64,000 nucleotides of DNA from Corallochytrium limacisporum Hawaii (taxonomy: Eukaryota > Protista > Pluriformea), in contig PDIP01000037.1 in assembly GCA_002811645.1 (NCBI GenBank), forward strand, positions 7,345-71,344. Direction: 5' to 3'. The first letter of the stretch is position 1. The number at the start of each line of letters is the position of its first letter. The notes under the pieces were generated by a model. It made no database searches. It was given only the letters and a program-made list of their open reading frames with translations, and was not told the origin of the DNA. The translations under genes were made by a program, and so were the position numbers. This document shows positions 1 through 64,000 of this stretch, in pieces.

Positions 1-2
1 GT

Positions 3-3000
3 TCCCCACGATCACACGAATATTGCTTGAATATTCTGAAGTCAAGGGTGCGTAACAACGCTGTCGAAGGCGCACAGATGGTGAAGGTTCATGAGGAGAT
101 CATCCGCGATATCAACGAAGACAAATCAAGCACGACAACCATAAGAAATCTGTGCAGCGATCTTCTGCAGTTGATCTCTGGCGATGGCAAGGGTTCTAAA
201 GCTCAGTGTTCCACCCCAATGGCTGCGCATCACATGTTCAATCACTCATCACCCGAACTGATAAGCAAGAGCCCTCCAGGTCCTGCGTTCTTGGCCAGTG
301 CTCAAGCCCATCAAGAGGCTAAGGGGGTCAGTGGATCTGCCGCGGACCGCCTCAGCACCATGTCCACAGAGCAGGAAGAACGTCTTCTCAACTCAGGCAG
401 CTTAACTGGCACAGATGAGGCAACCGGTGGTGATGGACACCTGGGAACTGGTAGTCTCGAGGCGCACGCATCTCGTGATAGGATGGACGTGATGCCGGCC
501 CTGAAGCCATTGACCAAGGCAAAGAGCGACATTGCCATAAGTGGAGAATCTAGCAAGGGTCTTCATAAGCGTACTGAAAGTGCTGGTGGCATCCCAAGTA
601 TGCCTCGTTCTACTGCTTCCGCGTCGTCCTTGACTGGAGTAGGCCGGCGCCCCAACTCAGCCGGGTCTGGTCACGGACGCTTGGATCGTGGCAGCGGGCT
701 GAGCCAGAGCCAACGATCGTTGAGCATGCACTGTGTGTCATCTCAGGGCTCTCTGTCGCACGTGACTCTGCTAGATGTACAAGAGTTTGAAGACTTTAGT
801 GACGTGGCCGTCATTCAGATGACCAGTGCTCGTGCTCTAGAACAAGATTTGCAACACATCTGTGAGGATTTGAACAATTCCAACAAGGATTGGGAGCAGC
901 GGAGTGCGTCTCTAAAACGTCTGCGAGGCCTCGTGCTTGATGAAGGAGTACGGAATCATTCTGTATGGAATGCCAACCTCAAGGACGTGACAGAAGCGGT
1001 TGCAGCCGCAATTGCTGACCTGCGGTCCACGCTTGTGCGTGAAGCCTGTGCTACTGCCTGCTGTTTTGCACAAACTCTTGGTCACAACTACGAGGCCGAG
1101 TCTGAGTTGCTCCTGCCGGCTCTACTGCGGCAGGTGTTTGTGCGGACCAAGATTATAGCCGAGTCTGCTCACGTCTGTTTTGTGCAGCTCATCCGCTACT
1201 GTCAGGGTGGACGCTATATTCCGTTGCTGCACCAAACGCTGCTCAAGTCACGCAGCGCTACTCAGCGTAGCCGTGCTGCTGAGTACCTTTTCTTGATCCT
1301 AGAGGATTGGCCGGCCCGCGAGACTAACAAGGCGCTTGAGAAGCAGCTAGGTCTACTCGTGGAGGCTGTCAAGTCTGGTATCACTGACGGTGATGTACAG
1401 ACCCGCGCGCACTCTCGAATGGCTTTCTGGGCCTTCCATCGGCTGTTCGGAATGCGTGCGGAGACCCTGCTCAATGAAATGGATTTGCGGCAGCAAAAGA
1501 CTTTGTCACAGAGCCGTCGTGAGTACCAGAAGCAGCGCGCTATTCGGGAGGGTGATACAAATGCTGCCCTGGCAACTTCACTCCATGATTCTCCGTCCTC
1601 TGCACAGCCGCAGCAGCTCCGTGCTGCTACTGTAAAGCGGGCTGTGTCCGCCCCGCGATCCCGCACCGCCGCTTCGTTGAACACGGTCCCTTCGGAGAAC
1701 GTGCTGGACGATTCCGCCACCACAACCGGCGTCAGTGGCAAGATCAAGCCTCGCCTTGGATCTCTTTCCACGTTGGCCACCTCGGAGCCTACACCGTCAG
1801 AAGAACCATCGTCTTCTGGAGGCGATGTGGTCCGGTCCGCGGCCACTCCAGTCGCCACGCACAAGGCTGCTTCCATGAAGACGCGGTCGTTGATTTCGGC
1901 AGATCGCCGTCGTGCCAAGGCACAGCGTGCAGGTAACGTTTCTGCAACAGGAAGCAAGTTCGACGCTGCGCCTGTGACCATTGTGGCTGGCGGAAGCCGT
2001 TCGACTCCAAACATTAAAGCGGCAAGCAGCGTCTCTTCTGTCGCCAGTGCTGCTACAGGTACTGCAAGTGGGCCAAGCACGACCACCATCGGACCGCGTC
2101 GAGTGCAAACCTCGAAGCCCGCAGAAAATTTGCACCAGCCGGTGATTAAGGACCAAAGGCCACGATTAGCTGTTGCAGCTGAGCGAGTACCGAAGCACAT
2201 GCCCCCAACCACCAGTGTTACAGCGCCTACTGCTGTCCCCGCAACACCACAGGCTCCCTCTAGCGCCGCAGAGAAGGCTTTGAAACAGGCGTCCGCCTCT
2301 GCAACGACAAGCATAACTGCGGCAAGTGTGAGCAGTGCGAACACTGCTAGCGAAGTAGTGAAGTGGTTGTCTGCCCTACGACCGTTTGCCACTCCGCACG
2401 GACCTCGGGGCACGGGTAGCAGCCCGCGTGCAAACACCGTAAGCGATGGTGCCGTACAAAGCGCTGAGGACACGCTCCTTGAACTAATTGTCGTAGCCCG
2501 AGAGTCCAAGGCAGCGCTGTGGGTCGCCAAGCTGCCGTCTGGAGCGCTGGGTGCTACAGGAGTACGTGCCGTGTCGCCAACAACCAAGGGAGGGGTGTCC
2601 CGATCGCCGTCAACCAAGGGCAGTGAACCGCCGATGACTGTTGGAGTCAGCCTCCTTCGCACCGTCAGCCACATGCTTGTGAGCAGTACTTCAAAGTCCA
2701 AGCTGAGACAGCTATGTCTGCGCGTCCTGCGCAATGTGGCGCGCAGTCCGCCGTTGGTGCAGCAAGTCCTTCTGGCCGGTTGTGAAGGGAACGGAAGTGA
2801 CGGCGGCAACAGTCTGCAAGCAATCAACACTGAAGCGAGTAAGAAGACTGTCCTGCGCCTGGCTGTGGCCAATGCCCTAGCTCAGTACGCCCTGCTGCCT
2901 GAAGACAAGGCTTTGCTGTCCCAGGTTGAGGTCACAATCGAGACTCTCGCGGACACTGTGCCGGCTGAGGCCGGTTTTAGTCTTGCCATTGGACTCCTCA

Positions 3001-3533
3001 CAGACCTCAGTGGGGTGGCTGAGAGCGCCGCAGCGCAAGCATCGACCCCATGCAAGATCCCGGGGCCCTCAACGCAAAGGTCCGGTAACACTGTTGGGGC
3101 GGCCTCTCCGTCGCGAATTGCCGCGGAGAAAGCACGGACCACACGAGTCAATGCGCAGCTGGTTCCTTGCCTTAAGTTTGCGACGCGAGTCGTGCAGAAA
3201 TGCACCCTTGGTCCGGTCACCAAGGACAGTGGCACCCACAACACTTCCCCTGCGCCATCAAATGCGAACCTCTTCCGCAAGGACAGCAGCCTGCTACCAG
3301 CCCTTCTCCGGCCCGCCACTCCACTCTTTCATCACACCAGCACCGAAGTGAGAATGGCGGTAGTGTTTCTGCTAGTCGCCCTCCATGCCGCAGTCGGTGA
3401 CACGCTCATGGGCCACTTGGACGGTCTGAGTGCGAGTCAGAAGCGTTTGTTGAATATTTACATTCGGCGTGCCAAGGATGATCAGCAGCGGCAGAGCCAA
3501 GGTCGTACACTGTCCAGCGGTGGTGTGAACTGA
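3..3533 (+). CDS. CLASP: CLASP-family microtubule-binding protein (TOG/HEAT repeats, S/T-rich linker); 5' end probably outside the window
   Basis: CLASP_N-like segment 'DWEQRSASLKRLRGL...DLRSTLVREAC...TKIIAESA...ITDGDVQTRAHSR.AFW'. C-terminal 'STEVRMAVVFLLVALH..VGD...LSASQKRLLNIYI'. The frame is open from base 3 with no upstream stop. Confidence 0.85.
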   Translation, partial: SPRSHEYCLNILKSRVRNNAVEGAQMVKVHEEIIRDINEDKSSTTTIRNLCSDLLQLISGDGKGSKAQCSTPMAAHHMFNHSSPELISKSPPGPAFLASAQAHQEAKGVSGSAADRLSTMSTEQEERLLNSGSLTGTDEATGGDGHLGTGSLEAHASRDRMDVMPALKPLTKAKSDIAISGESSKGLHKRTESAGGIPSMPRSTASASSLTGVGRRPNSAGSGHGRLDRGSGLSQSQRSLSMHCVSSQGSLSHVTLLDVQEFEDFSDVAVIQMTSARALEQDLQHICEDLNNSNKDWEQRSASLKRLRGLVLDEGVRNHSVWNANLKDVTEAVAAAIADLRSTLVREACATACCFAQTLGHNYEAESELLLPALLRQVFVRTKIIAESAHVCFVQLIRYCQGGRYIPLLHQTLLKSRSATQRSRAAEYLFLILEDWPARETNKALEKQLGLLVEAVKSGITDGDVQTRAHSRMAFWAFHRLFGMRAETLLNEMDLRQQKTLSQSRREYQKQRAIREGDTNAALATSLHDSPSSAQPQQLRAATVKRAVSAPRSRTAASLNTVPSENVLDDSATTTGVSGKIKPRLGSLSTLATSEPTPSEEPSSSGGDVVRSAATPVATHKAASMKTRSLISADRRRAKAQRAGNVSATGSKFDAAPVTIVAGGSRSTPNIKAASSVSSVASAATGTASGPSTTTIGPRRVQTSKPAENLHQPVIKDQRPRLAVAAERVPKHMPPTTSVTAPTAVPATPQAPSSAAEKALKQASASATTSITAASVSSANTASEVVKWLSALRPFATPHGPRGTGSSPRANTVSDGAVQSAEDTLLELIVVARESKAALWVAKLPSGALGATGVRAVSPTTKGGVSRSPSTKGSEPPMTVGVSLLRTVSHMLVSSTSKSKLRQLCLRVLRNVARSPPLVQQVLLAGCEGNGSDGGNSLQAINTEASKKTVLRLAVANALAQYALLPEDKALLSQVEVTIETLADTVPAEAGFSLAIGLLTDLSGVAESAAAQASTPCKIPGPSTQRSGNTVGAASPSRIAAEKARTTRVNAQLVPCLKFATRVVQKCTLGPVTKDSGTHNTSPAPSNANLFRKDSSLLPALLRPATPLFHHTSTEVRMAVVFLLVALHAAVGDTLMGHLDGLSASQKRLLNIYIRRAKDDQQRQSQGRTLSSGGVN

Positions 3534-3852
3534 TGGAACCGTCAAGCCATCGTGCTGCGTGTGACCGAATTCCCGATGATACTTATGGAACAGAAGAATA
3601 ATCGAACCTAATTGTGAGGCACCAACACCTAGCCGTGAATATCCCTTATAAATGATAGAATATTAAATCCAGTCCTTGCCAGGAATGGCCACCGGAGCAA
3701 GATCACACTAATTCAATGAGTCGTTCAAAATGAAAATCTATTTGTCAGTCTTTTGGAGTTTTTGCAGTGGTGTGTTTTGTTTTGCTGAAAAGTGATGGAA
3801 GAGATGTTGGTTTGTGCCATTCCTTTATCGTGTCACACTGCGGATTCGCCTT

Positions 3853-6800
3853 TCATGACATACTCAGGCCAGCGGCCTGCTTGCCAATCACAGCCACTTC
3901 GCAAATCGGGCAGATTTCGCCCTGGTGCTTCGGGTCAAAGTGGCACTGGCAATACGGGCACCGCACCGTGGGGGAACCCTTGTAGATCGCAACATGGTCC
4001 TTGCCGTCAATAACGAACGGATTGAGCGGCGAGTAGTTCACAGGGTTAGCGTCAGAGGGGGCTTTCTCGCAGGCAGCGAGAATCTTGCGGAACTGCTGCG
4101 CGACCTCTGGCTTCGGGCCGAGTTCCAACAGGCGCTTGGCAAAGCTGGCACAAGTCTTAAAGTTTTTAAGCTTGTAGAACAGGTTCGTAGCGGTCCGCAA
4201 CGTCAAGATCAGGTGCACGGGTTGCAATTCACAGTGAGTAAAGTATGCAGCCAGCTCTGCGATGCGGCACATTTCCTGTACATTGGTCTTTGGCAGGTCC
4301 TTTCGCTCCAACTCCATCTGCAGACCGAGGATGTAATTCTGACAGACGCGAACAAGCTGTTGAGCCTCAAGCAGGGCCTGCTTAGTATGGAGACCGACCA
4401 GCATGACGCGGTGAAGAATGTCCCTGAAAGCGGTCACGGACTCCTGGAATTTGCCAGTGGTGGTGAGGTTGTACGCATGCTGCAGATTGTTAACCAAATC
4501 CTCAAGTTTGATACCGACATATGGAAGACCATTGCGAGGACCGGACTCCTGCCAGTTGCGGTGGACATATTTTACCATGGACGGGGCACCAGGCATGCCA
4601 CCGACAGCAGCGCGGCTGGACGAGTAGGTGACCATGAAGAGGGGCTCCAAGGGAGCGAAGCGGCCGATACCTAACTGGGTGCTCAGAATGCTCATGGCCG
4701 AATCGAAGGAACCGGCAGCGACGTGGTCAATCGCAGAGTTCGAATTCTGGGCCCAAATCGTCGAGTACGGGGTGCCCGGGGTCGGTGCCACAAAGACACC
4801 ACCAGCACCGCCTTCCTCACCGAACTCACCAGCACCAACACCGGCGTCGGGGATGTCGGGAATGTCAAGGTCATCCAGGTCATCGTCCCAGCCTCCTCCT
4901 TCGCCACCATCCATGTCTTCAAAGGCTTCTTCGTCATCACCGCCCTCCGGTTTCTCTGCCACGTTGCCTTCATCGTCGAGGACGAGGTCATCATCACCAC
5001 CCCAGGCGCCACCTGCGTCGAGGTCAAGGTCAGCACCGAGGGCTCCAGCTTCTGCAGCAGGACCGGCGCCTCCGGGATGACCAGCCACAGCCTGGCGACC
5101 TCCGGTACCGGCATTAGCGACTTCGCTGGCCTTCGGCACAGGTGCTGAGGCAAAGAACCCTTTGGCAATGGCCAATAGGGGCCATTCTTCCTGGTTTTTG
5201 AGAATTGGGATTGGGGGCCCGATTAGAGTAGCGTTGGGCATCGGGGGTGGCAGTTCGCCGGCGTCCACATTGAGGATCTTGGCGATGCGTTCCTGATCTT
5301 CCTGCAGACCAAAGGTGGCAGCCGTAAGGTATGCTAGGGGTGCCTCACCACAGGACGCTAGCACGCGGACACGCTCCTCCACATCACCTGTAAGGATGGC
5401 AGTGTAGAACCTACCATGGATGTCTTTCCTCATTTCTGCGACTTTCTGGAGCTTCTTGAGCTGATCAAACTGTCCGGTAAGAACGTAAAGGAAGGACAGT
5501 TTCTCGTAACTCTTCATGCGCTGGTAGCACATTTCGACCACCTTGACATTACCCTGGTTCAGAGCCATGTCGGCCAACCGATTCCAGCAAGCAGTGTCGT
5601 CGAGCACTTTGGCACTCTCCAAAGCAACCTCAATGTTGCCACACTCCAGGGCAAGGCTGAAACGGGTCTGTGGGTCCTTCACAAAGTGGAGGGCAACCTC
5701 CGGGTATCCCTTCTTCTGCAGATATGATATGATACTCTGTCCTACCAGTTTTGCGTTGCGCACCATGTACAGGACCTGATCATACTGACGATTGACCAGG
5801 GCATTCTTGAACAGATATTCCGTGGGATCGATGGCCAGCATGCGGCTCCGACCGTCGCGGTCAAGAGAGTATACTGTCGATCCTCGTACCCGGGTAATGT
5901 AGATTGGCATGTCCAGGGTACGGATGATGCCATAGTCACCGCTGCGAAGCATGTACTTGATATGGTTCAAAGTGGTGTACACAAAAATGTCGTTCTCTTC
6001 CCAGTCACCACTCTTGACCCGAACGCTCTCGTGGACTGTCGACAACTGGTCGAGACTCTTTCCGTCGCAGATGGTGACGGCGTGCTTGCGGAGCAAGGCA
6101 AGCATGGAGGAATCGTTGTTCCATGCCACGTATCGCACGCTGGGTACGTTAGTCTCGGCCAGAGGTTTGCGTTGCTGCACATCATAGAGCATGATGGTCT
6201 CCTCATTGCGCAAAAGAATACGGCCCGTTCCCGCACCGAAAATCTTGTCTGCGCCGGTCAGAGGAGCATTTACCTTCTTCGTCACTTCATTCTGCAAGTT
6301 CTTGATGACGATGGAACCATCCTTTTCCAATACAGCGAATCTGTTACGTGCCACCCACACAGCTCCCAAACCGAGACCGCGGCGAGCGTCGAGGGGTTCC
6401 TCACCCTGGCTTGGATCCTTGGGCAGGATGTACAGCTCGTAGCTACCACCCTCGATACGGGAAGTCGCTAGCGCGGCATTCTCAGCTGGGTTATACAGCA
6501 GAGTCAGAATTGGTTGCAGAATGGCGTTCGGCATGCGGCGCATCTGCATGACACTCATGTCCTGTTGGTTCTGGTAGTCAAAGCGGCGAATGACGCGATC
6601 TTTACAGTAGAACAGGGCGTTACCGTGCACACTAAATGCTGGGCGTTCTCGCTCCAACTTGAAGATCATCAATCCACCGTCATGACCAGCAGCGAAGAAG
6701 TTTAGCGTCGGATGGGCAGTAATTATCCAGAAGCGATCCTGCTCCCGGCGGAAGGTCTGAATACAACTACGCTTGGTCATGTCCCAAACACGGATGGATT

Positions 6801-7701
6801 TGTCCTCACTATTCGACAGAATTAGATCCATGGTAGGATGGAACAGCACACAGCTGACATTGTTGAAGTGGCCGCGGCAAGTGTCCACTTCCCAGGCCTT
6901 CGTTTCGCTCATGCGCCACAGTTTGACCTGACGATCATCAGCTGCGGATGCAATGAGAGGCAGAGTCGGGTGGAAGCACACCCAGTTGACTCCACGCTCG
7001 TGTCCCTCCAGCACGTGGCGCACGATGGCATCGGTGGACCCAAAGATATCCTGGTTGCCACCGCGGCCGTCCATGCCACCGCCGTTCATGCCTCCCGGAC
7101 CACCAGGATAGCCAGAGCCGCCCATTCCACCACGGGCAGCCATGGCAATCATTTGCTCGGCATCAAAGCCACCAGCACCCGGCGCCACGGTTTTCTTGCG
7201 CAAACCAGTCACATCCCACACTCGAATTGACATGTCGAGAGATGCACTGACTACCAAGTCATCCCGCGGGTGGAATCGTGCGCACATGACATAGTGATTG
7301 TGGCCGGTCAGCACACAGACGCACTGACGACTCTGCCAGTTCCAGATACGAATAGTCTGATCATCACTGGCACTAAGGATCCAGGGGTACTCATGATGGA
7401 AGCACACTGTCCGAATATAGTCCAAGTGTCCCAACAGGGTGAAGATACACCGCTTCTGTTTGTAGTTCCAGACCTTGATCTTATAGTCATCACCACCGGA
7501 AACAAAGAGTGGTTGACTGGTATGGAAATCAACACCACGCACTGGACCATCATGCTCATCGAACTTGTCGATCAGGGTACCCATACGGTAATCCCATAGC
7601 TGTATCACACCAGTGTGCAGGGAGGCGAGGATCCAAGGACGACTTGGATGGAAAGCTACTCCCTTCACACGGGCACTCTTACTCTCAAATTTGACAAGCA
7701 T
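3853..7701 (-). CDS. COPA: Coatomer subunit alpha
   Basis: Starts [19 protein letters not shown]; WD40 repeats, coatomer WDAD region, acidic linker, C-terminal CPYC..CPIC zinc motif. Single uninterrupted ORF. Confidence 0.98.
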
Positions 7702-9519
7702 CGTGTCACCCGCTTAAGAGCTTTTGTGTATATATTTCAAAAGATTTCCGACTAACAACTATTTCAGTGATTGTTACCCGTTTGTTTGATCGGATCAACC
7801 GTCTATCTCAAAGCTGAAAATACATACTTTCTCCCGTTAGCTATATACAGTTGGCTTTCGTTCAGCACGGTCAATAATATTCGGAATAAAATATTTCCGA
7901 TATTATGCCTTCTTAGCACTTCCAAGCTACAAGGCTGTACCTGGACGCTATACCCTTCAAAGCCAGATCGCCGACTGTTTATACAAGATCTGTTCCAACA
8001 AGGCTTGGTACATGCGAACATCTTCTGTGAAATACCAGGGGAATAAAATGTATAGGCCCAGAAACGACCATCGAAGGCACCCAGTGTACATGACGGATGA
8101 AAATCGGGTATGTATTCAAACCAAATAACGAATGATCACTGTCCAAGCTGCGACACATTGTCGACTGCTCCGTGCCCCTCGGACCGGTCACCTACCAAAG
8201 CAATAGAAAAGGGGCCGACCTCCGCCGCTCCGCTCGGCGCCACAATATCGAAGAAACATCCGCCAAACGTTCGCGCAACAAAGGAACTCGCGGGGACCCA
8301 TTTCCCATAGCAAACTTACGGTGGCTTTTTTGGCCCCTTGGTACCAGTTATTGCTTTTTTGTTTTTGCTTTTTCTTTCGCTTCGCCAACACACCAACCCC
8401 CCCCTCCTCCCTCCTTCTCCTGCTCCCCTGGTCGACAAAAACATCTTTTGCTCTTCTTTTGTTTTTATCTCTCAAGCCGGCCCGGTGATCGCTGTACATT
8501 CACGCTACAGACCGCAACCCAGCCAAATACATGCCCCCCTCCCCCTCCCTCTTTCCAATATTGTATTTTTTAGTGCGCGTACGTACGGCCCCTGCTCCAC
8601 CGCCTGCACGGTACATTCAGTACCAAGTGGCCAGTTCCGCCTTTGTTTTGCCTTTCTCCCCCCTCTCACTCCTCTAACCCTCTCCCTTCCCTCCCTCTCT
8701 GTTCTCGGCCCATTCGGCCCGGTGTACCTTGGCGCTTTGCTGGGCTGGTGGCCCTCTATCGCCGTGCAGGTCTGTCTGAAAATTAACTGATAACCTCGTT
8801 TTTTAATTAGATCCGAGAAAGACCTACCACAATGGCCGCAGCCGTGGATGCTTCGTCTCGGTACGTGTTTGCAGCTGAGCAGTGGTCACTGACGATTTGT
8901 TAAGAGCAACTAAGATCAGATGATGGCACTCGTGTGTTCTAGGTTGTAACTATTGGGAAGTTTTTAATTATGGTTTATCGAAGAGTGTCTCCAGAGCTCG
9001 AGTGTCGCATGCAACAACAGGCCGTCACTGATCCAACATCGTCGGTAGGCCAGGTGGCATGTCCGAGACATATGCAAGCACAGCACAGGGCAAGCCGACG
9101 AAGACAAACTTCATGAAATAAAGTTATGCCATGGTTTTTCTTGCAACTATTAACATTATGTCAGAAGTTAAAGAGGTAAATGAGAATGATGTGAGAAATG
9201 CAAATAAAACGAAGGTTGGCCACGTCACATTGTCATTTGATGTCAAACGAAAGTCATGGCCAAATGTCTGTAAGCGGATGTTCGCGATTGATCGCATACG
9301 GTAACAGAGACAGGACATGATGCTGGTGGTGGGTCAAAAGGAATTCATCGTTGCTGAAAATGGTACATGGATGGCTCATGTCAAACTAAGGTGTCATGAA
9401 TACTTTCCATGTTTGCATTTGAAGCATGATATGTGAACACTCCTCTAATCCCATGCAATACATTCTTCTTGTCTCGTGTTCCCGCACTGTGCATAAATTA
9501 AGAATTGATACTTGCACAT

Positions 9520-10396
9520 TTAGGCGACCAGAACGCAGGCACCGCCGACGGCATTGATCTTGCGCTCAGCCTTAGAGCTGAAGTAGCGAGCCTTGACGAT
9601 CATAGGCTGCTTGGGGAGCACACCCTTGCCGAGGACCTTGAAGTAACCGGCCTTGGTGACATCAATGACAGGAACAGGCTCTCCCTTCTTGGCGTTGGCA
9701 TACTTGTCCTTGGTCTCAGCAGACACCAGAGTCCAGAGCTTGTCCAAGTTGATGGTGGGCACGTAGTAGTGCTGGTTCAACTTGTGGAAGTGGCGCATAC
9801 CGACCTTACCGAAGTAACCAGGATGGTACTTGTCCATGTTGATGCGATGATGGTGCTGACCACCAGCCAGACCACGACCACCGGGGTGCTTGCGGTGCTT
9901 ACCGATACGACCGCGACCGGCAGAGACGTGTCCGCGCTTCTTGCGGTTAGCTTTCAGACGAGTGCAAGGCTGTAAATGTAAACAAAACAAAATTAAAGAA
10001 AACAATTGTTAGTATGACCGTTCCATGATATAACTCCCAGTGTTGATTTGGATATTGCTATCCGATTCTGAAGGGTACAGATGTATGCAAAACCGAGTCT
10101 TTCGAAGTAAAAATGGTGGTGTCGCCCAGAGCAGTCAATAACATGATAAAGATGGAAAATAGGTCATATCCAGATGCCAGCAGAATACCAGTGACCTTTC
10201 GTATCCTGTATACAGGTCCCTGTTATAAACCTACGTTCCAAGCCCCAAAACTGTTAGTTTGACGGCAGGCAGATTCTCATGCAAGCCCAGTTTTGCGTTA
10301 CCAATGTACTTCCTGCTACCGCGAATCATTTATTCTTCAGCCCCAGTATGCTGTACATTATTCCCTACAGATGCTATACGCGTGTGTACTTACCAT
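9520..10396 (-). CDS. RPL27A: 60S ribosomal protein L27a (uL15); exon 1 = ATG 10396-10394, exon 2 = 9969-9520
   Basis: [25 protein letters not shown]...[24 protein letters not shown] followed directly by GTAAGT donor; TACTAAC branch site near 10014-10008, polypyrimidine tract and TACAG acceptor restore the frame M-PCTRLK. Confidence 0.95.
9970..10393 (-). other. Spliceosomal (U2-type) intron of RPL27A, 424 nt
   Basis: GTAAGT...TACTAAC...T-rich tract...TACAG; phase 0, immediately after the start codon. Confidence 0.9.
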
Positions 10397-11051
10397 TTTG
10401 AAATAATTATGTGAAGATTGATATGTTTATAACCTTAAGCGTTCTAGGTTCCGCCGCTTTGATCCTTAAGTATGTGGTCTAAAGTAGCACTAACTAGAAC
10501 TGTCCTTGCATTTGTGTATCAGTTTAATAAAGCACCAGTTCCCACCAGCTACTCGAACACAGTGAACAAGTGTTTTGAAGCATGGCCAAACAGTATTACC
10601 ACACCACCAGGGCCTAAGGTAATCCATAGAGGAAGGCTTTGCCAGTGCAGAGACAACTTGGGCAATCAACAGCAGAAGGTGACTCGACCATTGACCTAAG
10701 TCCCACGGCCTTGCTGACTTATTATCGAGCACTGCCAGGAACCCACTGTGGAGCAAGCCAGCCCTCTGGGTCCCAGAATTTATCACGATTCAGTACTGAA
10801 TATATAGAGATACTTCAAGAATAGTACATTACATACGAATTTGTTGAACATGCCCCTAGCTTGGTACAAAATGTTCCAAAATGAAACCGGTTGAGGGGTG
10901 ACAAAACCCAAGCAATTTCGAGAAAAAAGAAGATTTGCTCAGAAGCTCGTAAAATACAGAAAAAGGGAGGGGAAGGTGATGTGTGTGTTTGTGCGAATTT
11001 TGGTTTGTGTGTGTTTTCTGATCGTTTACGGGGGCCTAATAATTTCGTCCC

Positions 11052-12752
11052 TTAAGTGCCACCCCCCTGACCTTGGGTAGCCAGCACCTCGTCCACATCC
11101 TGGAGAATGCCCTGTAGGTAGGTCACTCGATTGGCGAGATTTTGGGCCACCGTATCGCTTTCAATGTTATTACGGTCCTCAATGCTTAGACTGGCAATTT
11201 GACGATGTATGTTGGTAGAGGAGAGTGTGGGGTTGGTGTTCTCCTTATCTGCTCCGGTTCCTGAAAAGTGTGTGGAAGCGGAAGTGGTTCGGGGCTGGAC
11301 GGTTTGTCGAAGCGGCCCACTGCGAGCCATTGCCATTTCGGTCTTCACGAGCTTGTAGTCCTTGGCGATAGCACGGTCCAAAGCATCACTCAGTTGTTTA
11401 ATCGGGCTGCTAGGGCCAGATCCAGGGTTTCGCGGGATTCCTTTCGTCGGGCTGCGATCCGCAATCTTTCCAGACGGCCTGAGTTTGGCAGGGCTGGGAG
11501 ACGCGCTGTTGTCGAAGTCGATGGCATCAAAGGAATCGTCATGTGCGCCTAAGACCGGCGACGGCGGAGGACGTTGAGATTTGGTTGTCTCTGCAGCAGC
11601 CCTGCCCGGCTTCTGTGCTGCGACAGAAGGTGCCATGTTCTGCGCATGTGGCTCTGGCACCCGCGGCGCTATACCCTGGGTGAAGAATTCCGACATAATG
11701 TCCCGCACTATGCCACGCACTTTCCGTACTTCTTCGTACTGCGCCCCTGCGCTGTTGCTTGGGCTTGTTCTTCTGCCCGAGGTGTCCATTGTACTCAGGG
11801 TGCCATCAGCCTTTGGCGGCAACGTTGCGGACCCAGGTGACCTGTCTTCCACGAGAGGAGTTGGTACTTCCTGTGCTGGTGCAGTCTGCATTCGCGTTTG
11901 GTGGTGCTGCTGCTCCGCAACTTGCGGGGGCACACCGCGTCCAGAGTACACGCCCGTGTGCAACCCACCTGAGTACCGGCGTCTTACAGGGGATACCGGT
12001 TCTTCCCGTGGTTGGTAGCTGTACGATGGAATGTTCTGTGTAAGGGTAGTGGCCGTTGTGTTGATCGGTGTGCTTGGATCCGTCGCTGGTGGCTCGGGTT
12101 GAGCAGTCTTATCGGGATACGATTGCATGGGCAAGGATAAAGGCGGCTCTGCGTCTAGAGAGTCCAGGATGCGACGTCTCTGTAGCTTCTGCCGCCGTTG
12201 CTTGCGCCATTGAACCAGCGGATCATCGTCACCGCCAGGAACAAACTGTAGCCTGCGGCTCATGCCAAACGACTCACTTGATGCAGTGGGTAGCGTACCA
12301 TACATTCCCGTTGTCCTGCTGGTCACGGGCATGGTAAGCCCGTGAATTATTTGTTCTTCCCCTGATTCCTGCAGGTCTGCTTCAGCTAAACCCCGACTGA
12401 GTTGCTTCTGTGCCTCAGATCGCATATCGGTGGGCTGCTCGGGTTGGGATCCTGATGATGTTGCAGGCGCCGTCTGAGCTGCACGTGTTGCTCGGTCCTG
12501 AGCTGCCCAAAGGTTCTGTGATGCGGTTCGCCGTTCACCAGCTACTTCCTGACTCCACCAGAAACCGCTCATTTTCGAATCTGACGGTAATGACTCCATA
12601 CTGTCGGTTCCTGGAAGCATTGCATGCCCTGCATTTGAAGATATCGCTGAATCAAGTACATTCCGTTGGCCTCGCGGCAATGGAGGGTCCGAGCGAAAGC
12701 GGTCTACCAAGGTGGCAATCACCTCTCCTTTAGGGGGTGACGAGGACGTCAT
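11052..12752 (-). CDS. Low-complexity P/S-rich protein, PROSER3-like
   Basis: Short blocks resembling animal PROSER3 in the same order: 'VIATLVDRFRSDPPLPR', 'GFWWSQ', 'DDDPLVQWRKQRR', C-terminal 'ESDTVAQNLANRV..LQ..LQDVD'. First in-frame ATG is 12752. Confidence 0.6.
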   Translation of the reverse strand: MTSSSPPKGEVIATLVDRFRSDPPLPRGQRNVLDSAISSNAGHAMLPGTDSMESLPSDSKMSGFWWSQEVAGERRTASQNLWAAQDRATRAAQTAPATSSGSQPEQPTDMRSEAQKQLSRGLAEADLQESGEEQIIHGLTMPVTSRTTGMYGTLPTASSESFGMSRRLQFVPGGDDDPLVQWRKQRRQKLQRRRILDSLDAEPPLSLPMQSYPDKTAQPEPPATDPSTPINTTATTLTQNIPSYSYQPREEPVSPVRRRYSGGLHTGVYSGRGVPPQVAEQQHHQTRMQTAPAQEVPTPLVEDRSPGSATLPPKADGTLSTMDTSGRRTSPSNSAGAQYEEVRKVRGIVRDIMSEFFTQGIAPRVPEPHAQNMAPSVAAQKPGRAAAETTKSQRPPPSPVLGAHDDSFDAIDFDNSASPSPAKLRPSGKIADRSPTKGIPRNPGSGPSSPIKQLSDALDRAIAKDYKLVKTEMAMARSGPLRQTVQPRTTSASTHFSGTGADKENTNPTLSSTNIHRQIASLSIEDRNNIESDTVAQNLANRVTYLQGILQDVDEVLATQGQGGGT

Positions 12753-12979
12753 TATGTATCTAGTGTGTTTACTATTGTATAATGTGACACACTCTTTATG
12801 TCCCGATATGTACACTACATTGTTACGAATTAACAGGCCTTCCAAGGGTGCGCATGCAGTTATTAATATCAATGTGATTCACAGTACCCGGCCGTTTTCA
12901 ACCGGCCGTTTTCAACCGATTACAGAATGCACGGCCTAAAAGTCCGTCATCATTATCACTATATCTACGAAATACCTTC

Positions 12980-13830
12980 CCTTTTGGTCTGCCCGCAGAT
13001 ATGCCTGTGGCTTTCTCCTTCGCGGTGGCTTGCTCTCACTCTCGCCCCTGGCAGATCGGGCCCGCGGAGAGCCCGGCAAAAAAAAAAAGGAGGAGAGCAC
13101 CGAGGGAGAGACCCACCCAGCCCCCTTGCGATGGCGCGCGTCCGTGTGTGAGGGGTTTTTGGCGGGAAAAGCCACATTCGCAAACGCACCCACAGCGGGC
13201 ATAAGGAGGCAGAGGGACCGGCCAAGTGTGGGCACCGCTCCCTCCCTGTCCCACTCGTAGATTCATTGGGGATAAAAACAGGCCCCCAAACACGTTCGCG
13301 AGCGGGGACCCTTATGTTTTCCTGGTAGATTTTCTGCACCGACCACCAGTGCAGCCAATGGGGGGGCATCGAGGGGAGAACAAGGAAACCAGTCGAAACA
13401 ATTGAAACACAGAATGGGTCCGTGGAAGAGAGAGGTCGCGTTCGGAGGGGCCTGATTATATATACGGAATATTTATACATATCTCATTCGAACGCGATAA
13501 TTTGTTACTCATTCTATAATATGATCAAAATATCCGCTGTATTATCATACGGAATAATTTAAATCAAAGGCAGATGGAAAGGCAGCGAAGTGGTTCGTCG
13601 CCGTGTCTCTGACGTGGGGACCTTTCGGAGGGCAGGGTGGGGATCTGGGAGTAGGGGCGGTGTGTGCGACGCAGTGAGACCCCCTTCTGGGGGGCGCAGG
13701 GGGGAAAGGGAAATACAAGGCGAAGAGTCGGGGCTAGAACGGGGGAGGGAGAGCTGAGTTCGGGGCGCGCCGGTGCGACGGGAGGAAAGCCACATTGCAA
13801 ACGTGTCCCGGCTGTGTGGGCTTCCTGGCT
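12980..13830. promoter_or_regulatory. Bidirectional promoter island (PROSER3-like / LNPK); representative of similar islands near 8150-8760, 21300-21520, 25450-26170, 28300-28700, 32900-33080, 34680-35020, 38150-38230, 41600-42130, 47380-48400, 49740-50130, 51700-51930, 54830-55120, 58120-58320, 62270-62660
   Basis: G/C and A/T homopolymer runs, CpG-rich sequence, (CA)n and GGGGCC motifs occur upstream of gene starts and not in the short convergent gaps. Confidence 0.55.
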
Positions 13831-14063
13831 CTTCTTGCGGAGCTTCTTGTCCCGCTGGATGTGACTTACAAAAAGGTACATCTTTACATGATGTTTTGAT
13901 CATATTCAGCCACTGGGTGCTGTGAAAGCATATTTGATAGCCCATAGACCAATAAGCGATAGCATTCTTGAGTGCTTAAAGAAGATGCGACGTACCTGAG
14001 GGATACCCTAGGTGGATAGTTGCAAACGTTCGGAACAACTTTAAGTCTTCTAGGTTCTGAGCC

Positions 14064-15746
14064 ATGGGACAACGCATTGGTCGTTTGTTTGGCCGTAAGG
14101 CGGCACCGAAGGTGGGACCGTATGATGAGGCATTGAACCTAGACCAGGAGGTGCGCAAAATTGAGGCGCAGCTTTTGGCGGTGCGGGGTAGTCAACGGCG
14201 TCTGCAGCGGTATGCTCTGACCGGTACCATTGCAATATTTGCTGTGATCTTGCCGCTCTATGTTCTCCTGATGAGCTTTAAGTATGAATTGTGGGAGGTG
14301 ATAATCACACCAGACGAGATCAAGAACTGGGACGCACTGCAGTCATGGCTTGTCGGGCCCGGATTGGTATACATCGTAATCCCGGTGATGGTGATTAGTA
14401 CACTAAACACCTTACAGAAAGTTGTAGCAGCTAACCAGGCCTCACAGATAGATGAATTGAACCTTTCACTCAAATTGATAAACAGTCGGCATAGGGAGGC
14501 TGCGGCCAAACTCTGGCAGGACGAGACCATGCGGAAGATCTACGAAATGATGAAGAAATACGATCGTTCCCTGGACCGCCGCAAAGCACCAGCGAACCAG
14601 ATTACTTCTCAGCAAGCCGCAGCGCGGCAACAGCAGATCTGGCAGCGCCAGCAACAGGCCATTGCAAGACAGCAACAGTATCAGTACACTCAGGCACATG
14701 TAGCAGCCATCCGCAGCCAGAGCCCAGCCTTTGGAGCCGGCACACGAATGGCACAGACCCCGCAAGTGAAGCAATTGACACAGGGAAGTAAGGAGGATGC
14801 CAAGGGACACTACGGCACCCCCGCCACGGCCGCATTGGGAGGCAGTGACAGCACAAAGACCGCCGATGACGGAGCCCGCGTTCAATCGCATGCACACGAA
14901 CCGAAGGAATCAGTGGCATCTCAGCCGGACATAGATCCCATGGCTTTTGCACGAACCAGTCTACAACCCCCTTTCCCGCTACCTAATCGTGAGCCGCCCT
15001 CCACCCTGGATCGTATCGTGAATTGGATCACCCAGGATGGGGAATCGCATCGCTACGCTCTAATTTGCCGGCACTGTCACGCACACAACGGTCTGGCGCT
15101 GCCGGAGGAGTTCCGGACAATTTCGTTCAAATGTTTTGCATGTTGGGGTTTCAACCCACCGCGGGATCGACCGGGCAGTCTGGGTGGTGCCGCCGGAAGT
15201 ACACCAATGCCTCCATCGGCGTCATCTGCGACCGAGGCGTTTGATGATGGAGATAGCAAGCCCCAAATGATGGCTCTCGACGATGATAGCGGTAGTGACG
15301 GGGAAGGCTCAAAATTGACAGCCGCTCAGCAGGAACCCTCCGTCCGTGGACGGTTTTCTATCGATGCCAACGCCGTACGGGCGGCGCAGGACGCCGCCGA
15401 GACGACTGAGGAAATGAGTAAAGGCCAAGCGCATCCTCGCAGGAGCAGGAGTATGCAACCCATGCCCCACTCAGATGGAGACGAAGGGGGGCAACAGAAA
15501 AAGGAACCTTCCACCAAGACAGGCACAGGTATGCGGAGCGTCAGCGCAGAGCCGAAGCAGGATTCAATACGGAGCCGGAAAAGCAGAAAACGCGACCAAG
15601 GCGTCGAGGACATACAGGGGCTTGAGCCAATGAATGAGGGCAATGGAGACGGGAACACTGAAGACGAGGATTCACCGGGCAACCTGGACCGCTTTTCAAG
15701 CATTGAAATCAACGACGGTCGTGGACCAAAGGACGGTCCCAAGTAG
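14064..15746 (+). CDS. LNPK: Lunapark ER junction protein
   Basis: MG N-myristoylation-type start, two TM helices, coiled coil, zinc ribbon RYALICRHCHAHNGLA...FKCFACWGFN. Confidence 0.92.
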   Translation: MGQRIGRLFGRKAAPKVGPYDEALNLDQEVRKIEAQLLAVRGSQRRLQRYALTGTIAIFAVILPLYVLLMSFKYELWEVIITPDEIKNWDALQSWLVGPGLVYIVIPVMVISTLNTLQKVVAANQASQIDELNLSLKLINSRHREAAAKLWQDETMRKIYEMMKKYDRSLDRRKAPANQITSQQAAARQQQIWQRQQQAIARQQQYQYTQAHVAAIRSQSPAFGAGTRMAQTPQVKQLTQGSKEDAKGHYGTPATAALGGSDSTKTADDGARVQSHAHEPKESVASQPDIDPMAFARTSLQPPFPLPNREPPSTLDRIVNWITQDGESHRYALICRHCHAHNGLALPEEFRTISFKCFACWGFNPPRDRPGSLGGAAGSTPMPPSASSATEAFDDGDSKPQMMALDDDSGSDGEGSKLTAAQQEPSVRGRFSIDANAVRAAQDAAETTEEMSKGQAHPRRSRSMQPMPHSDGDEGGQQKKEPSTKTGTGMRSVSAEPKQDSIRSRKSRKRDQGVEDIQGLEPMNEGNGDGNTEDEDSPGNLDRFSSIEINDGRGPKDGPK

Positions 15747-15848
15747 AACGTCAGATAGCGAATAGTCGTCTAGCAGCAAATACAAAGCACTACGCTCCTT
15801 AGTTCAGTTTTAAGTAGTATACTCTTTTCATGAATCTACACAGATGGT

Positions 15849-18800
15849 CTAGCCAATAACATGTACCCCACTCTCCCCCCGCAGCAGGACAGCGCACGCC
15901 GCGGAGACGGGGTGTGTGCTTAGGTTCAAGGCGGGATGATCCATCTTCTCCGCGAGCAGGCGGTCAAGTTCCCGCTTAAGTCCAGCCACCAAAGTCGCAA
16001 TGCGACCTGTGGCACCGAAGCGGATCCACCCGTCAAGCACAATTTGGTTGCGCTCGTGCAGTGGTTCCACACGGCGGGTAAAGAGCAACAGAGCGTACGG
16101 ATGGAGTACCGTCGAATCCCGCAAGTAGACCTTCGAAGTACTGATCTTTTCATTGAAGGTTAGGTAGGGGCACTTCGCGTAGTTGTTCTCCTTAAAGTTG
16201 ACACTGCCTGGGTGCACAAAGACGCGTTCCCGGCTGCGCGTGTAGAACTTCATGGCAGAGGCTTCGTGCTCCTTCAGTACCGCTCCCTGCGCGGACTGGA
16301 TGTATTGCTTCTCGGGCATCTTGACGTAAGCGATATTCGGGTACAGACCGGCCATCATGGCTGCTTTGATGACACTATGGCTGTCCGCATTGATGTTGTA
16401 GGCCTCAATGGCGGCCAGCTGGTCATCGGCGCGGTTCCTTCCGTACGCGGCTGTCGGAACGAACCCTTTGTCTGCGAGAATATTGAGATACTGCTGCCGG
16501 GAGTCCTGGATGTTCAGCATGGATTGCATCGATAGGAAGTTCTCCTCTAGGTAGTGCCGTTCTTCCTTGCGAGAAGCCTTTTCGGCGCGTAGCTTGCGCC
16601 AACCCGCAAATGCATTGTGGCAGGCAATGAGATCGCTGGCTGAGCCATCGACGAAGCTCTGTTTGGCAGCCTGGGCCTCTGCGCGCTTATCGGAAGGACT
16701 AACGAACGGACTACGGCTCGAAACACAGGCCGCAATGGTCAGGATCGGGTCAAGGCATTGCAGGATGGTGCCGTAGAGCATCATCTTGGCAATTCGCGTG
16801 TCTACCGGCAGTTCCGCCATGTGGCGGCCAAGAGCGGTCATAGTCAGATCGTCACCGCCGCCGTGCTTCTCTACTAAGGCCCCGATCTCGAGCAAGTCGC
16901 CAATGGCTTCGTCGATTGCTTCGGTGGAAGGCGGCGTGAGGCACCGCAGGAGCAGGGCGTCAGGGCGTGAGTAGCCCATGGCTGCGACCATGAGGCAGAG
17001 CTGCTCGAGGGAGGTGCGCTGAATCTCAGGCATGGAAAAGTCACGCATCTGACGATGGTGGAAGTTACGATTAAACAAACGGATGGCATGTCCCGGGCGA
17101 ACACGACCCGCACGACCCTTCCGCTGATTCGCAGAGGCCTTGGAAATCCAGACCTCTTCCAGTAGGGTCATGCCACGCTTCGGGTCGTACTGAATCTCCT
17201 TCTCCCGGCCGGCATCAATAACGTAGACCGCGTCGTCTACTGTTACGGAAGTCTCAGCAATATTTGTGGTCAGCACTACCTTGCGCTTGCCTTTCGGCGG
17301 TCTCGCAAATACCAGGCGTTGCTCCTTCGCTGGTAACGAAGAGTGCAAGGACAGAATCAGTAAGTTGTGTTTCGAGGCCACGCCAGTACTTTTCAGCATT
17401 TGCGCAGCCTGTTGAATCTCGGACAGACCGGGCAAAAACACAAGGATTGCACCAGTCAGCTTCTCGTCTTCCTTGCGATCTTTGGGCACCAGCGCCTCGC
17501 AGATGTGCGTTACCGCAGCACTGATGGCTTCGTAGGGTATGTCCGGCAACCGTTGGCGTTGGACGGTGCGCGCTGGATCCAGGCTCTTGGACTGGCCACT
17601 TCCGCCATGCCTGCGAGAGGACTGGTCGACCTGCGCTTCCCAGTCAAGGTCCTCGCTCTCATCGCTGGAGGAGTTGACCTCCGCGTGCAGGGTAGTATTG
17701 GAATCCAGAGCATCTGCCTTGCTGTTGTTGTTCTTGCCACCTCTCTTGTTGTCTTCCCTATCTCTAACTGGCTTTTCCTGCTTGTTCGGTCCATCACGTT
17801 TGATGCGGTTGCCCATGGCATCAAACTGTGACACAAGCCGCTCGACAGCATCTTGGTCATCGTCGTCCTCGGCCATCGACTGATCGCGCAGACCCATCAT
17901 CTGTGGCGTGAATACGTTGGGCAATTCGTCCCAGTGCGTCACCGTGACCGGGAAAGTGCGACCTGGAATCGACAGCACCTTCGGCTGAAATGCCTTAAAA
18001 TATGACGCAAAAAGCTGAGCGTCAATGTCCGCCGACATGAGCACGACTTTGACGTGCGGGTTGTGAGGTAGTGCTTCGCGGAGCAAGGCCAGCAGCACAT
18101 CGCTGTTGACGCTGCGTTCGTGGACTTCATCCACGACGATGTGACTGACACCGCTGAAGGCGCGCTTTATGCGCTTCTGAATCATCTTATCGCCGCTATC
18201 CACTGCACTTATCTCCACATTGGCACCACCGACCATCTGCCGGAGCAGAACACCTGTCGTGCAGTAAAGTACGCGGGTTTTCGCGCTACGCTTGGTATCC
18301 AACTTGACGGAGTAACCAATGGTGTCTCCAATCTTTTCGTTCTGCTCCCATGCCACACGTTCGGCAATGGACATCGCTGCGATACGACGTGGCTGAGTGC
18401 AGAGTACCCGACACTTTGCCCCGGCGCCGGCTTCCATCATGTCCTCAAGAATCAGCTGTGGTACCTGTGTGGTCTTACCGCAACCGGTCGCACCGCTGAT
18501 GATGGTCACCCTGGTGGAGCGTACTGTGGAAATCACCTCCTCCCTTTGCTTTACACTCGGCAAAGCCTTCCGCATTAGTAAGCGCTCACTGTAGGTGGCG
18601 TCCGTAGCCAATTTACTCAGGTAGTCCACTACAGCATCATCACCAGATTTGCCGGACAACATGGCAGCCTGATCGTTGCTGCGAGCAGTCTTCCTCTTAT
18701 TCTTGGCTTCCCCGGCTCGATCTTTCAGTTTTTCCACATCCAAGGATTCGCTTGTCACCGCACTCTGGTTTAGGTGTAGGGGACGGAAGTCTTTGATGGG

Positions 18801-20567
18801 CGGTGGCTTTTGCACGACCTCCTCCAGGATCCTTTGGCCCCGGTCAATGAGCTCTGATCCAAAAATCATCTCCGTAGCGGTCAACTCCACAGCTGCTTCC
18901 ACCAACTTTTCTGTGACATGCAGGCAGATGTAAGCAGGGAGAAGAGGGTGCGTCACCGCAATCACTGGCGGTTCTTTCGGGTACTTGGAGCCGACGGGGA
19001 ACCGCATTGTAATTGAGGCGTCACCACCCAGTACGTACAGCTCCATAAAGTTATCGGCCTCCGAAGATGACAGTAATCTTGTTCGCTTTTCCTCTTCTGT
19101 CTCGTCCACAGGCGTTTGCTGACCCTTCCCACCCTTACCTTTCTTTTGCTGCTGCTGCTGCTGTTGTTGCTTTCGTTCCACTTTCTTCTTGACCTCATCC
19201 GGAGGACTAATGCGGAATTCCCATTCTCTTGCCCCTGCCGCCGTCTTCTTCTTGGCAGAGAACTGTATGGGAGCACATACAAACATGTGGCCCATGAGCT
19301 CCTCCTCTTCGGCAATCTCATCCATATGGTCCTCGTCGGATGTGCCGGTAAAGGAGGCGATCAATGTCTCCGCGGCCTCACGATCCTGTCCCAGAAGTAC
19401 TTCTGTCTTGGATGGGTGCAGAAGACACCACTGTAGCAACCGACGTGCCCGGTCTTCCATGCTGTCCGACAAATCCATCGCTTTGCTGACTACGTCAGTA
19501 GGGTATCCCTGTGCCTGCAGACGGGCAAGCGTTTTCGCACGCGCAATTCCACCCTCTGCGTCCCACGTATGGATCTGTAGGGTTCCCTTGGGTCGGTAAC
19601 TGAAGGGCAGGTCTGCCTCTGCCACATGGATACACAGCCAGTTCAGTATCTCGGTAACATCGAGGCCACAGACATCCATGGCTTCATGTACATGTACCGC
19701 GAGAAAGCCTTCTCTGCGCACGTACTTGTACACGCTGTCCTTATCACCTCCAGGCCCCAAAGCTTGCCCGGATCCTCCTCCATCCACAGAGGTGCCTGGT
19801 GATGTCCTTCCACCGTTCCGCTCGCTAGCCTTGCTCTCCTCCACGGCCTGCGCAGAGTTGCGCAGAGCAATCTGCCTGAGGATGCTCTCAACCTTGCTCC
19901 GTGTCTGTTCACTCATGTAAATGTTGGGTAAAGGCCGCTTGAGCTCACGTTCGCGACGCTTCCTCTGCTTCTCCAGTCGCAGCTCCTCTTTCGCATCCGG
20001 TTCCGGCTCTGCAAAGGGGTCATCAGCAGTTTTCTTATCCCTCAGAGATGGATTCTTCTGGCGCTCAGCCTCTAGCTCTTTCCAGTAGTCCCGAAACGCA
20101 TGCGGCAGCAACATGATACGATTTGTGTGCCATGCAACCTTGTGCAAGGCGTAGACCGAGGCCCAGTGCTTCGCATTCTGTACCGTGTCCGCTTCCTTTT
20201 TGGGCTTCAGATCCACCGTGAGGTGACCCCGCTTCGGATCACGTTTCCCCAGACGGATCACACAAACGTGATTCTGTCCGTTGTTCCGTTCGAAGACCAT
20301 GAATCCTGGTTTATCCCAGCCGTTCTGGCGCTGACAATACTCGTAGAGCTGTGCTGTAGGCGTTTTGCCGGTCCAGTTTTTCAGCAGTGGATTGTCCTTG
20401 CGGTCCGGGCGCTGGCCAGTCGGGTGTGGCTGCGATCCTTTGCCACCCTTGCCACCCTTACCTCCTGGCGGGTCGCTGGTGGATGCTTTTCCTTTGTCCT
20501 TGCCTTTGTCCTTACCTTTATCGCCGGGCCCTGCACCAGCGGTGCTGCTGCCTTTGTTCTTGCCCAT
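15849..20567 (-). CDS. DHX57: DExH-box RNA helicase, DHX57/DHX29-like (dsRBD-like, UBA-like, RWD, helicase core, HA2, OB)
   Basis: GATGCGKTTQ, TQPRRIAA, DEVH, TTNIAETSVT, QRKGRAGR; RWD 'FPVGSKYPKEPP'. Confidence 0.88.
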   Translation of the reverse strand: MGKNKGSSTAGAGPGDKGKDKGKDKGKASTSDPPGGKGGKGGKGSQPHPTGQRPDRKDNPLLKNWTGKTPTAQLYEYCQRQNGWDKPGFMVFERNNGQNHVCVIRLGKRDPKRGHLTVDLKPKKEADTVQNAKHWASVYALHKVAWHTNRIMLLPHAFRDYWKELEAERQKNPSLRDKKTADDPFAEPEPDAKEELRLEKQRKRRERELKRPLPNIYMSEQTRSKVESILRQIALRNSAQAVEESKASERNGGRTSPGTSVDGGGSGQALGPGGDKDSVYKYVRREGFLAVHVHEAMDVCGLDVTEILNWLCIHVAEADLPFSYRPKGTLQIHTWDAEGGIARAKTLARLQAQGYPTDVVSKAMDLSDSMEDRARRLLQWCLLHPSKTEVLLGQDREAAETLIASFTGTSDEDHMDEIAEEEELMGHMFVCAPIQFSAKKKTAAGAREWEFRISPPDEVKKKVERKQQQQQQQQKKGKGGKGQQTPVDETEEEKRTRLLSSSEADNFMELYVLGGDASITMRFPVGSKYPKEPPVIAVTHPLLPAYICLHVTEKLVEAAVELTATEMIFGSELIDRGQRILEEVVQKPPPIKDFRPLHLNQSAVTSESLDVEKLKDRAGEAKNKRKTARSNDQAAMLSGKSGDDAVVDYLSKLATDATYSERLLMRKALPSVKQREEVISTVRSTRVTIISGATGCGKTTQVPQLILEDMMEAGAGAKCRVLCTQPRRIAAMSIAERVAWEQNEKIGDTIGYSVKLDTKRSAKTRVLYCTTGVLLRQMVGGANVEISAVDSGDKMIQKRIKRAFSGVSHIVVDEVHERSVNSDVLLALLREALPHNPHVKVVLMSADIDAQLFASYFKAFQPKVLSIPGRTFPVTVTHWDELPNVFTPQMMGLRDQSMAEDDDDQDAVERLVSQFDAMGNRIKRDGPNKQEKPVRDREDNKRGGKNNNSKADALDSNTTLHAEVNSSSDESEDLDWEAQVDQSSRRHGGSGQSKSLDPARTVQRQRLPDIPYEAISAAVTHICEALVPKDRKEDEKLTGAILVFLPGLSEIQQAAQMLKSTGVASKHNLLILSLHSSLPAKEQRLVFARPPKGKRKVVLTTNIAETSVTVDDAVYVIDAGREKEIQYDPKRGMTLLEEVWISKASANQRKGRAGRVRPGHAIRLFNRNFHHRQMRDFSMPEIQRTSLEQLCLMVAAMGYSRPDALLLRCLTPPSTEAIDEAIGDLLEIGALVEKHGGGDDLTMTALGRHMAELPVDTRIAKMMLYGTILQCLDPILTIAACVSSRSPFVSPSDKRAEAQAAKQSFVDGSASDLIACHNAFAGWRKLRAEKASRKEERHYLEENFLSMQSMLNIQDSRQQYLNILADKGFVPTAAYGRNRADDQLAAIEAYNINADSHSVIKAAMMAGLYPNIAYVKMPEKQYIQSAQGAVLKEHEASAMKFYTRSRERVFVHPGSVNFKENNYAKCPYLTFNEKISTSKVYLRDSTVLHPYALLLFTRRVEPLHERNQIVLDGWIRFGATGRIATLVAGLKRELDRLLAEKMDHPALNLSTHPVSAACAVLLRGESGVHVIG

Positions 20568-20582
20568 GCTGTCACCACAAGG

Positions 20583-21170
20583 TTATTCCGTACCGCAGTG
20601 CCTCCGGAGCAAATCACAAAATTTAGAAATCTTGTCCGCTCGTGGTCCAGCCAACAATTGATGCAGACGACTCACTCTCTGGTCGCCCGATATGTTTGGC
20701 TCTCCCGTGTCAGCCTCTGCCGCAGACTCCAAGAGTACAATGGCTTCCTGCACCTCACGGTCCTTTAAGATCTCCCGGATCTCGGTGTTCCCTTTCAGTG
20801 CCACAAGGACTTCTGGCTTGACGCGGGGCAGAATCTCGTCCCCGTCACACAGCTGTCCGGGTGAGTCTGGCACGTCTATTAATCTGAGGTCGGCCCTCTG
20901 CTCCTTGGCCTTTTCCTGGTCGGAGGGCTGCTGGTTCGCCGCGTGCTCAGATTCCTTGTGCTTTTTGAAGCAAGGCACACTGCAATACCGCACCTTCTTC
21001 TCCTTGCACTGTGGACAACGATAGGGGGCTTGTTCTTTTCCACAGACCACACACCCTTGCTCGGCGTTTGCTGCTTTCAGGGCCGGATCTCCTGATTTGG
21101 CCCGCTTCTGCGCCGAGGGATCAGTGTTTGAGGCAGACCGCTTGCGCGAATGCCGATACCTGTTACCCAT
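20583..21170 (-). CDS. ZNHIT3: Zinc finger HIT protein (ZNHIT3/Hit1-like, box C/D snoRNP assembly)
   Basis: CVVC...YRCPQC...RYCSVPCFKKH zf-HIT motif followed by a short helical C-terminal domain. Confidence 0.8.
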   Translation of the reverse strand: MGNRYRHSRKRSASNTDPSAQKRAKSGDPALKAANAEQGCVVCGKEQAPYRCPQCKEKKVRYCSVPCFKKHKESEHAANQQPSDQEKAKEQRADLRLIDVPDSPGQLCDGDEILPRVKPEVLVALKGNTEIREILKDREVQEAIVLLESAAEADTGEPNISGDQRVSRLHQLLAGPRADKISKFCDLLRRHCGTE

Positions 21171-21189
21171 GGACCACGACCATTACCAT
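21163..21189 (-). promoter_or_regulatory. Candidate uORF (MVMVVVHG*) overlapping the ZNHIT3 start codon out of frame
   Basis: ATG GTA ATG GTC GTG GTC CAT GGG TAA; two ATGs, with the stop lying within the first 8 nt of ZNHIT3. Whether it is transcribed depends on the unknown TSS. Confidence 0.45.
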
Positions 21190-21646
21190 CAAATATATTT
21201 AGTATCACAAACAAAAGTTCAGGTTTCTTGCTTTTAAAAGATTGTCAAAGATTTGAGAACTCGTTCTCTGGTCTGTCCGGGAATGGCCGCACAAGTATCA
21301 GTTCCCAGGCGCAGCCCCTGCAGTTCTGCGCGTGCCCAGCGGAAATACCACCCACCCACACACACACACACCCCAACCTCCCGGGGACACCTGCTGATGG
21401 CACCCACCCTGCACACCGCCCGCTCCCCTCCTCCCCCTTCCCCCCTCCCTCGCGGGGGCCGGCGGGGCCGGGGGAGGGGGAGTGGGTTTGTTCTACACCC
21501 CCAGCGCGGATCCAGGGTCAGCGACCGCAACTGAATGCAGCATTCAACAAGGAAGAGTGGGCTGGAAAACACATCCAATTGATACTCCCATATGATCCGT
21601 AGTTTCAACACATTATAACTGTACAGTTTCGATACTTGGTTTCTTT

Positions 21647-24600
21647 TTATTCCTTCTTGGTGGTGGTCGCTGTTGTTGCCGTGCCATTCGGTAAAGACTT
21701 TGAGTTCGTGGAACTTCTGTCACCATTCTGGCCCGAGTTCGCGCCCTGAGCAAGACTCTCCTTTGCGCGGGCGATCTCGTGTTGGACAAGGAGTTTCCTA
21801 CTCTTGAACACACGTGGGGCAAAGCCAGAGGACTCCAGAGTGACAGTGTCCTTATCTCCGGCGTCAGCAATGCCGTTCATTGCATCCTCCGCGTTGGTAT
21901 GCTCCACGGGCTCACCAGCTCCCTCGTCATCGCTGCGTGCTGTGGACGAACGGCGGCGGCGTCCCGGGCTCCGTGGGGTGTTCGGAGACACAGGAGTCGT
22001 GGCACCGTTCGAAACGTGGCCACTGTTTGCAACACCAGCGCCACCGTCCGTCGATGCTCCAGTCTCGGAGGCTGCACGGCTGCGGCCAGGAGACGGTGCA
22101 GCAATGGCCTGCACAAATTGCTGGTGGCGCTTCTTCTCGGCTGTTTCGAGTTTCAAATGCCTCTGCAGGTACGCTTCGTCGGACATTTCCTCGTCTGAGA
22201 CGGACGTGGGTACTTGCCGCTCCTTGTTGGCATCAGCATCCGCACTTGCTCCGCCCTTTTCCGTCGCGGGAGGTTCGTGCTTGCTATCCTCCTCCTCGGT
22301 GTGTCCCTGTGCAGAATGGCGCATCGAGCGGCGCGGCGTGACGCCGGTGGACGAAGCCTTCTTCTCTTCAGGCTTCTTCTCGTCGACCTTCTTCTCCTCA
22401 GCTTTCTTCTCTTCAGGTCCCTTCTCCTCAGTCTTCTCTGCAGCGTTTACCGCGGCTGCATCTGCAGCTGTTGCCGGGACGGTCACTGCGGCCTTGGAAG
22501 GATTCACCTCCCGCCAGTGAGGTGTCTCAATGTCCTTGTAGTCGATTTTGTCGATGCGATTCGCTGCAATACCCGACACCTGCGAAGGCAGAATGATGTT
22601 GTCCATTTCGTACGCTGTGGAACGCCTTCGCTTCTTCTCCTCGCTCTTATGACTCGCCGTTTCACCAGGGGTAGTTGCACCTGGTGTGGTTGGAGCACTG
22701 CGCTGGTCCTTCTGAGAGCCAGACTCGGAGTCGGCACGCTTCCGGCCTGGCGATCCCGGGACATTGGCCCCTCCAGTGTGGTCGCCGGTGGCCTTGCGCT
22801 TGCCCGTCAGGGTAACCGTGGCCATCTTCTTAACGCTGGCCTTTTTCTTGCCCGAAGCGGCCGCATCGGCCGCTCCCTTCGCTGCAGCTGCCCTTCTGCT
22901 CTTGTCTGCCATAGCTTTAACCTGGTCTGCTGTCCATTTTCGGGCGGCCCCATGTGCGGAGCGCAGACCGGAACTGCTTCTCTGCACTCGGGGTGCGTAC
23001 CGGACACAGTAATTTGGAAGATCCAGAGGCATGGAAAAGATGGGATGGTAGTGGTCATCGATTTGCGCTGCCTTCTCGTTCAAGTGGGCAGCTTCCGTCA
23101 GCTGAGGCTCAAACTGCATGGCAATCAAGCGACGGTGCCGGTACGTCTTCCGACTGCCGCGCTTGCGGAAGCGCCATAGGAGAGTGCGCGCACTGACGTC
23201 TCCCTTCTGCAAATCACTTTCGGCTTCAAAGGTGCGATCCACCCGCTCCAAAGTTTGGAAGTTGGCCTTTTCCATCCGAATCTCCCGGTACTTTGTATCA
23301 TAGTGCGCTATGCGCTTGTCCAGGTGCTGGATGCTACGTTCGAGCCAGGTCCACCGCCACGCAAGCTGCCGCCTTGAGTAGTTCCACTGACGGCGATGCG
23401 ACAGAGGAATGCTTTGCTTCATCCGCTGCTCCGCTTCGATATTCTCTGCTTCACTTTCCGGGTCGCTCACATCAGTGGCTTCTTCGTCAATATCCCGAAT
23501 GAGCTCGTGTTGCCATTTCTGCATGCGCTTGGTCAGTTTGCGGGCCGGGTCCGGCAAAATTTTTACACCGTCGGGAGTAAACAAATTCGGATACCTTGTG
23601 CCCGGCACTGGGGCCGGCAATTCTGCACGATGGGCATGAACGTACCGCATCATTTGCGTGCACAGGTGGGCATGCAGGTACTCATACTGATGCCGCCGTA
23701 ACTGCTTCTTGATATGGTGGAGTCGCTGTTCAAGCCGCGCAGCATTCTGCAGGATGGTGTCAAGTTCCATCTCCTCGGGGGTTAGTTTTTGCATGGTGCT
23801 TGGCACGGTACCTCCCATGATGGGCGACATGCTTCCCACATCTCCAAATCCTGCCATGGCTGCCTCAAAATCATCCGCACCGATATCCGGAATATCCAGC
23901 CCTTCCATGTTAACGTCACCGAGCCCGAAATCCATGTCCAGGTTGAGATCAGTACTCAACATGTCATCCTTCCGCACCGGAGCCGCCCCAGCAGTCGCGT
24001 CCCCGAACCCAGCCATAATGTCTCCAGTCACACTCATGAGTCCGGATGATCGTCCCAGTTGCTGCAGGTCCAGCTTCGTTAAATCATCCGTGCTGATTGA
24101 GATCCGCCCCGGGCTATCCAATACAATTCCAGTGCTTGACCCCTGGTTCGACGCACTCGCGGAGGTTTCACCAAAGCTAGGAATCTTGAATTCGTCCGCT
24201 GCCGTTGGCTTCTTGGCCACACTTGGGACGGTCTGGGCGGCGTCTGCCTTCGGTGCGGTGACATCTGTAGCAGAACGCATCGATGATGGCATTGATGACA
24301 TTGTCTTCCGCCGCAGCGGTGACGGAGGTGGTGCCCCGTCCTTGCCCACCGTCGATGACGTCGATGACGTAGATGGCCCGCGAGCCGATGGCCCTGCTCC
24401 CAGCGCAGGGGTCGCTCCCGTCTGAGTCGGAGACCGCAAAGGGCTCGTCTTGCTGAAGGATGTGTTGAGAAGACTGTCAAAGTCCACGGTATTACTGCCC
24501 AGCAGTCCTTGGATACTTCCTAGGTCGGGAATTTCTTCCCCCAGTCCCAATGGATTGGTTGACGGCGAGCCCTTGCCGGAGTCATCTCCGATAATGCTTC

Positions 24601-24934
24601 CGATCAATGCACTGGTGTCACTGTTCACGTCTTCGTTTAAAATTTTTGATATACTTGCGTCGAGGGCCGACACTTCCGCACCAATTGACGGTTCTGTTTC
24701 CTTACCCTTCCCAGCGTTCGCCTTGGACGAAAGTGGTATTCCCGGAGGGACAGATACGGAAGATTTCCTTGCCGTTCCAGCACTTGGTTCGACATCTTTC
24801 TGTTCTTTAGTACTCGTATTCTGTCCCGTCTGACTTAGATTTTGTGATCCTTCCCCAGTACTTGCTGTGGGTACGGCTGTGTTCTGCTTTCCAGGATCCT
24901 TCACCGACCCGTCGTCGGCGTCGTCGCCCACCAT
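21647..24934 (-). CDS. KANSL1: KANSL1/NSL1-like subunit of the NSL (MOF) acetyltransferase complex, PEHE domain
   Basis: 'DEEATDVSD', 'W...RRQLAWRWTWLERSI..LDKRI..YD..YREIR', WIN-like 'SARTL', 'HYHPIFS', 'YEMDNIILP', PEHE 'KDIETPHWR...EEMSDEAYLQRHLKLE.AEKKR'. Confidence 0.8.
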   Translation of the reverse strand: MVGDDADDGSVKDPGKQNTAVPTASTGEGSQNLSQTGQNTSTKEQKDVEPSAGTARKSSVSVPPGIPLSSKANAGKGKETEPSIGAEVSALDASISKILNEDVNSDTSALIGSIIGDDSGKGSPSTNPLGLGEEIPDLGSIQGLLGSNTVDFDSLLNTSFSKTSPLRSPTQTGATPALGAGPSARGPSTSSTSSTVGKDGAPPPSPLRRKTMSSMPSSMRSATDVTAPKADAAQTVPSVAKKPTAADEFKIPSFGETSASASNQGSSTGIVLDSPGRISISTDDLTKLDLQQLGRSSGLMSVTGDIMAGFGDATAGAAPVRKDDMLSTDLNLDMDFGLGDVNMEGLDIPDIGADDFEAAMAGFGDVGSMSPIMGGTVPSTMQKLTPEEMELDTILQNAARLEQRLHHIKKQLRRHQYEYLHAHLCTQMMRYVHAHRAELPAPVPGTRYPNLFTPDGVKILPDPARKLTKRMQKWQHELIRDIDEEATDVSDPESEAENIEAEQRMKQSIPLSHRRQWNYSRRQLAWRWTWLERSIQHLDKRIAHYDTKYREIRMEKANFQTLERVDRTFEAESDLQKGDVSARTLLWRFRKRGSRKTYRHRRLIAMQFEPQLTEAAHLNEKAAQIDDHYHPIFSMPLDLPNYCVRYAPRVQRSSSGLRSAHGAARKWTADQVKAMADKSRRAAAAKGAADAAASGKKKASVKKMATVTLTGKRKATGDHTGGANVPGSPGRKRADSESGSQKDQRSAPTTPGATTPGETASHKSEEKKRRRSTAYEMDNIILPSQVSGIAANRIDKIDYKDIETPHWREVNPSKAAVTVPATAADAAAVNAAEKTEEKGPEEKKAEEKKVDEKKPEEKKASSTGVTPRRSMRHSAQGHTEEEDSKHEPPATEKGGASADADANKERQVPTSVSDEEMSDEAYLQRHLKLETAEKKRHQQFVQAIAAPSPGRSRAASETGASTDGGAGVANSGHVSNGATTPVSPNTPRSPGRRRRSSTARSDDEGAGEPVEHTNAEDAMNGIADAGDKDTVTLESSGFAPRVFKSRKLLVQHEIARAKESLAQGANSGQNGDRSSTNSKSLPNGTATTATTTKKE

Positions 24935-25601
24935 TTGTGTTTCTTTATGATACCTGGCCGGCACTTTCTCCAAAATGCTTCAATTCAGGTTGGCATTATT
25001 AAGAGTCTGCAAATCCGTAAATGATAAATTTCGCCCTAACCCTAGGAAGCGAGAGACGCGCTCACCCTAAAGTTTCCCGCTGTCTTTGTAATGTGCCACT
25101 ACACTTTCACTGACTCACAGTCCGCACCATGACGCCAACTTTCAATTTTTGCTGGTCCCTTGTACACAGTCAAGAATCACTTGTACAGATGTACCCGGCG
25201 TTTCTCTCCAAAGCCGTCTATTTGGCGCGCAAATGATTCAACCTTGTGCACGTGCATGTCGTCTATGGGGCTGCCGAACAGGTGACGAATCTCACATCCG
25301 TTTCCCAGAAATACCACTTAACAAAGAAACTCATTCAGCTCCCGTTATTTTTTATTTTGAGCCCACCCGGGACCAAACAATAACACCGTCCTGAATCGCA
25401 AGTGATTGAGCGCCACCACAAGACTCATTGTCAACCGGAAACAAAAGGTTTGGCGTCGACACACTTGGCATGGCACCCGCCCTCAGGGCCTTGTGCGCTG
25501 CTCGCTCTTGTGTCACACACACACACACACACCCCACCGGGGAAATTGCAGGAACCCGGGACACTGAAAACCAAACCAATCTCAAAGACGAGCCACGCAC
25601 C

Positions 25602-25830
25602 ATCTCTCTCTCTCCCTCTTCCCCCCCCCGGGGGGGGGGGACCGGAGGGGAAAAAAGGGGGGGGGGGGGGGGGGAGGGGGAAAAGGGAGGGAATCCTCCT
25701 TTTCCTCTTTGTGTCCCTTCCCCCCCCTGCCCCACTTGCGCAAGAAAGAAAAATAAAAAAAAAAAAAAGAGGGGAGCCCCTTTAACCCACCTTACCCTTC
25801 TCTTCTTTTTGTTCTCTCAGTTCTTTTTGC
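25602..25830. repeat. Homopolymer / polypurine-polypyrimidine cluster (C9G11, long G run, A runs)
   Basis: Seen directly: alternating pyrimidine and purine tracts, preceded by (CA)n near 25514-25530. Confidence 0.85.
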
Positions 25831-26589
25831 TCCTGTACGAGCGCGCAGATCCACGGAAACACACGGCGAGAGTTCCATTTTTCTCTCCTGGCCTGCAAAA
25901 TTTGCCTGTCTTCGGTATTTCGGGATTGTATGGGTTCCGGGGACGAGACGGAACCCACCAGAGGGGGGTGATGATCAAGGCCATCAGGACCGAAGGTTGG
26001 GACGAGAGATCTGCACAGTCTGAAAGTTCCAGCCAGTACAAAGGTCTGCGATAGAAAGACCCTACTGTAAGTACCTGCACAGGGCGCCCGGTGGAGATGA
26101 GATGTGTGTGATGGCGGAGTAACGGGGGCCCGTAGGGCACCGGAGGAGAGGGCACTTCGTCGTCCTTGCGGGAGAACTTTTATTGCTCCCTCTTTGTGTG
26201 TTGCGGTCGGAAAATAAAGAGGCAGCACGAGAATCGATGAAGTGTATTAATATTCTAGGGAAAACAAATTTTGCTGTGAACCATAGACAATCCATGTCTT
26301 CCGAAGAAGCAAGACAACTAGTCATACTGCGAGCAAGCGTCCTTCTGCGACTGAATCCCGACGTGGAATCCTAGGAAAGGTACGAGAACATTGACTTCCT
26401 CGCGTCAAACGACGATAAAATAACTGTGGATCCACTCGCGATAACAAAAGTAAGAAAACCCCATCGGGAAAAGCGAAGAAGTCCAGCGGTGACAATAGCG
26501 GACGAGGACAATATGTACTGTAAATGAATCCGTAACCCTGACTGCGAGTAGCCGGGGAAATTTTGCCATCGGACAGACTGTGACAGAAC

Positions 26590-27819
26590 ATGCCTGGAAA
26601 CGGTTCGGTGCCTGTGGATACGATGCAGACCGGACCTACACCTTGGGACGATGCACAAATTGTGCTGAATCTCACTGAACAAGAGATGATCACACGGTAT
26701 TCAAAACCATACTTCGAATGGAAGCCACCAAAAGACCCTGTGTCTGCTGAGGCAGTGCTCAATTTAATGGAGAATGAACCGGAAAATCTCCTCCTGCTTG
26801 ACTGCAGGTCTTTGACAGACTATCAGCGCGCTCACCTGAAGGGCAGTGTCAACTTGTTGCTGCCTCCTATCCTTATGAAGCGGGCTATAAAGAACGGTGA
26901 CAAGGTAGACATTCGCAAAATGTTGTGCGGAACGAAAGCAAAGGACGTCGTTGACAAGCTGCACACAAAGCGGGTCATCCTGTTTGATAGTCAATGCCGA
27001 AATCCTGAGGACACCAAATCTACATTAGGATATGCGTTGGAGACTTTACATGGTGAAACTCCCTGCTTGTGGTACATAGAGGGCGGCATTGAAAGCTTTG
27101 AGCATGCAGCAGGGCTGACCCAACAATATGGTCTACAGGTCAACGAGCCTTTCGATAGCCCGGATAGTGATATGGGGCCTTCCGCTTACCACGATGCCAT
27201 GCAACTTCGCTTCGAAAGGCAGCTAAGTTCAAAAGTACCCAGTGATGACGAAACAAGTGCCAGACCGGCCTCAGGGATGCGTACCATAACACCTTCACAC
27301 ATTACCTCAGATCACACTGTAACGGAGGTTTTGCCGTTCTTGTACTTGTGTAGCATCGACGCCATTCAAAATCGGGAGAACTTGAAGCGGTTGGGAGTTA
27401 CTGATATTCTCAACGTTGCTACCGAGGCTGAGATACCGGATGATGACAACGGCACTTACAATGTGCGCAAAATCAGCCTCCTGGACACTGCTGAGGAGGA
27501 TCTCACTGGCAACATTCGGGAGGCCATTCGCTTCATTGAACACACACGCATTACCGGTGGAAAGTGCATCGTCTACTGTGTGGCTGGAAAGAGCCGCAGT
27601 GCTGCCATAGTCATTGCGTACCTAATGAAATACTGCAACATTCCGCTGAATGACGCTTACACCATGCTCAAGGACAAGCGTCCCGGCATTGCACCGTCAT
27701 TCAACTTCCTTGGCCAGCTTGACCTTCTTGAGAACGATCGCAACAGCGGAAAGCCGCATCCGTTCGAAATCAATCCTCTCCGCGCCAGCTACTCTGAGGA
27801 TAAGATTCAAATGAGCTAA
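26590..27819 (+). CDS. MAP kinase phosphatase (rhodanese domain + dual-specificity phosphatase)
   Basis: LLLDCRS..DYQRAHLKGSVN rhodanese; KIM-like 'ILMKRA'; active site YCVAGKSRSA..IAYLM; 'RPGIAPSFNFLGQL'. Confidence 0.92.
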   Translation: MPGNGSVPVDTMQTGPTPWDDAQIVLNLTEQEMITRYSKPYFEWKPPKDPVSAEAVLNLMENEPENLLLLDCRSLTDYQRAHLKGSVNLLLPPILMKRAIKNGDKVDIRKMLCGTKAKDVVDKLHTKRVILFDSQCRNPEDTKSTLGYALETLHGETPCLWYIEGGIESFEHAAGLTQQYGLQVNEPFDSPDSDMGPSAYHDAMQLRFERQLSSKVPSDDETSARPASGMRTITPSHITSDHTVTEVLPFLYLCSIDAIQNRENLKRLGVTDILNVATEAEIPDDDNGTYNVRKISLLDTAEEDLTGNIREAIRFIEHTRITGGKCIVYCVAGKSRSAAIVIAYLMKYCNIPLNDAYTMLKDKRPGIAPSFNFLGQLDLLENDRNSGKPHPFEINPLRASYSEDKIQMS

Positions 27820-28996
27820 CCCCTGTTAGTCACGACCATGAACTAGATCAATCAAAACCAAGAACGACCAATGAAATCTGACATCGCCCATTGCTTGAGT
27901 TGTGCATCTGCAAGCAGCAACTCCCATTCCATCTTCCTACGTAGCCATGAACATAACATGTATCATACATATTCCTGATCAATAAATGGATCTGATAATG
28001 TCAATAGTAGACAAAAGCATGAGTTTCCTTGCGATTTCGGTGCTCTCGACCTTGAATGACGGGTTGCTTCTTGATCCTCCGGCGCCTGCGCATTCTCGCA
28101 CCCACTCCCCGTCTGCGATTCTCCATGGACATCGCTATCGAAAATGATGCGGAAAGAAATGCGACGAAAAGCTTGACTCTCAGTACTGGATGACGGCGCA
28201 AAACGAAAAACAGATAGCCCGGAGAGCGCAGAGGACCGAGTCGGAAAATAAAACAGATCCCTAATCCCAAGGGTGAGCAGACGTGGAACGGGAACGATTT
28301 CTTCATCAATCCACTCCCCTTTTCCATTACCACCGCTTGGAGGTTGGAGGAGCTGGGAAGGGCGGGAAGAGGAGGTTGGGTTGGTTGTGGGTGGTACCGC
28401 CGTCTCTTACTGTCCGAAGACCTGGGACGGGGAACCAAAAAAAAGCAGATGCTCGGTATTTCAAAGATTCTCATAAAAGTATATCATAATGGGGACGGAC
28501 AAAAGACGAGGCCCCCCCCTCCCTCGGGGGAGCATGGCAATACTAAATGTACACGGCATGGAAATACTATGCGTTGATTGGCCAGAAACGGTCTGTGGAG
28601 GATGTTCGGGCGCGGATAGGGTCTCTAGGCCACTCGCGGTCGTGGGAGGAGGGGACCGAGAGGTGAAGGGACCGAGGGGTAAGGGAGCCTTTTGCAGGCT
28701 TGGGTGCCGGGTAACACAGGACGAGTCGTTGGGAGTGTACTTTCGGTTCCGAGGAGTGGCTTGAGGAGAGTCTGACGTCCGATAGTAATAACGTCACAAA
28801 CTATTTGATCACTGGAAAAACTATATGGGACACCCCCGTGGAATTCAGGAAAACATGCTAATCTGGTACATGAATGTAGAAAGAATAGACGGGTAACAGG
28901 GAAGCCCTAGTGACAAGACGGACAGAGCGCAGTGTGAGTCACCAAACATTAGTAAGCGCTTGTCGTTGACGGACTGAGCCCCTACACATAATAAAT

Positions 28997-29878
28997 ATGG
29001 CATCTTTGCGGAGAGCGGGTACCCTTAGTGATGGTGCTGTGCACAAGTGCAAGGCCCAGGTCTTCACTGCCAACCAGGGAAGCTGGCAGCCGAAGACCAG
29101 TGTTGCCATCACCATTTCAGTACTGCACCATGCATCCAAGGAGACACGGCGCATTCTTGGTATGCACAATAAGGAAGTCATTGTAAATAGTGCTATCGAG
29201 GAAGGACAGAAACTTGAGAAGTTGAACGAAGTGTTTGCCAGCTGGACCGACCGCCTTGGAGAGATCATTGGTCTGCAGTTCTTGGATGCGGAGACGTGTG
29301 ACATCTTTGGCCGTGTGTTTGCAGAGAGTGTGGAAATGGCAGCACGCCGTAATGGATCCTATAGCAGTCTTCCACGGTCCTCGCAGGCCACTCTCGCAGA
29401 AGAGCCGGAGAGTGAGGCTGCTGGTGATATTGAGGACCTCAAACGTCGCGTCGCTGAACTGCTGCGGGAGAAGGATGACATGGCAAAGGTCCTGGCTCAT
29501 GAGCGCGAGAAAGTGGCCAGACTGGAGAACAACGCGGGCCATTCAGCAGCTGCAGGAGGCAGTTTAAGCTCGGTGCCGAGTGGAGGGGATGTTTCACAGG
29601 ATCTCGTCAACCAAAACGCTGCCCTTCGTGAAGAGAATAACAAGCTCAAGGTCGCCATGGCACGATCTCAGGCTAACGTAACCACGTGGCAGAAGGAGAT
29701 TCGCACTCTGAAGAACAATAATGCTCGCCTGGTGGCAGCATTACGGGAGGCCACGTCGAACAGTGAGACATGGCGCAACACGCTGATGGCCATGATTGAC
29801 CAGAACACGAAACTCAGCCAGAAGTTCCAGGATCTGCAGGACGTACAGACCCGATTCCACACCATCCTCAAAGCATGA
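28997..29878 (+). CDS. HOMER: Homer-family scaffold (EVH1 + coiled coil)
   Basis: EVH1 'KAQVF...SWQP...IVNSAI...FASWTD...IGLQF'; Homer-typical coil 'ENNKLKVAMARSQANVTTWQKEIRTLKNNNARLVAALREA'. Confidence 0.85.
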   Translation: MASLRRAGTLSDGAVHKCKAQVFTANQGSWQPKTSVAITISVLHHASKETRRILGMHNKEVIVNSAIEEGQKLEKLNEVFASWTDRLGEIIGLQFLDAETCDIFGRVFAESVEMAARRNGSYSSLPRSSQATLAEEPESEAAGDIEDLKRRVAELLREKDDMAKVLAHEREKVARLENNAGHSAAAGGSLSSVPSGGDVSQDLVNQNAALREENNKLKVAMARSQANVTTWQKEIRTLKNNNARLVAALREATSNSETWRNTLMAMIDQNTKLSQKFQDLQDVQTRFHTILKA

Positions 29879-30096
29879 GTTGTGGGTAACTGTCAAGAAT
29901 GATATAACAAACAAAGACAAAGACAGTCAGAGGTGGAAATACTTCCTAACCCCGATTGACTATGAATAACAATGCTTTACGAAATATGGATAACAGTTTA
30001 AGTTGAAGAGTAGTGCGTTGAGAGACCTGATTAGCGTTTTCCTCATGACTTGGTACACGTACACGGTGCACAGATGCCGGTTAGTTGCTTGCTTAC

Positions 30097-32661
30097 TCAA
30101 ATTGGGAACTCTGGCAAGACAAGGTAGTTGTTGCGATCCACGGTGCCGTCCTCCTTCTCATTCTCCACGAATGGTTCCGCGGCATTGCACAGGTAGTTGC
30201 CGTCCACAATGTACTTGTACTCATATCGTCCGGGGGACAGGCGCACTGGGGAGCCACTGACATCACCGCCATCGTAGTTGTCTAGCTCAAACTTCTCCGT
30301 CCAATTGTCCCAAGACCCCATAATCTCAACCTTTAGTCCTGGTTTGGGCACAATGTTAATCTTGGTCTCTGCCATAGACTTCGTGGCAGTTGCCGTACCA
30401 CCGTTGATGCTCATCTTCTGCTTCAGGTCATGCTCTGCTAGCGCAATATCAGCCTCGTGGGCGACACCAGTCCATTTGAACATGACCGGGACACCGTCGT
30501 GTAAGGGTTCACGCAGGTACTTACCGCAGCGCTGAAATTCACGATACCATTCCATGGCCACCGTCGACAGGTCCATCACCGAGGCACGGGCATTGGAGCG
30601 CAACTGATCGTACTGATCTTTCTGCCGGAAAATGTTCAGGGAACGCTCAATTGCATAGATTAGGTCACCTTCGGTGTGTGCCTCCATGGTGAAACCGTTG
30701 CCCTTCTGTGTATGCACCATGTACTCATGTACCGTGTCCTTCAGGCCTCCGGTGCGGTAGGCAATGACTGGTGTACCAGCGACGAAGAACTCTTGCTGCA
30801 CAATGCCGCCAGGCTCAAAGAGACTAGGCATGAGACCAAAATCGGCGCCCAGGTTGGCCACTGGTCCGTCAGTGAAGAATTCGTCCGGCTTGGCCCAGAA
30901 ACAGTGCTCATACTGACCCCGAAGGTGCCATGACTGCTCTGTGGCAGCCCGAGAGTATTTGGAATTGTCACCCATACCACCGACCAGGAATTGCACCCGT
31001 CCTTGGTGATGATGCACAAGATGTGGCACAATATTCAGAATCAAATGTACGCCCTTCTGTTCCGTAATGCGACCGACAAAGCAGAAGAGGGGAATGTCCA
31101 TCTGTGGCTCGTGCATACCAAAGTACTTGCGCTGCAGGTATGCCTTGGCCTCGTAGTGGTCCTTGAAGGGCAGCGACTTGAGTTTGGCCTCACGATTTGC
31201 CTCGTTGATGCCGTTGACATGGGCAAAGGGACGGTGGAAGCGACGCAGAAGGGGTGCCACGGGCTTACCTTCTTCCATCAAATTGGCACGGTAGGTCGGG
31301 CTGACTGTGCCCCACTGGTCCGCACACAGCAGAGCCGCCCGACTCGGACTCACAATGGTCTTCTTCCAGTACGGATCGCAGACTAGGTTCTCGTGCAGAT
31401 GGTGAATGTGGTTCAGGGTACCCTCCGACGGTTCCGGATAGAGACGGCCCTGGTAGTCCTCCTCAAAGTTGTGAAGAATGTGGAAGAACTGGGTTTCGTT
31501 GAACACATCCCCGAAGGGACCACGGCGAGCGTAGGCTGGTACCATGCCCGTAAACCAATCGTTTGTGACTACCATGTCCGGAATAATCCGTTCCACGCAC
31601 AACAGCTCCAGAGAGGCCTTCGCCATGAGCACAATCATCTGCATAGAATAGGTGGACGACTGCGAGTCCGGGTACGGCTGGGGGAAGAAGGTAGGGTTGT
31701 GTAAGAAGTAGAGCTTGGTGCGGTTATAGTATCCAGCATGTACACCCAGTGTAATCCGCTCGTTGCCCACCCATGTATGAATGTTCCGGGTGTAAGTGAT
31801 GCCATCTTTCTTCAGATAGTCGTACTCACCCTTTTTGTTGCGATCGTAGAACGGGGACACGACAATGATGTCCAGGCCCAGCAGTGAAAGACGCTGGGTC
31901 AACTCCTCGACCATCACTCCAAGCCCACCGATGGTGGAGAACTTGCCCAACTCCGGAGTCATGAAGACAATGCGCCGCAGACGCGCCTTCTTGACAATGT
32001 CCCGGGCTAGTCGCTGCACAGAGCCTGGCTGTAATCCGGGAGGGTCGAGGCTGATCTGTCTTTGCAGGCTGGCGGCGGGCTTAATGCGCTTAGTCAATTC
32101 CAGGAGCCACCCAAGCACATTCTCCTGTGTCCGCTGCTGCGGGTTGTCCTCACCATCCCGCTCAACAGCTGCGACGAACAGGCCGATCCTCAGCGCACTG
32201 GCGACGATCTTAAATGTGTGCTCGTTTTGTACCCTACGAATCTTCGGGAGGTCTGGGCCACCGTCGCTCTTGTCTCCGTCTGTGTTTTTGGATACTACCA
32301 GGGGATACATGAGCTTCTTGAGCATTAGGGCCATGGAGGACCGCATCTTGTCCTCACTTTCCACCGCATGCTTCAGTACGGTCTTGTACAGCAGATTCTC
32401 CCTATATTTGTCCGGATCACCGCTCTTCAGACCATCCAATAGTGCATCCAGGGTCTTGTGATAAACATTGAGCATAAACACAGTATCATTTTCGGAGTCC
32501 TCATTGACCTCGATCTTCTGTCCCTCAGAGAAGCTCTGTGACGCGAGCCAGATGGCACGGACCTGATCTTTCACATCGATGGCTCCACCATTTTCACTAA
32601 CGGACTCGAGAGTCTTTACGATCTGCGACTGCAGAGTATCCCACAGTTGACCATTAACCAT
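30097..32661 (-). CDS. GT5 glycogen/starch synthase with C-terminal CBM48
   Basis: 'TPELGKFSTIGGLG', 'NDWFTG', 'FVGRITEQKG', 'MPSLFEPGGIVQ', 'TGGLKDTV'; CBM48 'GSWDNW...LSPGRYEYKYIVDG'. Confidence 0.9.
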   Translation of the reverse strand: MVNGQLWDTLQSQIVKTLESVSENGGAIDVKDQVRAIWLASQSFSEGQKIEVNEDSENDTVFMLNVYHKTLDALLDGLKSGDPDKYRENLLYKTVLKHAVESEDKMRSSMALMLKKLMYPLVVSKNTDGDKSDGGPDLPKIRRVQNEHTFKIVASALRIGLFVAAVERDGEDNPQQRTQENVLGWLLELTKRIKPAASLQRQISLDPPGLQPGSVQRLARDIVKKARLRRIVFMTPELGKFSTIGGLGVMVEELTQRLSLLGLDIIVVSPFYDRNKKGEYDYLKKDGITYTRNIHTWVGNERITLGVHAGYYNRTKLYFLHNPTFFPQPYPDSQSSTYSMQMIVLMAKASLELLCVERIIPDMVVTNDWFTGMVPAYARRGPFGDVFNETQFFHILHNFEEDYQGRLYPEPSEGTLNHIHHLHENLVCDPYWKKTIVSPSRAALLCADQWGTVSPTYRANLMEEGKPVAPLLRRFHRPFAHVNGINEANREAKLKSLPFKDHYEAKAYLQRKYFGMHEPQMDIPLFCFVGRITEQKGVHLILNIVPHLVHHHQGRVQFLVGGMGDNSKYSRAATEQSWHLRGQYEHCFWAKPDEFFTDGPVANLGADFGLMPSLFEPGGIVQQEFFVAGTPVIAYRTGGLKDTVHEYMVHTQKGNGFTMEAHTEGDLIYAIERSLNIFRQKDQYDQLRSNARASVMDLSTVAMEWYREFQRCGKYLREPLHDGVPVMFKWTGVAHEADIALAEHDLKQKMSINGGTATATKSMAETKINIVPKPGLKVEIMGSWDNWTEKFELDNYDGGDVSGSPVRLSPGRYEYKYIVDGNYLCNAAEPFVENEKEDGTVDRNNYLVLPEFPI

Positions 32662-35364
32662 TGTGTCTAGCGTATGACAAACTAAAAGACAAATAAATGA
32701 TCACCTATCTAACCCAGAGATCTCCGTTGGAACATGCAGCTGTGATCTCTACAGGTGATTGTTAATCTCGCGGGTGACTATATCGCCTGGAGACAAGAGG
32801 TGAGTATCCTACAGCTCACTGTGGTATCTACACTCTGCTACCCGTGGCTCTCGCATTCTCATACCTGCTCAGCTCATGCCATCCGAGTAGCTTAGTCTTT
32901 CCCAAACATACAAACGCGGGTCTGCTTCGTGCCCCCCGGTACCCTCCAGCCCCATACCAAAAACACTCTGCACTGGACCGGGGTCTTAGAGATTGCAAAC
33001 TCCCCACCCTTCCCTCCCGACCTCCCCCCCGGGGAATGGGGGACTCGTCCTACCCGTTTTTGGGCGGTCCCGTCATTGGGGACAGTACTATTACTGCTAC
33101 TACTGTACTACCAATACCACTACCAAATCGCTATGGCCGCAAAAGTTCGGAGTTTGGTGTATTCCAAAAGGCGAGATATTAAGGAGCAAGCGGTGTGCCG
33201 TGTTGACACACTATGCCGCTGCGCTCATTTTTTTGTTTGGGTTCCCAGATTCCTCCCTCGTCCCACTATTCGCATGGGCCGTGGCGAGGCTAGACCAACA
33301 GATTCCGTCACATCATGCACTTGCTTCTGCGTATGGAGACGTGGTATCCAATAGTGTGGGTGAGTCTATCAATGTAAGAATGTGCTCAACCAAGTATTGA
33401 GTGCAATATGGTAAGCTTACTGTCGCTCTTCGTATTCGTGTCGCTCCTTTCGTAAGCGGGCCTCCCACAGTACACATACGCAAATCTCAGCGGATCGATT
33501 TGTGACGTTTCAGACCTGTACTTCATCATTCCCCATAGACAGGAGTAATGAAATTTGTCACTAAACCTGAAATTAAGGCCCCGCGCTAGGTAAGTTCATT
33601 TATTGGATTTAGTTGGGAATTTTAGGTTATCAGGTTATTGGGTTTGTGTGACATTGGGGAGCGTAAGGGAACCGCTTACTGCCTGGAGGGCAAGGTTCGA
33701 ACAAGCACATGTCGGCAAATGATCTTGATTTCCCCGTCTTTATGGTGACATCCCATCTCATCTTCCGTTATCGATCTAGTAACTGTCTCACTCGACCTCA
33801 TAGGACCCGTGTTGGACATCCCATGAACAGCTGCATCGACGGGCGGGCCCGCCTGGCAAGAGACGACATCCTAGCGGCGCGGTGCAATGGCTCACCAGAA
33901 AGTCCGCGACGTCCCTAGTCAATGTCTGGCTACACGGGAAGAAAATCTCGAGAGAGCGCATTCCTATTGTACACAGTTGAGACAGATAGTAGCAGCGTAA
34001 CCTGGCCAATCTGGGGACCCGGTGGAGTTTTGGGAGGGCTGCTCCTAAGCGCGTGTGTGGGATATTTGGTAGGGCCCATGGAAGTAGCAAAAAAACCAAT
34101 TAGGTAATGCGGCGGTAGCGCTTCAAACCCTATCGACACCTGGAACACCACGGGAAAAACAGAAGAAGATTTTTTTGGTTCAAGACACGAACAACTGACA
34201 GTATGCTGAACCATTCTCCTTTGGATGCGAAAGCTCTGTGATCCTTGCGCTACAATTTTTGCCGCGTAGGAGTGGTGTATGTGAGATCTCGGCCGCCCAT
34301 GGCCGTGGTGATGGTCGTTGCATCTCCATAAATTTTCCTTGACCTTTGGGGCGTGGGGTCCCGGAGAGTATGACCACAAGTTCGCTCCCTCTCACACTCG
34401 CTGTGGGCTGCTTTGTGTTCGCCTTTCTTGTAATCTGCCGGAACTGCCTGCCCATGGATGGATAGTGGGATGTTCCACGGGCTTTCACCACTTTAGGCAA
34501 TGGTGGGTAACACATGGGCGAATTAGCTGTATATCCACACACACCAACACCGAAGGGACTTTCATCTCTTATGCACATATTAGTCGCAAGGAAATACATG
34601 GGGTGGCGCTACCAGTTCCCTCAGTGAACCCTACGTTGAAGGAATTGTGGACGGCGAGAAAAAGGAGAGAAGAAACTCAGATCGTAGGGAGAGGGGAGGG
34701 GGGGAGGGGCCTGTTAGCCGGTCGGCGGTGGTGGAATGGAAGTAGCCCCTGACCTGGTTCGGCTGATAATCCATTTGCTGAGGCTGTGTCCCTTCCATAT
34801 CTGTACTGGTACCGGACCAAGTTTTCTCTTATTTGGGTTCTGTAAGCTCGCGGTCGCTTGGGAAAGGGCGGGGTTTCAATCGCATTTTGCTGTACGGGCG
34901 GGCGGCACTGCCATAAGTTTTTCTTTGGGTGCGGCAGGACCTTAGTAATGGGACGGTGTACGGAGTTTATATACTTTGAGGGATGGGCGTCCCGGTTTTG
35001 AAAGTGGAGCCCCCAGGAGCATTGTGATAGGGAGCGCAACCACTCGTCGGATGCTCCTTTTCTCATCAACCGGCATCAATGAGTGCGAGAACGCCAGAGA
35101 TTTCGGATGGCATACCTCAATATAGACTGATCGACAGTAGCATGACCTGCGTGCGATAGTGGTTGGTAGCGCTACGGCGGATAGGGGTGCTAGTAACCTA
35201 CATCTTATTTGAAGAACAACCCCTCTATTTGCCAGCTGGGCTGCTGCATGAGTGTTTCGTCAACATTAAATGTGAGTTTTGAGGTGCCAATAATATCACT
35301 AAACAGCGGAGCAATTGAGTGCTGAAATGGAAGGAGGTTGAGCTTCGTACGCATATTTTCTTGA

Positions 35365-36792
35365 ATGCAACCAACAATGACAATGCAGGCATACAAGATC
35401 GACGGCAAGGCCTCTGGAGCAGAAAAGCTGCGCCTTGTCCGCACCGAGAATATTTTCGACGCCGGCCTGGAGCCGGATGAGGTGCTGATAAATATTATGT
35501 GCTGTTCTTTGTACACTGACGGTATTGAGATCTCCTTTCCATCAGGCACCATTCCTGGAGCAGGTGTGGTGGGTCTGGTGCAGAGGTACGGCTCCCGCGT
35601 GAAAGAGATCAATCCAGAGCTGGCGGGTGCTGAGTGCAGGGTCGGTGTGTCCTACGGGGCGTTCTCCTGTGGCGATTGCTATCTATGCAAATCCGGGCAT
35701 GTGAATCGGTGTCCGAACTATAGACTCTTGGGGGAAGACGGCGGCGGTAGATACGGAGGCGGTTTGGCCGAGTACGCCATTGTGGACGCAGCGTTTTGCT
35801 TTGTGTTGCCAAAAGGTATGAAGGACACAGTGTTCCCAGCGGTGCTCACCGTGGGTGCATTGGCCCACCGTGTGCTGGAAGTCATTGCCAAATTCCTTCC
35901 CGGTGTTTCCGCCCATGGCTATTACGGACCACAAGGACTAGCTGTGTACAATGGTAAGGGAGGCCAAGAGAAACGGCTGCGTAAGTACAGCCAAGACGAC
36001 AGATGTCAGCGTCTGACCCTTTTGCCGGACGATTCAAAGGAACCCCAAAGGAGACTCGGCGTGTTTGGGGCCTATGGTAACTTCCCTGTCGCCATAGCGT
36101 ACCTGGCCAAGACATTTGGCCGCACCTGTGCGATTTTCACTGACCAGTTGGCGGAGCCTGAGGCCGTCGCGCTGGACAAGCTCGAGAAAACCATCCCGGG
36201 TGTGTGGGTGGGTAGCCACGACGAGTACAAGGTGGATTATCCCACTCCAGCTTTCGGGGTCTCCGATGTGTCATTGCTGGATGGCAGCGTCGTCGTTGTG
36301 TCGGGTGATGTCACTGCGGCGCCAGTATCACCGAACACCGGTCGCAAGTTGTCACCAAGCATGCGTCGGTCTCCGGAGTCACCCTTGACGTTCCTGCGCT
36401 CCGTGGTCGGTGGTAGCATTCCCAACACTCCAGTGAAGGAACAAGCATCGGGATTCGTGCAAGACCCCGCATCGGCAATGATTGAGCTGGCCATTGAACG
36501 GACAGTGCCGGGTGGCGCCATCGTCATCGTGGCTATCACAACAGACTGGCGGCCAGTGCTCAGTCCTGCGACCTGGCAGCGGGTATTCTCGACCAGCAAG
36601 CAACTATTAATGGTGGGACCGCGCATGCCACGGGAGTCGGTGGTTGGCGCTTTGCAAATGAGCAGTCACTTGAGCGCTCACATGAACACCAAGGTGTATG
36701 AGTACAATGAGGTGAAGACTGCCTGGGAAGATGGAGCTAGAGATCGGTACAATGGCACGGCTGTGGTGCGTGTATCTAAGGATGCCATCTGA
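35365..36792 (+). CDS. Zinc-binding (MDR) alcohol dehydrogenase-like protein, degenerate catalytic site
   Basis: Structural Zn motif CGDCYLCKSGHVNRC; 'GGLAEYAIV'; Rossmann-like 'LGVFGAYG'; GHE replaced by GAG. Alternative start at 35383. Confidence 0.75.
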   Translation: MQPTMTMQAYKIDGKASGAEKLRLVRTENIFDAGLEPDEVLINIMCCSLYTDGIEISFPSGTIPGAGVVGLVQRYGSRVKEINPELAGAECRVGVSYGAFSCGDCYLCKSGHVNRCPNYRLLGEDGGGRYGGGLAEYAIVDAAFCFVLPKGMKDTVFPAVLTVGALAHRVLEVIAKFLPGVSAHGYYGPQGLAVYNGKGGQEKRLRKYSQDDRCQRLTLLPDDSKEPQRRLGVFGAYGNFPVAIAYLAKTFGRTCAIFTDQLAEPEAVALDKLEKTIPGVWVGSHDEYKVDYPTPAFGVSDVSLLDGSVVVVSGDVTAAPVSPNTGRKLSPSMRRSPESPLTFLRSVVGGSIPNTPVKEQASGFVQDPASAMIELAIERTVPGGAIVIVAITTDWRPVLSPATWQRVFSTSKQLLMVGPRMPRESVVGALQMSSHLSAHMNTKVYEYNEVKTAWEDGARDRYNGTAVVRVSKDAI

Positions 36793-36917
36793 GTTGCGGG
36801 ACATTCACGTGGCGGGAACGTATTTCGCCCACTGCCTTTACACACGCATTTAAAGAATGAGGCACCTAGAATAGAAAATACAATTACATACTTTCACGAA
36901 CTACGTTCTTTACAATA

Positions 36918-37994
36918 TTACTGCGACTGATGTTTGAGCATATTTGCAATGTCCAAGTGGCGGATGATACTGTAGGCCATGTCCATGCGGGGAGTAGCAA
37001 CGCCGAGTTCCTTTCCAGTGCGGATCAGGTTGCCAAAGATTGCCTCAGTCTCCATGGGGCGACCGTTCATGAAGTCCAGAGTCATGCTGGGACGGTACGG
37101 ATCCATTGTCTTCGTGAGCACAATCATTTTGTCAATGGTCATGAGATGATCTGGGAATGGCTGCCCCAGCCTGGCTTCACTAACCGACTGTGCCTCTTCC
37201 ATCAGATCGCGGACAACCCGTTCCATGTACGGGTCAACAAGAATTGACCTAGTGTCTGCACAGCCAGCCATTACGGATGAACCGGAGACAGCAGAGTTCC
37301 ACAGAATCTTATGCCATCGCACAAGCTCAATGTTCCCTTCTTCAACGGCCTCGCAGCCAGCGCCTTTCAGTATATCTACCAGCTGTGTGAGTTGAGCGCT
37401 CTTGCCGCCGCCAACACGTCCAAGATGGATTGTTGAAAGGGTTTGGTGCCTAAAATTTCCCGATTTGAGCTGCGAGGCCGCAGCGTAGACTACACCGCTG
37501 ATGATCTCATTGTCTGGGTACGCCTTGGCTATATCACCATCAATTTCCACCCCATTTTGCATAAGCACAATACTTGTGTCGGGACCCTTGACTAATGGCC
37601 GTATCAGATCTGCAGTTATCAACTTAGCATCATATCCCTCCCCATTGTATCCCGTTGGTTTGCTAGAGGAAAGTGCTTTAATGGACACAAACAGATAGTC
37701 CCAAGGGTTGCTGGACTCCGCCCCTGCCGTCTCTATGCTCTTGTACACATGACATGGGGTAAAAGTGTACCTCCCGAAGAGGGTGCTGTCAAAGACTACG
37801 CCTTCCTTCTTCACATGATCATAGTTGGAACGACAGATAAAGTCTACATCAGCCAGGTTTGACACACCCGCTCTCGATCCAAAGAGAGCACCTATGGCAC
37901 CTGCGCCGACAACGAGCACTCGGGGTCTGGTTGCAGTGACTGCGGAACCTGCGACTGGCATCTCGTGCACTGTCTCTTCGCCAAATATAATCAT
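36918..37994 (-). CDS. panE: 2-dehydropantoate (ketopantoate) reductase, ApbA/PanE family
   Basis: VVGAGAIG Rossmann, 'LMQNG', 'RWHKILWN', 'YRPSMTLDF..GRPMETEAIFG'. Alternative start at 37961. Confidence 0.9.
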   Translation of the reverse strand: MIIFGEETVHEMPVAGSAVTATRPRVLVVGAGAIGALFGSRAGVSNLADVDFICRSNYDHVKKEGVVFDSTLFGRYTFTPCHVYKSIETAGAESSNPWDYLFVSIKALSSSKPTGYNGEGYDAKLITADLIRPLVKGPDTSIVLMQNGVEIDGDIAKAYPDNEIISGVVYAAASQLKSGNFRHQTLSTIHLGRVGGGKSAQLTQLVDILKGAGCEAVEEGNIELVRWHKILWNSAVSGSSVMAGCADTRSILVDPYMERVVRDLMEEAQSVSEARLGQPFPDHLMTIDKMIVLTKTMDPYRPSMTLDFMNGRPMETEAIFGNLIRTGKELGVATPRMDMAYSIIRHLDIANMLKHQSQ

Positions 37995-39228
37995 TATATC
38001 CAATACCGCTGGTCTCAACAACGAACGCTTCGCATTCCACAGACATGCACATCGCTGAATACCTTCCGCTTTGCGATGCAGGTGACTGGCGAATAGGAAT
38101 TCTGTCGTCACTATAGTCCATCAGACGTCCGAACCAGTGACAGGCTCTAGTCGCGGAGACGGCTCCCCCCCCTCCTCCCTCCCTTTCCACGTCCCCCATC
38201 TCCGGCTGGGGCCCTTTATTAACTATACCCCCTACCATCCTTTTGCTGACCTCGAATTGTACAAAGCGAGTGCAGGAATCGTACGTTTTCCATATCAAAA
38301 GAAGCCGCTGTTAGACCGGACTTCGCCACGGCCACTTACATGGACTGTCAAGAACAGATGCTGCTCATCGTTCCTTACCCATAAGAAGGCCGTCACCATG
38401 ATAGCACACATCCAGAACATAAAGAATTGGAATACCAGGCATCCTTGTGTCAAAATTCTGCAGTTTTTGCTCCTCCGACAATCGGTGATCTTGCCCTAGA
38501 GAAAGGGAGTCTATTTTCAAACTCAATGTTTCCAAAAATAATCCAAACTCCCCTCCCTACAGCCTTGCCGGAGATTACGCGTGGGAGTCGAGAGACACCC
38601 CCACCGGCAGGGATGTCACAGAGAGACGAAATGGGAGTGGGTCAAGGCTCTTGTGCTTGCACTCCACAACGCGTGTCATCTGCCTTACCTCTTGCTCTTT
38701 GCAGCTGCTTTGAATGCTGATTTACTGGGAGTCAGTGTCACAGTGTTGGTGGGTGGTACACTCTCTGGTCACTATCGTAGTGAGTGTCTGAGGGCTCCTA
38801 GTCGATGCGTGGATTACTCAGACCCTGCTGTCAGATCTATTGAACAGAGAAAGAAGCTGCGTGGAGGGACAATGCGCCGGGTACCTGCCCACCCGATACA
38901 AAATCTCTCCCGGGTAGCACCAGACCCCGTGACGCAACCCAGAAAAAATTCAGTGAATCGGAAGCAAGTACCTACGGAAGCGATGGCGGAGGGGAGTGTC
39001 ACGGACGTGGTATTCGGAGTGAGACGGCTGCTCTTGCCATCTCGTGTATGTACGTTCACAGCTTGTTACTGTGTTTGTCGTTTAGTGAGGCGAAAATAAG
39101 CTCTGGAATCACTGGTCTTTGGTGTTTGTACACAGTACAATATAGTCACTTCATTGCTCCGGTCTGGAAAGCTCTTGTGTGGACGATGGTCTGAGGTGGG
39201 GTTCCCGTACAGAAGTCAGAAGCAAACA

Positions 39229-40392
39229 ATGTTGAGATCATTGTGCAGAGTGCGCCAGCACAAGAACCACTTGCAGGCTGCTACTGCGTGGGCACTGCAA
39301 AGGACTGGACATACTTCCGTGGGGAATAGTGCTATATTATGTCACCGTCGGTTTGCAACCGAAGCAGTGGGTGCTGAACGGAGGACTGGCTTTGCCGGCT
39401 TCATTAGCAGAAATAAAAAGAAATTGGGAGTTGGCGGAGCACTTTTGGTTGCAGCAGAGTTAATCTCTATAGGGCTCACAGCCAAGATGGAGTACGAAAT
39501 CCCGTTGTCTGCCCGGGTCCGTTTGTATTTTGCGGTATCGAACTCTGACGACTACGCCTCAGCGGAGAAGCATTGGCACGCTGCACTAGAGACGGTGCGT
39601 GATCCTAAGGTAGCTAAACGGAGTCCAAGGGCTCTGATTGAAGTGTCCTTACCAGCTGGAGACTTCTACTACGAGCACGGTAGGTACAAACAAGCGATAG
39701 AGTGTTACGAAGACGCAGTGGCCATGATCATCATGCATCATAGCGAATCCAAACAGGATGGACTGGAACAGTACGGGCCCTTATTTGCTCATGCAGCCAA
39801 CAACATGGCAGACATCTACGAAAAGACGCGCAGGTACAAGAAAGCAGAAGATACTCTAAAGCTGGCACTCATGCTCACGGAGGAACTGGGTGAAATTAAG
39901 GGACATGACAGAGAGAGCCTGTACGCCATTCTCCACACTGCCCAGCGATTGGCCAACAGCTACCTTGATTCTGACAGGCCTGGAAAGGCAGTTGCGCTCT
40001 TCAAGCGTGCAGCCAGGATAGAAGAGGAACTCTTTGGACCAAATGATCCCGCCACTGTGGACACACTGAACAACTTGGCCATTGTGGCTTGCCAAGTAGA
40101 GGCCTACGAAACTGCCACGGAGGCAGCCAGACTGGCCCTATCGAGGGCAAGTGGAGGAGGCCCAGCTTCAAACCAGGTCCCGACAATTATGATTAATCTG
40201 GCAAGCGTCTACCGTCGTATGGGCAAGATAAATGCCGCATTTCAAACCATCAACAATGCTTTGGACATTTATGAAGAGGGTGAATTGGTTTTTGAAGAAG
40301 AGGATGTACAATATCTGAACAGTGAGAGGCAGAAGTTGGAAGCCGAAATGGGTGGATATGCAAGCCATCATTTGAATCCCAGTGGCGAATAG
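39229..40392 (+). CDS. TPR-repeat protein with predicted mitochondrial presequence and one TM segment
   Basis: Arg-rich N-terminus MLRSLCRVR...HRRFA; hydrophobic segment; TPRs 'NNMADIYEK.RRYKKAE', 'DTLNNLAIV', 'INLASVYRRMGK'. Confidence 0.8.
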   Translation: MLRSLCRVRQHKNHLQAATAWALQRTGHTSVGNSAILCHRRFATEAVGAERRTGFAGFISRNKKKLGVGGALLVAAELISIGLTAKMEYEIPLSARVRLYFAVSNSDDYASAEKHWHAALETVRDPKVAKRSPRALIEVSLPAGDFYYEHGRYKQAIECYEDAVAMIIMHHSESKQDGLEQYGPLFAHAANNMADIYEKTRRYKKAEDTLKLALMLTEELGEIKGHDRESLYAILHTAQRLANSYLDSDRPGKAVALFKRAARIEEELFGPNDPATVDTLNNLAIVACQVEAYETATEAARLALSRASGGGPASNQVPTIMINLASVYRRMGKINAAFQTINNALDIYEEGELVFEEEDVQYLNSERQKLEAEMGGYASHHLNPSGE

Positions 40393-42376
40393 AACATATA
40401 AAATGCGCATTTAAATTCAATTTGTTATGTTCACGGCATCGATTATTCAATGTATAACTTCGAATTTGAAATTTGCATGAGAGGCTTAATTTAATACTTG
40501 GAAGCTACCGATTTTGAAAAGAAGTCAAGTTACTATAAGATCGAGAGATAAGGGGTGATCTGCTTTGGAGTTAAGGACTTTCAAGCAAGTTGTAGGCAAA
40601 GCACACGCTGATCAAAACCTATTCGCTCTTGCACTGAAAACTTGGCTGTATTGTTAATTATGAAATTGCAATGGCAATGGCAATGGCATATGACTGCTGT
40701 GGAACATATGCGATTATGTATTGTGATTGCATCTGTTGAATTTCCATTAATCGTGAATCTGGTTGGCATAGTGGTAGATGTCACACTGTTCCATATTCAG
40801 GGTGAGAACAAAGAGAACCTTACAACGTTGTCCTTGATGCATTTGTGATTTTCATTTCCCCCTCAATATGGATATATTGGAGTATACGCTCAATATGCGC
40901 TTCTCCGCGGTCTGATTCAATCGGTAGTGCTTCGCAAACCGCCTTCAAGCGTTCCGGGTTCTGAAAGCTCCCAAACCTTTGCCTAATACACTTAGCATTC
41001 CTGATACCAGGGCAGCTGAGAGCACCACCTGGAGACCCTTCGGCCATTCCAGCTGGGTTGTTCTGTCGAGGAGGATTCAATAAATAGACAATGCACCACA
41101 CCACACACTCCACCCCAACCCCCGGGCCGGTTGCTGGTTTTCGCATGGACCTACCAACCTCAGCAGGGCTCCCAAATGCTTGTCACCGTTCCGAGTGCTT
41201 ACTCCTGCTACCTCCTATACTCAATCCCTTCCCAGCCCCACCACGCAACCGTTTCGCCTGCCCAGCTCTGCTTTTATTTGCTCTCGGACCGGTAACCAAC
41301 GAGAGCCAGGGAAAATTCTGATCACAACAAACCCCAAGACCAAGAGTCGTCAAACAATGGAAAACTTTACTGGTGAGCTCGCTGGTGCCCAAGCAATGCC
41401 CGTTGGATGCTGTAACTGGGGCACCCCGGCAAGAGAGATGTGGCATACACTCTACCGTGGCCTTCCACATCGCAGGTTACCCAATACTTTGTTACCAACC
41501 AAACTCACCAGCAATGAATGTACCGCGTGATAGGCCCACCGCCACTCCGAATACATACCTTAATTGAAAAAATCGGGAACGAATGAATCAAACAACTGAA
41601 ACCTAAGGTCTAAAGCACACACCCAAGACCAACCCCGAGAGCCTTTGCACAACCACCGACCAGAGAGAGAAGGCGAAAGAAGCCGAAAGCACTGGAATAC
41701 TTGGGCTGATGATGGTGCTGTGCTTACCCACCCCTCCCCCTCCTTTCCCAATACGTTGGCCACAGACGTCGGACAAATATACGAATTCATTACTGAAAAT
41801 AGAACTTCAGCAACAAAAAGTTGACTGCCGGGTACCGGAAGCTGCGGCGTGTGTGTGTGTGGGGCACGCACATTACTTTCCTATACGCGCAATACATACA
41901 TTTGATTGAAGGGAAGCAGGAGCCCCCGGGGGTTGGAGGGGGTGGGGCAAAGATCGGGGGCCCACCATACCAAAAAGGAGCCCCCGCTTCCCTCGCAAAT
42001 AATTCTGCGACCTCACTAACGGCACACCGGCCGAAGTAATTGGAGCCTTCTTGGAGGATAGTGGGAGGGTGCGCGCTGGCTGGGAGACGGGTGCGTCTCT
42101 GGGTTGGTTGACTGCGGGTGGGCCGGCCGTACCACATAGTTTCCTAGGTGGGCACGGAGTCTGGGTATTTTAGAACCAGCCTTCAAGGGTGTCTTGCAGT
42201 CACGTTCTTATCATTGACAATCAAAAAAGGGACAAAACAAACAACTCAGTGTCACAAGCCGGTTGGAGAGAACTGGGACAGAGATCCTGATAGCTCCGAC
42301 AGAAATGTGACGGTTGAAAATACAACCCAATTGGAAAAACACAGACGTAAGGCACAAGCAAGTACACTTGTTAGTC

Positions 42377-45300
42377 ATGTCAGAAAGCACGAGCGTTTCT
42401 TTTTTTGATCAAAATGAGAAGCTCCGGGCTTATATCCTGGACATCATCACAGGCGCGGGTGGTGAACAGAAGCTTAACCTCCACGACGCTGTGCGCGCGG
42501 GTGACACGACATTAATCAGTGCCCTTGTACGCTTAGCACAGAAGGATGCACATGAAGGAAAATATCCACTTGAAGAGCTCGTGGAGTCCCAGCGCCAGAG
42601 TTTGGCGTCATTGGGTGAGATGAACGGCGGCGCCGGCGAGGCCACGAAGGAGCCTCCAGCCCGGCCTCCTAAACTACCACCAAAACGGCACGCCACACAG
42701 GCACCGCGGAGCTTGGGATTTGGAGTCAGAGATCAAAGTTCTAATTCACATCGTTCAGTTGGTGTTGCTATCATTCCGCCGTCGAGCGAGACACTGGCCG
42801 CCGCCAACGAAGCGGTGCGGCCTGATCAGAGAGAACGCCCATCAATGAACCTGCTAAGTCTGTGGGCGAGTCAGCCGGACAGCAACGGGGACACACCACT
42901 GCACCTTGCAGTGGCACTGTTGGATCGATTGGAACCAAAAATTGTTGGTGCACCACCGGTCAAGGCGAAAAAGGTCAAAGATAAAGACGCAGAAGGCGAA
43001 CTGAAGGGTGCTGGCGCCACTGCTACTGTCAACAAGAAGGACATTGCCAGCGAAAAAATTAAGCAGAGGATCACTCCAACAGAAGTTGAAGGCATTGTAC
43101 AGACATTGGTACACTATGCCGGAGCAGATGTCATGGCTCGCAACAAACTGGGACGCACGCCCATCCACGAGGCCTGCCGCGTGGGTGCTGTGAACTTGGT
43201 GAAGATGTTGGCTCAGAATGCACCGGAGGGATTTACCGATGCCGCGTCGTTGACCGATTTTAGCGGCGCCAGTCCCCTGCGCCTGGCTACGCAAGAGGGT
43301 CACGGACGGTTGGTGCAGTGGCTGCTCAACGAGGAGATCGATTCTGTCACGGACCACGGACCTTTGCACTTAGGCGCAGCCGTGGGATTGCTGCAGGGTA
43401 AAGATGACGAGGTCACCACAGCCTTTGCCGCCCGGGCCATCACTGTTCTGCGGATGCGTCGGAAGTCATTGGGTGCTACGAATCCATTTAGTGAAGATGA
43501 AGCAGACAACACGGAGGTCTGGTGCGCCCGGCATACTGAATGGAACTTGGAGACTGCTCTACATACAGCCTGCCGATACGGCATGGAGGATGCGGCCATG
43601 ACCCTGGCTGAAGTGTGTCCAGTGTCCCTGTTAATGAAGGATCGCCACAAACGGTTCCCAATGCGAGTGTGTGGAAATGTGCAGTTGTTGATGCGCCTGA
43701 TTGACTTTGTGCGAACCTGCGAAGTGAATGGTATGCCAGAGGAGGCCTGTGGACCGCCCCTTCCGCCTGCCAATGCTGCTTTGGCAGTTGTAATTGGCAC
43801 TGTGGATGCCAAGGATGGCATGGACATGGTTGGTTGGTGTTTGTGGATGATGGCTGGATTCAAGGGACTGGCCATGGAACACAGTGAACGACTAAAGATT
43901 ATGAGGCGCAAGATTGTGGAGGAGCGGGCAGCAGCACGCAGACGAGACCTCGAGAAGGCCATGTCGCGTCTAAGTGGTGCGGATCTCTCCGCCTTCCGGT
44001 TTACCCCAAACGGTGAGGATGGGGACGAGACTGGAATGGATGACGATGAGGAAGATCGCTTCACGGACATGATGCAGTTCTTGAGCAAGGGATTGGGAGT
44101 GAGTGTTCAGAGTGCACAGCACCAGGAAGCAATGGCAGGCATCATGTCGGAATCAGTAGCCAGCAAGGGCGGCAAGATGCTGCAGATTGGACAAATGTCA
44201 GAATCAGAGGAGGAATGGTTACAGGCATTGAAGCTCATGCTCGAGTATTGGATATGTCCCGATCCCCGGGAACAGGAAGTCCGTGACAATCCTGACGATG
44301 CCCTTTACCAGCATCCGCTGCTGCTCTGTGCCCGTTTGATTGCCAACCACGCTGCCATGCTAAGCCCGAAGGCCATGAAGCCCAGCAAACCTTTGGAATG
44401 CCTCATGGAGGCCTACGCTCTAATTATTGCCAATATTCGTAACAGCAGTGGACCGGCCGGGGTGGCTCATGTATTGAAGCATTTGACAGAACATGACTCA
44501 GGACTCACCATGGTGCACTACGTCGCCCTGGCAGGCCCGTTCCCGGGACCTACCATGATGAACGATTTGCTGCAGCACGGTGTGGAATCGGATGCTATGG
44601 ATTTTGACGGTGCTAGTCCCGTGCACGCTGCCTGCCTGGCCAACAATACTGCCATAATGGAGCAGTTGCTGAGCACGCTGCCGCAAGATCGCCTGGAAAC
44701 CATTGTGAATTCTAAGCTGAGCCCTCGTTCCCCGACCCTCTGGCTACTTCGCCGACAGCATTGCTTCCCTTGGGAAGAGGAAACCGAAGAAGAACTCAAG
44801 CATCGCGTAGCGGAGACGCCGACCGGCCGCGCGAATGCGATGAGTCAGAAGCTCACGCTCGGCAGCGGCTGGACGCCGATGCACTGTTTGGCCATGAACC
44901 GTTCCGGAGACCCGAATGTGGCCAAGCGGCTGCAGGCCTTGGGGGCTGATCCCTGGGCCAAAGATTCCCTGGCCCAAACACCGTTGGTGGTGGCTGCCTT
45001 TGCTCTGAACACGCCACTGGTTCATGTCATCCAGGGTATGCCGGATCAGTACGGAGAGGGCGACTCGCAGCTCGAGAGTCTCACTGCAAAGGACGCTCGT
45101 GGTGTGAGTATTCTTGAGCGCCTGTTCCGTAATTTCGCCATTCGATCCCTGGCGGCTATGAACAATGCCAGGGCCGCTAACGACAGTCTGCGTGCTTTGA
45201 AGGAGACGCAACGGGATAAGACTGAGGAATTGGAACGACGGCGGGACGTGCGCCAGTCGGCCCTGGGCGAAGAGATGACTAGCAGTCAAGCAGTGTTTGC

Positions 45301-45622
45301 GGCAAATGTGAAGAGTGTTGACAAGAGTTTACGAACAGCCTCAGCTCTGGCATCACTACTCGAAATCCTGTTCTCTTACATCCTGCCGCGTCTGGAGATG
45401 AGTACAGATGAACTGCTGACCCTCACGCGCTTTGCTAGTGGTGCCACCACCCGCCTGTCGACTGCGAACCGCAGCCTGATCATTGTGTACAGCGATCTGC
45501 AAGCCATGCGCAGGGTTGACAAGCAACGGGCTGCTCTGAAAACCGATGTGCGCATCAGCGGTGAGCTCTGTGAATGGATGGCCAAGTGGCTTAGTGTTCT
45601 CGCCAAGAAGATCGCAAAATGA
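42377..45622 (+). CDS. Ankyrin-repeat protein
   Basis: Repeated ankyrin motifs GDTPLHLA, GRTPIHEA, GASPLRLA, ETALHTA, GASPVHAA, GWTPMH, QTPLVVA. Confidence 0.88.
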   Translation: MSESTSVSFFDQNEKLRAYILDIITGAGGEQKLNLHDAVRAGDTTLISALVRLAQKDAHEGKYPLEELVESQRQSLASLGEMNGGAGEATKEPPARPPKLPPKRHATQAPRSLGFGVRDQSSNSHRSVGVAIIPPSSETLAAANEAVRPDQRERPSMNLLSLWASQPDSNGDTPLHLAVALLDRLEPKIVGAPPVKAKKVKDKDAEGELKGAGATATVNKKDIASEKIKQRITPTEVEGIVQTLVHYAGADVMARNKLGRTPIHEACRVGAVNLVKMLAQNAPEGFTDAASLTDFSGASPLRLATQEGHGRLVQWLLNEEIDSVTDHGPLHLGAAVGLLQGKDDEVTTAFAARAITVLRMRRKSLGATNPFSEDEADNTEVWCARHTEWNLETALHTACRYGMEDAAMTLAEVCPVSLLMKDRHKRFPMRVCGNVQLLMRLIDFVRTCEVNGMPEEACGPPLPPANAALAVVIGTVDAKDGMDMVGWCLWMMAGFKGLAMEHSERLKIMRRKIVEERAAARRRDLEKAMSRLSGADLSAFRFTPNGEDGDETGMDDDEEDRFTDMMQFLSKGLGVSVQSAQHQEAMAGIMSESVASKGGKMLQIGQMSESEEEWLQALKLMLEYWICPDPREQEVRDNPDDALYQHPLLLCARLIANHAAMLSPKAMKPSKPLECLMEAYALIIANIRNSSGPAGVAHVLKHLTEHDSGLTMVHYVALAGPFPGPTMMNDLLQHGVESDAMDFDGASPVHAACLANNTAIMEQLLSTLPQDRLETIVNSKLSPRSPTLWLLRRQHCFPWEEETEEELKHRVAETPTGRANAMSQKLTLGSGWTPMHCLAMNRSGDPNVAKRLQALGADPWAKDSLAQTPLVVAAFALNTPLVHVIQGMPDQYGEGDSQLESLTAKDARGVSILERLFRNFAIRSLAAMNNARAANDSLRALKETQRDKTEELERRRDVRQSALGEEMTSSQAVFAANVKSVDKSLRTASALASLLEILFSYILPRLEMSTDELLTLTRFASGATTRLSTANRSLIIVYSDLQAMRRVDKQRAALKTDVRISGELCEWMAKWLSVLAKKIAK

Positions 45623-45757
45623 AGAAATTTGAAAATCGTGATGCAAGATATTTGATCAACCAAGTCACGTTCACAGTACAAGTGCTTTCCCCAAGAAATT
45701 AACATCTCGTTCATTTCATAAAGGACTAGAGAAGTAAAGAAAGTGTATTGGGGTCGT

Positions 45758-47047
45758 TCATAGGGTTGGTGGCTTCCTGGGTGCGTAGTTGTACCCAGTA
45801 CTGGCTTCCACATGAGGATAGTCAGCATCTGGAGTGTCATCGTCGACCGCTGCACGCTCCAAGTACGCGTCACCGTCGTCTGTGAGGCCATCCAGGGCAT
45901 CATAGCTTGACACGCGGTTGTGTTGACCAAGGTGTCCTTCTTCGCTGCTCGACTCACCATCGTACGAGTCCTTCGCTTCGGCCGGTGTGACTTCACGGGA
46001 CCTGCGGCGGTGGACCAGGAATCCGCCAAGAGCGAGCAGTGCCACCAGTGGCAGGGCAACAGACAGTCCGAGGATCACGGATGAGGGTAGTCCACCGCTG
46101 CCATTTTCCTGCGCTCCAGGACTTCCATCATCCCAATCGCTCTCGTCCATGAGCTGAGGTTCACTGCTTAGCGAGTAGCGCACGACATCCATATTCTGCA
46201 CATCCAGATTGCCGACGATTTCACCTGATGCCCAGAGGGTATTGAAAAGCTCAAGAGCAGCCTCACCACTGTCCTTGGTCTCCACACCGATCCGCAAGGT
46301 CATGTCATCGTCCGCAATTTCTGCGCTAACTCCGCTCTCAGTGCGCAATGCACGGTAGACCTGAATATTGGAAACTGGAACGGTCATGGCTGCCGACAGA
46401 GCTATGCGGAAGGCGTCGACTCGGTCCTGGCGACGATAGGGTAGTCGCCAGCTCACCACAGCTGTTGCAACCACTGCATAAGCACCGATGCGCTCGAAGG
46501 GGGCCTCGAGATCCAGCGCGGAGCCGGCGTTGGCCTTAATCGGGTCGAACTTGACGATGGGCTCGACATCGTAACCCCAGCGGTCGATGGAACTTAGAAC
46601 TTCACCGGTGGCGGCGTCATAGACAGGTTCATCGACGCCGCCATTGGCGAGGACGTTACCGCTGCCAGTGGTGTCGTCGTTACCAGGGTAGAAAGTGTCA
46701 CCACCGTTGTTGGCATTGTCGTAGCCTGGCCAGGTGTGGAGGGGCCCACTCATGACAAGGTCACCACTCTCCTGGAACCAATTCTTCCGGGGAAACTGCA
46801 AGTCAGGATTACCATCATTGTTAGGAGTTTTATCATTAGGGAGGGTGTTTAGTTTTGAGGAATCCTCGATATCCTCAAACAGGGCATGTTGCGTCTGGTC
46901 ATCGCCACCGCTGGCAACACATACAGCCTCCTCCATGTTGCACACCATACCGTTTGGACATTCATCGGAAGTCATGCACTTCGGCCCCAGTCCGTGTACG
47001 AGGGTTGCCATGGCCAGCATGGCAGCACCCAGAAGCCCCATAGTCAT
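45758..47047 (-). CDS. Type I membrane protein (signal peptide, small Cys-rich module, TM helix, Tyr-containing tail)
   Basis: N-terminal hydrophobic signal; C-x5-C-x5-C-x6-C; TM 'VILGLSVALPLVALLALGGFLV' followed by HRRR. Confidence 0.8.
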   Translation of the reverse strand: MTMGLLGAAMLAMATLVHGLGPKCMTSDECPNGMVCNMEEAVCVASGGDDQTQHALFEDIEDSSKLNTLPNDKTPNNDGNPDLQFPRKNWFQESGDLVMSGPLHTWPGYDNANNGGDTFYPGNDDTTGSGNVLANGGVDEPVYDAATGEVLSSIDRWGYDVEPIVKFDPIKANAGSALDLEAPFERIGAYAVVATAVVSWRLPYRRQDRVDAFRIALSAAMTVPVSNIQVYRALRTESGVSAEIADDDMTLRIGVETKDSGEAALELFNTLWASGEIVGNLDVQNMDVVRYSLSSEPQLMDESDWDDGSPGAQENGSGGLPSSVILGLSVALPLVALLALGGFLVHRRRSREVTPAEAKDSYDGESSSEEGHLGQHNRVSSYDALDGLTDDGDAYLERAAVDDDTPDADYPHVEASTGYNYAPRKPPTL

Positions 47048-48613
47048 AGTTCAAAACCAGGAGTTCTTATGTTGGAAATGATCTGAGTTTAATTTTACTT
47101 TTCTGGGCCTTTTCACAGCCTCTTTTTGCCCTTGGTGTTTCCTGGGATCACGGTCTAGTCTATAACCACACGTGTATCCCTTGTCAGACCTCTCAAGGAA
47201 CTTGTACCTTCAAGCGTTCCCCTGGGCATTGACATGCCTTCCCCCATCAGGGAAACAGACCGGTGACCTCCCTACAATGAAGATTCTACAGCTAGCTAAG
47301 CTAGCTACCCTACACAAAACTGGCTCTGGCCCTAGGAATATGTATGTATGCTGCCCGGTGCGTTGGCACCATTGCTAGAAACATGTATCGTCAACCCCGC
47401 CTTCCACCCTCCGCCCGCCCCTGGTCCGCTTGCTACCGAATCCCATGGTTTCGCCCGATTGGCTGGAGGAAACTCTGTCCGACTGCGTCCCCCTCCCTCC
47501 CGTTTTTCTTTGCCTCCAAGGGGGGGGGGTGGGGGGCGCGGGTCTGTATAGTCCAACTACGGCGTTGGCGGTAGTTTTTTTTTTGCCAGCAGAAGAAAGG
47601 GGCGCTGTTCGCTCGGACCAGATCTGCTCACCCTTCCGCCTTGGCAACGGGTGGACAGCGCACGAAAGCCAGTGGTCGGACACCCTACGGACTCGCGCGC
47701 TTTGGGCGTGGCTTACTCTACTAGTACTAATTTTTCTTCTGTTTTGGTTTCCTCCAATTTCTTTTTTTTTTTTTGTGATTCCATTTAGTTTCCTTGTAAC
47801 TTTTCCGCGTTCCATTTTCTTTTCTTGGCTTCGCTCTGGTCTGCCCTTTCCAGGTGGTCTCTAGCAATTTCCTCGTCTCCCTCGAAGGTAGTGTTGAATC
47901 GCTGAGTGGTTCCAAGCCCTTTCCGGTCCCTTGCGCACCGCACCCGCTCCTAAGCGCTTCCTCCGCTCCTCCTCACACCTCCCCCACCTTCGGCTTTTCT
48001 CTTGAGCGTCAAACAGCCCCCATTGGCCCCAGGCACCAAGGTCCTTCTCCTCCCGGGGGAGGGGGATTAAATCAACACCGCATAGATACCCCGTGCTGTC
48101 CTTGTTTCACTATGGTACCCCGGTCCTTAATGTCACCATTGATTTGATTAAATCGGATTCAACCATTGTATGTGGAAATCCATTGATTTGCTTCAGGGCC
48201 GGTGATTACTTCCGTGTCACCTCTGCTGCCGTACCAGCAGCGGAGCCCGGAGCCCCTTGGGCGGCAGTGCATGTGTTCCCACCTTTACGAAGAATATTTG
48301 GTACTTACTGTCCATCCCCACGCAAAGGGGGGGGTTTGGCGGGCTGACAAGAAACAAGGGGGAAGGGGGAGGGGGGGGGCGTTAGGATGGAATGGAATGG
48401 GGTCCAAGGGTTGGAGCGAAAAGGACGGGCGCCACCATGTTTTCATTGAATGTCCGTGTCATCGTTCGCACCCGAACGTCCACAGCCAGAGGTACTTCAA
48501 TACAGATCATAGAAATGACATTTTCGACACCTTTACCCTGAACTCTTGTGGGACCTTCCAGTACTTAGTCGATATGTGTGTCTGTGAATTGCACGGAAAT
48601 GGAAATGGTGAAC

Positions 48614-48961
48614 ATGGGAAGAAAGGCCCCTAACGGGCTTCTCACCGATATGATAGCCGCTGTACAGCGAGAAGACTGGTTAGTTGCACACAATCTGTGC
48701 GAAGAAATTATTAGGATCGAGCCCGACAATGCGCAGGCGCAGGAAATGCTTTCGGTAATCGTCGGGAATATTCAGTATGACATGCATCACGCAGGAGGGG
48801 TTCAAGAACACGAAGGTGAGGACGGTGCAGACGACGAAGACGATGAGGAAGAAGAGTTCAAGATTGACGAAGATGACGAAGATGAAGAAGAGGAAGAAGA
48901 AGAGGACGACCTTGACAGCTACGAAGACGAGGCCCTCATGCGAGACAGTCTGGAAGGATGA
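48614..48961 (+). CDS. Small acidic protein, ERICH2-like
   Basis: 'KAPNGLL..MIAAVQREDWLVAHNLCEEIIRIEPDNAQAQEML' resembles the ERICH2 TPR-like core, followed by a D/E tail. In-frame upstream ATGs at 48599 and 48605. Confidence 0.65.
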   Translation: MGRKAPNGLLTDMIAAVQREDWLVAHNLCEEIIRIEPDNAQAQEMLSVIVGNIQYDMHHAGGVQEHEGEDGADDEDDEEEEFKIDEDDEDEEEEEEEDDLDSYEDEALMRDSLEG

Positions 48962-49113
48962 ATCGATCACTGAGGGCCGCCAACACCCTCATTGCTAAAG
49001 AACAAGTCTGGTGCACAGACTCTAGACTAAAATGATACATACTATATTACATCAATTTCACTTCAACAAGAAGAGGTAGACCTTACGACTGTGGATTTAA
49101 TCCAACCTTCTGT

Positions 49114-49359
49114 TCAATCACCTTTGATCTTCTTGCGGGTGTTCAAGAAGTCCCCCACCTTGATACCTTCCTCAAATGCCATTCCGTTCTCAGATGTCTT
49201 TACCTTCTCAGATGTCATCCCCTCCGATGTTTCAGAATTTGCTTTCATCTTGGCACCTTCATGGTCATTCATGCTGTCCGTGCTCGGCTTCGTCAAAAAA
49301 TTGTCGTCTAGTCCAACATCCAGAGCCATCATGGCGCAACCCAGAAACCCTATGGTCAT
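49114..49359 (-). CDS. Hypothetical 81-aa protein
   Basis: acaATG context, lies downstream of a promoter-like island (49740-50130), convergent with the ERICH2-like gene; no recognised family. Confidence 0.3.
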   Translation of the reverse strand: MTIGFLGCAMMALDVGLDDNFLTKPSTDSMNDHEGAKMKANSETSEGMTSEKVKTSENGMAFEEGIKVGDFLNTRKKIKGD

Positions 49360-50222
49360 TGTTCACTTTGCGAGTCAATGTGTTCTGTTGAATACTATCA
49401 GAGCCTTTATAGCCTCTCTATGATTACAGCTTTCTTTTGGTTTCGATTTGCTCGGTGATTATGGTCTAGTCGACCGCTCATTTGAACTTACGGTTTGGTT
49501 CTCTTCAGGAGCCTCTTCTACCTTGCACAGCCCTCAGGTCATTCCCTTATGTTTCTTGACAGGAACGCATACAGGAATGTACCAAAGCCAACGATGACCT
49601 ACATGACTCCATCACTGTCAGTGCTTTTGTGCGCAGGCAGTCCGATCATTACATTCTCAAGAGTTCCGTACGTCAGCACATTGCCAATCTGGGCCTTTCC
49701 CCTCCTCCAACGCGGTTGCTAGCCGCTTATTTTGACATGGGGTTAGGGTCAGCGGATTCTGGCTGAGAAGTAAAAAAGAGGTCGGGGAACGGATCCGCTG
49801 GGTGGGGCAAGGAATCTTCTCCTTCTTTTTCGCCGGGGGTCCCCACGCCAGTTCGTGGGGTACCGGGGGCCGCAATTCCTCCATAGTGGCTGAGCATACG
49901 GAGGAGGGGAGGGGTGAGATTGGGAGTTAAAATGAACAGGCACGAGCCGGGTTTTTCTCGAGTCTGTTGAGTGGCTTTAATATTGTTGTGTGTTTGAAAA
50001 TACCTCGGAGTCTACTGTGCGGCTTGATAACTCCCTTTTCAGACATTTTGCGTCGTATCAGCGGGGTGTTTCATACAGGACTTGCTTTAAATGGCCCTGC
50101 GCAGTGCCCAGCCCGCAGGGAGGCAGGGCTAGAAAAATCTCAGCTTGCGTTGCAACTTCTACGCCTTACTACCTCTCAATCCAAGCCACGTCGTGGCCCG
50201 GAAGAGCCGTAGGGGCACCAAA

Positions 50223-51404
50223 TCATTGCTTTCTCTTCAACTCTTTGTCATACTTACTAACCCAAGCGACGATGCTGTCGCTCACCAATTTGGGTTGTTC
50301 GATGTGCAGCCAGTGACCAGCCTCCTCTACCCGTATAAACTTGATATCTGCTTTGAAGCGGGAGTCAAACTTTACTCCCTTCATGTCACCGAAGACCACA
50401 TCGAAGAGGTGCGTATCGATGCACCCGTCATCTGCCCCACTAAGGTAGAGCGTAGGAACTGTGATTATGGAGTCCAGAATCTGCTTCTGCAGTTTCAACG
50501 AGTCAGACCCGATGAGGTTGGGCGTAAGCTGCGCACCAATGTTCCAGCGATAGTAGCCCAATGCCCGGCTTAGAGTCCCGTCCAGGCTGAGGGTGGCGAT
50601 CGCTGACTCCATCTGTCGGTTCTGTTCCGGTGACGACTCGCTGTCCTCGTGTTCAGATCCGTACCCAGGGCTCCATGTCTTCCACAGATGGCGGATGAAG
50701 AGCATGTCGTGGTACTCGCTGACCAACTCAGGTAGCATTGGCAACTGGAAGAATGCCATGTACCAGGAATTGCGATACTGTTTAGGAAGTTCCTGCATGG
50801 CCTGCAGGGCGAAGGGAGGCACAGCGAGAGCGGTTGCACTGATGATATTGTCCGGGTACAGACTGTTGGCCGCGGTCACGAGCACTGCACCCCAGTCATG
50901 GCCGACCATGTGGAATTTGTCCTTGCCAAGGCCTTTGGCCATCTCCAGGTAGTCCATGGCTATGTCGACGACGTAGTAGGATAAACCAGGATGATGGCTG
51001 GAGGTCTCGTAACCTCGAAGCATGGGGGCCACGACATAGAAACCCTTGGCTGCGAGCTCCCTCATTATGTAACCGAAACTGCGATTGTTGTCCGGGAATC
51101 CGTGGATGCATATGACCAGGGGATTGGACTCATCCCCGACGGCCCAGCCGCTGAAGGTCAGGTTTTCCTTTTCATTCTTCAGTAGGATGCTCTTGAATTC
51201 AGGATCACCGGGAATTGGAGCGAGGGCGACAAGTTCACGAAGTTCTGCAACTTTCTGTTCGTTGTAGAACAAAGTGATTGGACTGAAGCGGGGGTAGCCG
51301 CCAGCATCGGCCCATTCGGTAGTAAAACCCCGAAGAAAAATGATCGCGGAGACGATCGTAAAGATCCACTGCAGCAGGTTAAGACCGGAGTGGTTGAGAT
51401 TCAT
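50223..51404 (-). CDS. Membrane-anchored alpha/beta hydrolase, epoxide hydrolase-like
   Basis: HGFP oxyanion motif, 'RGY..S', GHDWG nucleophile, 'SWYMAFFQLP', 'GHWLH.EQP'; N-terminal TM. Confidence 0.9.
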   Translation of the reverse strand: MNLNHSGLNLLQWIFTIVSAIIFLRGFTTEWADAGGYPRFSPITLFYNEQKVAELRELVALAPIPGDPEFKSILLKNEKENLTFSGWAVGDESNPLVICIHGFPDNNRSFGYIMRELAAKGFYVVAPMLRGYETSSHHPGLSYYVVDIAMDYLEMAKGLGKDKFHMVGHDWGAVLVTAANSLYPDNIISATALAVPPFALQAMQELPKQYRNSWYMAFFQLPMLPELVSEYHDMLFIRHLWKTWSPGYGSEHEDSESSPEQNRQMESAIATLSLDGTLSRALGYYRWNIGAQLTPNLIGSDSLKLQKQILDSIITVPTLYLSGADDGCIDTHLFDVVFGDMKGVKFDSRFKADIKFIRVEEAGHWLHIEQPKLVSDSIVAWVSKYDKELKRKQ

Positions 51405-52176
51405 GGTTTGCTCACTACATCTGAAGTGCTTGCCGCCACGTTGGAAAGTGGTACAGATGTGATAAATGAGACTTGAACGTATGTTCCATGATGTCGCTCC
51501 AAATAGTATTAAAAGCACAGTCCGAAAATACTGGCTGGTAAATCCACTGCGGCCTGCTGACGTACGCGCTGCGGATTGTTCGTATGGTTCCCAACATAAA
51601 GCAATGATGATCTGTTGACAGATCCGTTGGTACCATCAAAAGCAACTCACTGTACCACTGTATCATGTAGTCGAGAGTAATCGGTGTGCTGTCGAACCTG
51701 TCTGGACGGGAGGGGGCCGCGGCAAATCGCTGGAGAGGATAATCAATGGGGAAGCCAGGCAGACATGTGAGTGTCCCCCCGTGTGCACACAACCCAACAC
51801 AGGTACACAGAGTCCTTTAGAATCTCCCTATTCCCCGGGGCCGGGCAATTGCGCATAGGTGGTGGGGTGGGGCCTATTTTTACGTCGAACAAGTCGAGGA
51901 TAAGAGAAAAATGGAGCGCGGCGGACCGGACGGGTGCTAATAAAATGTGAGCGCCAACCGTTCCGAAAACCTATCTGACGCCGACAAGACTGTTCTGTAC
52001 TGCCTGCAGTCCCACGTAATCGTGCAAAGATTATATGTCATTGAATACTTGCCAACAAAATGGTCTCTAAGGCCATACAGGTTCTCTCTCCCATTGGCTA
52101 AGAGTATTATTCATTTAGAGCCAGTGAGATGTGACAAGAAGAATAAAACTTTCACTTTGTAAAAACAACTCCGATC

Positions 52177-53478
52177 ATGTCTTCTTACTCCGAAGACGAC
52201 TACGATGACGTCTACGGTGAAAGCAACGGCACAAAGCGCAATGCCGCGGACCATGATCAGGAAATAAAGCCAGCAAAGCGCAGGAAAGGTGGCAAGCGCA
52301 GTGCGTCAGGCATGAATGCCGTATTCTGTCTCTGCAGGCAGGCCGAGGACAGTAATCGCACGTATGTGGCCTGTGACAAATGCAATGGTTGGTTTCACGT
52401 AGAATGCGTAGGTTTACAAGAAGCAGCTGCAGAGAAAGCCATCGCTTGGTACTGTCCCGGATGCATGCAGAGTGATGCGACCCTGCGGATAGCCTTTGAG
52501 CGAACCGCGGAGACATGTGCCCACTCGGGATGTAACCGTCGGGTACGGCAGCAAAGCAAGTACTGCAGTGTTGGATGTGCTGCCCATGTTGCATATATGC
52601 GATTGTTGGCGGGCACAGATAGCAAGGTGCAGGAGGAGAGGGTTCGAGATCGCGAAAAGGGTGGCGAAGAAGAGAAGGATGAGCTGGGGCAGAAGGAGCA
52701 GACGACAGCCGCTCGTGAGGAAAGGCTGGCCGCCACTGATCGTTACGACTGGGATTTGCTGCAATGCATGATCAAGCTTGCGGCTCGCCAGGCCGTATTG
52801 AAGGACAAAGCACGGGTGTACTTAAATCGTAGTCGCGAACGCATTGTGCCGGAGTCAAATGAGGAAGGCAGAACAGCGTCCTCCGCACCAACGAATGAGG
52901 CAAAGCTTTCAACGGAAGCACTTCCGGTCAAGCGCCGAAGCGCAAAACTTACACCCAAATTACTCACCGCAGTAACCGTCGACTGCAGCGTATGTGGTTT
53001 GGCTTTTGCTCGTGCCAAATACTCTGCGCATGTGTTCAATTGCTGGCTCAAATTGGAGAAGAAGAAAGACGTACCTTCCATTGCTTTTGACGAAGAGGAC
53101 GACCACGGCGTGGCTTGCCTGAAGCCCACAAAGAACAGTGACGGTATGTGCTACAGATTGCAGGCTTTGTGTGCCAAGCATAACTCTCTGATCAAGGCCG
53201 GAGTCAGTAACCGGGGGGTGGACGGGAGTGATGCCTCGACAGCCGGAGACCGCTGCGGACAGCCGCTGGAGGGGGCAACATCGCAATGCGGGACGAGGAT
53301 CGGTGACTGTCCCCGCCACCATTCGTGTTGGGGTCACGTCCAGGCCGGGTTCCAACAACTCGGAGCCCGTCGTTGTCTCATGCAAAAGGCTGACGTTGGA
53401 GCGCGGATGACCAAAGTCGAACGCAGTCTGTACAATAGGAATCCATTGCTGAACAAAGTGGTGAATTCAAGAAGGTGA
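52177..53478 (+). CDS. CXXC1: COMPASS PHD-finger subunit, Cfp1/CXXC1/Spp1-like
   Basis: PHD 'FCLCRQ...VACDKCNGWFHVECVG...WYCPGC'; 'C..SGC...SKYCSVGC'; C-terminal Cys/His clusters like the Cfp1 C-terminal zinc region. Confidence 0.78.
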   Translation: MSSYSEDDYDDVYGESNGTKRNAADHDQEIKPAKRRKGGKRSASGMNAVFCLCRQAEDSNRTYVACDKCNGWFHVECVGLQEAAAEKAIAWYCPGCMQSDATLRIAFERTAETCAHSGCNRRVRQQSKYCSVGCAAHVAYMRLLAGTDSKVQEERVRDREKGGEEEKDELGQKEQTTAAREERLAATDRYDWDLLQCMIKLAARQAVLKDKARVYLNRSRERIVPESNEEGRTASSAPTNEAKLSTEALPVKRRSAKLTPKLLTAVTVDCSVCGLAFARAKYSAHVFNCWLKLEKKKDVPSIAFDEEDDHGVACLKPTKNSDGMCYRLQALCAKHNSLIKAGVSNRGVDGSDASTAGDRCGQPLEGATSQCGTRIGDCPRHHSCWGHVQAGFQQLGARRCLMQKADVGARMTKVERSLYNRNPLLNKVVNSRR

Positions 53479-53628
53479 GCATGTGATTGGATGTTCCAAC
53501 GATACGATTTTGCCCTTTCGTAGAACGGCCATAAACATTGAATATCTGTTCTTGAGCGGTAGAAAATCCTTAGTATCTAAATCAGTAATTCAAGCAACTC
53601 TATTAGTCTTAAATGAAGGATCTCCATC

Positions 53629-54435
53629 TCAGTCCTGCAATACTCCGACAAAGTTAGTGAGGTCAGTGAGTTGCCTCATACCAAAGGCAACGTTGGTCTG
53701 CAGTGGCACTCCCTTTGGCACCACAGCGCTGCCATCATCTAGCACTTCCCATCCTTGCTCCCTCACAGTGGCTATAACTGACTCTGGCGGCAAGCCCAAT
53801 CGTTCCGCTAGAGACTGTACAGTAATCACAGCGTAGGCCTGACGGGTAGTGCGGATGACCTGTGCGACAATAGCATCGAGTAAGGCCGATGCATGCGGTC
53901 GCAATGCTTCTGACCAAGACGACGCTGCCAGTGACTGAGCGGCAGCTGATCCATTTGCTCCTGGAGCGCCCAGCATCAGACTTGCGTCCGAGTACCTGCA
54001 CTGCCACAACGCCTTTCCTACCTGCCAGACCTGCCACGGCCGACTGCCCTCCGATCGGTATTGTTCCGGTATCCGTTCCCAAAGAAACTTTGCCTGCGGT
54101 AGTTTGAACAGAATCAGAAGAGCAAACAGATAGGTGGCATAGTGTGTTTCATCCAGGCGATTCTTCTCACTTGGGCCTGCCAATTCGAGCTGCAGTGCAC
54201 TGGTCACTACCGTTTCATAGTCTCTCGATTCCACAGCCATGCGAAAGACATCCCAGCTCGGTTCGAGTTTTATTGGTGGTTGAATCGGGTCGTCACAAAT
54301 GGATCCAATACTGATCTTTTTGTGAGGGTTATTGCCACCACCACTGCTACTATTGCTACTTCTACCGCCGTATGAAGCTGTTGTCTGCTGTTGCGATTGC
54401 TGCTGATCACTATCCTGCTGCTGGCGGGCCTCCAT
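53629..54435 (-). CDS. COPS8: COP9 signalosome subunit 8-like (PCI domain)
   Basis: 'AKFLWERIP', 'WQVGKALWQ..Y', 'AYAVITV', 'EQGW', 'QLTDLTNFVGVL'. Confidence 0.85.
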   Translation of the reverse strand: MEARQQQDSDQQQSQQQTTASYGGRSSNSSSGGGNNPHKKISIGSICDDPIQPPIKLEPSWDVFRMAVESRDYETVVTSALQLELAGPSEKNRLDETHYATYLFALLILFKLPQAKFLWERIPEQYRSEGSRPWQVWQVGKALWQCRYSDASLMLGAPGANGSAAAQSLAASSWSEALRPHASALLDAIVAQVIRTTRQAYAVITVQSLAERLGLPPESVIATVREQGWEVLDDGSAVVPKGVPLQTNVAFGMRQLTDLTNFVGVLQD

Positions 54436-55241
54436 TTTGTTCTGCTTCTTTCCTGTGGCTACAATATCGAGGCCCGCCGAACCTTTCCGCTTGCCGTTCT
54501 GAATGGTTACTGCAGGGATTTTCAACCCGACTGTCTTTAAGTGCAACACTTAAAAGAAGTCCTTCGAACTGGCTGTGGTTTCGCTTTGCTGGTTTCCTTA
54601 CACCCGTGCCCGCGAGCGGATCTCCATACAGGGTCAGATGAACTCAAGTTGTTCGCCAAGCTTGTTCCATCTAGCGGTCCAGATACCACCGGGACACATT
54701 TCCATTCCTTAAGTATGTCATCATCACACATACAAGCGTCCTTCGAAATTGGTTGACAGTCAGTGGGCCAAACTGCAGGAGCACACTCCTCACCGCCAAC
54801 GGATTTGTGTGTTTTCTCATTTGGAGCCAAACGCACTGTTGGCCCCCGCTCGGAGGGCGACCAAATTGCAGGCCGAGCACTCCGTCTCCGCAGGGGTTTT
54901 CCGCAGGAGACAGAATTGGGCTCCGATTTTGGGGCCCGGGGTGTGTTCTGCTGGCACACACACCTCCCCTCCCGGCGGGAGGGGGGGGGTTGTCTCTTCC
55001 CTCTGTGTGTGTGGCTCCCCCGCTGTGTCTGCCTTTCCTTTCCGTTGTTTTGCCGAAAACAGTGAAAGGCAGCAAGTTTGGTGTTCGGTGCCGTTCGTCC
55101 CTACCCCCCAAGACACCGCTGCAGGAGGGATGTGAGCTGATGGTATGGTATTTCATAATGATTCGATATGTTTTCTGTGATCAACGTGTATCGCACGCTC
55201 ACACACTTTACATATCCACAGACGACCACGAAACAGAAGGC

Positions 55242-55490
55242 ATGGTCAACGTTGACGAAGAAGTCGAGCTCCTGAAGCGGGAGATGAAGCGGTTGGGCGA
55301 GAAGAACGCCGAGGGTCAATATGTGGTCCCGTTTGGTGTCCTCTTTGCAGATGATAAGTGTGCCAATATCTTTGAGGCTATAGTCGGCACTCTTAGGGCT
55401 GCCAAGAAGCGCAAGATTGTCGACTTTGAGGGCGAGATGTTGTTCCAGGGAACCCACGACAAGGTACCAATCACACTTCTTCAGGAGTAG
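55242..55490 (+). CDS. ABRACL: Costars-family protein (ABRA C-terminal-like)
   Basis: MVNVDEEVELL...VPFGVLFADDKCANIFEAIVGTLRAAKKRKIVDFEGEMLFQG.HD. Confidence 0.95.
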   Translation: MVNVDEEVELLKREMKRLGEKNAEGQYVVPFGVLFADDKCANIFEAIVGTLRAAKKRKIVDFEGEMLFQGTHDKVPITLLQE

Positions 55491-56067
55491 GACTACAAGG
55501 CATCATCATCATCGACCCCGAAACTAGTATGAATACATCGTCACTAATTACAAAATTCATTTATGTCTCTGTGTCTACAACAGGTTCTGGCAACGTTTGG
55601 GGAGTGGTCACCTCAACCCAGATGCTTTGCATATTGAAACCTGCTTATGTGCCATGGATGCGTTCCCCGCTTGTTGGCCCCTTCCTCTCTCACCCCAAGC
55701 GCTCCGATTATTCTTTCTCTGTTCCGGGCCCAAAGTCGGGCCCAATTTATTGATTAGATCGAAGCCAGAGACTGTGGCACACTCCCCGGTTGGAGGCTTC
55801 AGCGTATACACCCTATGTTTTTTCGCGCGCGCTTTAGCCTTCCGCACCATGGGGGAGGGGAGAGTACCCGTTCGAAGAAGTTGCGGGGAAGCCCTGAAGG
55901 ACCTGATTTGTTTCTGTGCTTGTTCCCTTATGCTCCTTTCCTTCTACTGTGGTTCTTTCTTTTCTGGTCCATCAACTTCCTATGATTTGGGTGTTTCAGA
56001 ATGTAATGTTAAGAAAACAGGGTCCATTTCATGCTGATGGTTTGGTGGATCGAGATATGGGAAATAC

Positions 56068-56556
56068 ATGTATGCCATGCCGGCCAAAAAGAAGAACGCG
56101 GCCGATGCCGAACAGAAGGAACATGATGACAAGCCGTTAGAGAATGTGGAAGGACCGACAGGTGACGAGGGTCCCAAGAAAAAGAAGCAGAAGACCTCAA
56201 AAGGAGGCGACTCCGGGAAGGAAACCGTCGACCACATCCCCGTGGCACGAATCAAGCGAATTGTAAAGCAAGACCCAGAGGCTGGCAAGATCGGACAGGA
56301 GGCAGCGGTGGCAGTAGGGGCTGCGACGGAACTATTCTTGGAATATTTCTGTAAGTGTGCCCTGCGGCCGTTGCTGAAGAGCAACCGAAAGACTCTGAAC
56401 TACTCAGACTGTGCGCAGACTGTGGCAAATCAGGAAGTGTTTGAGTTCCTCTCGGACGCAATTCCGCATCAGATTGTGCACCGCCCTAAGAAACCAGAAG
56501 TAGTGGCTAACGAAAAGAAAGGATCAGGGGAAGAAACAGCAGCCACGGAGGCCTGA
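56068..56556 (+). CDS. Histone-fold protein, POLE4/Dpb3/CHRAC1-like
   Basis: 'IPVARIKRIVKQDP...EA...ATELF...RKTLNYSD...FEFLSDAIP'. Alternative start at 56077. Confidence 0.85.
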   Translation: MYAMPAKKKNAADAEQKEHDDKPLENVEGPTGDEGPKKKKQKTSKGGDSGKETVDHIPVARIKRIVKQDPEAGKIGQEAAVAVGAATELFLEYFCKCALRPLLKSNRKTLNYSDCAQTVANQEVFEFLSDAIPHQIVHRPKKPEVVANEKKGSGEETAATEA

Positions 56557-56679
56557 TTGATGGTTTAGCAACCTATCGTCAACTCGAGCAATGAATTAAC
56601 TTATAAGAATTTATGCACCGAAATCGTCAGGGAAGCGAAATCTGATCTATACCTGAGCGAAAATTTAGGGTTATCTTTC

Positions 56680-57960
56680 TCACTGTTTCTTATTTCCACG
56701 TTTGTTCCTTCCACCCTTGCTCTTCTTTGTCATCATGACACCCTTATTGTGCGCATCCAAGGCCCGACTCTCCGGCGAGTCAATGTCGGTGGTGAAAAGC
56801 ACCGCCACGGCTCTCCCGGACCGCGACTGCAGAATGGAAAGAATTTTGCCAGAGCATTCCGCACTGAGAAACATGAACTGCGGATCAATGGTTGTGGGTG
56901 CTGATCTTAGGACTGACGGCTGTGGAGGTGCTTGATTCCCCTCATCGTCGACTGCACAATGGGTGTCCGACGCCGATGTTACATCACCACAGAGCCAGTT
57001 CCGCAATGCCGTGACCCACTCCTGCCAATTGCTGCAGTGGCTGGATGCGGTGTTATCTCTTAGTCGGAAAGTGTCAGTCACGGCCAGCGGGCATCGATGG
57101 TGAGCGAGGACTTCAAAAAGCGCGCACAATTCGTCGTTACTCAGATGATTCCCGAAGGGATCGAGCAATTCAAACCCTGCAAGTGGACAGTGCGCCGAAA
57201 GACCACCCCCAAATATTTCATCTACAAGTGTCTGTTGTTCTCACCTTCTTCCGCTCTCTGAAGCTTTCTTCGGTTTCTCCAAAATTTGGTTCCGGCCGTG
57301 GCCTCATGTCCGCTCTGCCGTATGGCGCCCTGCTGCCTCCCACGCATCGGAGACTCCGGCCTTGGCACCTTCGCCCTAGATGCCGGAGAGGCCGAGTTCG
57401 GTGGCATTGTGAATGTTGTGAATTTCGCAGTGTGTGGGCCGATTGGGGCTGGATCTGTCTTTGAGGCCGTAACCGAGGGCTGAATATCGGGTTCCCACGG
57501 CCTTCGCTGGCATTCACGTTCCGGCGCCCATAAGCCGGCCAGGACCACCTCCTCCGATCATGGAACTCACAGTGCTGACGAAGGATAGTGCAAGCAGCAT
57601 TGCTGCAGAACGGCTGCTACCAAGGCGCACTCTTTGTTGGGAACTGTCGAGCTACGGAGCAATTGGTCTCGGAGCAGTTACGCGATTACTACCGTGAGCA
57701 ATGGGTGCATTGTCAACTGACTCCTTTGGTCTGCTGAGCTGCGTATTTCTATTGTGCTTGTCACAGAATTCAACGTTGTTGCTGTTGGCAGTTTCTGCTC
57801 CCGATCTGTTTGAATCAGTGCTGTTGGTTCTGTCTGCCTCAGCTATCGGTTGGTGTCTTTTACTGATTTTTTTCAGGGATCTTAGACTTCTGTGATCTGC
57901 AGCTAAGGCAAATATACTTCGTTGGAAATGACCAGGTACGTGCAGTGCGATCACATCCAT
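56680..57960 (-). pseudogene. Fragmented or unresolved coding locus (several consecutive minus-strand ORFs in different frames)
   Basis: ORFs 57960-57652, 57548-57222/57517-57218 and ~57240-56680. The last looks protein-like but has no nearby ATG. Positioned between the RIOK2 divergent promoter and the histone-fold gene 3' end. Confidence 0.3.
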
Positions 57961-58625
57961 TGACTGCGGTGTCTTGCTCCACAGTACGATGCCAAAAATG
58001 TCAATGCAGTCTGCTTGGGTCTATTTGATGCTACCCTGGAGAGACCCGCAGTTGGCTCTTCTCGGACTTGCCTACGACCGCCGTCCGTACGCTTCCCACT
58101 CTTTCCAGCCCCTCAACTGGTAAACCGGGGCCTATTTACAATCCCCTCAACCCTCTCCTACTGACCCGCGTGACCAGAAGGAGACCAAGGGACGGGTCGG
58201 ATCCGTGAGGGGTCCCCCACCAACCAACCCGCCTTATACAACTGCATACTCACCCCCCCGGGGGTGGGGGGGGGGGGGGGCGGGGGGGCCGTTGGAGGGT
58301 ACGTGGTACCCGGCTCACATTGTGGCGAAGCGCATATGAGAGGAACGCAAGACTCCACTCAATGTATTCTGTGGAAATTTCGGCATTCACTAGCGCAAAT
58401 GGGATGATCTTGAAGGTTGTTGAAGCCGAATAAAGCTGACTATGAGCGCAGTGACTCAAGGGGAAACGATAAGGTCGATAGCATTTAATCAACGTACAGG
58501 TTCAGAGATCATATGTGCGTATGTAGGAGGGAGTAAGCATTTTAGTCGATAAAAGGCTTAGGAATCTATTGTTTGCGGGCTCGTACATTTCCAGACGCTT
58601 TCATATAGATAATTACTGTATAAAC

Positions 58626-60209
58626 ATGGTGCGGTTGGACCTCAAGTACCTCCGCTACATGCCGGCAGAGGAATTCCGCACCCTCACCGGTGTCGAGATG
58701 GGGATGCGTAATCATGAATTAGTGCCTGTCCAGCTTATTGCAAGTATTGCAAGCGTCAAAGCTGACCGTGTTAGTTCCATTCTGCGGGGTTTGGTCGAAA
58801 AGAAGTTGGTGGTGCGGGAGAACAAACACTACGAAGGGTTTCGTCTCACTTACCTGGGTTACGATTACTTGGCTCTAAAGACAATGACCAAGCGCGGAAC
58901 CATTGCCAGTGTGGGCAATCAGATCGGTGTCGGAAAAGAGTCTGATGTCTACGTCTGTGCTGATCAGGATGGAAACCAAATGATTCTTAAATTGCATCGC
59001 CTGGGCCGGACTTCCTTCCGGAATATTAAGAAGAGCCGCGATTACCTAAAGGGCCGGCACACCACGACATGGATCTACCTCAGTCGACTGGCTGCCATGA
59101 AGGAGTACGCGTACATGAAGGCACTCTATGATCGGGGCTTCCCTGTGCCTATTCCGCATGATTTCAGTAGGCATGCAATTGTCATGGAGTACGTGACTGG
59201 TCATCCAATGTGCCAAGTCAGTGAAATAGCCAACCCGGGTGAAGTCTATGATAAACTTATTTGTATGCTTCTGGATCTAGCCAAGGTAGGGCTAATTCAT
59301 TGCGATTTCAATGAGTTTAACATTATCCTTAAAGACGATGGCACTCCAGTCATGATTGATTTCCCACAGATGGTGAGCACTTCGCACAGAAATGCTAAAA
59401 TGTACTTTGACCGTGATGCCGGTTGTATCCGTGACTGGTTCGAACGGAAATACGACTTTGTTGCAGAGTCAGTGCCGTCTTTTACGGCGGATGTCGCACG
59501 GGAGGGTTACCTCGACCAGGAGATTAATGCGTCCGGCTACGATGCCAAGATGGAGGGTGACCTACAGCGCTTTCTGGATGGACAGCGGGCGGAAGAAGAA
59601 GAGCAAGATGTTGAAGACCAACATGAGCTGGACAAATTTCGCGGTGACCCTGACTCGGAATTGGAAGACGACCATGATATCGAAGATGACAGGCAAGAAG
59701 ACCAGGATGTTGGCGAAGAAGCTAAAATACAGGCTGTGATTGAAGAACCCGAAAGAGCTACAGCAGCAGCACGGGAGCCTGACGACAAACTGGCTGCCGT
59801 GCTGGACGAATTGGAATTGGAGAACGGTGATACCAGGGTAGGCAGCGACAATGAGGGAATGGAGAAGAGTAGTGACACTCTGGAACCTTACTTTGACCTG
59901 GATAAGCGGCTTGCGGAGCCCACCAATCGCGAACATCGTGTACATGGTGATAATCATGCACTCTACGGTTCTGTCGCGAACGACGAGTCGACGACGTCCA
60001 CTCAACGCCAGCGGAACCCATCGTTGGCCAGCACGGCCACCCATCTCTCCTCCATTCGCACTCGCACTGCCGAGGAAGTAAAAGAAATTTCTCGCCGCAA
60101 CGTTGCTCGACAGCACGCTCGCGAACAGTTAAAGAAAGCCATGAAGCAGAAAAACAAGGGAAGGAAACATGCCGGCCATGCTGCCAAGCTGGATCCGGAC
60201 TGGGACTAG
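58626..60209 (+). CDS. RIOK2: Serine/threonine kinase RIO2
   Basis: 'GVEMGMRNHELVP', 'GFRLTYLGYDYLAL', 'IGVGKESD', 'HRLGRTSFR', 'IHCDFNEFN', 'IDFPQMVS'. Confidence 0.97.
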   Translation: MVRLDLKYLRYMPAEEFRTLTGVEMGMRNHELVPVQLIASIASVKADRVSSILRGLVEKKLVVRENKHYEGFRLTYLGYDYLALKTMTKRGTIASVGNQIGVGKESDVYVCADQDGNQMILKLHRLGRTSFRNIKKSRDYLKGRHTTTWIYLSRLAAMKEYAYMKALYDRGFPVPIPHDFSRHAIVMEYVTGHPMCQVSEIANPGEVYDKLICMLLDLAKVGLIHCDFNEFNIILKDDGTPVMIDFPQMVSTSHRNAKMYFDRDAGCIRDWFERKYDFVAESVPSFTADVAREGYLDQEINASGYDAKMEGDLQRFLDGQRAEEEEQDVEDQHELDKFRGDPDSELEDDHDIEDDRQEDQDVGEEAKIQAVIEEPERATAAAREPDDKLAAVLDELELENGDTRVGSDNEGMEKSSDTLEPYFDLDKRLAEPTNREHRVHGDNHALYGSVANDESTTSTQRQRNPSLASTATHLSSIRTRTAEEVKEISRRNVARQHAREQLKKAMKQKNKGRKHAGHAAKLDPDWD

Positions 60210-60316
60210 TTTTGTATGAAATAGAAGACTGCATTCAATAAAGAGTAGAAAACAACTGTTGGTGTCTATCAAGAGTTATACTGACAAACAGCTCATGTTC
60301 GTCGTAAGAAAGAGAA

Positions 60317-62044
60317 TTAAAGATTCGATTGACGCGGATCCATCAGTGCCAGCCGCTCCTTGAGCATGACACTTAGACTGTGGATTTCGTTAGGATGAGG
60401 CCCTGCCTCGTAGCTCTCCTTGACTATGAGCCACAGTCCTTCTGCCTCGCCGTAGACCTCGCCACTTTCGGGATCGTCGGCGATTGATCGGATGTACAGT
60501 TTCCGTCCGTCTCTGTGTTCTAGGCGAGCACGAAACTGCACGCACCGATGCAGTGGAACTGCCTTGAAGTACCGAACCGTCAAGTACGCTGTCAGTGTCT
60601 GGTAGCCCAGAATCCACTGAATGCCAGACATGGTCGTGTCAAAAGTAGTGTAAATGGAGCCACCATGGGCAATGCCATTGACACTCTCAGCGTAGCGCGT
60701 GAATACCACCGCAGAATGGACGTGGGGATCATCTGTGGCACGGGAGTGGAACTGGCGACAGACAACCTTGGGGTGGTAGTCAATATACGCCTCGGTGCCC
60801 AAACCAAGAGCCGGACGCATTCCGGGCTCCAGATCACGGTCGAAGTGAATTAAAGCCGGGTCTTGCGTCAGAGCCTTGAGGAAGGGTACGGTTTCCGGAT
60901 TTGGGCGGTAGCGCTCGTGCAACTTTGGACCGCCCATAATCCACTTCTTCCCAGGGTCTCCATTGGCCAGATCATGTACCGTCCGAGGATCTCCGTGTTT
61001 CCACGCTTGGCGGAAATCTTCGTCAGCGTCCATGTGAGACATGAGCCAGGATTCACGTTCTTGTCCGTAGAGCGCAGCTAGTACAGGAGTGTAAACCTTG
61101 AGCTTGCCAAAATTACCACCGCGCAGCTTCTGAGGCACACGGTAGGTCATTGTCCCGCGTGCGTGCAAAATATACGGCTTTGAAGCCCGGTCAGGACCAG
61201 TGTTTGGACCTATTATCTCGACTTCGGCCCTCACCGTGGCCGCACCAATGAAGGTTGCACGACTGCGCGCGAGGTAGAGACTAAAGGCCTTCACGGGAGC
61301 CTTGTACTCTACGCGCATCTCCTGGGTCATTACAGCACCCCGCCAGTGAGCGATCTCACCGCCGCCAAGGGTATCGATCACAGTTCCCACCAATCCGCCG
61401 TGGCCCGTGTGAGGTGCACCCTCCGAGGCAAAGCTCATGAATACAGGTGTGATTGAGGGCCACCCACGTATGAGAGGTGACTGGTCGCTGTCGTCGACCA
61501 CCCCATCCCGGTTAATACTAATTCCGCGTTCCTTGCGCTTCTCGTCCACGCGCTGACTCATCCACGGCGCGGTCTGAGCGAAGCTGCCGGCCTCGGATGG
61601 ATCTTCGAAGTTCTTTGGGTTGGGCTTCCAGCGTAGATTCCAATGAGTACTCAAACCACACTCAGCCATTGGTCGCCAAAAGAGGTAGTCATGACCCTTC
61701 CATACTGTCCGGTAAGGTCGTTCTTCCGAGAATCCCAAAGAGATTGGCCAGTACGCCATGCGCATTAGGTCCTTTTCGATCTCTCCCCACCAAGGATAGT
61801 CCGCCTTACGAATCCCTTCCAGACACTTGGCTGCCTCAGACAGTCCATCACGTGCAATGTTCTCTCCGTAACCGTCCCAGTGGAAACACTTGGACTGTTC
61901 CTGCTCGTCACACTCTCTGCGGTGCTTCTGGTCTGCTGCGTTCACCATTGCAGGGATTAATTCAGGAGAGATGCCCTTCGCCATGATGTACATATTCAAT
62001 ATGTCCCGAACATCTTGTGGCAATTCCAAGTCACTTTTTGTCAT
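60317..62044 (-). CDS. Tandem hotdog-fold acyl-CoA thioesterase (THEM4/PaaI-like)
   Basis: Two HGG motifs ('GAPHTGHGG...D', 'SVNGIAHGG...D'), each followed by strands 'MRVEYKAPV' / 'LTVRYFKAVP', plus 'DGRKLYI' and 'AEGLW'. Confidence 0.8.
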   Translation of the reverse strand: MTKSDLELPQDVRDILNMYIMAKGISPELIPAMVNAADQKHRRECDEQEQSKCFHWDGYGENIARDGLSEAAKCLEGIRKADYPWWGEIEKDLMRMAYWPISLGFSEERPYRTVWKGHDYLFWRPMAECGLSTHWNLRWKPNPKNFEDPSEAGSFAQTAPWMSQRVDEKRKERGISINRDGVVDDSDQSPLIRGWPSITPVFMSFASEGAPHTGHGGLVGTVIDTLGGGEIAHWRGAVMTQEMRVEYKAPVKAFSLYLARSRATFIGAATVRAEVEIIGPNTGPDRASKPYILHARGTMTYRVPQKLRGGNFGKLKVYTPVLAALYGQERESWLMSHMDADEDFRQAWKHGDPRTVHDLANGDPGKKWIMGGPKLHERYRPNPETVPFLKALTQDPALIHFDRDLEPGMRPALGLGTEAYIDYHPKVVCRQFHSRATDDPHVHSAVVFTRYAESVNGIAHGGSIYTTFDTTMSGIQWILGYQTLTAYLTVRYFKAVPLHRCVQFRARLEHRDGRKLYIRSIADDPESGEVYGEAEGLWLIVKESYEAGPHPNEIHSLSVMLKERLALMDPRQSNL

Positions 62045-63983
62045 GGTTTGGTGTGTGGTCCGTGCTGCCACGTACGCTGCGAGGGCTAATAATCCTTGAT
62101 CCTGTGTTCACTGCTCGCTTACGCTACCCTTTTTCACTGAATCTTCGGTCTGCTTGGAAAACAAAGTCCTTCAGTCCCTAAATGCTTCGAGAGGCGACAA
62201 ATTGACATCCACAGTGGCCCCTGAAATAGCTTCTCGTGGCAGGGTGGGACACGTATCAAATTTCGGTGCCTTGTCAACCCCCCCCCCCTTTTTGTCCCGA
62301 GCGCGCACAATTACTGTGCCTCGCGGCCCCCCCTTCGCCCGTTGCTCCTCTGAAGCCGCTGGAGGCGCGCGACTATTTTGGGCACCCAGGCAAGTTGTCC
62401 ACCCCCCCCTTTCTGGGCGCTCGGAGGAAATCTCTGCAAGTCCTCTCGTTCTCATCTGCCCTTTCTGCAGGCTACTCCTCAAGTTATCTCACCCTCTTAC
62501 TATCGCAAAGGAGCAAGATTAATGGAATGGTTCCCTCCAACCCTCGCTGACCTAAAAATAATCAAACCCCCCCCCCTTGGCAGCACGTCACCACCGTACA
62601 GCTCAGCTGTTCTGGGTTCCCTCAGATCTCCCCCTTTCTGGCTTCGTTCGGATCTCCCCCTTGTGGTTTCCTTCAGATATTCCCCATAGTTCTTGTCTGC
62701 GACGGCTCCGTAATCTCCTCGTGGCACTGGGTTGGCGTCAACCTTGACATACCCCAGCTGGCGAGTCGCGCTCAGGAAGATGCCTACCCGTCATGTGTCT
62801 GGTTCATGGGACATTCACGTAGCTCCGGGAGACAACAAATTCCTACACAATTTGGGAGGAAGGGGAGGAAGTTTAATCAGCCATTTCTTTGCATCGGTAT
62901 TTCTGGTACCGTGGTACCACCGCTCCTTCGCAGCGTGACAACACGTACGGAATGAACGGTCCCATTTACAAATGGTAACAATTCAAACGAAACCTATCAA
63001 GGACGCACCATCCTGTACTCGAGCGCCACGTACGGTTTGAAGAACCAGGGCTGTGGCATTTTGTAGCTGTACACCGCTGGCCCGTACAGAAGCAGGCAGG
63101 CCGCGTGATACCCATGGCACGCCATCACATTCTATCCAGAACGGCTCCCTTCTCTCGTCCGGAGTTCTCTTAGTAGTTGAGAGCAAAGATTAAAATGGAC
63201 AAGGATAGAGAATGGTGAAGTAAAGCGAACGGGGCCAGTCGAAAACGCGGAAAAATGCAATCAATGCGACTGTACCCAAGATAAACGTTAAAGATTAGGG
63301 TGTGCCCAAATAAGCCAGTCCTCATATTTGTACACGGGTTGTCGTACCAGGGCTCACAGCATACACTCTGCGACACCAACTTGTAAAGCATCCACTTGTA
63401 ATCTAGTACGATAGTAGGTCCAAGATGGGGGCGTAGCAGACAGTATAGGGACAAAATATGCAACGGTGGCGCACGGGGACGTGTATAGGGTACTGATACT
63501 AAATTAAATTGCACGGAAAAACCTTCCCCTAACGTAACCCTTATCAAAATTGAAGTCTACGGGAGCGGCCACTGTTAGTTCCGGGGTGCCTCCTTCCCAC
63601 TCCCTTTCAGGCGAGCTTCGCACCGGAGTTGATGCGTCCTCCCATCTCAGTCAGGCAGGGTCTAATGATGAAGCAAGATTCAATGGCGGGCACAAAAGTT
63701 CTGCTTTCGAGGTTCCAGAGGCTCGCGTTAGGTCTGGTCGAATAGGTCATAGTCTGGGAGTGGTCAGGAACGAAGAAGGCCACAAAGAGTGTCTTCTCGT
63801 CACCCTAACCAAGGCCAATCAACCAATCCCTCTAAACATTGTACGCGTGCGCAGTGCCTGAGTCATACACCACTGCGAACAACTCTGAACGGACGAGTTC
63901 CCAACTGCAATCCACCTGAGAACGCATCCCTTCAGACAACTTCAATCGAGGTCTCCCCAGTGGTTATCGTTGTCACAGCCTGC

Positions 63984-64000
63984 GTTAGGGTTAGGGTTAG
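63984..64000 (+). repeat. Start of telomeric (TTAGGG)n array
   Basis: GTTAGGGTTAGGGTTAG runs to the last base, with the G-rich strand pointing toward the end as expected for a right telomere. Only ~2.8 units are visible. Confidence 0.8.

What the first reader, a model, noticed from the sequence alone, without database searches (positions are those of the whole stretch)
15849..21189. Probable bicistronic ZNHIT3-DHX57 mRNA with a leaky-scanning signature
Seen: the ZNHIT3 stop (20585-20583) is 15 nt from the DHX57 ATG (20567) on the same strand. Other tandem genes here are separated by roughly 480 nt or more and have their own promoter-like island; DHX57 has none. I found no ATG in any frame between the two start codons (no 'cat' on the + strand from 20568 to 21167, ~600 nt), where about 9 would be expected at uniform composition. 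ZNHIT3 has a weak start context (T at -3, gtccATG) and DHX57 a strong one (A at -3, G at +4, acagcATGg). Established: this combination characterises leaky-scanning bicistronic loci in green algae and viruses. Inference: one mRNA co-expresses a snoRNP assembly factor and an RNA helicase, which may point to an undescribed polycistronic system in this lineage.
Basis: partly seen in the sequence, partly recalled or inferred. Interest (0 to 1): 0.88.

Follow-up and report, generated by a model that had tools for sequence, protein, structure and literature searches.

The report
Two-gene mRNA in animal relative
In a single-celled relative of animals, a snoRNP assembly gene and a ribosome-binding RNA helicase gene lie 15 bases apart and most likely share one messenger RNA; the first gene has no internal start codons, so ribosomes can slide through to the second, a device known from green algae but not found reported for this lineage.

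Summary
Observation confirmed. ORF1 (21170-20583, minus strand) is the genome's only full ZNHIT3/Hit1. It stops 15 nt before a 1572-aa DExH helicase. The 600 nt between the starts hold no ATG (8.9 expected; 0 of 5000 shuffles; about 4e-4 after allowing for this Met-poor family). Contigs from two public runs, probably RNA, cross the junction unspliced, begin at 21283/21285 and leave the upstream intergenic gap empty; one spans both ORFs (5492 nt). Short-read contigs cannot prove a single molecule. The genome is almost certainly Corallochytrium limacisporum. Two amendments. (1) The leader holds an 8-codon uORF overlapping ZNHIT3's start, so ORF2 may be reached by reinitiation as well as leaky scanning. 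(2) ORF2 is a yeast Ylr419w/Ucp12 ('Dhx29')-type helicase rather than a clear DHX57. Best reading (0.62): a scanning-dependent bicistron like those of green algae. Main rival (0.2): a second start site just past ZNHIT3's AUG. The scan has already noted similar pairs elsewhere in this genome (SCOC-PIGF was followed up); I confirmed close adjacency for three. A known mechanism in a new lineage. Self-regulation by the helicase is speculative.

The parts
21342..21500 (.). G/C-run plus (GT)n island, the putative promoter region of the unit
   Evidence: such islands are enriched in non-coding DNA and lie upstream of 40 of 43 genes. It falls in the stretch not covered by RNA contigs, where the tool also skipped a repeat (21342-21382). 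Promoter function is inferred.
21171..21285 (-). Transcribed 5' leader, at least 115 nt
   Evidence: Contigs of two runs end at 21283 and 21285 with no joints or loose ends. Contig ends are not mapped start sites.
21191..21201 (-). TATA-like AT-rich word about 28 nt upstream of the ZNHIT3 ATG; could place a second start site at or just past that ATG
   Evidence: Sequence; function untested.
21163..21189 (-). 8-codon uORF (MVMVVVHG) with two ATGs (21189, 21183), out of frame; its stop overlaps ZNHIT3 codons 2-3
   Evidence: Both contexts are weak by the native matrix (-2.3, -1.4). It lies inside the RNA contigs. Not statistically exceptional: 10 of 41 predicted starts have an overlapping uORF.
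20583..21170 (-). ORF1: ZNHIT3/Hit1 box C/D snoRNP assembly factor, 195 aa (zf-HIT at aa 38-69, helical C-terminal domain at about aa 119-192); its only Met is the start
   Evidence: Pfam, homolog alignment, PDB profile hits 5L85 and 2YQQ, AlphaFold model and weak Foldseek matches, sole full-length copy in the genome.
20568..21167 (-). 600-nt ATG-free corridor; all five Y/H/N/D codons followed by G end in C
   Evidence: Still ATG-free with the three variants of run X1.
20568..20582 (-). 15-nt inter-ORF spacer, in frame and stop-free
   Evidence: Crossed unspliced by contigs of both runs.
15849..20567 (-). ORF2: 1572-aa DExH helicase with dsRBD (PF24385), UBA-like (PF24899), RWD, helicase, HA2 and OB domains; Ylr419w/Ucp12 ('yeast Dhx29') type; strong start context
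   Evidence: domain order as described for yeast Dhx29.
18027..18035 (-). Helicase motif III reads SAD instead of SAT
   Evidence: SAT in 132 of 132 homologs. Both RNA contigs agree with the DNA here.
15792..15848 (-). 3' trailer; inferred contig ends at about 15792 and 15797
   Evidence: Inferred from contig offsets, assuming collinearity beyond the stretch that was laid.

Best explanation
One promoter upstream of about 21285 makes an intronless mRNA of about 5.5 kb that carries ZNHIT3 and then the helicase. Scanning 40S subunits meet three AUGs, all in weak context. Those that skip the two uORF AUGs and take the third make ZNHIT3. Those that skip all three (leaky scanning), or that translate the 8-codon uORF, stop just past ZNHIT3's AUG and resume scanning (reinitiation), cross about 600 AUG-free nt and start the helicase at its strong AUG. 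Selection to keep this path open explains the missing AUGs. Shown: the geometry, ATG absence, start contexts, protein identities and continuous RNA-like coverage. Inferred: single molecules, translation of both ORFs, and the share of each route.
For: ATG absence beyond chance. Weak-weak-weak-strong order of start contexts. One 5492-nt contig over both ORFs and a second run bridging the junction, 5' ends within 2 nt of each other, no joints, and an empty upstream intergenic gap. No promoter-like island for ORF2. No AT-rich trailer after the ORF1 stop (AT 0.45 against a median of 0.61). The constrained codons sit at positions 35-111, so the constraint starts near the 5' end of ORF1. No structured or IRES-like element. 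Same signature as algal bicistrons (PMC11892635). Three other tight same-strand pairs confirmed by coordinates.
Against: Short-read contigs merge overlapping transcripts and drop minor forms, and the runs are only guessed to be RNA. There are no long-read, CAGE, ribosome or protein data. ORF1 (588 nt) is longer than the algal medians of 291-357 nt. No conserved ZNHIT3-helicase linkage was found in the few ortholog loci read. The uORF may be incidental.
Confidence: 0.62

Rival explanations
1. Start-site choice: one promoter region with two start sites. The long isoform (from about 21285) makes ZNHIT3. A shorter one starting at or just past ZNHIT3's AUG uses the rest of ORF1 as a 600-nt AUG-free 5' UTR and makes only the helicase.
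For: It also requires an ATG-free ORF1. There is a TATA-like word about 28 nt upstream of the ZNHIT3 ATG. Long ATG-free stretches outside CDS occur in this genome. Contigs cannot resolve nested 5' ends.
Against: It does not need ORF1's weak context. The core promoter rules of this organism are unknown, and there is no direct evidence of a second start.
Confidence: 0.2
2. Termination-reinitiation after ZNHIT3: ribosomes finishing ORF1 restart 15 nt on.
For: Very short spacer. This mode is known after long ORFs, mainly in viruses (PMC10275272).
Against: It does not explain the ATG-free ORF1 or its weak context. No structured element near the junction.
Confidence: 0.06
3. Stop-codon readthrough gives a ZNHIT3-helicase fusion (a zf-HIT plus helicase layout also exists in DDX59).
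For: The ORFs are in frame across a stop-free spacer, and the base after the stop is C.
Against: The stop is UAA, the least leaky (own knowledge). In-frame by chance has probability about 1/3. ORF2 has its own strong start that matches homolog N-termini. Other noted pairs have 5, 7, 13, 14 and 26-nt spacers (unchecked notes). It does not explain the missing ATGs.
Confidence: 0.04
4. Operon-like processing: trans-splicing, or a cis intron ending at the CAG 1 nt before the helicase ATG, yields a monocistronic helicase mRNA.
For: A CAG lies right before the ATG. Other scan notes raise acceptor-like words before starts. Donor-like words are mildly enriched in leaders.
Against: No joints or loose ends. 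YAG within 20 nt of starts is not enriched (20 of 45, against 17-24 of 45 further upstream). The site lacks the TACTAAC branch and long pyrimidine tract of the window's one clear intron. It would not need an ATG-free ORF1.
Confidence: 0.05
5. Chance: two independent genes with overlapping UTRs in a compact genome and an accidentally ATG-free ORF1.
For: 14% of ZNHIT3 homologs lack an internal Met; the locus was selected after the fact.
Against: Joint P about 4e-4, together with a 15-nt gap where 498 nt or more is usual, no promoter island and no trailer.
Confidence: 0.03

Closest known systems
Green algal bicistronic mRNAs translated by leaky scanning (Gallaher 2021, PMC7896298; Duenas 2025, PMC11892635)
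   Same: Small ORF1 and large ORF2, short spacer, weak ORF1 and strong ORF2 context, AUG depletion before ORF2, no sign of trans-splicing or an IRES.
   Different: Holozoan host. Longer ORF1 (588 nt) and leader (at least 115 nt). An out-of-frame uORF overlaps ORF1's start. The terms ZNHIT, helicase and DHX were not found in the 2025 paper's supplements (these may list gene IDs only). Long-read, chromatin and proteomic proof is lacking here.
uORF reinitiation control (GCN4/ATF4 type; PMC10275272)
   Same: A short uORF followed by a long AUG-free stretch to a main ORF; an overlapping uORF represses the ORF it overlaps.
   Different: Here the bypassed ORF is itself a conserved protein gene. Stress regulation is untested.
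Animal bicistronic genes (Drosophila sloth1/sloth2, seen; human MOCS2, ASDURF-ASNSD1 and SNURF-SNRPN from own knowledge)
   Same: Two independent ORFs on one capped mRNA.
   Different: Different genes; ORF1 is usually under 100 aa. No evidence of common origin.
Yeast Ylr419w/Dhx29, S. pombe Ucp12, and mammalian DHX29 and DHX57
   Same: ORF2 has the dsRBD, UBA-like, RWD and helicase order described for yeast Dhx29, which binds the ribosome at h16 (PMC10997966; bioRxiv 2026.08.24.746666).
   Different: Motif III is SAD. It lacks the DHX57 CCCH finger and has an RWD domain that human DHX29 lacks. The ortholog loci read have no ZNHIT3 upstream.

Membership tests
Leaky-scanning bicistronic mRNA (algal type) | Two complete, conserved, same-strand ORFs with a short spacer | tested here: met
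   15 nt against 498-6307 nt for other tandem pairs.
Leaky-scanning bicistronic mRNA (algal type) | AUG depletion before ORF2 | tested here: met
   0 in 600 nt against 8.9 expected; two further AUGs in the leader.
Leaky-scanning bicistronic mRNA (algal type) | Weak ORF1 and strong ORF2 start context | tested here: met
   -1.8 against +2.5 on a native matrix from 48 predicted starts.
Leaky-scanning bicistronic mRNA (algal type) | Single mature transcripts span both ORFs | tested here: inconclusive
   Assembled contigs bridge the junction in two runs; these are not single molecules.
Leaky-scanning bicistronic mRNA (algal type) | One promoter upstream of ORF1 and one poly(A) site after ORF2 | tested here: inconclusive
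   Sequence proxies agree. No CAGE, H3K4me3 or poly(A) data; AATAAA is not the evident signal in this genome.
Leaky-scanning bicistronic mRNA (algal type) | Both ORFs translated; ORF2 output falls when ORF1's context is strengthened | not testable with these tools
   Needs ribosome profiling, proteomics and reporters.
Trans-spliced operon (nematode or kinetoplastid type) | Spliced leader or acceptor at the downstream gene | tested here: inconclusive
   No loose ends or joints and no acceptor enrichment, but contigs drop minor forms.
IRES-driven dicistron | Structured element or known IRES family before ORF2 | tested here: not met
   Folding z-scores -0.04 and -0.72; no Rfam hit. Unstructured IRESs are not excluded.
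ZNHIT3/Hit1 | zf-HIT plus C-terminal NUFIP1/Rsa1-binding helical domain | tested here: met
   18 of 40 aligned homologs hit ZNHIT3_C; the profile hits 5L85 at E 8e-13; the model's top Foldseek matches are 2YQQ and 7QDW, with weak E-values. ORF1 alone does not hit PF21373.
Animal DHX57 | Falls in or sister to the DHX57 clade; has a CCCH finger and no N-terminal dsRBD | tested here: not met
   AU p = 0.017 against the clade; dsRBD present and no CCCH hit. A long branch could mislead.
Animal DHX29 | Sister to animal DHX29; dsRBD and UBA-like N-terminus without RWD | tested here: inconclusive
   The N-terminal domains are shared, but an RWD is present; AU p = 0.056.
Ylr419w/Ucp12-type helicase | dsRBD, UBA, RWD, DExH order, and clade with fungal members | tested here: met
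   Clade support 96/100 with fungal and unicellular holozoan proteins. The yeast protein itself was not in the tree.

The most novel reading that the evidence does not exclude
Corallochytrium uses scanning-dependent bicistrons genome-wide, and at this locus a ribosome-binding Dhx29-type helicase tunes its own synthesis. Mammalian DHX29 raises recognition of upstream AUGs in vitro (PMC4872109). If this helicase did the same, it would shift ribosomes among the uORF, ZNHIT3 and its own start, a feedback like that of eIF1 or eIF5 (own knowledge) built into a two-gene mRNA. Against this: the yeast ortholog acts on elongating ribosomes, motif III is altered, and the sign of any feedback is unclear.
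Probability: 0.1. Interest if true: 0.82.

Novelty: new member of a known kind. Interest (0 to 1): 0.52.

Why it matters
If confirmed, scanning-dependent bicistronic mRNAs extend to an early-branching unicellular relative of animals. I found no paper reporting this for Corallochytrium or other unicellular holozoans. The species can be stably transfected (bioRxiv 2020.11.12.379420, title seen), so leaky scanning, uORF reinitiation and start-site choice can be separated in vivo. It has lost part of its nonsense-mediated decay machinery (PMC5560861), which suggests a testable link between NMD loss and tolerance of two-ORF mRNAs (my inference). In practice, small upstream ORFs are probably missed in its annotation.

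Tried and rejected
I did not seek the letters by another tool, so the nulls rest on 233 kb, and later genome searches returned coordinates only. In the roughly 169 kb outside the window no second credible bicistron appeared; the short-gap ORF pairs that I tested had no Pfam support. A first coding model was over-fitted and missed ORF1. Exact look-ups of both proteins were blank, as were those for Capsaspora and two other homologs, so synteny in holozoans is untested. Tiny-intron readings were rejected: a 25-nt or 107-nt intron to the CAG before ORF2 and a 27-nt intron from the first uATG all shift the frame; four in-frame donor-acceptor pairs exist on paper but no joint is seen. No IRES or RNA family was found. 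The bacterial promoter scan is not applicable. An AATAAC word over the ORF1 stop is not diagnostic of a poly(A) signal. Contig depth was not used as evidence, as the tool advises.

Full report
Source. The window lies in a 24,109,830-base assembly of 286 contigs with almost intronless genes. This matches Corallochytrium limacisporum, reported at 24.1 Mb and 0.0 introns per CDS kb (PMC5560861). Close helicase relatives include Capsaspora, ichthyosporean and chytrid proteins. The identification is an inference, but a strong one.

The observation. On the minus strand ORF1 runs 21170-20583 and ORF2 20567-15849, with 15 nt between them. The 600 nt between the two ATGs contain no ATG. Dinucleotide shuffles give 8.9 on average, none of 5000 gives zero, and ATG is the most depleted triplet. 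In 48 local CDS the rate is 12.95 per 600 nt and the longest ATG-free gap is 461. With the protein held fixed, the chance of no out-of-frame ATG is 0.0087; all five Tyr/His/Asn/Asp codons followed by G end in C, where other genes use T 56% of the time. ZNHIT3 proteins are Met-poor (10 of 73 have no internal Met), so the fair joint probability is about 4e-4. The locus was chosen for this trait, but the trait coincides with three others: a 15-nt gap where other tandem gaps are 498-6307 nt, a weak first and a strong second start on a native matrix, and no G/C-run promoter-like island for ORF2.

RNA evidence. Two 2015 runs hold the region as 13-14 Mb contig sets; the tool only guesses that they are RNA. 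In X1 a single 5492-nt contig covers the laid stretch from 17500 to 21283 and by its offset should end near 15792, so it spans both ORFs. In X2 a contig covers 20168-21285. The upstream gene's contigs stop at 21664 and 21635, leaving about 350 nt empty, as expected for RNA. There are no joints and no loose ends at the leader or the junction. X1 differs from the genome at three ORF1 sites (two synonymous, one Glu to Gly), none of which creates an ATG. The tool warns that a contig across two genes does not show a single transcript, so this supports the bicistron but does not prove it.

ORF1. It has a zf-HIT domain and aligns through its C-terminal helices with proteins of 140-180 aa, 18 of which hit ZNHIT3_C. 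The alignment profile's best PDB hits are the two human ZNHIT3 domains. The AlphaFold model has a confident finger and helical bundle, and its top, statistically weak, Foldseek matches are ZNHIT3 structures. It is the only full-length match in the genome, so it is very likely functional, and 21170 is its only possible AUG.

ORF2. Its domains are dsRBD, UBA-like, RWD, helicase, HA2 and OB, the order described for yeast Ylr419w/Dhx29, which binds 18S h16 as DHX29 does. It carries the genome's only PF24385 match. In a careful tree it joins fungal and unicellular holozoan proteins (96/100), apart from the animal DHX57 and DHX29 clades. Sisterhood with DHX57 alone is rejected (AU p = 0.017); sisterhood with DHX29 alone is borderline (p = 0.056). 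It is best called Ylr419w/Ucp12-type. Motif III reads SAD against SAT in 132 of 132 homologs, and both runs agree with the genome there.

The leader. Two out-of-frame ATGs at 21189 and 21183 open an 8-codon uORF whose stop lies just past ZNHIT3's ATG, 595 nt before ORF2's. They fall inside the RNA contigs, and both are weak on the native matrix. By established rules an overlapping uORF represses the ORF it overlaps, and short uORFs permit reinitiation downstream (PMC10275272). ORF2 therefore has two scanning routes, leak-through and reinitiation, and both need the AUG-free corridor. The uORF is not rare by my rough control (10 of 41 predicted starts), so selection on it is not shown. A TATA-like word at 21201-21191 raises the main rival, a second start site at or just past ZNHIT3's AUG, which would also demand an AUG-free ORF1.

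Rejected or weak alternatives. Readthrough is possible in frame but explains none of the signature. The CAG before ORF2 is at chance level and lacks the branch point and pyrimidine tract of the window's one clear intron. There is no IRES-like fold or Rfam match.

Other loci. Earlier scan notes list about ten candidate bicistrons in this genome, one of them (SCOC-PIGF) already followed up. By coordinates alone I confirmed same-strand adjacency for SCOC and PIG-F (401 nt between domain matches), GNAT and NTMT1 (197 nt), and GNAT and TRM10 (507 nt). The few ortholog loci read show no ZNHIT3-helicase linkage.

Comparison. The locus works like the algal bicistrons of PMC7896298 and PMC11892635 and meets their sequence criteria; their transcript-level and translation criteria are untested or inconclusive here. 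Full-text searches found no report for Corallochytrium or for a bicistronic ZNHIT3; that library is incomplete. Corallochytrium lacks most of the EJC, Smg5/6/7 and Smg8/9, which may be permissive (inference). Mammalian DHX29 reduces leaky scanning in vitro, which makes feedback at this locus conceivable but speculative.

Verdict. A real feature, probably a scanning-dependent bicistronic mRNA (0.62; about 0.88 for a shared transcription unit of some kind). A known kind of system in a new lineage. Interest 0.52.

Noticed in passing
window 18027-18035 (-): Helicase motif III is SAD where 132 of 132 homologs have SAT, and the RNA contigs agree with the genome. It may uncouple ATPase from unwinding.
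   Followed up: partly
window 21170-21063 (-): ZNHIT3 has a basic N-terminal extension of about 35 aa (NLS-like) that most homologs lack.
   Followed up: no
window 21647-24934 (-): 1095-aa ORF with a weak PEHE match (E 4e-4, below cut-off): a KANSL1/MSL1-like scaffold in a unicellular holozoan.
   Followed up: partly
window 9970-10393 (-): The one clear intron seen: it follows the ATG of a ribosomal-protein-like gene, with a GTAAGT donor, TACTAAC branch point and long pyrimidine tract (yeast-like).
   Followed up: partly
window 47448-48111 (+); L018 472-1349 (+); L008 9239-8563 (-): ATG-free stretches of 660-880 nt outside called CDS, probably long leaders or promoter regions. No Pfam match for the two ORFs tested at the first.
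   Followed up: partly
window 11052-13945 (-): Three closely spaced same-strand ORFs (128, 171 and 566-606 aa; gaps of 78 and about 90-210 nt) without Pfam matches. Could be one spliced gene, a leader with uORFs, or another multi-ORF unit.
   Followed up: partly
300 nt upstream of 45 predicted starts: The donor-like words GTGAGT, GTAAGC and GTGAGC occur 20 times against about 7 expected, hinting at 5'-UTR introns in some genes; YAG is not enriched next to starts.
   Followed up: partly
L021 1709-2779: In Spizellomyces the divergent neighbour of the orthologous helicase is a DUF2205 (SCOC) gene, the family that is ORF1 of another candidate bicistron in this genome; probably a coincidence.
   Followed up: no
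window 15746-15849: The lunapark and helicase genes converge with only 102 nt between their stops, so their 3' UTRs probably overlap, as for several convergent pairs here.
   Followed up: no
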